Both the position numbers and the translations under genes were made by a program. Positions 1 through 38,377 of a DNA stretch of 38,377 nt are shown here, piece after piece. The notes under the pieces are model-generated. The model searched no databases, was not told where the DNA came from, and saw only the letters and a program-made list of their open reading frames with translations. Source of the DNA: a virus (Duplodnaviria > Heunggongvirae > Uroviricota > Caudoviricetes); the IMG/VR virus record IMGVR_UViG_2531839475_000013. The stretch is one strand, 5' to 3'. The number at the start of each line of letters is the position of its first letter. Position 1 is the stretch's first letter.

Positions 1-483
1 CTATCTGGTCAGGGTGTCGTACTGTTTTTCACAGACTCTTCCGGCTTCGGCTGCCCGGTCAGCATACTCTGCCAGTTGTCTGTTTCTCTCGAGAGATTTA
101 CTGAGCACGTCGGCAAGCAAAACTCCGGTGTCTGCGGCTGACGTCCCAGCGCCGACAATGGCGTTATACTGCCTGAGCTGCTCACGGATGGCAACGAGCT
201 GTTGCTGCAACCGGCCAGCGCGAGCGGCAGCATCAAGAGCATCATTGCGCGCCTGGTCGATCCTCTGCTGCGCTTCACGTTCATTGATCGCTTTCTCCTG
301 TTCGTAGTGCTGACGAATTCTCTCATCTTCGGTTTTGCGGTCTTCTTTCGCCTGCGCATACCCGGCGTCGTACTGACGACTGCCGTGTACACTCCAGGCA
401 ACAACTCCTGATATGACCAGAACAGCAAGCACCGCCATGATAATCAACTGTTTCCGGTATGCTTTTACGAATGCCAAGATCAT
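1..483 (-). CDS. Rz-like i-spanin (lysis)
   Basis: 160-aa ORF immediately after the endolysin with a 4-nt overlap; N-terminal TM helix ([14 protein letters not shown]) then a charged, Gln/Arg/Ala-rich helical domain; a lipoprotein ORF is embedded in another frame (Rz1 arrangement). Stop codon at 1..3. Confidence 0.6.
9..284 (-). CDS. Rz1-like o-spanin lipoprotein embedded in the Rz frame
   Basis: Out-of-frame ORF wholly inside the Rz-like gene; signal peptide with lipobox ([23 protein letters not shown]), then a Ser/Pro-rich mature peptide. Start could instead be the MM doublet at 245. Confidence 0.5.
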   Translation of the reverse strand: MNVKRSRGSTRRAMMLLMLPLALAGCSNSSLPSVSSSGSITPLSALGRQPQTPEFCLPTCSVNLSRETDNWQSMLTGQPKPEESVKNSTTP

Positions 484-1109
484 ACCGCCAGCACCTTACT
501 GGCATTGATGTATCGCGCGCGCCGGTCGTCGATGCCGTTCCGGCCACCATTGATAATCAGAGTTACACGTGCAATATCGCCGGTATACTTCATGCATCCT
601 TTGCTGGCAAAGAACCACGCCGCGCTACGAGCCGCGTATTCGTCCTGCGCCAGCAGTTCAGGACTCTCCAGCAGGTCAACCTTAAGACCGTTTCCACAGT
701 CACGATAGTTATTCAAACCGGTAACCTGGATAAGCCCGCGCCCACGGTAGTTCCAGCCATCACCAGGGGCATTGTTCCCCATGCGTTTGCTGTACACCAG
801 ATTGGCAATCGCTCTCTGGCGCTCAAGTGGCAATGGTGGTTCGCCTGCACGTCGCCCCAATGCGTTGGCCTGTCCCTGAGTGAGACGCCCAGCCCGAACA
901 AAGTTAGCCAGTCCGCTGACGCTGTAGTTGAAATTCTCCTGCAACCGGGTGAAGCCTCCAGACTCATGCCCGACCTGAGCAATAAACATAGCCTGATCTT
1001 CTGGTTTGCTGATACCAAACTCTTTCATCGCAGAAGTTATATGCGAGAACCAGCGTGCGGCCAGTGCCTCGCTGATACCAGCAGCTCGCTGGAATTGTTT
1101 AATCTCCAT
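480..1109 (-). CDS. endolysin, glycoside hydrolase family 19 (chitinase-like lysozyme)
   Basis: 209-aa protein with motifs [11 protein letters not shown] and [20 protein letters not shown] that I recognise as GH19 phage endolysin; sits between holin-like genes and Rz. Confidence 0.85.
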
Positions 1110-1407
1110 GTTTAGACCTCGATACTTTGAAAATTTGAACGACGTTACCGCGCGTTTTAATAACCGCAGCTAGCATGACAGCGTTGATAATGACCTCAGA
1201 TAAATCCACAGCCATTGGCGTACGTAACCAGATTGCATAGGCGACACGAACAGGAATACTGGCCGCAGCAACAATCAGGAAATAAGCAAGCCATCCTCCC
1301 CACCTTCGGTGTTGAGAGCCGTTACGCCGGAATGTGACAACGCGAATTGCTATGCCAGTGCAAATAACTGCATTGGTGATAAGCAAAAAAAACTCATGCG
1401 TTACCAT
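1099..1407 (-). CDS. holin-like small membrane protein
   Basis: 102 aa, 2-3 predicted TM helices and a charged C-terminus ([19 protein letters not shown]); overlaps the endolysin start; GGAGA RBS. Confidence 0.45.
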
Positions 1408-1807
1408 CGTCTTTTCTCCCCGGAATTAACTCGCGTGGATTATCGGAACGGTGATAGAGCCATATACCAATACGCACAGCGACAATTGCTGACACGAATG
1501 CGCCTGCAGAGAAAACAATCCCTTTTTCAAAAGAGTCCTGCGTGATGGTAGGGATCAGGCTGGCTATGCCGATAAGAATTGATGCTGCTGGTTTGTAAAA
1601 GAGAAGGCCGCAAAGAAAGCTGAGCATCGACAGGAGCACCCGGCGACGGATGGGGTACTCTACTGCAGAGGTAACAAAAATTACCGCTCCAGCCAAAGCA
1701 CCCAAAGCAACCTCAGGAGGAACTCCTGCTATCACCGCCGCCAGAGAACTCATGCTAAGCCACTGATTTAAAGTTTCACTGGTTAGTTGAGCTGACATGT
1801 TTTCCAC
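1394..1807 (-). CDS. holin/antiholin-like membrane protein
   Basis: 137 aa, 3-4 hydrophobic helices, charged C-terminal tail ([19 protein letters not shown]); first gene of the lysis cassette; RBS GGTGGAAA. Confidence 0.45.
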   Translation of the reverse strand: MENMSAQLTSETLNQWLSMSSLAAVIAGVPPEVALGALAGAVIFVTSAVEYPIRRRVLLSMLSFLCGLLFYKPAASILIGIASLIPTITQDSFEKGIVFSAGAFVSAIVAVRIGIWLYHRSDNPRELIPGRKDDGNA

Positions 1808-2000
1808 CGTTTATATGCATAACAACCTCCTGAACAGTAAAGCATTACGCATAATAAACCATTTATGGTTTTTTGTTACTTTAACATCGTCAATTCCCTG
1901 TTTTTCATGCCGAGAATAAAGCTCACCTTTTACATGACTCTGAAGAAACAAACAGTGAAGAGCAGGTTGAATACCGCACCATTTAATGGCGCGGTAGCAG

Positions 2001-2297
2001 TCAAATAGAGAAATAAACACAAAAACAAAAAACAACAGGAACAGCAAAATCCAACAGACTTCCCACATCCCACACGCGTGGATCAAAACCTCCCCACCAC
2101 GGCATGTTGATACGTTTCCCTTTCCCAAACTTTTCTATCCAGCGATATTCTGCCTGGGTGTGTTCACGCGCAATGAAGAACGTACAACCGGCTATCGCAC
2201 CGTAAGCCCAGTTTCCGGTAAAAATACCAACCAGTACCTGAGCCACAAAAGCGCAAAGCGAGTGAAGAAATGGAGTGACATCAATGCTCTTAATCAT
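2001..2297 (-). CDS. small membrane protein translationally coupled to the tailspike (function unknown)
   Basis: 98 aa; ATGA start/stop overlap with the tailspike at 2294..2297; two hydrophobic segments and a WWGGFDPRVWD motif; AT-rich. Confidence 0.5.
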   Translation of the reverse strand: MIKSIDVTPFLHSLCAFVAQVLVGIFTGNWAYGAIAGCTFFIAREHTQAEYRWIEKFGKGKRINMPWWGGFDPRVWDVGSLLDFAVPVVFCFCVYFSI

Positions 2298-4483
2298 GAA
2301 ACTTCCCCATTGGTTGAAAATATGGCTCCTCCAACGCCAAGTGTATTTCGTGTTGTGCTCAACCTCAGAGGGCTGGAGTCAGAATTAGAATATCCTGTAG
2401 CAGAAATAAAAGATCCTCCACTAATAGTCAACTGCGGAACATCGGCTATATCTGAATAAGTTCTGTCAGCAACAGTATTATTTATAGCCACATATGATCC
2501 AAAAAAACTTCTTATTGTTTGGTTTTTAACTTTACTTCCTTCAATGGTTATCCTACTACCACAGTCGGCAATAAATCCTGAATCTGCATCCAGCGTTGCA
2601 TTCATAAAAGAAGCTTCAGATCTCTCTACATCAATCCATCTAATATCTTTTGTGGGATTTGCACCAAATACATGACAAATATTAGAGTTAAACCTTACAC
2701 CATCTTGGAGGTGCATTAATTTTTTTATATCTGTACCCCATAGCCTTGGAAAATTAACAGATGCTCCTGCATGGCAATCAAATCCCAGCTCAGCCCCTGA
2801 GATATCTACAGCCTTTCCTGAAATAACAGCACCAGTGTCTGCATTAACGGCTGTTCCACAATTGCGCATATCATTACCAGCAACATCAACGCAACCCGCA
2901 CCATCAATACGCACACCAAGTGCACATCCATAAAAACCTTTTTCAATATTTGGTTCAAGGACTTTACCACTTGTTTCTGCATCACTTTCTTCAACGTCAT
3001 GTCGTCTTGCATCAACATATGCTGTATGAATGCAGGTTAATCCACGATATGAGCAATGTATAGTTTTATGGTCGCGTATATTAACATTTGAACCATCTCT
3101 TACATTCCATCCTATATAACAATAGCTTGCACTTGACCCCTGAAAATCTGCTTTAACATTATAAATACAATTAACTGACGCAACCGTACTCTCTGTGCAC
3201 CGTTCAAACTTGCTTACAGGCATTGATGCCTTGACATTATTTACCAGTTGCAGGGAAGAGTATCTGCTATAAGAAAAATCACATACGTAATACCCTTCTG
3301 GCATATATGCAGCAACACTTTCCTCATCAGGAGCACATCCGGTATGATATGCACTAATTTTTGCACCAAAACTACCATGAATTCCAACGTAGAACTTTCG
3401 AGCACCTGAATACGGATAGAAATTAAGTTCAGCTTTTTGAGTTACAATAAATGCACAAACATCGCTATCATCTCTATTTTCTTCGATCTGAATAGCAAAT
3501 ACAGGACTTTTTGCTGCATCGCAAATGTAAAATAAATACTTGTATTCGTAATACGTTCTAACGATTTTAGTAAACAAACGAGTGTCAGAGAAAACCACTG
3601 AGTCTTCTGATGTTATTTTAATCCAAGACAAATCAACACCTGAACTGAATTCAATTTGATAGTTGATAATATGCCCGGTCTTAATTCTTATTTCGCAGAA
3701 AGCATTACCACCATCCCACATAGGTCTCATTGACTGGGCTGCAATGATTGCATCTTTGAGTGTAGGGTAATCACCCCATTCGCCAACAGTAATAACAAAA
3801 GTATAATATGAGTTAAAAACAGCGGCATTTTTGCCTTTGGATATCAACTCCTTAATCATAAAAATATTATCTTCGTAATCACAAGGAGAAATTATATCCC
3901 TCATTTTGCTTTGAAATGTTCGTTGTCTTGCCCCGCTTCCTGACGGTATAAACCAACCAAAACCACCAACAACCCCGGCGATTGCAGCATCGACATAATT
4001 ACGCATTGAGCGATTATTTACAGCGTCCTGCTCAAATGATGGATCTGCAAGGTTAGAAATTTTGTTTTGCTTTGCATCGTAATATTTTGCAAGCAAAGAT
4101 GGTTTCATCAATGCACGTCTGAACCACCCAAAACATCGCTGGATCAGCATCGTCAGGTAGTCAAATGCATCTTCATGAACTTCGGGGAAAAATTTTCCCT
4201 GATTGCGAAGATCAGTCTCCTGCACCACATCAAGCACACGCTCTATCGTAATTCGCCAGCCAGCAGCAAGCGGCGACGGGAGAACCACTTCACCGCCACT
4301 ATAAGTGCCCGCTCCAGTTACCTTATAACCGGTATCCAGAACCAATTCTGTTACGTTCCCGTTCAGGTCAGACACCTGAACAACCAGGTCGGTTTTTTTG
4401 AAAATACGGAAGGTATACGGAAATGATGTCGTAACGCCGTTACCGGTGTATTCGTTGTGGTCAACTTCGGTTGAGACCGTCAT
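2294..4483 (-). CDS. tailspike / tail fibre protein (T7 gp17-like N-terminal anchor plus beta-helix-like receptor-binding domain)
   Basis: 729 aa; N-terminus (NEYTGNGVTTSFPYTFRIFKKTDLVV) resembles the conserved podophage fibre attachment domain; remainder is Gly/Asn/Ser/Thr-rich like pectin-lyase-fold spikes; GGAGAT RBS; C-terminal ~1.8 kb is AT-rich versus the N-terminal part. Confidence 0.8.
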   Translation of the reverse strand: MTVSTEVDHNEYTGNGVTTSFPYTFRIFKKTDLVVQVSDLNGNVTELVLDTGYKVTGAGTYSGGEVVLPSPLAAGWRITIERVLDVVQETDLRNQGKFFPEVHEDAFDYLTMLIQRCFGWFRRALMKPSLLAKYYDAKQNKISNLADPSFEQDAVNNRSMRNYVDAAIAGVVGGFGWFIPSGSGARQRTFQSKMRDIISPCDYEDNIFMIKELISKGKNAAVFNSYYTFVITVGEWGDYPTLKDAIIAAQSMRPMWDGGNAFCEIRIKTGHIINYQIEFSSGVDLSWIKITSEDSVVFSDTRLFTKIVRTYYEYKYLFYICDAAKSPVFAIQIEENRDDSDVCAFIVTQKAELNFYPYSGARKFYVGIHGSFGAKISAYHTGCAPDEESVAAYMPEGYYVCDFSYSRYSSLQLVNNVKASMPVSKFERCTESTVASVNCIYNVKADFQGSSASYCYIGWNVRDGSNVNIRDHKTIHCSYRGLTCIHTAYVDARRHDVEESDAETSGKVLEPNIEKGFYGCALGVRIDGAGCVDVAGNDMRNCGTAVNADTGAVISGKAVDISGAELGFDCHAGASVNFPRLWGTDIKKLMHLQDGVRFNSNICHVFGANPTKDIRWIDVERSEASFMNATLDADSGFIADCGSRITIEGSKVKNQTIRSFFGSYVAINNTVADRTYSDIADVPQLTISGGSFISATGYSNSDSSPLRLSTTRNTLGVGGAIFSTNGEVS

Positions 4484-4587
4484 GTTAAATCTCCAGATAG
4501 TCGCAGCACCCGTTGCGCCGCATATCCGGTTATTCTATTACCTGAAAAACCACATATGGATAGATAACCCATAAATACGAACAGATA

Positions 4588-4602
4588 TTACCTTTCAGGT
4601 GA
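4588..4602. promoter_or_regulatory. operator-like palindrome TTACCTTTCAGGTGA
   Basis: Member of the repeated TTACC-N5-GGTAA family; upstream of the LexA-box promoter of the small antirepressor-like gene. Confidence 0.55.
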
Positions 4603-4641
4603 TTCGCAAAACGTGCTGGATAGCAAACAAATTATTTGCTA

Positions 4642-4657
4642 CTGTATAAATATACAG
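4642..4657. promoter_or_regulatory. LexA (SOS) box CTGTATAAATATACAG
   Basis: Perfect CTGT-N8-ACAG with AT-rich spacer inside a sigma70-like promoter (TTGCTA 4636..4641; TATTGC 4659..4664), about 20 bp upstream of the ATG at 4679. Confidence 0.75.
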
Positions 4658-4678
4658 TTATTGCATGGAGAAGATAAG

Positions 4679-4936
4679 ATGCAGCAGTATCACTATCCAC
4701 TGGAAGACGGATTTACCGAAAGGATTCACACGCCGGGAGGCGTCAGGTCACTGGTGGAGGGATCGCATTTGATGAAATTACTCCGGGATCTCGATAAGGA
4801 TGGATTTAATGTCGATGGCCCACTTGCCGAACTGACTGCACTGATTAACTACGTCACCAGCTCACAGATGTCTATGCGGGATCTGCAAACACATCTCGAC
4901 TATTGTGCCGAACAATTACGAAAACAAACCAGATAA
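4679..4936 (+). CDS. small antirepressor-like protein (standalone copy of the Bro-N antirepressor C-terminal module), LexA-controlled
   Basis: 85 aa from the ATG at 4679 (RBS GGAGAAG); sequence IHTPGGVRSLVEGSHLMKLLRDLDKDGFNVDGPLAELT...RDLQTHLDY aligns with the C-terminus of the downstream Bro-N protein (IHSPSGVLGLTENSLLMNLLNQLQEDGHDVSGAAAELT...RDIQTHAEY). Confidence 0.6.
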   Translation: MQQYHYPLEDGFTERIHTPGGVRSLVEGSHLMKLLRDLDKDGFNVDGPLAELTALINYVTSSQMSMRDLQTHLDYCAEQLRKQTR

Positions 4937-4967
4937 GGTTTGCAATTGCCAAGTGGAGTGCTTATAT

Positions 4968-4982
4968 TTACCTTTGCGGTAA
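4968..4982. promoter_or_regulatory. operator-like palindrome TTACCTTTGCGGTAA inside a larger inverted repeat
   Basis: Perfect TTACC-N5-GGTAA, flanked by GGAGTGC (4955..4961) and GCACTCC (4992..4998). Confidence 0.5.
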
Positions 4983-5076
4983 ATTTACATCGCACTCCTC
5001 TTGTGCCATAGTAATCGGGCACTGGCAAAATCCAGTGCCGGGATTGGCGTCCCGAGTTACTACAGAGGCACATATG

Positions 5077-5096
5077 CCGCATAAGCGGTTTTTTTT
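5077..5096 (+). terminator. weak intrinsic terminator (CCGC-ATAA-GCGG then T8)
   Basis: Short GC stem followed by eight T; lies between the small antirepressor-like gene and the Bro-N gene. Confidence 0.35.
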
Positions 5097-5249
5097 ATGT
5101 GTAAAGCGCACCTATTCTATGGTGGGCTGTGTGGGGGCACCGAAAGGTGCGCCGGGTCCTTTGTAGCCGGTTACGCCAACCCTGCACAGTTCACCACCAA
5201 CCGATTGGCGTCGGTAGTGGTGATTAACCTAACTACAAAGGTGATCACT

Positions 5250-5936
5250 ATGACTGCTAACGTAACCCCATCTGTTTTTCATTTTGAATCAGAAGCAACC
5301 ATTCGAGCCATTGTTATTGATGGAAATCCTTGGTTTGTTGCCAAAGACGTTATTAAAGCTCTTCAACTGACAAACCCCACTATGTCAATAAAATCTCTTG
5401 ATGATGATGAAAGGGCTAAATTTAACTTAGGCCGTCAAGGCGAAACCAATATTATCAACGAGTCAGGCCTCTACACACTGATCCTCCGCTGCCGCGATGC
5501 AGTAACACCAGGCACTATCCCCTACCGCTTTCGCAAATGGGTTACAGGTGAGGTACTTCCTCAGATCCGCCGCACCGGAAGTTACATTAAAAACTCGCTC
5601 CCGCAAGAAGAACGCATAAAGATGGTTGCCGACCAGGTAGCCAACGCCACGGCGTCAGCAGTGATGCAGGCAATGAAGATAGAGAACAAAACCTACAGCG
5701 CCCCACTGAAGCCCGGCTACCGCAGCCTGATTCACTCGCCGTCTGGTGTTCTCGGCCTGACGGAGAACTCACTGCTGATGAATCTGCTGAACCAGTTACA
5801 GGAAGACGGGCACGACGTATCGGGCGCGGCGGCGGAGCTGACCACCATGTTCTGCTACATCGTCGGTGTGAGTAAATGCCTGCGTGATATCCAGACCCAC
5901 GCGGAATACATCAACGACAAAGCAGGGTTCTTCTGA
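5250..5936 (+). CDS. Bro-N domain antirepressor
   Basis: N-terminal region (VIDGNPWFVAKDVIKALQL...) matches the Bro-N/antirepressor DNA-binding domain; RBS AAAGGTGA; start chosen at the ATG at 5250 rather than the ORF-track start at 5097. Confidence 0.7.
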   Translation: MTANVTPSVFHFESEATIRAIVIDGNPWFVAKDVIKALQLTNPTMSIKSLDDDERAKFNLGRQGETNIINESGLYTLILRCRDAVTPGTIPYRFRKWVTGEVLPQIRRTGSYIKNSLPQEERIKMVADQVANATASAVMQAMKIENKTYSAPLKPGYRSLIHSPSGVLGLTENSLLMNLLNQLQEDGHDVSGAAAELTTMFCYIVGVSKCLRDIQTHAEYINDKAGFF

Positions 5937-5978
5937 CAGCGGCGGCACAGGGATGTGCCTTTAAATAATTCTGTACGA

Positions 5979-6021
5979 TTGCAGACTGGGGGTGAATAGC
6001 GTACTATTACCTTAAAGGTAA
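5979..6021 (+). promoter_or_regulatory. sigma70-like promoter (TTGCAG-17-TACTAT) overlapped by operator TTACCTTAAAGGTAA (6007..6021)
   Basis: Hexamers with 17-bp spacing; perfect TTACC-N5-GGTAA palindrome over the -10/+1 region, immediately upstream of the accessory cassette. Confidence 0.5.
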
Positions 6022-6047
6022 ACCATGTGTTTACATGAGGAGGAGAT

Positions 6048-6257
6048 ATGGGATTTTGGTTCGCTCGTACAAAAACGAGGGATAATGCACCCAGCCCTCA
6101 GGCAAAAAATGCAGAAGTTCCGGCGTCAGCGCAGGTTAACAAGCGTGGTGGTGTGTATATCTCATCACAGCAAATTTCTGAGCTTCCTGAGGTTAAGGAG
6201 ATGCGTCGTCTCGCTGCTGCAATCGTTAAACAGGATCTTGCCACTGTAAGGAAATAG
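6048..6257 (+). CDS. small hypothetical protein, first gene of the accessory cassette
   Basis: 69 aa; strong RBS GAGGAGGAG; stop overlaps the GTG start of the next gene (TAGTG). Confidence 0.5.
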   Translation: MGFWFARTKTRDNAPSPQAKNAEVPASAQVNKRGGVYISSQQISELPEVKEMRRLAAAIVKQDLATVRK

Positions 6258-7120
6258 TGTTGTTAGCTCTTCTAATTATCCCCATTCTGGTTAGTGGTTA
6301 TATTATGATAACCGCTAACCAGTATCATTATTTCCGTTTATACCGACATGAAGGCCAGCTTCTTTATATGAAAGTTGCTGCATTAGGTACATATTGCCTT
6401 GTTGCTTCGGTAATAATTGCCGCATTTATAAAATATAAATATCCTGATTTTCACCTAGTTCACGATATGGTGGAAACTTTTAATGTAACGTCAAAACCAG
6501 AAACAGATAGAATTTACATGTGGCTACTTCTTCTGTCAGTCACATCAATTTGCTTCTCTTTGTGTTATGTATCTTTTGTTTGGCTAAAAGATCTTCTTTT
6601 AGGTTGTTTTTATAAACGTGATATTTATGACAAAATATCAGAGGCAATGAAAGCTAGGGTATTGCGAAAAACGTACTCCCAGGGTTCTTTAGATTTGCTA
6701 TTGCTTGATGCAATCGAATCAGATCCTAAGAAACCAATGTTAATTACTTTATCATCAAATAAAGTATACGTTGGAATAATAAATGGTTCTGGTGAGCCAA
6801 CGGAAAATCAAGGGCCACACCAACACATATCTTTTGTTCCTTTAATGTCAGGGTACAGAAACAAAGAAAATTTATCTGTTACATTTACAAACGCTTACCC
6901 AGGTGAAATCCAAATTAAGCGCAGTGCTGCGATAAAAGGGATAAGCAAAAAGAAAGTTCAAGGTCTAGAAATTATGGTATCTATAGACGAAATAAGTCAT
7001 ATATCATGGTTTGACTTTGAAGTATATAAGGCAACAAATAACAAAGTAGAAACAAAGGGTCATGTTGTTAATGTGACCAAAAATGGTCGCAACATATACT
7101 ACAGAAGTGGCAGAAAATAA
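6257..7120 (+). CDS. membrane protein, 3 N-terminal TM helices plus ~170-aa soluble domain, no recognised family
   Basis: 287 aa from a GTG start coupled to the upstream stop (alternative ATG at 6305); TM helices LLALLIIPILVSGYIMI, AALGTYCLVASVIIAAFI, IYMWLLLLSVTSICFSLCYVSFVWL; strongly AT-rich. Confidence 0.6.
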   Translation: MLLALLIIPILVSGYIMITANQYHYFRLYRHEGQLLYMKVAALGTYCLVASVIIAAFIKYKYPDFHLVHDMVETFNVTSKPETDRIYMWLLLLSVTSICFSLCYVSFVWLKDLLLGCFYKRDIYDKISEAMKARVLRKTYSQGSLDLLLLDAIESDPKKPMLITLSSNKVYVGIINGSGEPTENQGPHQHISFVPLMSGYRNKENLSVTFTNAYPGEIQIKRSAAIKGISKKKVQGLEIMVSIDEISHISWFDFEVYKATNNKVETKGHVVNVTKNGRNIYYRSGRK

Positions 7121-7145
7121 ATTTTACGCAGTTTAGGTGGCTTAT

Positions 7146-7649
7146 ATGGATAATACTATCTTAGGCGCATTGATAGGTGCAGTTATTGCTATAGTTTCCA
7201 CTTATATAAATGCAGGACAAGGATACAAAAACAGCATAAGATTAGAGCGACAAAAAATATTAAGGGATAAACGCGAGCAATTATTTATAAATTGTATACT
7301 TACTAAAAAAGTCATAGATTCAAGCACAATTACCATTCTCAATTTCGTAAAAAATGCCAGATACCACTCTGATAGTAAATTTGACGTATCAAGAGCGAAT
7401 CCGTTGCAAACGATGGAAATGCTAATAAACATATACCTTCCTGAGTATAAAAAAGACTTACAAGAACTCAATAATGCGTATCAAGAATTTCACAAATACT
7501 ACTCTCAATATACATGTGCACATACCTTCAAAAATATGCCTGATAATGAGAAGTCGAGGTTTATTGAGGAGGCTGATTTTTATGCAAAAAAGATATATGG
7601 CAAACTTAATGATATTAAGGACAAGATATCATTAAACTCAATAGTATAA
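7146..7649 (+). CDS. membrane-anchored protein, 1 N-terminal TM helix plus helical domain, no recognised family
   Basis: 167 aa from the ATG at 7146 (RBS AGGTGG); TM helix ILGALIGAVIAIVSTYI; AT-rich like its neighbour. Confidence 0.55.
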   Translation: MDNTILGALIGAVIAIVSTYINAGQGYKNSIRLERQKILRDKREQLFINCILTKKVIDSSTITILNFVKNARYHSDSKFDVSRANPLQTMEMLINIYLPEYKKDLQELNNAYQEFHKYYSQYTCAHTFKNMPDNEKSRFIEEADFYAKKIYGKLNDIKDKISLNSIV

Positions 7650-7723
7650 CAGCGATACTGCTGCTGACGGCTCCCGCTGCGGTGGGCGTTCTGCGGATTC
7701 CCGCCCAGGCGGCGGTGGCATTC

Positions 7724-7751
7724 GTTAAAAACAAGGCCGCGAAAGCGGCCT
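7724..7751 (-). terminator. intrinsic terminator ending the late operon (AGGCCGC-GAAA-GCGGCCT, T-run on minus strand)
   Basis: 7-bp GC stem with GNRA loop; on the minus strand it is followed by TGTTTTTAAC; lies between the convergent lipoprotein gene and the accessory cassette. Confidence 0.6.
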
Positions 7752-7763
7752 GTGACATGTCAC
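7752..7763. repeat. perfect 12-bp palindrome GTGACATGTCAC (copy 1 of 3)
   Basis: Identical 12-mer also at 25171..25182 and 27436..27447; abuts the terminator hairpin. Confidence 0.8.
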
Positions 7764-7766
7764 GAC

Positions 7767-8180
7767 TTATAAAGATGACTGATATTTTACAACTCTGTTC
7801 ATGGCATCTTTTTTCACCGAGCTGATATCAGTTCTTATTTTGGCTTCGTCATTACTGCTTATCATGCTATTAATTTTTTGCACTGACATGCCGTTTCTTT
7901 CAGCCATTGCACATACAGCAGCATCGTATGAAGAACTCGCTGCGATGGATATCACCTTGTTACACTCAAACACAGCACCTTCAGCAATATCAGATGCCGA
8001 TGAGGCTGGCTTGGTATAAGTCTTGACGTAGTGATCAATACAACTATCCTTCGCCGTCTTGGCAAGAGAAAAATCCATTTTAACTTTGTCGCAATATGCC
8101 TTATCAACACCGTCATAAACATCATAGGATGTCGAGCAAGCGGATATCAAAAATACCGATAACAGCAATAATTCCTTCAT
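7767..8180 (-). CDS. Cys-rich lipoprotein, last gene of the late operon (candidate exclusion lipoprotein)
   Basis: 137 aa; signal peptide with lipobox (MKELLLLSVFLISAC); six Cys in the mature part; lower G+C than the flanking virion genes. Confidence 0.6.
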   Translation of the reverse strand: MKELLLLSVFLISACSTSYDVYDGVDKAYCDKVKMDFSLAKTAKDSCIDHYVKTYTKPASSASDIAEGAVFECNKVISIAASSSYDAAVCAMAERNGMSVQKINSMISSNDEAKIRTDISSVKKDAMNRVVKYQSSL

Positions 8181-8189
8181 TGTTGTTCC

Positions 8190-10664
8190 TTATTGCGGAG
8201 TGACATCCTGAGGTCGCCACCAGTATGTCTGGTTAAACTCTTTCTTTGAACGTTGCTCCATTTTACGCAAATAGCCTGGTGAAAAATACTCCTGCATCTG
8301 GTTAAAGATCATGTGATCGAGAGCCGCCTTTAAGTACCAGAGATTCGCACCTGGCATCAGACCTTTCCCCAGCTTAACCAGATCACCACCAGTCTGCTCA
8401 TTCTTCCCTTCCACAGCATTTAACGGTATGCCCTGAGCAATCTTCACTACGTCATCAACCAGACCAGCTACCGGGCCAAGCATCGACGCCAACGCGCCGC
8501 TTCCGTACCTGGTGTGGTCAGAGAAAAGAAAATCACCATACAACCCTGCACCACCACCTTTTAAAAATGCATTTATCCAGAATTTAACCATGTTGTCACC
8601 GGTCATTTCTTTTGGATTTCTCCCATTAATAAGATCAGTAATCTGCATGGAAAGAGCACCAAGCATGGTTGTGCTTGCTAAAAACGTTGCTATATATGCT
8701 GCACGCCCACCAGCAGACGGCATCCCCATAGCTCTATGCCAGTGACGCATAACTACCGAGATAGGGAACGATTTAAACAGGAAAACACTTCTCGTTAATT
8801 CACCTTTCCATGTTCCACGCTGAAGACCAGACCCTACGAACATCTGTTCACGTGCGCCCGGTGTAATAACAGCCATATCAACTTCTTCAGTTACGGCACC
8901 GAGCAGTTTACGCATTGCCTCAAATTTCACGCGTTCAGGCTCACCAAGATGTTTAACTGCTGAATCAGGGATACGCATAATGCTTTCCGGTGTCAGCATC
9001 GTATTATTACCGTTCCCCCAGTCCTCCTGTTGCGCCAGCTTCCATACGCTCCAGTCTGTGTCAGTAATCCCTTTGCTTTTCAGGATACGAAAATCAGAGT
9101 CATCGAGGCTACGAAGGTCTGGTGTCCGTGACACTACTTCTCCCAGGCTTCCCATCATGGTTACGCCATAGGCGCGCTTGTGCGCATCTGACCATGCTGT
9201 AAGCCCACTGGCACGCATTACCGCCGTTGCCGCCCAACGAGACACAGACGGCCCCATATTATCCATCGCCCAGCGGTTAACGCTGCCAAGTAGAGATTCC
9301 ATCGCCAGGCCAGCGCGGCGCGCCCGCGCAAGTTCTGTACGGTTCGTTGGGTCCATAGCTTCAAGCTGGTTGCGAAATAACTGGTTCATTGGAAGGTTGG
9401 TAACCTTCGCAGACAGATACATGGTTCCAAGATCAGAGAACGATGACAGCAACGCGGATCCGAGTCTGCTGGCAACCAGCCAGTTGCGGATATTGTCAGA
9501 CCATCGCGCGATGTGCGGATTCGCTACAGGCTGTGTTTTTCCGGAAATAAAGTTGTACAAGTTCTCTGTTTTGTTCGCCAGACGCTCGACGCTACCGGTT
9601 TTACTCGGGTTAGCTGTTGCCGTTTCTGCCTTAACCTGATCAAGAAGGGAGCGGAAAACATGATCGGGGTTTGGGCCATATGTTTCCACCAGTGCAATAT
9701 CTTTACTGATACCTTCCAGGTGACCGACCATGATTTCCCATAGAGAGCGATCGCCATAAAGTTGCTGATATTGCAGATAGGAATCTGCATCTTTGAAATG
9801 TATCTGTCGTGATGCATTACCACGGTTAGCACGTGCGCCGGAAATTCGCATTCCGGTATCAGTAAGCTTATTCAGCCCACCAGTAGCGATCGTGTTATAA
9901 GCCTCTCCAAGAAATTCAGACAACTCGGCATCGTTCATCAGTTGTCCATCGGCTCGGATATAATATTTGCGATCCAGCTTACCTATAACATCGCTAACCC
10001 ACTTATCCTTTGATACCGACCCAACCTTTTCCATAGAATGATGTTGAGGGATCCCCCAGTTTTCGAGATAGCCAATGTCCCCACCAGCATCATTAAACCG
10101 GCGGCGCAGCAGCTCTGTAACTTCTCTCCACGCCTTAGCACCTTTTCTTGCTTTAGCATTGCCAGTATTTTGCCCCCGCATTTCATATACCAGGTCACGC
10201 ACGCCAGCTTCATCTTCAAACAGGCCAAAAAAGCGAGGATCAACTGCTTCAAATGCCTCTTGCAATTGACTCAATGCATAATCACGAGTGGCTTTTGTTC
10301 TGGATTCAACAGAGAGGAAATTCGATTTACCGTCTGCATTAAAAGCAATAGTACGGTTAAGAGCGCCAAGTTTCCCATCAGCCCCTTGATAGCTATTGAT
10401 AAATTTATCCAATCTCTGACGTGCGGCTATAGTGAGGGCCACACGACGTTTCTTTAATGCCGCTTCTCGCTGTAATTCTTCAGATGCCAATTGTGCTGCA
10501 CGATACAACCGTTCTGATTCGGAAAGTTGTCGCCACGACATCGGGTCATCACGAGCAATGGAGCGCATATTTCGATAAATGCGGTCTTCAATGTTCTGTA
10601 TTTCTCGCGCCGTTAACGTGCGCTGCGCCGCCTGCTGGACCGCTTGTATACATTCCTGTCTCAT
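8190..10664 (-). CDS. internal virion / DNA-ejection protein (T7 gp16-like position)
   Basis: 824-aa ORF inside the tail/ejection block; start overlaps the upstream stop (TAAATG) with a GAGAGG RBS; no catalytic motif recognised. Confidence 0.5.
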   Translation of the reverse strand: MRQECIQAVQQAAQRTLTAREIQNIEDRIYRNMRSIARDDPMSWRQLSESERLYRAAQLASEELQREAALKKRRVALTIAARQRLDKFINSYQGADGKLGALNRTIAFNADGKSNFLSVESRTKATRDYALSQLQEAFEAVDPRFFGLFEDEAGVRDLVYEMRGQNTGNAKARKGAKAWREVTELLRRRFNDAGGDIGYLENWGIPQHHSMEKVGSVSKDKWVSDVIGKLDRKYYIRADGQLMNDAELSEFLGEAYNTIATGGLNKLTDTGMRISGARANRGNASRQIHFKDADSYLQYQQLYGDRSLWEIMVGHLEGISKDIALVETYGPNPDHVFRSLLDQVKAETATANPSKTGSVERLANKTENLYNFISGKTQPVANPHIARWSDNIRNWLVASRLGSALLSSFSDLGTMYLSAKVTNLPMNQLFRNQLEAMDPTNRTELARARRAGLAMESLLGSVNRWAMDNMGPSVSRWAATAVMRASGLTAWSDAHKRAYGVTMMGSLGEVVSRTPDLRSLDDSDFRILKSKGITDTDWSVWKLAQQEDWGNGNNTMLTPESIMRIPDSAVKHLGEPERVKFEAMRKLLGAVTEEVDMAVITPGAREQMFVGSGLQRGTWKGELTRSVFLFKSFPISVVMRHWHRAMGMPSAGGRAAYIATFLASTTMLGALSMQITDLINGRNPKEMTGDNMVKFWINAFLKGGGAGLYGDFLFSDHTRYGSGALASMLGPVAGLVDDVVKIAQGIPLNAVEGKNEQTGGDLVKLGKGLMPGANLWYLKAALDHMIFNQMQEYFSPGYLRKMEQRSKKEFNQTYWWRPQDVTPQ

Positions 10665-10669
10665 TTAAT

Positions 10670-12472
10670 TTAACCTCTCAAGAAACACGCCACAGCAACA
10701 TCAAACAGGCTGGAATCCTGTATTGCCTGCTCACTTTCCCTGTTCGCTTCATCCAGTACTTCACGCGCACTGCGCGATTGTGGATTACCATCATCATCCA
10801 GCACGGTGATTATCATGTCCGGAGATTCAAGCAGCGAGTCTTCAGCTATACGCAGATCAATATCTCCTGCCGGATCTGCCATCATTTTTTGTTCTGTCTG
10901 TTGCAATATCTTACCGGGCTCAAAAGGAGCTACTTCGTCTGGCGTCCTGACCTCTGCTGTTTTATAGAATGAAACAGCCTGAGCATTAAGTTCACTTTCT
11001 GCCTGCTGTCGCCGTGCCAGTTCTGCTCGAGCTTCAAAAAACTGACCTCCAGGCTCGTGCGGCGCCAACGCGTTACGGGAAAATTCCAGGCGTTCTTGTG
11101 CCTGCCGGATTCGTTGATCAATATCGCGAAGTCTGGCCTGTTTATCTGATCGAGCACGAGACAAAGCTTTACCGCTACCGGTTGGCTCTTCTGCAAGAAT
11201 TTGTGCACGCTGTTCAGTGAGATTGTCGATAATTCGTTGGCTATTAGCGATTTCAGACTGGTAAACCTGTCTATCGCCACGCGGCAAAAGCTGCGCAGCC
11301 TGTTCTTCAAGCAACCGATTTTCGATAGCGCGCGCCGTTACTCCATCATCTACAGATGACAGAGCCTCATTAACTGCCTGAGACAGCAGATTCTTGCGCC
11401 CAGGAATTTCACTGAAAGATGCAGACTCAACAATGCTGGCAACGTCTACAGGTCTCCCCTGGCTAACATCAGACATAGCTTTTCGCAGAGCCTGAATGTG
11501 AGAATTGCGCGAAAGCACGTTGATCGGCACGCCGGGAGCAATATCAATTTCAGCATGATGAGCGGCATTCGCCGCCAGTGCAGCATCGATATCAACTGGT
11601 GAAAAATTTGGTGCGCTTGTAGACTCGCCGCGAGAGTTAATAAATCTGCCGACACCACCAAACGCCACCCCAAGAACAGCATCAATAGCAATTGCCTGTC
11701 GATCCAACACATCATACTGGTTAGCCATTTCGCTATAGCCACCATCACGAAGCGTTTTTGCAGTAAGCCCACGCTGTGCCATACCGAACGCAATATTTGT
11801 ACCTGCGGCATAGGCAATATCTGGCGTTGCACGTACTGCTGTTGCTGCGGCGCGTCGCACTGAACTCTCACCCGTCCGCGCAAGCTGAGCCGCCACACCT
11901 TCCGCCAGCGCACCACCAGCACGTAACCCGAGGCTCATAGGGATCAGTGTTCCGGCACCAGCAGTAATGCCCTGCACTAATCCCGCTTCCTGCGCCGTCC
12001 TGAAATCAACACCCTGTGCTGTCAGCCGTTCAAACTCAGAAAAACCCTGTAGCGAAGTTACCGCCGCTGCACCTCCGACAGGACCACCGAGCGTTGTACC
12101 GACAACAGCCTGCCCGCCCATATCGAACAACCCATAAAGAACCTGCCCGGCGGTTCCGGTTGTCGCGGCATCAGGCGTCAGCCGCTTAACCTGCTGCTCT
12201 GCTAGTTTTCTCTGCTCAGCAATGTATGAAACTGAAGTGTCATTGAGCGAGGTGTTTTCGTTAACAAACTGAGCAATCGGGGATACGATTTTATCCATCC
12301 CTGCCCATAGCAACTGATCTGGCTTTGCCACCAGCCCGGAGTACAAACCAGACAATGCCGCTCCTACAGCGTTGTCGAAAAAACCAACATCGCTGTTAAA
12401 GCCAGCTGGATTTGATGCTGCTTCGTCAAGCTGCTGATTCTGGTTTACTGGATTAAGGCCAAAGTAACTCAT
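10670..12472 (-). CDS. internal virion protein (Gly/Ala-rich)
   Basis: 600 aa, Gly/Ala-rich N-terminal half and coiled-coil-like C-terminal half; 4-nt overlap with the upstream gene. Confidence 0.5.
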   Translation of the reverse strand: MSYFGLNPVNQNQQLDEAASNPAGFNSDVGFFDNAVGAALSGLYSGLVAKPDQLLWAGMDKIVSPIAQFVNENTSLNDTSVSYIAEQRKLAEQQVKRLTPDAATTGTAGQVLYGLFDMGGQAVVGTTLGGPVGGAAAVTSLQGFSEFERLTAQGVDFRTAQEAGLVQGITAGAGTLIPMSLGLRAGGALAEGVAAQLARTGESSVRRAAATAVRATPDIAYAAGTNIAFGMAQRGLTAKTLRDGGYSEMANQYDVLDRQAIAIDAVLGVAFGGVGRFINSRGESTSAPNFSPVDIDAALAANAAHHAEIDIAPGVPINVLSRNSHIQALRKAMSDVSQGRPVDVASIVESASFSEIPGRKNLLSQAVNEALSSVDDGVTARAIENRLLEEQAAQLLPRGDRQVYQSEIANSQRIIDNLTEQRAQILAEEPTGSGKALSRARSDKQARLRDIDQRIRQAQERLEFSRNALAPHEPGGQFFEARAELARRQQAESELNAQAVSFYKTAEVRTPDEVAPFEPGKILQQTEQKMMADPAGDIDLRIAEDSLLESPDMIITVLDDDGNPQSRSAREVLDEANRESEQAIQDSSLFDVAVACFLRG

Positions 12473-14982
12473 TGAGGAATATCTCCGGAGAATCTCTGAC
12501 GCTTCTGTGTCAGATTAAGAACAACGGGAGAACCATCGTCTTTCAGCAGATAACCAGTACCAAGTTTCACCAGGTACTGACTATCGCCGTAACTTTGCAA
12601 ACCATACTGACCAGGCGGTGTTTTTATCCCGGAGCCGACAACTTGTTCATTCCAAGCCTGATTAACCTGCTTATCGAATTGCTCTGCAGACATTCCCCAC
12701 GGCAAAAGGACATTCCCCATTCCGTTATAGTCATGCACGCCACCTGTAGCTACGTTAACAGCCTGTTTCCAGACATCATTGTCAATTTCGCCTGATACCA
12801 CGCCTTTTTTCGCCATCACACCAGCGTAATAATCCTTTGCGATCTCGTATGCCATTGATGCCCCCTGAGCGTCACCAGCAAATGCATCCTTCACCATGTC
12901 AGAAAACTCAAGGCGAAGATCAGCATCTTTAGGCATCGGAATACCTTTCGCATCATCAGTACCTTTACGAGCCGCCGCGCCAGCAATAATTGTCTGCGCA
13001 GCGGTTTCAGGAGACACGGAAACATCCGGATTAAACCAGTTTTTTTCTGCCAAAATACCACCAGGCTTATCCATCAGTATCCCGGCAACGGCAGCAGATG
13101 GAGCGTTGGCGCTGATCTGCTGTAGTGCTGACATATACACCTGCCCACCACCAGTGCTCTGCCTGATGGTATCGAGATATGCTGCCTGTTGGGAAACGGG
13201 CGCATCACGAAAGAAAACACCGATCTGATTGGCCTCGTCTTTGGAAAAGAACGTCAGTGGAGTGCCATATGACTTAGCAAGGTCACTGACCTGAGCAGCA
13301 CGCAAGGCAACGCTCTGTCCAAAGTTATCCTTATTGCTCATGTCGATAGGCTTTGCCTGTCCGGCGGAAAGAGAGAACTGTACAGGATCAGCCTGTCGCT
13401 GCTTTATCACCTGACTTGCAGCCGACACAACGTTGTCATAAAGAGCGGCTCGTGCCGCATAACCCTCCCCTGTCTCACCAGTATCCGGGCGTAATTGCTC
13501 AACATATGCTGTAATGCTGCTTGTCGGCATGTTGCGGAAAGAGCCTATATACTGTCCGGCGATTTGCGTATTTCTGAACTCGGTATATCGCAGGTTTCCT
13601 TCTCTTACTCCATAAGCTGCAATAAAATCAGCCTCACCAGGTGGGTTAGGAAATTCAACGCCACGCATATACGCAGCTGTCGCATCGCGAACCTGACTGT
13701 CAATCATCGTTTTATATTCAGCCTGCTGCTGCCGACGCAGTTGACCCGCCTGTCGCATAAAACTTGCCTGCGCCTCAGGAGATGCCGCATCGAATGCTGC
13801 ATTACCGGTATAGCGTTTGGTGTTGGTTGGAATTGTTGATAAACCAAGTGCTGCACTGACACCAGCAGTTAACTGCTGATCACTGTATGGCTGGCTACCG
13901 TTCTCATGATGGATAATGGCTGCACAAAGCGCCTTCAGGGTATCAGGATTTGATGCATCGAGAGGCTCATCAGCAGAAACGCCAAGTTGTTCGCACACCG
14001 CTTTGATATACGACATAGTGTCATTTTTATCAGCAGGCGGTGCCCAGCGATTAATTATCTCGCTGACGGTATCAATACCCTGCCTCTGATACGACATCAG
14101 GTTCCGCCCTAATGCACGAATCCCGTGTTCAGGTGTTTCGAATTTAGCAAATCGACCATCATCACCGGTCTGGCCTACCCACGGATTAGTTTTGCTGTAT
14201 TCGAGATTTCCTGGGTTATTGTTGCGTATGCCACGGGCACGCTCGGAAGAGTCACTATCTGCTACAGCACGGCGAGCTCCAGCAGCAGTATCACTTAACT
14301 CGCCATTACTTTGGATGAATGCGGTCGCATTGTTTGCCGACCACTGGGACAATGCAGCATCAGCAACCTTCTCTTTAAACTCGATTTTCTTGGCCTGGAT
14401 TTGCTCGTTGCTCCAGCCATGTGCAACACCGTACTCCTCAATTTGCTGGAAAGTTTGCTTGTTAGCCAATACGTATGCGGCGTTGTCGCCATACAATGCT
14501 GCGGCATTTTTACCATTGTTCAGCAGTGTCGCCTGAAACTGGCCTTCTTCGTAGGCATTAATTTGCCCTATCTCGTGTCGCCCGGCCTGCGTAGTGAACT
14601 GAATGCGCTGCTGCTGCGCCTGCTGCATGAAAGCATTACGAGCCTGTTCATCCGGCAGAGACATAGCCAGTTGTTCGACCTGAGCATCAAACTGCTGCGT
14701 ATACTCATGGCCTTTTCCAATAGCATTTTTCCCTTTCAGGTTAAGCAATCCTGTTTCAGGATTATTCAGCAGATCGCTGCTTATCTGACTGAGGTTAAGA
14801 GATGCCTCCTGAGCCAGAGCGATATTGGCACGCTGTTTTGCCTGCCCCAAAACATCAATTGCCTCTGCCCCTGCCCGAACAAAAGCATCACCAATACCTG
14901 GCTGAGAAAACGTCTGCAAGCCTGCTGACTGAACTCCACGGCTCTGAACCTGACGGCCGGATACTGTTGGTACGACTGGCAT
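12469..14982 (-). CDS. internal virion protein with a putative cell-wall hydrolase-like segment
   Basis: Start reassigned to the ATG at 14982 (RBS GGAGGA, 1-nt TAATG overlap with the upstream stop) rather than the ORF-track start at 15057; contains GIRNNNPGNLEY...IINRWAPPADKNDT, which I associate with phage virion peptidoglycan-active domains but cannot assign to a named family. Confidence 0.45.
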   Translation of the reverse strand: MPVVPTVSGRQVQSRGVQSAGLQTFSQPGIGDAFVRAGAEAIDVLGQAKQRANIALAQEASLNLSQISSDLLNNPETGLLNLKGKNAIGKGHEYTQQFDAQVEQLAMSLPDEQARNAFMQQAQQQRIQFTTQAGRHEIGQINAYEEGQFQATLLNNGKNAAALYGDNAAYVLANKQTFQQIEEYGVAHGWSNEQIQAKKIEFKEKVADAALSQWSANNATAFIQSNGELSDTAAGARRAVADSDSSERARGIRNNNPGNLEYSKTNPWVGQTGDDGRFAKFETPEHGIRALGRNLMSYQRQGIDTVSEIINRWAPPADKNDTMSYIKAVCEQLGVSADEPLDASNPDTLKALCAAIIHHENGSQPYSDQQLTAGVSAALGLSTIPTNTKRYTGNAAFDAASPEAQASFMRQAGQLRRQQQAEYKTMIDSQVRDATAAYMRGVEFPNPPGEADFIAAYGVREGNLRYTEFRNTQIAGQYIGSFRNMPTSSITAYVEQLRPDTGETGEGYAARAALYDNVVSAASQVIKQRQADPVQFSLSAGQAKPIDMSNKDNFGQSVALRAAQVSDLAKSYGTPLTFFSKDEANQIGVFFRDAPVSQQAAYLDTIRQSTGGGQVYMSALQQISANAPSAAVAGILMDKPGGILAEKNWFNPDVSVSPETAAQTIIAGAAARKGTDDAKGIPMPKDADLRLEFSDMVKDAFAGDAQGASMAYEIAKDYYAGVMAKKGVVSGEIDNDVWKQAVNVATGGVHDYNGMGNVLLPWGMSAEQFDKQVNQAWNEQVVGSGIKTPPGQYGLQSYGDSQYLVKLGTGYLLKDDGSPVVLNLTQKRQRFSGDIPQ

Positions 14983-15527
14983 TATAATCCTCCGGGTAAT
15001 CTGGTTCCTGCTGCTGCCCCGATTGGCGCAGGGGTGCTTTGAGTAAACGGACTCCACGTCCCACCAAACATCTGGTACGCACCGTATGCCTTCAGAGGCG
15101 CAGTGAGCAATGTTGTTGCTGCTCCCACATTCCCCTGTTTACGGGCTGAACTGGCTTCTGCTTTATAGTTGGCAGCCTGAACCTGATAACCGTAAGCCTC
15201 GCGTTGCGCGTTATTCACCGTCGTCAGCGAATCAAGAGCGCCAAACTGGGCAGTGTCGCCAAATATATCCAGCGCGTTACCGGTAGATAAATCGGCGCCG
15301 GTCGCCCCCATTGTCGCCGCTTGAGTACCAAGCCGCTGTCGGGTCTCTCTGCGCCGTTGCTCAGCTTCAGCGTTACCTCTGTTTATTGCATCATTTGCCT
15401 GAGCTGTGGCTATATCTGCGTTCGCTTCTGCAACCTTCGAGGCATACTTTCCCTGTTGGTACTGGGTGTATGCCTGAATGCCACTCATGGCGAGCATTGC
15501 GCCACCAGCAATAACCGGATCGCACAT
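14982..15527 (-). CDS. internal virion protein (T7 gp14-like position)
   Basis: 181 aa, Ala/Gln/Gly-rich; in the ejection-protein block. Confidence 0.4.
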   Translation of the reverse strand: MCDPVIAGGAMLAMSGIQAYTQYQQGKYASKVAEANADIATAQANDAINRGNAEAEQRRRETRQRLGTQAATMGATGADLSTGNALDIFGDTAQFGALDSLTTVNNAQREAYGYQVQAANYKAEASSARKQGNVGAATTLLTAPLKAYGAYQMFGGTWSPFTQSTPAPIGAAAGTRLPGGL

Positions 15528-15991
15528 TATTTTCTCTCCATGTGAAATCTGTGGAAATTAAGACCAAGAGCACCATAAGGCGCGGCTTCTTCAAGCCTGA
15601 ATCCAAGCCAGTGCAGCCATGCTTTGGCAACATGGTTTCGCTCGTCGACGTAGTTTTCCAGGCGCGGATAAACTGCCAGCATCTGCTGCAATACAGGTCG
15701 GCAGTGGCGAAGAAATGTCTTCTGATATTTTTCAATACGGCTGGTTCCGACCAGCCAGGGTGTACCATTGCCACCGATCATTGACGCCGGAGATACACCA
15801 AACATGGTTACCAGTTCTCCGTTCGCGAACCCTGACCAGGCCATAGTCGCAGTGCGAAGACCAACACGCAGCGCATCTTCGGTAGTCATCAGCGATACCG
15901 CATACAGTTCGTCAATATCAGCCTGACGAACATCCGGCAAAATCATCTGAAGATGCTCTTCGGTGGCGGGAATAATTCGAACATCGATCAT
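15527..15991 (-). CDS. virion assembly/internal protein (T7 gp13-like position)
   Basis: 154 aa; start/stop overlaps with both neighbours. Confidence 0.4.
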   Translation of the reverse strand: MIDVRIIPATEEHLQMILPDVRQADIDELYAVSLMTTEDALRVGLRTATMAWSGFANGELVTMFGVSPASMIGGNGTPWLVGTSRIEKYQKTFLRHCRPVLQQMLAVYPRLENYVDERNHVAKAWLHWLGFRLEEAAPYGALGLNFHRFHMERK

Positions 15992-18462
15992 CAGAATCCC
16001 CCAACAGTAAGACGAGGAATAACGGCAAGAACAGACAGCGGCAACGGGTCAAGCTGACGGATTCTTACACGTCCGTTTTTGCCCCAGTTACTGTCCAGTT
16101 TCACTTCTACTTTTCCGGTAGCGTCATCAACAGGATCATCGTAGAACTCGAATTCACGCTGTGGATATTCGTACCATTTACCGCCGGGCGTAGTCGCCCA
16201 GATGCCGCGACTGGCATTCACAACCAGAGTAACGGACGGGATCACCTGTTTTTTGTCCAGCAGCGTTTCCTGTCCGTTAATGTTGATATCCAGTGTTTCG
16301 AATTCAGCAGTTATTGGCAGGCCGATGTGCACAACAGCCCCAGGTGATTCCAGCGTGACGGCACCTCCGGAAACCACTTTCTGTGGTTCCACGTTCGCAT
16401 CAGAGAGAATGTTTACGGTCTGGCCTTCAAGATGAGACAGGCCTCCAAATGTCCGGCGCGCCATCTGCCAGTTCGTGGTAGCCACATTCCTGAGGGATGG
16501 CGGGACGTTCCTGTTAGCACGAACCACTACAGCGGTATTGCTGGTTACAGAAATGATGTCGCAACGTAATTCTTTTGACACTTCATCGCCAGTATCAGGA
16601 TCAGTTCCGGTATAAGGGAACTGTAGTTGAGCACCGACATCACTACTGGTGAAGTACGCACCACCAGAAACACTGATTGTATATTCCGCGCGGTAATCCC
16701 ATTCGCCAGAACCACCAGTGACGATCATCGTTCTGTCAGACGTATTTCTTCCATCATAGCTAAGGCCAGAATCAACAAAGAAAGCATCTTCATCGCTGGT
16801 AAATAAACGGCTGGACAGTCGCTCTATGTATCTCACTGTTTGCCCGTTAACGGTTCGGTTAACGACGAAATACACCGCATCTTCATTGCCTTCGCTGATA
16901 CTGCATGTGCTTTCATATTTTCCGGTACTGGATTGTGGTGCCCATGCAAAAACCTGCTGATCACGCAAATAGGTCATCACCAGTAATTTACCGTCATCAC
17001 GAATGCAGAAGGCGCTGGAGTAAGGGACAATCGAGAAGCACCAGTCAACAATGCTGTGCTTCTGAAAAAGATGATTGGCAAGGATGGTCAGGTCGTTCCC
17101 CTGATAGCCGTCAACATCGAATGAGTAGGCCAGATCACGGACAACACTGCCTTTCTCCTGGACGAACAGAGCAATATTCGCCACGGCAATTGGTGGGACA
17201 TTGCTCGAGCCATTTGATCCCTGAGAGCTGAATGCAAATGATGATGGGGTAAGCACTTTGTTCTGGTCGCCAGTGATGACGTACTCACCTCCGGAAGTCA
17301 GCGCCACCAGCGAACCAACATCAATCAGGTGACGGATCTCATTAACCTGACGCCCGGCATAGGTGTAGATAATTCTGTCGTCATCCTGCGTAGGATTGCT
17401 TTTGCCAAAATCCTTATAATCCCCGGTACGGCTGGCCCAGATAGTCTGAGGGAACGCAGTCGATGCGGCGAAGTAAAGGCGTTGTTGATAATAAACAACA
17501 GTGCCAGGATAACCGTTAATACTGTTCCAGGCATATTTAGCCCATTTATAGCTGGCATTATCCTCGCCAACTACCTGCGAAGGGATATAGGAAATCACCT
17601 CGGCAGTTGCAGTAGTTCCATTTGCAGCAGAGATACGGGCAATGCCAAAACCACTGTGCAGATACTCCCACTCAATGCCGGTATCATCATCACCGGATCC
17701 GCCCCAGCCATCCCATGATGTGCCTTCTGTATGCGAAGGGCGCAAAGTGCCTGTTTTGCCTGCTGTAACGGCGCGATAGTAGTTACTGTCTGCACGGCGA
17801 ATATCGCCAATCGACGTACTCTTACTGGTTTCCCATACCGGCACAGAATCCACTGCAGGCTGTTCCAGATAGAACAATTTGCCTACCTGCTCCGCGCCAA
17901 AAATTGAGGCGCTTGCCGTTAACGTAATTGTCCCGGTGCTGGCGCTGGCATAAACCGTCACTGACTCGTCAATATTGATATCTTCAAATGGCCCGTTCTT
18001 CGTTACCACATCAACCAGTTGCCAGTTGTCATGCGCATAGCGGCGCAACTCTTTCGGCGGGTATGCCGGATGAACCAGCGTAAGCACGTCTGCGCTTTGC
18101 GTGAATTTAATTCGGAACAGATCGGCTTCAGTATATGGCGTGGCAATTTCATAAATAACATTGCTGCTGTTCAGCACCAACGCACCATCTTTGATAACGC
18201 GCATGTACTGGTGTCCGAACTCCAGAGCATAAGTCTGAACCGTCGAGAACTGGAACGGGATTAGGCGGCATTTCCGATTTGGGTATTTGGCGGCACCGAC
18301 AAAACGCGTACCAGGTCGATTCTCAACGCCGCCATACTGCCGCACGATAAAGTTATCGCACTTGCGCAATGCCACCTGGTACTTCGCCATGTCGATACGA
18401 CCGTACAACGACGGTCCAATCTCACCACCGGCAAAGCTGGGCTGGATCCAACTGATAGCCAT
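15991..18462 (-). CDS. tail tubular (nozzle) protein B-like
   Basis: 823 aa directly after a ~200-aa gene, matching the T7 gp11/gp12 size and order; call is by synteny and size. Confidence 0.55.
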   Translation of the reverse strand: MAISWIQPSFAGGEIGPSLYGRIDMAKYQVALRKCDNFIVRQYGGVENRPGTRFVGAAKYPNRKCRLIPFQFSTVQTYALEFGHQYMRVIKDGALVLNSSNVIYEIATPYTEADLFRIKFTQSADVLTLVHPAYPPKELRRYAHDNWQLVDVVTKNGPFEDINIDESVTVYASASTGTITLTASASIFGAEQVGKLFYLEQPAVDSVPVWETSKSTSIGDIRRADSNYYRAVTAGKTGTLRPSHTEGTSWDGWGGSGDDDTGIEWEYLHSGFGIARISAANGTTATAEVISYIPSQVVGEDNASYKWAKYAWNSINGYPGTVVYYQQRLYFAASTAFPQTIWASRTGDYKDFGKSNPTQDDDRIIYTYAGRQVNEIRHLIDVGSLVALTSGGEYVITGDQNKVLTPSSFAFSSQGSNGSSNVPPIAVANIALFVQEKGSVVRDLAYSFDVDGYQGNDLTILANHLFQKHSIVDWCFSIVPYSSAFCIRDDGKLLVMTYLRDQQVFAWAPQSSTGKYESTCSISEGNEDAVYFVVNRTVNGQTVRYIERLSSRLFTSDEDAFFVDSGLSYDGRNTSDRTMIVTGGSGEWDYRAEYTISVSGGAYFTSSDVGAQLQFPYTGTDPDTGDEVSKELRCDIISVTSNTAVVVRANRNVPPSLRNVATTNWQMARRTFGGLSHLEGQTVNILSDANVEPQKVVSGGAVTLESPGAVVHIGLPITAEFETLDININGQETLLDKKQVIPSVTLVVNASRGIWATTPGGKWYEYPQREFEFYDDPVDDATGKVEVKLDSNWGKNGRVRIRQLDPLPLSVLAVIPRLTVGGF

Positions 18463-19070
18463 CAGGACAACCTCGCAATGGTAAACTCGTCAACCGGTGG
18501 CTGTGGTTCCTGTGATTCATTCTGGCTATGCGAGCCAGCACTAAGAATCACGCGATTGTACATATTGAGGGCAAACGTACCGAGGTCTGCATTCCCAGTC
18601 AGTGCCATGTTAATAGCTGCCGCAAGACGCCAGGCCAACGCCTCCATAAAAATGGCATCAAACATGTTCACATCTGAAACGCGAGAGACATACTTGAGCC
18701 ATGCCTGCGGCTGGTCTGTGTAGATCAACTTTCCTGTTCCGTTGGTGTCTGCACCAACTTCGTACTGAACGCGCATTGCTGCTGTTGGATTGCGTACACC
18801 AGGAAGCATAATTTCAGTAATGCGCAGACAATCGGACGGGTACTGGTACGCATATTCCCAGTCAGGCGGTGGATTGCTCGTATCTGCAAGCGCCACGCGT
18901 TTGGTAGCAAAGTTCCAGTCAAAATCAGAAAGAACAGCATCACGGCAGGCCTCAAAGTGCAGCGAACATTCACCCGCTTCCTTGCTGGCTTCCGTCAGGC
19001 TGTTAATACTGCGGCTGTTGCCAATATTGGACAGCGCACGATTACAGATCTCTACTACAGAGGCCATCAC
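18462..19070 (-). CDS. tail tubular (adaptor) protein A-like
   Basis: 202 aa, preceding the 823-aa tubular-B-like gene with start/stop overlap; T7 gp11-like size and position. Confidence 0.5.
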   Translation of the reverse strand: MMASVVEICNRALSNIGNSRSINSLTEASKEAGECSLHFEACRDAVLSDFDWNFATKRVALADTSNPPPDWEYAYQYPSDCLRITEIMLPGVRNPTAAMRVQYEVGADTNGTGKLIYTDQPQAWLKYVSRVSDVNMFDAIFMEALAWRLAAAINMALTGNADLGTFALNMYNRVILSAGSHSQNESQEPQPPVDEFTIARLS

Positions 19071-19396
19071 TCACCTCCGTTACCGTACAGAGTTTCAGCC
19101 GCTGATTTTTCTACATCCCTGGAAACAGGAGCGATCGCCATATCAGTGATCTGCAGATCGGCGCTGCGATTAACACCATCGTCAGTTTCTCTGGCAGACA
19201 GGCCTCGAATAACAGCCTTTGCAGTTATCATCACTTCTGTTCCGACGCCCTGAGGTTGCGCCTTCAGCTTATTCAATGTGTCGTTATTAAGAGTGATGCA
19301 CAGCCCCCACGGGTATTCATCGCGAGTTCTGGTTTCTCCGCTCTCATCCTGGTAGCTGTCAGTGCCGGTTTTGAGGTTTACGAGTTCCATATACAC
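19067..19396 (-). CDS. small virion protein (possible head-tail adaptor)
   Basis: 109-aa ORF (start possibly the second Met); between head genes and tubular proteins. Confidence 0.4.
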   Translation of the reverse strand: MYMELVNLKTGTDSYQDESGETRTRDEYPWGLCITLNNDTLNKLKAQPQGVGTEVMITAKAVIRGLSARETDDGVNRSADLQITDMAIAPVSRDVEKSAAETLYGNGGE

Positions 19397-19406
19397 TCCT
19401 GCAATA

Positions 19407-19424
19407 AAGGGGCCGAAGCCCCTT
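19407..19424 (-). terminator. stem-loop (AAGGGGC-CGAA-GCCCCTT) with partial U-tract on the minus strand
   Basis: 7-bp GC-rich stem with GNRA-like loop just after the 114-aa head gene; on the minus strand it is followed by TTTATTGC. Likely a partial terminator. Confidence 0.45.
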
Positions 19425-19440
19425 GTCGGATTCGCGAGGC

Positions 19441-19785
19441 TTACACGCCCAGTTCTTTACGCTTATCTGCGATCTTCTCGCGGAGCGTTTCGGCTTTAGC
19501 GTTATGGTGTGGCTTCTCGTTAAAGAGCAATTCGTACTCTTCACGGAGCTTATCCAGTTCACCATCATCTGACACATCGTTGATGATTTTGGTGCTGGTT
19601 GCTGCCATAGACACCTTTCCTGCTACCTTTGCTTTTGCCTGTCTGGCTGCATCGTTAACAGGTTCCAGTGCGCTACCAGGCTCACCTTCGTATTCGATTT
19701 CTGCCCCCTCCGGCCACAGTGTGTTATGGATATGAGAGAGGCGCAGAACGCGGTATCTTGGTTTCTCACCTGACATCGATATCAC
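19441..19785 (-). CDS. small head-associated protein
   Basis: 114 aa, charged/helical; in the head module after the capsid gene. Confidence 0.4.
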   Translation of the reverse strand: MISMSGEKPRYRVLRLSHIHNTLWPEGAEIEYEGEPGSALEPVNDAARQAKAKVAGKVSMAATSTKIINDVSDDGELDKLREEYELLFNEKPHHNAKAETLREKIADKRKELGV

Positions 19786-19786
19786 C

Positions 19787-20224
19787 TTAACCAGTTACTT
19801 TTGAGCGGATCGGGTACGGCGTATTGGCATCAACATCCAGACTGATACCCGCAGTGAATTTGCCGGCCGTTAGTGGGCCAGTTGCGACGGAGTAGTTAAC
19901 ACGCAGATATCGCTGAACACCGGCTGGCACCTTTGCAGAAACAACTCGCTTACCTGCTGTCAGGGTGGCCTTTGCCAACGCACCACTATCATAAATAGTG
20001 GTCCAAGAGCTGTTATTCTCACTCGTCTGCAACTGGATGTTTACAGTTGCCTCACCACTTGCCGTGGCGGCTTCGTTAACCAGCCCCCAAAACTCAAGCG
20101 GGTAACCCACACCGATATCGCGACGGTTTCCATCAATTGGACCGAGATCGATTACGTCAGTAGAAGCCGCGGTATTCGTAACCGCCTGAGCTTCGGAGAA
20201 CATCAACAGTTTGTCGGTGATCAT
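19787..20224 (-). CDS. putative capsid decoration / minor capsid protein
   Basis: 145 aa, Thr/Ser/Ala-rich, immediately downstream of the major capsid gene. Confidence 0.4.
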   Translation of the reverse strand: MITDKLLMFSEAQAVTNTAASTDVIDLGPIDGNRRDIGVGYPLEFWGLVNEAATASGEATVNIQLQTSENNSSWTTIYDSGALAKATLTAGKRVVSAKVPAGVQRYLRVNYSVATGPLTAGKFTAGISLDVDANTPYPIRSKVTG

Positions 20225-20239
20225 CTTCTTTCTCCATTA

Positions 20240-20259
20240 GTGGGTCTGTTACGACCCAC
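20240..20259 (-). other. RNA stem-loop (GTGGGTC-N6-GACCCAC) after the major capsid gene
   Basis: Perfect 7-bp inverted repeat in the gap after the capsid gene; no U-tract, so probably a stabiliser or processing site rather than a terminator. Confidence 0.4.
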
Positions 20260-20275
20260 AGGTTAATAACAGGCG

Positions 20276-21268
20276 TTACACCACGCGGGCTTCTGTTTCC
20301 AGAAGCGCATCAGTTTCACGGATTGGTACACCACGGAATGAAGTCCACCACTCGCCTTCTGTCTCTTTTACGCTGATAGCCAGAGATGTTTTCTCCAGAG
20401 ACTGCAGATCAAGAGCCTGGCCTACAGTGCGGTTCATGTAGAACACCGGGCGGCCCATGCCACGGTTTGGAATGCGATGTAGTGCTTTAACCATCAACTT
20501 CGCAATATTTGCGGCAGAGGATGGTTCTGAAAGATTGCTGACATCGATGTTTGCAATGCGAACAACATAACGCCAGTCACGCAGAGCAAGTCCGTTATCC
20601 CATTTGTAATGGGTGCGATAGCCTTCGTACTTGCCGCCATTAGCATCTTCCAGTGTCACCTGGCCTTTATCTTCCATCTGGATGCCAGCCTTCTGCCCTT
20701 TCGGGAAGATGCCATGCACGGTGTTTTCGCCCCACACCACTAACCAGATTGAGGTGTTATCTGTACCCGTGCCACCAGCATCAATGATGTTCTGAGCATT
20801 ACCCGCAGACAGGCTGGAATAGCGGGAGGACAGTCCCATAAACTGCTGAGGGTTAACGCTGGAATCACCATAAAACAGCGTCTGCGCCATCTGCTGATTC
20901 ATCGCTTCAATAAATGCGCGGTCTTCAGACAGGCGGAATTCGGCGGTATTGCCGTTCAGATCAGCCAGTGACTTATCGACTTCCGCATAGGTTTCCAGCA
21001 TGCCAACGGAATCGGTTACCTGCACTGTGGTTGATTTGCTTGGCTGTACGCCATAGTTCAGCAAACGCCAGGTAGCTGAAGGTAAACCAGAACGAATGGT
21101 GGTTCGGTGTCCGGTAGGAAGGTTCCCTTCGACAAAAGGCATATCCTGAAGGATCGGGTTAGTTTGACCGAGAAGCTCGATAATCTTATCGACTTTCCCG
21201 TTTGGATCGACGCGCTTACCCCAGTCAGCCAGCGTTAGCGCAGTTAAGCCTTTAACAGCCATTGTCAT
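20276..21268 (-). CDS. major capsid protein
   Basis: 330 aa, immediately after the scaffold-like gene; size and position as in T7-supergroup podophages. Confidence 0.8.
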   Translation of the reverse strand: MTMAVKGLTALTLADWGKRVDPNGKVDKIIELLGQTNPILQDMPFVEGNLPTGHRTTIRSGLPSATWRLLNYGVQPSKSTTVQVTDSVGMLETYAEVDKSLADLNGNTAEFRLSEDRAFIEAMNQQMAQTLFYGDSSVNPQQFMGLSSRYSSLSAGNAQNIIDAGGTGTDNTSIWLVVWGENTVHGIFPKGQKAGIQMEDKGQVTLEDANGGKYEGYRTHYKWDNGLALRDWRYVVRIANIDVSNLSEPSSAANIAKLMVKALHRIPNRGMGRPVFYMNRTVGQALDLQSLEKTSLAISVKETEGEWWTSFRGVPIRETDALLETEARVV

Positions 21269-21276
21269 TTCCTCTC

Positions 21277-21978
21277 TTATTTGCCATAGAGCACTTCGGC
21301 CGCACTACGCTGGCCTTCATTACCACCGGTGACCATGCCATCTTCAGACATCGCCTTTCCGATTTTCACGAACGTTTTGACCAGATCAGGGTGATTACCC
21401 AGTCCGGTGGTGTTCAGATATTCTTTGAGTTCAGGTGTCCCGAACTGGTCAAGCGCACGCTGTGCGGCGCTGAGGTTAGAAATTAACTTGTCGCCACCGA
21501 TTTCTTTGTCAGCTTTTACATCCGCAGCCCACTGCTCGGTTGTTTTCTGCCAGGCTTCTGCCTGGCGCTGCTGAACACCTGCCAGAATCTTCGGATAAGC
21601 ATCAACCAGCTTTTGCGCTTGCTCGTTGGTCAGGTTAAGTTCTCGCGCCACCGGCTCGAATTCCTTCAACGCTTCTGTATCCAGCTCTACGCCTTCGGCA
21701 GCCTGAAACTCGTACTTCTCAGGCGCACCCTCTGGTTTATCGCCGTCCTTTTTTTCATCCTGCTTATCGTTTTCAGGCTTTTTGTCAGCAGCAGGTTTAT
21801 CGCCATCAGCAACAGGTTGTGGCTTATCACCTTCCTGTTGTGATGGATCACCAACTGGAGCAGGGTTATCACCTGCAGGCGCTGACGGTTCTGACGCTGC
21901 CGGAGCTGCTCCACCATCGACTGGTTGCTCATTGCAAAGACGGCGATACAGCAAACGCTCAAATAAATTCATGATCAC
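21277..21978 (-). CDS. scaffolding protein
   Basis: 233 aa, acidic, low-complexity N-terminus with repeated GDKP motifs then helical C-terminus; between portal and capsid. Confidence 0.55.
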   Translation of the reverse strand: MIMNLFERLLYRRLCNEQPVDGGAAPAASEPSAPAGDNPAPVGDPSQQEGDKPQPVADGDKPAADKKPENDKQDEKKDGDKPEGAPEKYEFQAAEGVELDTEALKEFEPVARELNLTNEQAQKLVDAYPKILAGVQQRQAEAWQKTTEQWAADVKADKEIGGDKLISNLSAAQRALDQFGTPELKEYLNTTGLGNHPDLVKTFVKIGKAMSEDGMVTGGNEGQRSAAEVLYGK

Positions 21979-22271
21979 TCCTGTTCACTGGCCTCTTTGG
22001 CCATCTTCAAATACTGTTCAGGGCAATGCGCCATAACGCGCTGAAACAGTTCCAGCGCCAGATTGCGTTGCCCCTCATTAAATGCCATTGCCATAGCGTC
22101 CATCGGTGAGATAGCGGAAAACACACGGCCTTTCTCCAGCACCGACCAGACAACGCGACGCCCCTGTTCACTGCTCATGACAAAGCGAATGTCATCAATT
22201 TCACGCTGCGCCATGTCACGTTGCTTACGGGCGTTTTCTTCTTCCAGTTGATCTTCTTCGTAATCTGTCAT
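21975..22271 (-). CDS. small acidic head-morphogenesis protein (hypothetical)
   Basis: 98 aa, overlaps portal stop and scaffold start. Confidence 0.4.
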   Translation of the reverse strand: MTDYEEDQLEEENARKQRDMAQREIDDIRFVMSSEQGRRVVWSVLEKGRVFSAISPMDAMAMAFNEGQRNLALELFQRVMAHCPEQYLKMAKEASEQE

Positions 22272-23947
22272 TGTGATTGCCCACCCTGACCACTAACTGC
22301 ATTCGCCATAGCTGACAACACACTCGGATCCGAAGTTTTAGCTTCGCTTAGCGTCTTGGCCCCCTGTGCCGCCGCCATCCCCATCGCCATCATTTGTTGC
22401 TGCTGTTGTTGCTGTGCCCGTTGCTGGCGGGCCTGCTCAACCTGTTCCTGCGGAACAATGACGGTTGGAGACACTCCGGACATATCAGCGAATGCATCGA
22501 TCGCCTGATCAACGTTGAGTTTGTCGAGAGCTTCTGGTTTCGCTTGCGCAAGTTGACCAATGAAGTTAACCGTGGACGCCAGACTGGACAGGCCGATAGA
22601 CTTCTGCGCCTGAGCCATGACGGAAATGTATTCGACCTTCAGGGGCATGCCTTCCATCGCGTCAGGCGGTGGCGGCAGCATGTTTTTACGCACCATCATC
22701 GAGAAAGCGCGGTCAATGAGAGGATTAAGACATTCGTCGTTCAGACGCTCCAGAACCGGCCCCAACATCAGAAGTTTTTCTTCTTTCATTTCGATCACCG
22801 CTTCAACAGGCATCGAGCGGGTATTGATGTTCTGCAACATCATGAACAGATCGACAAAGTAGGCGCTGTTAATGATTTGACGAGTGTCCTGAATGTCTGC
22901 CACCAAATCTGCTGTACTGGGGTTAACCAGATAAGCAGGCCTGAAACCATCCTGACCAGTAATCTGATCGATATACGTGATGTCGCCAGGAAGAAGGGAG
23001 GCGCGCTGATTCTTGAGGGAAGTCGGAGCAACCATCGGCGGATTGGTGGCTTTATCAATCAACTGCGACTTGCGCTTCTGGAGAAGCTGCAATGCCTTAA
23101 CAGGTCCAAGCGCCAGCATACCCGGGCATGATGATCCATAAACATCTTCGCCATTAACTTCCCAGCGCGGAGCCATAATTGGAAACTCATCAAATCCGGA
23201 CTCACGCAACAACTTGTCGTTATCGCCACCAACCTCGTAATAAACCGATTTGAATGGCTTGTTCTTGCTATCCAGCTTCGATGTATCGCGGTCAATGTTC
23301 GGGTAAACCGAATGCATCACTTCAATCCACTTCTCGTAGGTGCCGCTTTCCCACATGCTTTTTACGGATTCGCTGACGTTATTTAGCCCGAACTCCTGAA
23401 CAAGCTGACGAACAGTCATAGAGAACTTGCGAAAACAGGTGTCCACACTGCCACGAGGTGAGTTAGCCAGGTAGTAACTGCCTATCGGGAATGGCATTGT
23501 GCGAATGATGTCCTCGTCATCCTCCAGCACCGCCATTGCACCAGTGCTGTATGTGCCGAGGCTTCCGTATAACTGCGGAAGAGACTGATAGAGATTCGAC
23601 TTATTGAACATATCGTTCATGCGGTTCTGCACCGCCTCAAGCCACAACTTAACAGGGCCATAATCCATCATTTCAGGATCTGGCGTAGCCAGGCGAAACC
23701 ACGGACGCGCGGGGCTTGTGATGCCTGACATCATGCCGCTGGCGAGAGTGCGCGCCGCCATAGTCCCGGTCGAATCAATAATGCGTGTATTGCGTCGGTC
23801 GTTACGGTTGACCTCAGAAGTCAGAAAGCGGGAACCACGCGGGTTGATGTAATCACTCAACTCGCGCCAGTGCGGCTCGAACGATTGACGCTCGCTTTCA
23901 AGTTGTGCGAACTGTTTGTTCAATCGCTCTTTAGTTGTTTCCGCCAT
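22268..23947 (-). CDS. portal (head-to-tail connector) protein
   Basis: 559 aa, first large gene after the terminase; Gln-rich C-terminal tail (QQRAQQQQQQQ). Confidence 0.8.
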   Translation of the reverse strand: MAETTKERLNKQFAQLESERQSFEPHWRELSDYINPRGSRFLTSEVNRNDRRNTRIIDSTGTMAARTLASGMMSGITSPARPWFRLATPDPEMMDYGPVKLWLEAVQNRMNDMFNKSNLYQSLPQLYGSLGTYSTGAMAVLEDDEDIIRTMPFPIGSYYLANSPRGSVDTCFRKFSMTVRQLVQEFGLNNVSESVKSMWESGTYEKWIEVMHSVYPNIDRDTSKLDSKNKPFKSVYYEVGGDNDKLLRESGFDEFPIMAPRWEVNGEDVYGSSCPGMLALGPVKALQLLQKRKSQLIDKATNPPMVAPTSLKNQRASLLPGDITYIDQITGQDGFRPAYLVNPSTADLVADIQDTRQIINSAYFVDLFMMLQNINTRSMPVEAVIEMKEEKLLMLGPVLERLNDECLNPLIDRAFSMMVRKNMLPPPPDAMEGMPLKVEYISVMAQAQKSIGLSSLASTVNFIGQLAQAKPEALDKLNVDQAIDAFADMSGVSPTVIVPQEQVEQARQQRAQQQQQQQMMAMGMAAAQGAKTLSEAKTSDPSVLSAMANAVSGQGGQSQ

Positions 23948-23961
23948 TTCAATGACTCCGG

Positions 23962-24168
23962 TTACTGACCAAGCAGCGTTTTACCGCTGGTATTAGCGGT
24001 TGATGTGTCGCCCTGAGAACCGGTAAGCAGCGTAGAACTACGACCAGCAGCAGCGCGACGGCGACGTGTTTCTTCGTCGCGGGCATCAACAACGGCGGCA
24101 TCCTGCTCCTGTGGTGCTGCCTGAACTTCTGGTGTTGCAGGCACTGATGGTGAGCTACCCATGCACAT
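23962..24168 (-). CDS. small Ser/Thr/Ala-rich protein upstream of portal (hypothetical)
   Basis: 68 aa with a GGAG RBS at correct spacing; ends 15 nt before the portal start; low-complexity, so coding status is uncertain. Confidence 0.3.
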   Translation of the reverse strand: MCMGSSPSVPATPEVQAAPQEQDAAVVDARDEETRRRRAAAGRSSTLLTGSQGDTSTANTSGKTLLGQ

Positions 24169-24236
24169 ATCAATGACTCCGTACGCAATTAAATTATTAC
24201 CAATTTAACCACATATGATTTATTTATCGTAGATAG

Positions 24237-24273
24237 TTGACATTTAACGCACAAATTATTACCTTTCAGGTAA
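24237..24273 (+). promoter_or_regulatory. promoter (-35 TTGACA at 24237..24242) with operator TTACCTTTCAGGTAA (24259..24273)
   Basis: Consensus -35 hexamer; perfect TTACC-N5-GGTAA over the -10/+1 region; module resembles 4530..4605 and 30185..30275. Confidence 0.5.
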
Positions 24274-24594
24274 CCAAAGAGTTCATTCCGGTTACTAACC
24301 TGACTGGCTTGTCGTTAAATTGAACAGGTGGAGTGAGCTTTTATTTTGAGCAGTACGGCGTATGGCACATGCGCCGATAGCGGTCTGGATACGTTTAAGG
24401 GGCACCCTCCCTTGCTCGGGCAAACGAACCAGGTAGCCGGAATGTGCAAGTCGAGCGGTTTTATTCCGCGCACGGGGATTCACCATCCCGGCGATTCGGG
24501 TGACGCCTCGGAAGAGACGAGGGTACAACGATGAGAGCATTTATGGAGCCGCGACAAAGTGTGGCGCCTTAACAGGCTAAGTGCTCTCAGCGTT

Positions 24595-24671
24595 GTGGCA
24601 TTAGCTCAGCTGGACAGAGCAACCGCCTTCTAAGCGGTTGGTCGCAGGTTCGAATCCTGCATGCCACGCCA
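24595..24671 (+). tRNA. tRNA-Arg (anticodon UCU)
   Basis: Hand-folded cloverleaf: acceptor GTGGCAT/ATGCCAC, D-arm GCTC-AGCTGGACA-GAGC, anticodon stem ACCGC/GCGGT with loop CTTCTAA (anticodon TCT), T-arm GCAGG-TTCGAAT-CCTGC, discriminator G, encoded CCA. Confidence 0.9.
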
Positions 24672-24714
24672 GAATCACGCCTAAGGACCGTGATGCCAGA
24701 AGTTCCAGGTGCTT

Positions 24715-24757
24715 GGCGGTGATGGTTTCCCTTGAAGGACTATCACCGCCCTTTTTA
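24715..24757 (+). terminator. intrinsic terminator after the tRNA (9-bp stem GGCGGTGAT/ATCACCGCC, then CTTTTTA)
   Basis: Perfect 9-bp stem with 18-nt loop followed by a T-run. Confidence 0.6.
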
Positions 24758-24835
24758 CAGCAGGACGCCATTGCGATGACTTCATGCTGTAAACCCGTAC
24801 AGCAACGGAAGGCATAACTCATTGCTTCCAGTTCG

Positions 24836-24858
24836 CCCGGTTCGCCGGGCATTTTTTT
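24836..24858 (+). terminator. second terminator/attenuator (CCCGG-TTCG-CCGGG then T7) abutting the RBS of the next gene
   Basis: GC stem with tetraloop followed by CATTTTTTT; the AAGGTGA RBS of the DUF2829-like gene follows directly. Confidence 0.55.
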
Positions 24859-24869
24859 AAGGTGAGATT

Positions 24870-25166
24870 ATGAGCGAAACATCAACAGTATCTTTCTCCA
24901 CTGCTTTGTCATCACTCAAAGATGGTAAGCGCATTGCACGTGCCGGATGGAATGGCAAAGGCATGTATCTGCAACTGGTTAAGCCACCGCAATCGGCCAC
25001 TCCGAACGATTGGCGATTTGACGTTACATGCGGTGACGAGTATACATTTGTACCTGGCGTTAAACTTCTACCGTGGATTGGGATGAAAACTGCTGACGGT
25101 TGCTTTGTACCGTGGCTGGCATCTCAAACCGATCTGCTATCTGATGATTGGATTGTAATTCAATAA
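24870..25166 (+). CDS. DUF2829-like small protein (Tad2-like candidate anti-defence sponge)
   Basis: 98 aa; N-terminal ALSSLKDGKRIARAGWNGKGMYLQLV and C-terminal ASQTDLLSDDWIVIQ match my recollection of the DUF2829 signature; RBS AAGGTGA. Not verified by HMM. Confidence 0.5.
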   Translation: MSETSTVSFSTALSSLKDGKRIARAGWNGKGMYLQLVKPPQSATPNDWRFDVTCGDEYTFVPGVKLLPWIGMKTADGCFVPWLASQTDLLSDDWIVIQ

Positions 25167-25170
25167 CACC

Positions 25171-25182
25171 GTGACATGTCAC
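25171..25182. repeat. perfect 12-bp palindrome GTGACATGTCAC (copy 2 of 3)
   Basis: Starts 5 nt after the stop of the DUF2829-like gene and 4 nt before the terminator hairpin. Confidence 0.8.
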
Positions 25183-25186
25183 AAAC

Positions 25187-25214
25187 AGCCAGCCTATGAG
25201 CTGGCTTTGTTTTA
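25187..25214 (+). terminator. intrinsic terminator (AGCCAGC-CTATGA-GCTGGCT then TTGTTTTA)
   Basis: 7-bp stem, 6-nt loop, T-rich tail; ends the plus-strand tRNA/DUF2829 unit just before the convergent TerL stop. Confidence 0.6.
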
Positions 25215-25256
25215 TCCTCACCAGAGGATATCAACGACATTATCCCCACCAGCGGA

Positions 25257-26732
25257 TTAAGCATAGGGATCGTAATCTGTGATGGCCTTGCCTTGCTGGT
25301 TCTGCTGACCGGGAATTCGCAGACGCTTCGACACAGGGAACGCAAACGTCAGCAGTAGCGCATCGCCTTTACCAGGAGAACGCCCAAGTCGTTCTTTGAT
25401 ATCTTCCTTCGGTTCGATAACGATTTTACCGTCCACTCGAACTTTGTACTCTGCCGCCGACAGATCGTCCGCTGTTTCCTGGTCATCCAGCATGCCGCCG
25501 AGCCTCAGCCATGTCTTGCATGAGTTGAACATCTCCCCACGCTTGTTGAGCATCTGCGGGTCAGTAGACGCGCCACCGAACGGAACAAGTTGCCATGTAC
25601 GACCCCAGCCGTCACCGATTGACTTCAGACCAGTTCCGTAACCGAAGTCGATGAACACTGCGTCAGCCTGATACTGGTCTTCAAAGTCAGCGATACGCTT
25701 CGCCATAATCAGATCGTCGGTAGTCTTGTTGCCAGTCCACAGCACCTTACTGTGTAGCCCCTGCCGCAGGTATATCACCGCGTCATCAACGCCTGAATAT
25801 GCCGGGTCAACACCGATTATCACCGGAGCATGCGCCACCTGCGCAGCAGTTACCACCCGTTTCATTGCCTCGTCAGTAAGGCCGGTAGGGATAAACTGCA
25901 ATTCAGATGCATCAGGGAATATGCCGCGCACACGGATTTTAACGAAGTCGCTGTCTTCCCCGTAGTCATCAACCCATTTCTGCAACTGCTGTTTGTTAGT
26001 GCCTTCCACCGTTCGGCTGTCAATCTGCGCAGTTTTCCAGCGGTGTTTATATTTGCGGAAACATTCGCGAAAACGCCCGGTATTACGCGTCGGGTTTCCG
26101 AACGCCACCCAGATAATCTCAGTGTCTTCGTCCGTAAGCGCACCCTCAGCAACTTCCCACACCAGATCCGCAATGTTCGACGCTTCATCGAATACCAAGA
26201 TGATGCGTTTGCGCTCATTGTGTAATCCGGCGAATGCCTCAGTGTTGTGCTCAGACCAGGGGATTGCGTCAGCTCGCCACCGCTTGTCGTGCCCAGGGTC
26301 ATTGCCGTACATCGCGGTAGCGGTGCAGGTGAACCAGTCTTTCGTGATAGCAAGGTTCGACCACTTGATAATTTCAGGCCAGGTCTTCGTTCGTAGCTGG
26401 TTGTCGGTGTTGGCGGTCACCACGACCTTACAATCCTCGCAAGTGGACATGCCCCAGTTGATCAGCATTGAGATGAATGCGGATTTACCAATACCGTGAC
26501 CAGAAGCACGTGCCAGCATAAGCGGCTGATATCGCGTCTCTGGATTCTGCAGGTGATCACGTATCTCTCGGAACGCATCGGCCTGCCACTGACGTGGGCC
26601 GGTGGCATGTGCCAGTTCAGTACCCTCTTCCCCCCACGGGAAAGCATAGAGGGCATAGCCAAGCGGATCGTGAGTGAACCCTGCAATATCCTCGATCAAC
26701 TGCTCTTCAGGAGATAACGCTGTATCTTTCAC
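25257..26732 (-). CDS. terminase large subunit
   Basis: 491 aa; Walker A-like ARASGHGIGKS near the N-terminus, acidic nuclease-type C-terminal half; 4-nt overlap with TerS. Confidence 0.85.
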   Translation of the reverse strand: MKDTALSPEEQLIEDIAGFTHDPLGYALYAFPWGEEGTELAHATGPRQWQADAFREIRDHLQNPETRYQPLMLARASGHGIGKSAFISMLINWGMSTCEDCKVVVTANTDNQLRTKTWPEIIKWSNLAITKDWFTCTATAMYGNDPGHDKRWRADAIPWSEHNTEAFAGLHNERKRIILVFDEASNIADLVWEVAEGALTDEDTEIIWVAFGNPTRNTGRFRECFRKYKHRWKTAQIDSRTVEGTNKQQLQKWVDDYGEDSDFVKIRVRGIFPDASELQFIPTGLTDEAMKRVVTAAQVAHAPVIIGVDPAYSGVDDAVIYLRQGLHSKVLWTGNKTTDDLIMAKRIADFEDQYQADAVFIDFGYGTGLKSIGDGWGRTWQLVPFGGASTDPQMLNKRGEMFNSCKTWLRLGGMLDDQETADDLSAAEYKVRVDGKIVIEPKEDIKERLGRSPGKGDALLLTFAFPVSKRLRIPGQQNQQGKAITDYDPYA

Positions 26733-27325
26733 TGATTACCATCCTGACGTTCTTTGAGTCGCTTCCTGGCTGCTGCTATGCGATCAGCAATTGTCACATT
26801 CACATTAACATCCAGACGTTCTTTGAACGCGTTGACATCAACATGCTTACCAATCAGCTCAAGGTTCTTCACCTTGTCAGGCCATTTAATTTTTTTGAGG
26901 ATTGTCTCTATCGAATCCTCATTCATGTTCATGATGGTCGATGACAGATCAAAGCCGCTAAGCGTAGTGCGCCAGATTTTCGGCCACTCGCGAATTGGCT
27001 TAAGGCTTCCATCGTCGTTGAGGATATCAATCACGTCCATCTGGTCGATCTCCACCAGGCGCATGAGAACGTAATCAGCACTGACGCGCATTCGTTTGTT
27101 GCGCTCCTCCATCAACTCGGCAATCCGTTTTTGAATGCGTTCATCGCGCATCATTACACTGGCTTTAACTGCCGCTGTATTTGGGGAGAATCCTGCGTTA
27201 ATCGCTGCCTGAGTCTGGTTTTCAGGCGTTTTGATGTATGACTGGCAATAAGCCTCCTGCATTGCTGTGAGCGGCTTAAATTGCGTTGATTTGCGTTTAT
27301 AGGTTTTAGGTTCAGCAGGCATCAT
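26729..27325 (-). CDS. terminase small subunit
   Basis: Start placed at the ATG doublet at 27325 (MMPAEPK...); region LTAMQEAYCQSYIKTPENQTQAAINAGFSPNTA matches the small-terminase HTH motif. The ORF-track start at 27403 is a TTG giving an implausible TITTTVTITT leader. Confidence 0.7.
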   Translation of the reverse strand: MMPAEPKTYKRKSTQFKPLTAMQEAYCQSYIKTPENQTQAAINAGFSPNTAAVKASVMMRDERIQKRIAELMEERNKRMRVSADYVLMRLVEIDQMDVIDILNDDGSLKPIREWPKIWRTTLSGFDLSSTIMNMNEDSIETILKKIKWPDKVKNLELIGKHVDVNAFKERLDVNVNVTIADRIAAARKRLKERQDGNQ

Positions 27326-27368
27326 AACCACCGTGGTAATAGTTACCGTTGTGGTAATAGTACCATGC

Positions 27369-27394
27369 AAAATAAAGCCGCCATAGTTGGCGGC
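27369..27394 (-). terminator. intrinsic terminator upstream of TerS (GCCGCC-ATAGTT-GGCGGC, then TTTATTTT on minus strand)
   Basis: 6-bp GC stem followed on the minus strand by a T-run; sits between the last early gene and TerS (tR'-like position). Confidence 0.5.
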
Positions 27395-27435
27395 AGTATT
27401 CAAAACCCGTCAAATTCATCATGCATAATCTACTC

Positions 27436-27447
27436 GTGACATGTCAC
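27436..27447. repeat. perfect 12-bp palindrome GTGACATGTCAC (copy 3 of 3)
   Basis: Overlaps the stop codon of the zinc-ribbon gene, ~45 bp upstream (minus-strand sense) of the terminator before TerS. Confidence 0.8.
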
Positions 27448-27782
27448 ACTATTAATTTCGTTTCATGCCAGCCTTTAGTCACCCAGCATTGCGAGTCACC
27501 ATTACACGGGCATGAATTAACTGGAACTCTCTCGCCGCACTTACCGCAACGTTTTCTGCTGATCGATTTTATACGCCCGCGCACGCGTGCATCATCCTGG
27601 CGGATCAGTAACGCTACATACTCACCAAATTCGTAAGGCGCACGCCCGGGGCGACGCGTGGCACAGTTACGCTCCAGCATTTCAATTTCCTGAGCATCAA
27701 GCACAATTTCCAGCTTACGCACACCAGATGCAGCTTGTCTAGCTCTCTGAGCGGCTTTGCGCTCTGCTGCTGATTTAGCCAT
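27444..27782 (-). CDS. small basic protein with C-terminal Cys-rich zinc-ribbon-like motif (candidate late-gene regulator)
   Basis: 112 aa; Arg/Lys-rich N-terminus, C-terminal CGKCGERVPVNSCPCNGDSQC; last gene before the terminator/TerS junction. Confidence 0.35.
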   Translation of the reverse strand: MAKSAAERKAAQRARQAASGVRKLEIVLDAQEIEMLERNCATRRPGRAPYEFGEYVALLIRQDDARVRGRIKSISRKRCGKCGERVPVNSCPCNGDSQCWVTKGWHETKLIV

Positions 27783-28128
27783 TCTGATTTTCCTGCATCA
27801 TGAGAAATACAATCATGGCGGCTCGGAGTGGATTATTCGCATGAAAGCAAATGTTCTCGGCATTAAAAACAGCTGACCACTCACCGCGAGATTGGTGGCA
27901 GGTTAGACTGATTTTATTATCAACAATAATAGGCCATGCATCCGATGGATTATTGCAGTAGTCAGGTAAAGGGTTTAATGGCTCAAAAGTTGTATCAGCA
28001 TTTCCGTAATACCATTTGTTGGTGTTATTCCCTGATGTTTCCGGTTTACATGCCCAAAGGCCTTTAAAAATTATGTCTCCTACCATTCTGTTAATTTCAA
28101 AATCACTTAACTGTGAATAGTCCATCAT
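27775..28128 (-). CDS. conserved prophage protein (possibly DUF2591-like)
   Basis: Start at the ATG doublet (MMDYSQLSDFEINRMVGDII...) overlapping the upstream stop; 117 aa; family assignment from memory only. Confidence 0.4.
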   Translation of the reverse strand: MMDYSQLSDFEINRMVGDIIFKGLWACKPETSGNNTNKWYYGNADTTFEPLNPLPDYCNNPSDAWPIIVDNKISLTCHQSRGEWSAVFNAENICFHANNPLRAAMIVFLMMQENQNG

Positions 28129-28937
28129 TTCGCCTCCTGCGGCGGTTCTGGTAGCGGCATCCAGTGTGACGGTTTCCACGACGCACCAGGAATTATCCAC
28201 CCATCATTAGCGTCAGGATGCCCCGGGATGTAAGTCGCCCATTTCATTCGCCAGTCACCTTTCCTGTCAAACTCCCTGGCAACAAGAACGGCTGTTTTGC
28301 TATCCGGCATTTGCTCACTACAGCTTATCCAACCATCCGGAGTTACCGGATAGTTGCCATTTACATCGAAGTTTGGCTCTGCGTCCTGAACCAGGAGGAT
28401 GTAACCATTCTTGGCCGTATCAAGTTCTAACGCCTCGGTGACGGTGCCGAAATAGCGATTACCTAAATCAGCATCACAAGTGCTTACATCAATGGAAACT
28501 TCCATGCCTTCGATTAATTCTGGCAAGTTGTAAGCTTGGCTTACAGGTTCGGCTTCCAGTTCTGCTATGCGCTTATTTGCTGCTTCCAGCTCAACACGCA
28601 GCTTCCCTACCGTTAGCGCAATTTCCTCGTTCTCCTGGTCGCGGCGTTTGATGTATTGCTGGTTTCTTTCCAGCTCATCCAGCAGCGCCAAGACGGTAGC
28701 GGGATTGGCTGCGGCGATGAATTCAGCATTGGCCTGCTGTTCCATTTGGAAATCTTCATCGAAACCGCTTTCTGGATGCGCTCCTTCAATTCTGCAAATG
28801 GGAAGATATCCAACAACTTCACGATGAATTAGTGCATCACCAGCATCAAATCTCTCCTCTCCATATTCGAGCGACCACACACCACACGTTGCTTTTTCTG
28901 CCGCTTCACGCAGTGCCTGATAATCAATCTTGCTCAC
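28125..28937 (-). CDS. Ead/Ea22-like protein with C-terminal DUF551-like domain
   Basis: GTG start at 28937 with AAGGAGG RBS; coiled-coil middle region; C-terminus (WISCSEQMP...HWMPLPEPP) matches the DUF551 signature as I recall it. Confidence 0.5.
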   Translation of the reverse strand: MSKIDYQALREAAEKATCGVWSLEYGEERFDAGDALIHREVVGYLPICRIEGAHPESGFDEDFQMEQQANAEFIAAANPATVLALLDELERNQQYIKRRDQENEEIALTVGKLRVELEAANKRIAELEAEPVSQAYNLPELIEGMEVSIDVSTCDADLGNRYFGTVTEALELDTAKNGYILLVQDAEPNFDVNGNYPVTPDGWISCSEQMPDSKTAVLVAREFDRKGDWRMKWATYIPGHPDANDGWIIPGASWKPSHWMPLPEPPQEAK

Positions 28938-29226
28938 TGGTTGCCTCCTTTGCTGGGCTTTCGAATGTATCAAACTCAAACAACTTAACCACGTCATCAA
29001 ACAGGACATAATCGCCATCAGAATCTTCAGTCATGTCAGCGCCACAATCCTGAACGAACGAGTCACAACCATCCATATCAAGCTCGTATCGCTTCAGGTT
29101 TGCGATATTTGATAAATTCAGCGCCAGTACAGCCAGGTCATAAACCTCTTCGGCAGTGACATCGCTGTTCAGTCCCATTTCATGGCGATATATGATTTTT
29201 TCTACTCGTTGTTTTGTGATTGTCAT
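28924..29226 (-). CDS. hypothetical acidic early protein
   Basis: 100 aa, acidic C-terminus; start/stop overlaps with neighbours. Confidence 0.4.
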   Translation of the reverse strand: MTITKQRVEKIIYRHEMGLNSDVTAEEVYDLAVLALNLSNIANLKRYELDMDGCDSFVQDCGADMTEDSDGDYVLFDDVVKLFEFDTFESPAKEATSEQD

Positions 29227-29786
29227 TTTTGCTCGCCTCCCTGTTCTTCCAGAAAAATACGCATAGCCTCAAGCATCTCTTCGGTGTCATACGGTGACAA
29301 CTTGTCACGCAGGATGTGTTCAATGCTGTTAATGAACTTGCGGATTGCTTTGCGTTCAATTTCAGCCAGGAAAGCGTCGGTGGCTGGGGTTTCAACACGG
29401 ATGCTGTCGCGCAAGATGAAAAATGCATCAAGCATTCCAGCCTCCGGCACTTCATCCTGATGCTTCTCATACGCATCAAGAGCCTTCATCATCTCAGGTC
29501 CGAATGGTTGAGGGTGCGCAGACTTCAGCCCCGCATTCTCCGCCGCCAGCGCCGAAAACTTCTCGTGTGCCAACTTAACAGCTGCATCAGCCTGCTTAAT
29601 TGACTCAATCGCTCTCTGGTGGTCTTCGGCCAGCGCATTAGCACGCACCAGTTGCACTTCCAGTTGCGTTGCCAAATCGCTGATCAGCTTTGCCACACTG
29701 CGCATATCAACGGCGCCACATTCTGCTTTCAGTTCCGAAGCCATCTCATGCCCGGCGGTAACTAACCCTTTGATATTACTTTCCAT
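29223..29786 (-). CDS. hypothetical early protein (coiled-coil)
   Basis: 187 aa, largely helical; in the early-left gene block. Confidence 0.4.
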   Translation of the reverse strand: MESNIKGLVTAGHEMASELKAECGAVDMRSVAKLISDLATQLEVQLVRANALAEDHQRAIESIKQADAAVKLAHEKFSALAAENAGLKSAHPQPFGPEMMKALDAYEKHQDEVPEAGMLDAFFILRDSIRVETPATDAFLAEIERKAIRKFINSIEHILRDKLSPYDTEEMLEAMRIFLEEQGGEQK

Positions 29787-29847
29787 CTTTACCCTCGCTT
29801 ATCCACATAACTTATTGATTACATTGATAACTAAAAAGATCGTCGAT

Positions 29848-30192
29848 TCAGAACTCTTCGATGTTCCAGCCACCACCTGCTTTCTTTGGTTTAACCGTTA
29901 CCCCGATGATTCGGAACGGATACTGATCTGCGGCGACTTTGGTTTTCACCCTGGCGTCGTCGGTCCAGAAACCTTTCACTTCGTGTAGTTCCATCTCGCC
30001 GGTGGCGAGCATCACAGCAAAATCGGGCGTATAGAACGTGTTGTCAGCTAACCGCAGCTTGATACCCTCGAATCGATACCAGGCGATTTCCCCTGCACGT
30101 TTACGCTGCTCAAGGTGCTGGCAATACGCAGATTCTGTTTTGTTCATTTGGCCTGTTTTGAGTCGACCAAGAGCCTGTATCTGTTTTCTCAT
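29848..30192 (-). CDS. DUF1064/VRR-NUC-like small phage protein (putative nuclease fold)
   Basis: 114 aa with YTPDFAVM...ELHEVKG pattern resembling small phage nuclease-fold proteins; the operator 30196..30210 sits right at its start/RBS. Confidence 0.4.
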   Translation of the reverse strand: MRKQIQALGRLKTGQMNKTESAYCQHLEQRKRAGEIAWYRFEGIKLRLADNTFYTPDFAVMLATGEMELHEVKGFWTDDARVKTKVAADQYPFRIIGVTVKPKKAGGGWNIEEF

Positions 30193-30195
30193 GAT

Positions 30196-30271
30196 TTACC
30201 CCTTAGGTAATTAAAAACCACATAAGACATAAAATCAATAGAGATTAGAACATTTTATTACCCTGCAGGTA
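30196..30271. promoter_or_regulatory. pair of perfect operator palindromes (TTACCCCTTAGGTAA 30196..30210; TTACCCTGCAGGTAA 30257..30271)
   Basis: Two perfect TTACC-N5-GGTAA sites 61 bp apart between the P-like gene stop and the next early gene start; intervening AACCACATA motif also seen in the other modules. Confidence 0.55.
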
Positions 30272-30309
30272 ATCATGTAGGCGTAAAAAAATGCGCTATC
30301 GCGCTGGTA

Positions 30310-31110
30310 TTACTTGATAAATCCTGCCGCCTTTCCCCGCCTGTATTCCTCCATCAGCCACTGCGCCGGTGTTATTCCCCCAAGGGTAGCGGCGTTAGGC
30401 ATGCACCCGAAACTTCGCCCTGGTGGATGGTAAACGTCTCTCCCTGTGTCCGGAGGCGTACTCATTGGTTCTGGCTTTGCCTGTATGCTGATCACCGGAT
30501 CGGGTATCTGCTGTCCGGAAGCCACCTTTTTCGCCCAATCATCGAGCAGCCTGCGCGCGTGTTTCTCAACCTCAATCTCGCTAAGCTGGCGCTGATACAT
30601 TGCACGGCGGGTATCACATACGACCCAGTACATAACCGGATGTCGCCACGGGAATCTTTCGGGACCACCAGGATATAAACTTTTTTCCTTGCTGTACCGG
30701 TGAAACTCCGCCATCACATCGTCAATGGTGACGCCAAGAACCATCTTGCTGTCTTTACACCACTTGATGAATTGCCCTGGCGACGGCCAGAACGGAGATT
30801 CACTGGCGCGGGCGTGGCGCATACCAGCAGAAACCTGTTCACGGGTTCGGATCCCCCCTTCGGCAAACGCAGCAATCCACTGCTGTTTTGCAGCAACTTC
30901 CTGCTCTGGCGTCTTCAGGTTGGTTACCACTGCCGCCGGAAACAGTTGTTTCAGCTGTTTGAAAAGGGCATCAACAAGCCTCTCTGCTGACATGTTCACC
31001 ACGTTGTCATTGTTGGTGTACTGATGCTCATAACCTGACATGCGAGAAAGGGCTTCTCCGTCACGGTTTTGTATCGCGGTAAAAACGTTGTTCACAAGAA
31101 ATCCTCCCAT
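30310..31110 (-). CDS. replication protein P-like (helicase loader)
   Basis: Segment QQWIAAFAEGGIRTREQVSAGMRHARASESPFWPSPGQFIKWCKD aligns with lambda P (RRQWVLAFRENGITTMEQVNAGMRVARRQNRPFLPSPGQFVAWCRE) from memory. Confidence 0.75.
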   Translation of the reverse strand: MGGFLVNNVFTAIQNRDGEALSRMSGYEHQYTNNDNVVNMSAERLVDALFKQLKQLFPAAVVTNLKTPEQEVAAKQQWIAAFAEGGIRTREQVSAGMRHARASESPFWPSPGQFIKWCKDSKMVLGVTIDDVMAEFHRYSKEKSLYPGGPERFPWRHPVMYWVVCDTRRAMYQRQLSEIEVEKHARRLLDDWAKKVASGQQIPDPVISIQAKPEPMSTPPDTGRDVYHPPGRSFGCMPNAATLGGITPAQWLMEEYRRGKAAGFIK

Positions 31111-31883
31111 GCTTCAGGGCTGTTCCAGTGCGGAACGTTGTTATCAGGTAATGTTGATTGCTTCTGTCTGCTAATCTGCAGCCGCCTTGCCAGCTTCTGC
31201 TCCCACTGTGCCTGATGGTATGCCTTACCCTCAGCCATCCAGTAAATTCTGAACTCTGCAAGTTCCTGTGCCGTTGGCAGACTGTCCAGGTAGATTCCCT
31301 GCAATGAGCTTTTCCGAAGAAAGTCATCTGATGGTTGCCATTGTTCATGCATGACAAATTTGCCTAATTGCCCTGGCCCACCAGGAGGAACAAAGTTATT
31401 CATCACGGCGTTGTTTGCGCCGGGGTCATGAGGCACAGAATCCCCGGTTTTTGTCCTGCTCTCCCTCTCTTGGTTAAATGACTGGTTATATGACTGGTTC
31501 TGGATCCCGTTTTTGGGATCATTCAACATCCCGTTTTTGGGTATATTCCCGTTTTCGGGAACATTACCGTTTTCGGGTTCGTTACGTCCTTCTAGGTTGC
31601 CTTTAATGTTCCCTTTTTTGGTTATATTAAGAGAGAAAACCCGCACTCTTTTTGTCGCTCCCTTTCTCTCTCCGGTATCTGAAATAAGCCCCATTTTCAT
31701 GAGCGATATAAGCCCGGCCTGCACGGTTTTTTTATTCAGGCAAGTGTCTTTAACGAGGCGTTCTATGCTGGGGTAGCAGAGGTTATATTCATCGGCTCTG
31801 TCAGCCATCGAGAGCAGTATGAGCTTTAATGATGAGCTACCTGTATCTGTCTCCCAGGCCCAATCTGTTGCATGTCTGCTCAT
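31092..31883 (-). CDS. replication initiator (lambda O-like), origin iterons inside the gene
   Basis: 263 aa; N-terminal HTH-like region, central Asn/Gly-rich repeat linker encoded by the iterons, C-terminal domain; GGAG RBS; directly upstream of the P-like gene. Confidence 0.65.
   Translation of the reverse strand: MSRHATDWAWETDTGSSSLKLILLSMADRADEYNLCYPSIERLVKDTCLNKKTVQAGLISLMKMGLISDTGERKGATKRVRVFSLNITKKGNIKGNLEGRNEPENGNVPENGNIPKNGMLNDPKNGIQNQSYNQSFNQERESRTKTGDSVPHDPGANNAVMNNFVPPGGPGQLGKFVMHEQWQPSDDFLRKSSLQGIYLDSLPTAQELAEFRIYWMAEGKAYHQAQWEQKLARRLQISRQKQSTLPDNNVPHWNSPEAWEDFL
31504..31626. repeat. origin-type iterons (4-5 copies of ~17-bp (A/T)TCCCGTTTT(T/C)GGGA-like repeat) followed by an AT-rich tract
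   Basis: Repeats at 31504..31519, 31528..31544, 31547..31563, 31565..31581 and a degenerate copy at 31610..31626, inside the O-like gene. Confidence 0.65.
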
Positions 31884-31898
31884 GATTAATCTCCGCTA

Positions 31899-32099
31899 TC
31901 AGCTTGAGTGTTGTGGGGAGGAATTAATCATGATCTGCTTAATCTCTGCCCTGATGCGACGGTTTGATTCCATGGTGCACTCAACACAGTGTCCGTTGTA
32001 AACCCAGCGTTCACTGTCATGTCCGTGCTTACATGGTTTTCCGGTGTAGTAGCGTTTAAGTCCGCGCTTTGCGGCATCAATACGTGTAATGATTTCCAT
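31899..32099 (-). CDS. small Cys/His-containing protein (possible zinc-binding regulator)
   Basis: Start placed at the internal Met (MEIITRIDAAKRG...; 66 aa); contains CKHGH...CVEC; between the cro-proximal terminator and the O-like gene. Confidence 0.35.
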   Translation of the reverse strand: MEIITRIDAAKRGLKRYYTGKPCKHGHDSERWVYNGHCVECTMESNRRIRAEIKQIMINSSPQHSS

Positions 32100-32179
32100 G
32101 GTAAGCCCTGTTATTAGTATTGGGATTACGGTTATTTTGTGCTGACACAAAAAAAAGATCAACCATATTTGGTTTTTTA

Positions 32180-32194
32180 TTACCTTTGAGGTAC
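32180..32194. promoter_or_regulatory. operator-like palindrome TTACCTTTGAGGTAC
   Basis: One mismatch to TTACC-N5-GGTAA; preceded by ATTATT and an AACCATAT motif as at the other modules; upstream of the replication genes. Confidence 0.45.
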
Positions 32195-32200
32195 GAATAG

Positions 32201-32228
32201 ATATGAAAAGACCGCCGGATGGCGGTCT
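32201..32228 (-). terminator. intrinsic terminator downstream of the cro-like gene (AGACCGCC-GGAT-GGCGGTCT, then TTTTCATAT on minus strand)
   Basis: Perfect 8-bp stem with 4-nt loop, followed on the minus strand by a U-rich tract; tR1-like position. Confidence 0.6.
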
Positions 32229-32249
32229 ACAGAGGGTTGTGGCTGGATA

Positions 32250-32480
32250 TCATGAGTAGAAGAAGTATGCCAGTTCTGCTTTTGAGCGCAGCCATTGTCT
32301 TGATTTACAGGCTTTAAAAAGCCCATCCATCAATACCTTACCTGGCATTTTGCGCTTACCTGTTAAGTGAGTCTGGATATAGTGACTCGTCGTTCCGGCT
32401 TCCTGTGCGAAGGCTTCACGCTCATCCGGAGTAAGTGCAAGCCAGTGCTTTTTGAAATCGAAATGTCCGTTATTGCTCAT
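32250..32480 (-). CDS. Cro-like HTH regulator
   Basis: 76 aa, divergent from the repressor gene across an operator-rich 154-bp spacer; HTH-like segment FAQEAGTTSHYIQTHLTGKR. Confidence 0.55.
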   Translation of the reverse strand: MSNNGHFDFKKHWLALTPDEREAFAQEAGTTSHYIQTHLTGKRKMPGKVLMDGLFKACKSRQWLRSKAELAYFFYS

Positions 32481-32516
32481 AGCTATTGCCTGATATTTAT
32501 TTCAGATAATAAATAT

Positions 32517-32579
32517 TCACCTATAAGGTAACAAAAATCAAGGATAGTTACCCATGAGGTGCATTTACCTGTTGGGTAA
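32517..32579. promoter_or_regulatory. immunity-region operators: three TTACC-N5-GGTAA-type sites (32517..32531, 32548..32562, 32565..32579)
   Basis: TCACCTATAAGGTAA, TTACCCATGAGGTGC, TTACCTGTTGGGTAA in the spacer between the divergent cro-like and repressor genes. Confidence 0.6.
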
Positions 32580-32634
32580 TATTGCTTTAAATTGAATCAT
32601 CTTCTGATTCAGATATGAGGCGATTTTCCAGAAA

Positions 32635-33219
32635 ATGAAAAGTATCCAGGACGTCCGCAGGCAAAATCTCAACGACTTGATCGACCGTGAATTCAATGGT
32701 GTTCAGACGCGGATGGCTGAAAAACTTGGAACTCAGGCAAATCTGGTAAACCGCTGGGCTCTTGGCAAGAAGGTTATCGGCGACCAGGTTGCGCGAAAAA
32801 TTGAAGCTGCCGCCAATAAACCCCGTAACTGGCTTGATATCGATCGCTCGCTTTCTCAGGAAGGTTTTCAGCCTGTCGGACCAAGCGACATTGGTCAACT
32901 GGCGGCTCACAACCTGGAACGCTGGATGAGCGAAAGCCGCGACCTTTCAACGCAGGGAAAACTTCACCGCGCATCCGGCGTCGCCCAGGTGACAATCAGC
33001 CGCCTGTTAAACAATGAGGTCAGCGTTTCCATTTCCACCCTGGAGAATGTTGCATCCGCATTCGGGCGTCACGGCTATGAATTACTGATTCACCCGCACG
33101 ACCCTGCGACTATCAACTATGACCGCTCGCGCTACGCTTTGTTACCCGAAACCGAGAAAGCAAAGATCGAAAGTTACATTGAATTTGTCATCAACCAGAA
33201 CGAAAAAAACAAACAATAA
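32635..33219 (+). CDS. prophage repressor, two HTH domains, no S24 peptidase domain
   Basis: 194 aa; two HTH-like segments (TRMAEKLGTQANLVNRWALGKK and ASGVAQVTISRLLNNEVSVS); no Ala-Gly/Ser-Lys autocleavage module visible; little or no RBS, so possibly leaderless. Confidence 0.6.
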   Translation: MKSIQDVRRQNLNDLIDREFNGVQTRMAEKLGTQANLVNRWALGKKVIGDQVARKIEAAANKPRNWLDIDRSLSQEGFQPVGPSDIGQLAAHNLERWMSESRDLSTQGKLHRASGVAQVTISRLLNNEVSVSISTLENVASAFGRHGYELLIHPHDPATINYDRSRYALLPETEKAKIESYIEFVINQNEKNKQ

Positions 33220-33239
33220 AATCATATTTTTCAGTAAGT

Positions 33240-33265
33240 AAGCCGCCTTCTGGCGGCTTTTTTAT
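33240..33265 (+). terminator. intrinsic terminator after the repressor gene (AAGCCGCC-TTCT-GGCGGCTT then T-run)
   Basis: 8-bp stem, 4-nt loop, six T; 20 nt after the repressor stop. Confidence 0.7.
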
Positions 33266-33276
33266 TGCCTGTTCGA

Positions 33277-33353
33277 TTACCTAACGGGTAATTTTTTTAA
33301 CTCATATCTATTGACATCAAACCATATACGCATAATTATTACCTCAACGGTAA
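33277..33353 (+). promoter_or_regulatory. early promoter (-35 TTGACA 33311..33316) bracketed by two perfect operators (33277..33291 and 33339..33353)
   Basis: TTACCTAACGGGTAA and TTACCTCAACGGTAA; the proximal one overlaps the -10/+1 of a promoter driving the recombination operon. Confidence 0.55.
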
Positions 33354-33372
33354 CAGACCGAGGTAACAAGTT

Positions 33373-33525
33373 ATGCAGTGGAAAATCATCAACGGTTGGT
33401 ACTGCGTTACTGCATGCGGATTCATGAGCTGGAAGTTCCGCACCTTACAGGAAGGCATTAAATGGGCTTTCGTCAGCAAAGAAGCTCGCGATGTGGCCAA
33501 CGATAACGAGATATGGGAGGGCTGA
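33373..33525 (+). CDS. small ORF (50 aa), first in the recombination operon (hypothetical)
   Basis: Not in the ORF track (<60 aa); GAGGTAA RBS 6 nt upstream; Trp/Cys-containing peptide; stop 2 nt before the next start. Confidence 0.3.
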   Translation: MQWKIINGWYCVTACGFMSWKFRTLQEGIKWAFVSKEARDVANDNEIWEG

Positions 33526-33527
33526 TA

Positions 33528-33827
33528 ATGAACGTTAATCAGCAGAAAAATCTTCAAAAAATCATGCTGGCATTCGACAAGGACTACCGTCTGTCAGAAC
33601 AGCTATATGACCGACAAGTTGAACTGATTGAGAGTATCCGGCTTCATCAACTGGCATCAACTTTCGACGTTGTAACAGTTAAAGGCGTTCGCCAGGAAGT
33701 ACTGGAGGCCGCTAAAGACAGCCCTGAGTTCGAAGAACTAATGGATGCCTACCGGCGCGAGGCAATGGCAATTATCGCCCGCTGGGATCTGGCTGATCAG
33801 CTTGATGGGCAGAGGGACGCGGCATGA
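33528..33827 (+). CDS. hypothetical early protein
   Basis: 99 aa from the ATG at 33528 (RBS GGGAGGG); 4-nt overlap with the exonuclease gene. Confidence 0.4.
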   Translation: MNVNQQKNLQKIMLAFDKDYRLSEQLYDRQVELIESIRLHQLASTFDVVTVKGVRQEVLEAAKDSPEFEELMDAYRREAMAIIARWDLADQLDGQRDAA

Positions 33828-34645
33828 AACCGGGAATTTATTTCGACATCAGCAACGAAGACTACCACGCCGGTGACGGCGTGAGTAAGTCGCAACTGGA
33901 CATGGTTGCCAAGAATCCGGCGCTTCTTAAATGGGTTCAGGCAGCACCAGAAGACGAAGAGAAAAAGTCTGCACTGGATATGGGAACCGCATTGCACTGT
34001 CTGCTTCTGGAGCCTGGAGAGTTCGACAAACGCTTCATTGTTTCACCGAAATTCGATCGTCGGACGAAACAAGGTAAAGCTGACGAAGAGGAATTTCTTC
34101 GTGATGTGGCGGATATGGGGATTACGGTACTTGATGCCGAGCAGTGGCGGAAACTGGAGCTGATGCGTGATAGCGCAATGGCTCACCCGGCGGCACGCTG
34201 GATGCTGGAAGCACCTGGTTACTGCGAAGCATCAATGTACTGGAACGATGAAGAGACGGGGGAGTTGTGCCGAATTCGTCCAGACAAATGGCTGAACGAG
34301 CACAACGTGATCGTCGACGTGAAAAAGGTTGCAGATATGGACCGTTTTGCACGCCACATCGAGGAATTCCGCTACCACGTGCAGGACGCAATGTACCGCG
34401 AAGGCGCAATGAGGGTTACTGGTCAGCCGCATGGTTTTTTCTTTCTTGCCGTGAGCGAAAGCATTGATTGTGGTCGGTATCCGGTACGCGTGTTCGAGCT
34501 GGATGCGCAGGATGTCGATGCCGGGCACGCTCTGTTCCGCCGGGATCTGAATACCTATCACGAATGCCGCATCAATGATGAATGGGGCGGTGTGGAAATC
34601 ATTAAACGCCCTGAGTGGGCACGCAAACAGGATATGTACATATGA
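33824..34645 (+). CDS. RecE-like PD-(D/E)XK exonuclease
   Basis: 273 aa; resembles RecE C-terminal-type phage exonucleases; translationally coupled (ATGA) to the RecT gene. Confidence 0.6.
   Translation: MKPGIYFDISNEDYHAGDGVSKSQLDMVAKNPALLKWVQAAPEDEEKKSALDMGTALHCLLLEPGEFDKRFIVSPKFDRRTKQGKADEEEFLRDVADMGITVLDAEQWRKLELMRDSAMAHPAARWMLEAPGYCEASMYWNDEETGELCRIRPDKWLNEHNVIVDVKKVADMDRFARHIEEFRYHVQDAMYREGAMRVTGQPHGFFFLAVSESIDCGRYPVRVFELDAQDVDAGHALFRRDLNTYHECRINDEWGGVEIIKRPEWARKQDMYI

Positions 34646-38377: not shown

Follow-up and report, generated by a model that had tools for sequence, protein, structure and literature searches.

The immunity region described here very probably belongs to a phiV10-like prophage of E. 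coli (genus Uetakevirus, epsilon15-family podoviruses), in which it controls the choice between lysis and lysogeny, and it would operate through an antirepression switch of the Rep/Ant type found in phage SPC32H. A non-cleavable repressor, the same operator motif and a LexA-controlled antirepressor have all been described previously for close relatives, and for this reason the system is an ordinary one that is already known. Sequence features, homologies and conservation were observed directly in the window, by which we mean the whole stretch of 38,377 nucleotides that was analysed, and the features are collected in Table 1.

Over positions 32100..33400 the DNA is 98.7% identical to phiv142-3 and 98.5% identical to phiV10, and with 98-99% DNA identity and a 100% identical Rep, phiV10, phiv142-3 and vB_EcoP_ZX5 (hereafter ZX5) are essentially the same element as that of the window. 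For comparisons over a greater distance we used nine Rep clades, namely phiV10, epsilon15, BUCT711, Tyrion, L005, L006, L087 (Serratia), L088 and L089. A preliminary description of this DNA had proposed divergent repressor and cro-like genes around a 154-bp spacer that carries a tripartite operator; both open reading frames were found, and the three sites are seen in the sequence in a layout that recurs in nine diverged relatives.

Table 1. Features of the switch and of its operators in the window; mismatches are counted against TTACC-N5-GGTAA
Feature	Position	Strand	Sequence	Remarks
LexA (SOS) box, predicted	4642..4657	+	CTGTATAAATATACAG	near-consensus; 21 bp upstream of ant
Operator, tail-fibre/ant intergenic region	4588..4602			1 mismatch; 54 bp before LexA box
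Small antirepressor Ant, 85 aa	4679..4936	+		E 1.4e-46 to PDB 5D50 chain E
Promoter TTGCAA-17-TATATT	4940..4982	+		perfect operator 4968..4982 at start site
Second antirepressor candidate	5250..5936	+		Bro-N domain and C-terminal Ant-like domain
Operator	6007..6021	+		perfect; at start site of promoter TTGCAG-17-TACTAT
Operator	24259..24273			perfect; between head genes and plus-strand tRNA-Arg/gp03-like unit
Small-terminase tandem operators	27325..27357	-		27343..27357 perfect; 27325..27339 1 mismatch
DUF1064 operon promoter region	30196..30272	-		bracketed by perfect operators 30258..30272 and 30196..30210, 62 bp apart
Candidate replication-operon promoter	32134..32162	-		-35 TTGATC (32162..32157), 17 bp, -10 CAAAAT (32139..32134)
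Operator upstream of replication-gene promoter	32180..32194		TTACCTTTGAGGTAC	1 mismatch, GGTAC half; centre about -61
Intrinsic terminator after cro-like gene	32201..32228	-		stem 32228..32209; -15 kcal/mol, z -5.1; annotated in phiV10
Cro-like gene, 76 aa	32250..32480	-		phiV10 gp41, epsilon15 gp39
Candidate PR of cro-like gene	32513..32541	-		-35 TTGATT (32541..32536), 17-bp spacer holding OR1, -10 GAATAT (32518..32513)
OR1, cro-proximal candidate operator	32517..32531		TCACCTATAAGGTAA	1 mismatch; inside candidate PR spacer, centre about -18
OR2, middle candidate operator	32548..32562		TTACCCATGAGGTGC	2 mismatches, right half degenerate
OR3, rep-proximal candidate operator	32565..32579		TTACCTGTTGGGTAA	perfect; centre 63 bp from rep ATG
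Rep, non-cleavable repressor, 194 aa	32635..33219	+		phiV10 gp40
Intrinsic terminator after rep	33240..33267	+		also placed at 33240..33259; -17.5 kcal/mol
PL-like early promoter	33277..33353	+		TTGACA (33311..33316), 17 bp, AATTAT (33334..33339)
Operators of PL-like promoter	33277..33291, 33339..33353			both perfect; centres about -62 and about +1

The repressor

Rep is homologous to the SPC32H repressor along its length, residues 1-190 aligning with residues 2-197 of PDB 5D50_A (phmmer against PDB, E 4e-42), and its residues 89-190 also match 5D4Z, the structure of a C-terminal fragment (phmmer, E 4e-20). Searches of Rep with Pfam, NCBIfam and PHROGs gave no match to an S24 peptidase domain, and none is present in the precomputed Pfam annotation of 86 Rep homologue clusters, in agreement with the preliminary description of a repressor without a cleavage domain. 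That description had also seen two HTH-like segments, and both are detected, a weak YdaS-type HTH at residues 21-61 (E 3e-4) and Pfam HTH_3 at residues 106-147 (E 1.2e-9); however, the latter sits in the crystallised C-terminal fragment responsible for oligomerisation and Ant binding. Since, in addition, the helix NLVNRW of the N-terminal domain does not vary among Rep proteins that otherwise diverge, the N-terminal HTH is the likely reader of the operator. The invariant residues of the C-terminal region (I160, Y162, D163, Y167, L170, P171, E174, K175, K177 and I178) are, by analogy with SPC32H, consistent with tetramer binding and Ant-driven dissociation.

The phiV10 record describes gp40 as a putative repressor with two HTH motifs and also marks both terminators. 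Functional evidence comes from relatives. The Rep of ZX5 is 100% identical to that of the window, and when it was overexpressed no free phage appeared and lysis-gene transcripts fell by >99.9%, while ZX5 lysogens are inducible by mitomycin C; the structure of a Rep–Ant complex is available from SPC32H. Papers that cite the SPC32H work describe a tetrameric Rep that recognises palindromic sites and whose C-terminal domain serves both to form the tetramer and to bind Ant; a tetrameric Ant breaks Rep up and takes it off the DNA without cleavage.

These results bear on whether the region could be a strict lambda-type CI/Cro switch, in which the repressor would cleave itself on RecA stimulation, OR1-OR3 would act as in lambda and a CI-activated PRM would give a leaderless transcript. 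The tripartite operator would suit such a switch, as would the collinear order of cro, OR, rep, terminator, PL-like promoter, recombination genes and AlpA-like gene, with an integrase at the window end. Against this, the domain content of Rep and its homologue clusters already refutes the cleavage part, and Rep is homologous to a repressor controlled by an antirepressor whose Ant and LexA box are both present here. We therefore give the lambda-type arrangement almost no credence.

Operators of the divergent spacer

The preliminary description gave the spacer three 15-bp palindromes, of which the coordinates and the start-to-start spacings of 31 and 17 bp stand, but only OR3 is a perfect palindrome, OR1, OR2 and OR3 having 1, 2 and 0 mismatches respectively. 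The 31/17-bp geometry is kept in the nine clades, whose Rep proteins are 42-100% identical. OR3 is perfect in 9/9 clades, the OR1 position holds an imperfect site in all nine, and the OR2 position, 17 bp from the perfect site, is likewise occupied in every clade, by a perfect site in epsilon15 and BUCT711 and by a degenerate one (GGTGC or GGTTC) in phiV10, Tyrion, L005, L006, L087, L088 and L089. The spacer between rep and gp39 of epsilon15 contains its three sites at 17 and 30 bp spacing, present in the sequence though absent from the annotation of the record.

When up to 2 mismatches are allowed, the window contains 40 sites vs 11.1 expected, so that OR2 taken alone is not significant, and we accept it as a site only because its position is conserved. 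A scan of IMG/VR with the Rep alignment returned, as the best 80 loci, copies that all encode an identical Rep, which makes them uninformative for diversity; they were used for a test of polymorphism. Across these 80 natural copies 4/60 half-site positions are polymorphic vs 13/30 positions of the N5 spacers (P 7e-5), and the OR2 half-sites are invariant.

Operators beyond the immunity region

Perfect copies of TTACC-N5-GGTAA number 9 in the window, compared with 0.01 expected, and 0/100 shuffles reach this count. An extended motif, aTTACC-N5-GGTAAt, with flanking A/T and an A/T-rich N5, was recovered from 38 sites. In the epsilon15 record (GenBank AY150271.2) seven copies of ATTACC-N5-GGTAAT are annotated as 'protein_bind: repressor', and a text search of the available literature for this consensus string gave no match. 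Operators occur at syntenic positions in phiV10, epsilon15, Tyrion and BUCT711. It is also apparent that a single operator specificity may be common to the whole genus, and that the preliminary description overlooked how widely the operators are spread over the genome.

Judged by its position relative to predicted promoters, the palindrome appears to overlap or bracket about nine promoter regions, that of the terminase included, and at several of them the operator starts at the last T of a -10-like hexamer. The candidate PL-like promoter reads into a 50-aa ORF and the exonuclease, RecT and AlpA-like genes, and the tandem terminase operators stand directly upstream of the small-terminase start, just past a TGgTACTAT extended -10. 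Their syntenic site in epsilon15 (12..27) carries a repressor-site annotation, as does the syntenic epsilon15 counterpart of 24259..24273. As a separate observation, the 62-bp spacing of the operator pairs is strictly conserved in relatives. Transcription from the candidate promoter at 4940..4982 would run through isrK and C4 to the Bro-N::Ant gene; neither this promoter nor the other single-operator promoter, with operators at 4968 and 6007, has a partner operator 62 bp upstream.

The cro-like gene and the replication promoter

The cro-like protein matches PHROG 35, 'transcriptional repressor' (E 3e-12); it has no match in Pfam or NCBIfam, and the best hit of a PDB profile search, an immunity repressor, has E 0.26. 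An AF2 model (pLDDT 88) has five helices, and its best fold matches are lambda-repressor-like HTH domains, the DNA-binding domains of 434 repressor, YdaS and P22 c2 (TM 0.45-0.63, best Foldseek E about 0.9). The product of the first gene on the transcript that runs away from rep may be regarded as a small, all-helical protein of the HTH class, with fold evidence that is statistically weak. Its promoter would overlap OR1. A TTG-hexamer (TTGATT, TTGCAA or TTGCCT) occupies the -35 position of candidate PR in all clades, and an alternative proposed by promoter scanning, TTGTTA-17-TATTAT at 32534..32506, likewise overlaps OR1.

It could be argued that the palindromes serve mainly the cro-like protein, or another phage regulator, and that Rep has a different target. 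The cro-like protein is indeed more conserved than Rep (58-84% vs 43-78% identity) and four clades share its putative recognition helix, AGTTSHYIQ.HLT, without variation, which would also fit an invariant operator. Nevertheless, the sites lie on the promoter cores of all lytic units, late operon included, which is the set of targets expected of a prophage repressor, and the epsilon15 record labels them repressor sites. The palindrome binding reported for SPC32H Rep, the silencing of lysis genes by overexpressed identical Rep and the invariant NLVNRW helix point the same way, and we regard the assignment to the cro-like protein as very unlikely. Rep is the protein that we assign to the sites, an assignment which, like all transcription starts and the part given to the cro-like protein below, is a prediction from sequence.

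Two further elements named in the preliminary description were recovered on this side of the switch. The strong minus-strand terminator after the cro-like gene is predicted with the values given in Table 1, and the operator-associated promoter before the replication genes is supported by a real site at 32180..32194, conserved in relatives, which adjoins a conserved candidate promoter. In epsilon15 no full operator lies between the cro-like gene and the next gene. The promoter block itself, TTGATC-N17-(C)AAAAT(T), is conserved in the window, phiV10, Tyrion, epsilon15, BUCT711 and L005, and L006 keeps TTGATC and the 17-bp spacing with GAAAAT as its -10. Promoter scanning also proposed a lambda-PRE-like plus-strand promoter, CTGACA-16-CATATT (32142..32169), running antisense through cro into rep. 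We rejected it because Tyrion and the other clades do not preserve its hexamers and because the minus-strand TTGATC-17-CAAAAT better explains the conserved block.

The start of rep

The statement of the preliminary description that rep has essentially no Shine-Dalgarno sequence agrees with the sequence and can be extended to the relatives. The sole purine block before the gene, GAGG (32617..32620), ends 14 nt before the ATG, and a canonical Shine-Dalgarno sequence 5-10 nt upstream of the start is absent in all nine relatives. Three of them have a short GA-rich run 1-4 nt from the ATG (AGAG in Tyrion, AGAA in BUCT711 and GGA in the Serratia relative, L087), which is too near to serve this function.

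A leaderless rep transcript, which the preliminary description suggested and which the lambda-type arrangement includes, may draw support from this absence, and also from the position of OR3: in eight clades 61-64 bp separate its centre from the rep ATG, the distance between upstream operator and start site at PL-type promoters. In the ninth clade, from Serratia, however, the distance is 55 bp, and where a -10 would be expected, 7 nt ahead of the ATG, the nine clades have only A/T-rich, poorly matching hexamers (GATTTT) and no -35. The hexamer at 32588..32593, 42 bp upstream of the ATG, is -10-like and better conserved. It is possible, although we lean slightly against it, that the rep mRNA carries a leader, starting near 32600 from TTACCT (32565..32570), 17 bp and TAAATT, so that OR3 would overlap the -35, Rep would repress itself and translation would proceed from a 35-nt A/U-rich leader lacking a Shine-Dalgarno sequence. 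In keeping with this, TAAATT, TTAATT or TAAATA is found exactly 17 bp past the TTACCN of OR3 in 8/9 clades (L006 has TAATGA), and TTTACC-18-TAAATT was among the best-scoring pairs in promoter scoring at OR3. On the other hand, the -35 is weak (3/6), and the conserved A/T block may be an IHF site, as annotated at the same place in epsilon15. If the -35 does coincide with the left half of OR3, rep would be repressed from the strongest of the sites, and autoregulation would be unlike that of lambda.

Antirepressor genes

The small Ant is 86.7% identical to the annotated SPC32H ant product. The tailspike-ant region of SPC32H is collinear with the tail-fibre/ant region of the window in its order of operator, 54 bp and LexA box, the SPC32H operator being perfect. 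LexA boxes adjoin the ant homologues of epsilon15, phiV10 and Tyrion too, and direct sequence comparison of SPC32N with SPC32H reveals a C-to-A change within the LexA box. Rep and Ant co-occur in the same roughly 35 phage records. In public records of phiV10-type phages the small Ant is labelled 'hypothetical protein' and the operators are unannotated. The ZX5 paper credits antirepression to the Bro-N protein and the LexA-controlled Ant goes unmentioned there. The preliminary description, for its part, overlooked this LexA-controlled gene, 28 kb away, as the probable trigger of the switch. The Bro-N::Ant gene lies behind the IsrK and C4 RNAs.

Proposed mechanism

We propose that Rep, with its N-terminal HTH, HTH_3-like domain and C-terminal oligomerisation tail, binds the 15-bp aTTACC-N5-GGTAAt palindromes. 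At OR1, inside the spacer of the cro-like promoter, it would block that promoter, while OR2 and OR3 would form a tandem pair 17 bp apart adjoining the start of rep. Further targets would include the PL-like recombination, replication, DUF1064, terminase/late and second antirepressor operons, among others, and because the palindrome is present at about nine promoter regions Rep could directly shut every lytic transcription unit. Upon DNA damage LexA would be inactivated and the small ant derepressed, whereupon Ant would bind the C-terminal region of Rep and remove it from the operators, the repressor not being cleaved. The cro-like HTH protein, monocistronic and with its own terminator, most likely binds the same spacer and turns rep down.

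A more far-reaching reading would join fixed operator geometry, a leaderless rep positioned by OR3, a second route of induction and genus-wide cross-immunity, and we think it unlikely that all four hold together. Under it, operator pairs 62 bp apart would flank lytic promoters, with one site at about -62 and the other at about +1, and form a micro-loop of about six helical turns, with pairs 17-18 bp apart acting at the late promoter and at OR2/OR3. OR3 would stand at roughly -62 from the rep start codon, like the upstream operators of the bracketed promoters, so that one perfect site could both close the switch and set the place of a leaderless rep promoter, or activate it in a class-I-like manner. 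With Rep and the IsrK and C4 RNAs as its gates, Bro-N::Ant could provide LexA-independent or feed-forward induction. Finally, a single operator specificity throughout the genus together with a highly conserved Ant would render prophages of different hosts cross-immune and cross-inducible.

As a discovery the system carries little weight, the phage type having been sequenced and partly characterised and the mechanism of the switch solved structurally in a relative. Some practical value lies in the fact that an identical immunity module is present in 540/5426 complete E. coli genomes (~10%). Transferring the SPC32H model to these prophages yields a full operator map, predicts SOS, through LexA and Ant, as the inducing stimulus, and further predicts that related prophages may induce and repress one another.

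Comparison with known systems

A close parallel is SPC32H, also of the genus Uetakevirus, which shares gene order, a full-length Rep homologue of the same domain order and length, the closely related Ant described above and a LexA box equally distant from the Rep operator and from ant. The Rep of the window is, however, only about 42% identical to that of SPC32H, and its tetramer geometry and Ant contacts are for that reason transferred by homology. The middle OR site is perfect in the SPC32H/epsilon15 group and degenerate in the window. Epsilon15, with repressor gp38, uses the same half-site motif and has syntenic sites ahead of the terminase and of the early-left operon, within the ant/tailspike region and past the replication genes, but is without the extra Bro-N-fused Ant domain that the window carries behind the IsrK and C4 RNAs.

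With lambda CI/Cro the region shares the divergent repressor and cro genes, the tripartite operator and an operator-controlled early-left promoter past the repressor terminator. It differs in that Rep has no S24 autocleavage domain and induction would be by an antirepressor, in that the repressor probably acts as a tetramer with its N-terminal domains paired in trans, as described in papers that cite the SPC32H work, and in that the cro gene is closed by a terminator of its own. Where lambda has an N/Q antitermination cascade, the window has operators at every operon, late genes included.

In the Gifsy and Fels-2 prophages and in coliphage 186, with its Tum protein, a non-cleavable repressor is inactivated by a small protein that LexA represses. 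The window has the same combination of a non-cleavable repressor and a small inactivator predicted to be LexA-repressed, although its Ant and Rep families are unrelated to theirs and, by analogy with SPC32H, its Ant would target the C-terminal oligomerisation region of the repressor.

Rep and its relatives

By function and descent, the immunity switch of the window is the Rep-Ant switch of Salmonella phage SPC32H and epsilon15, and every defining feature of the SPC32H type that can be tested by sequence was found. The 194-aa repressor (Rep) had been described in advance as carrying two HTH-like segments and no cleavage domain, and both statements hold. Specifically, Pfam matches HTH_3 (residues 106-147, E 1.2e-9) and, weakly, a YdaS-type HTH (residues 21-61), and the domain search found no S24 peptidase domain in Rep or in any of 86 homologue clusters, all of about 190-200 aa and all from Enterobacterales. 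In the PDB, Rep matches the SPC32H repressor over its full length (5D50 chain A, E 4e-42), and its C-terminal part aligns to 5D4Z. Papers that summarise the SPC32H work describe Rep as a tetramer on palindromic sites in which the DNA-binding pairs are N-terminal domains of different dimers, assign both tetramerisation and Ant binding to the C-terminal domain, and have an Ant tetramer bind two Rep dimers and so break the Rep tetramer. The N-terminal helix N36-L-V-N-R-W41 is invariant in a four-clade alignment (43-78% identity) in which the second HTH is conserved in part only; from sequence, this agrees with operator reading by the N-terminal domain, the operator likewise being invariant throughout the genus. 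Phage ZX5 encodes a Rep 100% identical to that of the window, and its overexpression eliminated free phage and lowered endolysin and holin transcripts by more than 99.9%, while ZX5 lysogens yielded about 10^9 PFU after mitomycin C.

Features of the Rep-Ant switch and its operators in the window
Feature	Position	Strand	Details
Operator	4588		tail-fibre/ant region
LexA box	4642..4657		CTGTATAAATATACAG, 21 bases upstream of ant
ant	4679..4936		85-aa ORF; SPC32H antirepressor match, 5D50 chain E, E 1.4e-46
Rep-controlled promoter	operator 4968..4982		TTGCAA-17-TATATT with perfect operator; reads into isrK, C4 and Bro-N gene (4940..5936)
isrK	5019..5095		Rfam, 74 bits
C4 antisense RNA	5115..5201		Rfam, 79.5 bits
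Bro-N protein gene	5250..5936		downstream of Rep-controlled promoter, isrK and C4
Operator	6007		at promoter
Operators, tandem	27325, 27343		immediately upstream of small-terminase start
Operator pair, 62 bp	30196, 30258		ahead of DUF1064 operon
Candidate replication promoter	32162..32134	minus	TTGATC-17-CAAAAT, downstream of terminator of cro-like gene
Terminator after cro-like gene	stem 32228..32209	minus	-15 kcal/mol, z -5.1
cro-like ORF	32250..32480	minus	76 aa; borders spacer 32481..32634
Candidate cro-like gene promoter	32541..32536, 32518..32513	minus	TTGATT, 17-bp spacer holding OR1, GAATAT
OR1	32517		15 bp, TCACCTATAAGGTAA, 1 mismatch to TTACC-N5-GGTAA
OR2	32548		15 bp, TTACCCATGAGGTGC, 2 mismatches
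OR3	32565		15 bp, TTACCTGTTGGGTAA, perfect
rep ORF	32635..33219	plus	194 aa; borders spacer 32481..32634
Terminator after rep	33240..33259		-17.5 kcal/mol
Operator pair, 62 bp	33277, 33339		bracket TTGACA-17-AATTAT promoter downstream of rep

The immunity spacer and its promoters

The spacer between rep and the divergent cro-like gene holds three operators, OR1 (cro-proximal), OR2 (middle) and OR3 (rep-proximal), exactly where the preliminary description had placed three 15-bp sites with spacings of 31 and 17 bp, and the intrinsic terminators it had named or implied after both genes are real. The 38.4-kb window contains nine perfect copies of TTACC-N5-GGTAA where 0.01 would be expected; when as many as two mismatches are allowed, the count is 40 against 11.1 expected, so that the two-mismatch OR2 needs other support, which its conserved position across clades provides. 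Nine Rep clades with 42%-100% Rep identity to the window (window, Tyrion, BUCT711, epsilon15 and five loci with diverged Rep, L005, L006, L087, L088 and L089, of which L087 is a Serratia relative) share the same layout of an imperfect cro-proximal site, 30-31 bp, a middle site, 17 bp and a perfect rep-proximal site. The middle site has a degenerate right half (GGTGC or GGTTC) in seven of these clades and is perfect in the remaining two, epsilon15 and BUCT711.

A TTG-hexamer on the minus strand of the spacer is conserved across clades, and TTGATT-17-GAATAT is the best candidate for the promoter of the cro-like gene, with the OR1 centre near -18; an alternative from a promoter scan, TTGTTA-17-TATTAT, overlaps OR1 too. 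The 76-aa product has no match in Pfam or NCBIfam. It matches PHROG 35 'transcriptional repressor' (E 3e-12) and has an invariant putative recognition helix, AGTTSHYIQ.HLT. The 51 clusters of its family, which is narrow and enterobacterial, each show 64% identity or more where they align. Its AlphaFold model (pLDDT 88, five helices) resembles the DNA-binding domains of 434 repressor, YdaS and P22 c2, with TM 0.45-0.63 and E-values that are not significant. The PHROG match, the modelled fold and the helix together make the label 'cro-like' appear reasonable. A further operator-bearing promoter, proposed ahead of the replication genes, is supported by the TTGATC-17-CAAAAT sequence conserved in the window, phiV10, Tyrion, epsilon15, BUCT711 and L005 (L006 keeps TTGATC and the spacing, with GAAAAT as -10) together with the operator at 32180, which lies upstream of the promoter and not on it, about 61 bp from a predicted start that itself carries only the half-site TAACC.

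For rep, a candidate promoter formed by TTACCT (the left half of OR3), 17 bp and TAAATT (32588..32593) would result in a 35-nt leader and autorepression, and its TAAATT hexamer is kept in eight of the nine clades (TAATGA in L006). Alternatively, transcription could start at the ATG itself: the distance from the OR3 centre to the ATG, 61-64 bp in eight clades, matches that between the upstream and the start-site operator of PL-type promoters, such as the operator-bracketed one downstream of rep. In the Serratia relative, however, it is only 55 bp, and good promoter hexamers adjoining the ATG are missing. None of the nine clades has a canonical Shine-Dalgarno 5-10 nt ahead of the rep start, as had been noted for the window, and its absence is therefore conserved. 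The rep mRNA may be leaderless.

Operators across the genome

The epsilon15 GenBank record lists seven 'protein_bind: repressor' features, each ATTACC-N5-GGTAAT, and the same half-sites occupy syntenic positions in phiV10, Tyrion, Klebsiella phage BUCT711 and the window; in a count matrix of 38 perfect sites, the flanking A and T reappear, as does an A/T-rich N5. Across 80 natural copies with identical Rep (L007-L086; window 32481..32634 and 33220..33372), the half-sites are polymorphic at 4 of 60 positions, against 13 of 30 in N5 (P 7e-5) and 69 of 367 at other intergenic positions (P 0.025). The N5 centres are also more polymorphic than these ordinary intergenic positions (P 0.004).

At several promoters the last T of the -10 hexamer is also the first base of the operator, whose centre thus coincides with the predicted start site. 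Where paired operators bracket a promoter, 13 of 15 pairs have a start-to-start distance of exactly 62 bp, the intervening sequence having diverged; the count covers both window pairs, phiV10, epsilon15, Tyrion, BUCT711 and the five diverged loci, and Rep identity in it falls as low as 42%. The other two pairs are spaced by 63 bp, in BUCT711, and by 75 bp, in the Serratia relative, where a relic half-site remains at the 62-bp position. A distance of 62 bp would be suitable for a micro-loop of six turns, closed over the promoter by a tetramer. A T-tract follows the upstream operator of these pairs.

The late terminase operon (minus strand, 27325..27360) has an apparent extended -10 promoter, TGgTACTAT, without a -35, directly after the terminator of the preceding operon; of its tandem operators, 18 bp apart, one is at about +1 and the other, at about +19, stops a single base short of the small-terminase ATG region. 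The DUF1064 gene has the operator TTACCTAAGGGGTAA (30196..30210, minus strand) 3 nt ahead of its ATG, and the central AAGGGG of this operator also serves the gene as Shine-Dalgarno. A tRNA-Arg(UCU) gene (24595..24671, plus strand), opposite to the flanking head genes, lies downstream, by about 320 nt, of a promoter-like sequence that contains TTGACA and has a perfect operator (24259; region 24234..24671) and upstream of a gp03-like ORF (24870..25166), with a perfect CTGT-N8-ACAG (24787..24802) between gene and ORF. Downstream of the 6007 promoter, three ORFs of 69, 287 and 170 aa (6048..7649) gave no informative Pfam match, the one match that passed the reporting threshold, for the 170-aa ORF, being below the Pfam cutoff; the 287-aa ORF looks membrane-associated by its sequence, and a variable, Rep-controlled accessory cassette may lie here.

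Proposed induction through Ant

A repressor without a cleavage domain raises the question of the induction route, which the small antirepressor Ant, encoded in the window, answers. The window Ant and the annotated SPC32H ant gene share 86.7% identity, and the LexA box ahead of it matches the E. coli consensus CTGTATATATATACAG at 15 of 16 positions in our own comparison. The tail-fibre/ant region is collinear with the tailspike-ant intergenic region of SPC32H, both having the order Rep operator, 54 bp (start to start), LexA box and ant. Within the tailspike-ant intergenic region, SPC32N departs from SPC32H at a single position, by C-to-A in the ACAG arm of its LexA box. Kim and Ryu are said to have found in 2013 that mutation of the LexA box makes Ant constitutive, with which the SPC32N change agrees. 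LexA boxes also adjoin the ant homologues of epsilon15, phiV10 and Tyrion, and homologues of Rep and Ant occur in a common set of about 35 phage records. We infer that DNA damage would lead through LexA cleavage to Ant synthesis, and that Ant bound to the C-terminal region of Rep would release it and so derepress all operators. The small LexA-controlled Ant is just a 'hypothetical protein' in the phiV10, phiv142-3 and ZX5 records; the ZX5 study credits antirepression to the Bro-N ORF4 alone.

The window Bro-N protein, a second antirepressor candidate, ends in 80 residues that show homology to the small Ant of SPC32H type (41% identity to window Ant, E 2e-16; 5D50_E, E 1e-13). By analogy, 4940..5936 looks like an RNA gate of the P1 immI / Gifsy-1 IsrK type, here placed ahead of an Ant-domain fusion.

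Relation to known switches

The region is 98.7% identical to phage phiv142-3, 98.5% to phiV10 and about 77% to Enterobacter phage Tyrion, which like the window element are epsilon15-like podoviruses of the genus Uetakevirus; in prophage gene order, the window extends from lysis genes to integrase. Of 5426 complete E. coli genomes, 540 carry the immunity module (32250..33372) with at least 95% identity, and an identical Rep is encoded on at least 80 IMG/VR contigs. The E. coli copies are nearly always single and chromosomal. In the window, exonuclease (33824..34645) and RecT (34615..35583, with GTG listed as its start) are encoded by two distinct ORFs that overlap, whereas the phiV10 record has one fused 'recET' CDS.

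That record already annotates both terminators and the 194-aa protein, as 'putative transcriptional repressor; two helix-turn-helix motifs'. Everything in the finding is established by the records of phiV10 and epsilon15, the structures of SPC32H and the experiments on ZX5, and it is thus already known. Three side points may be new, namely the 62-bp pairing, the Ant-like domain of Bro-N, and the genus-wide conservation of operator specificity and Ant while Rep diverges to 42% identity; we consider a combined reading of the three doubtful. In comparison with lambda, Rep lacks the S24 cleavage feature that defines that system, whereas the gene order and the tripartite operator are lambda-like.
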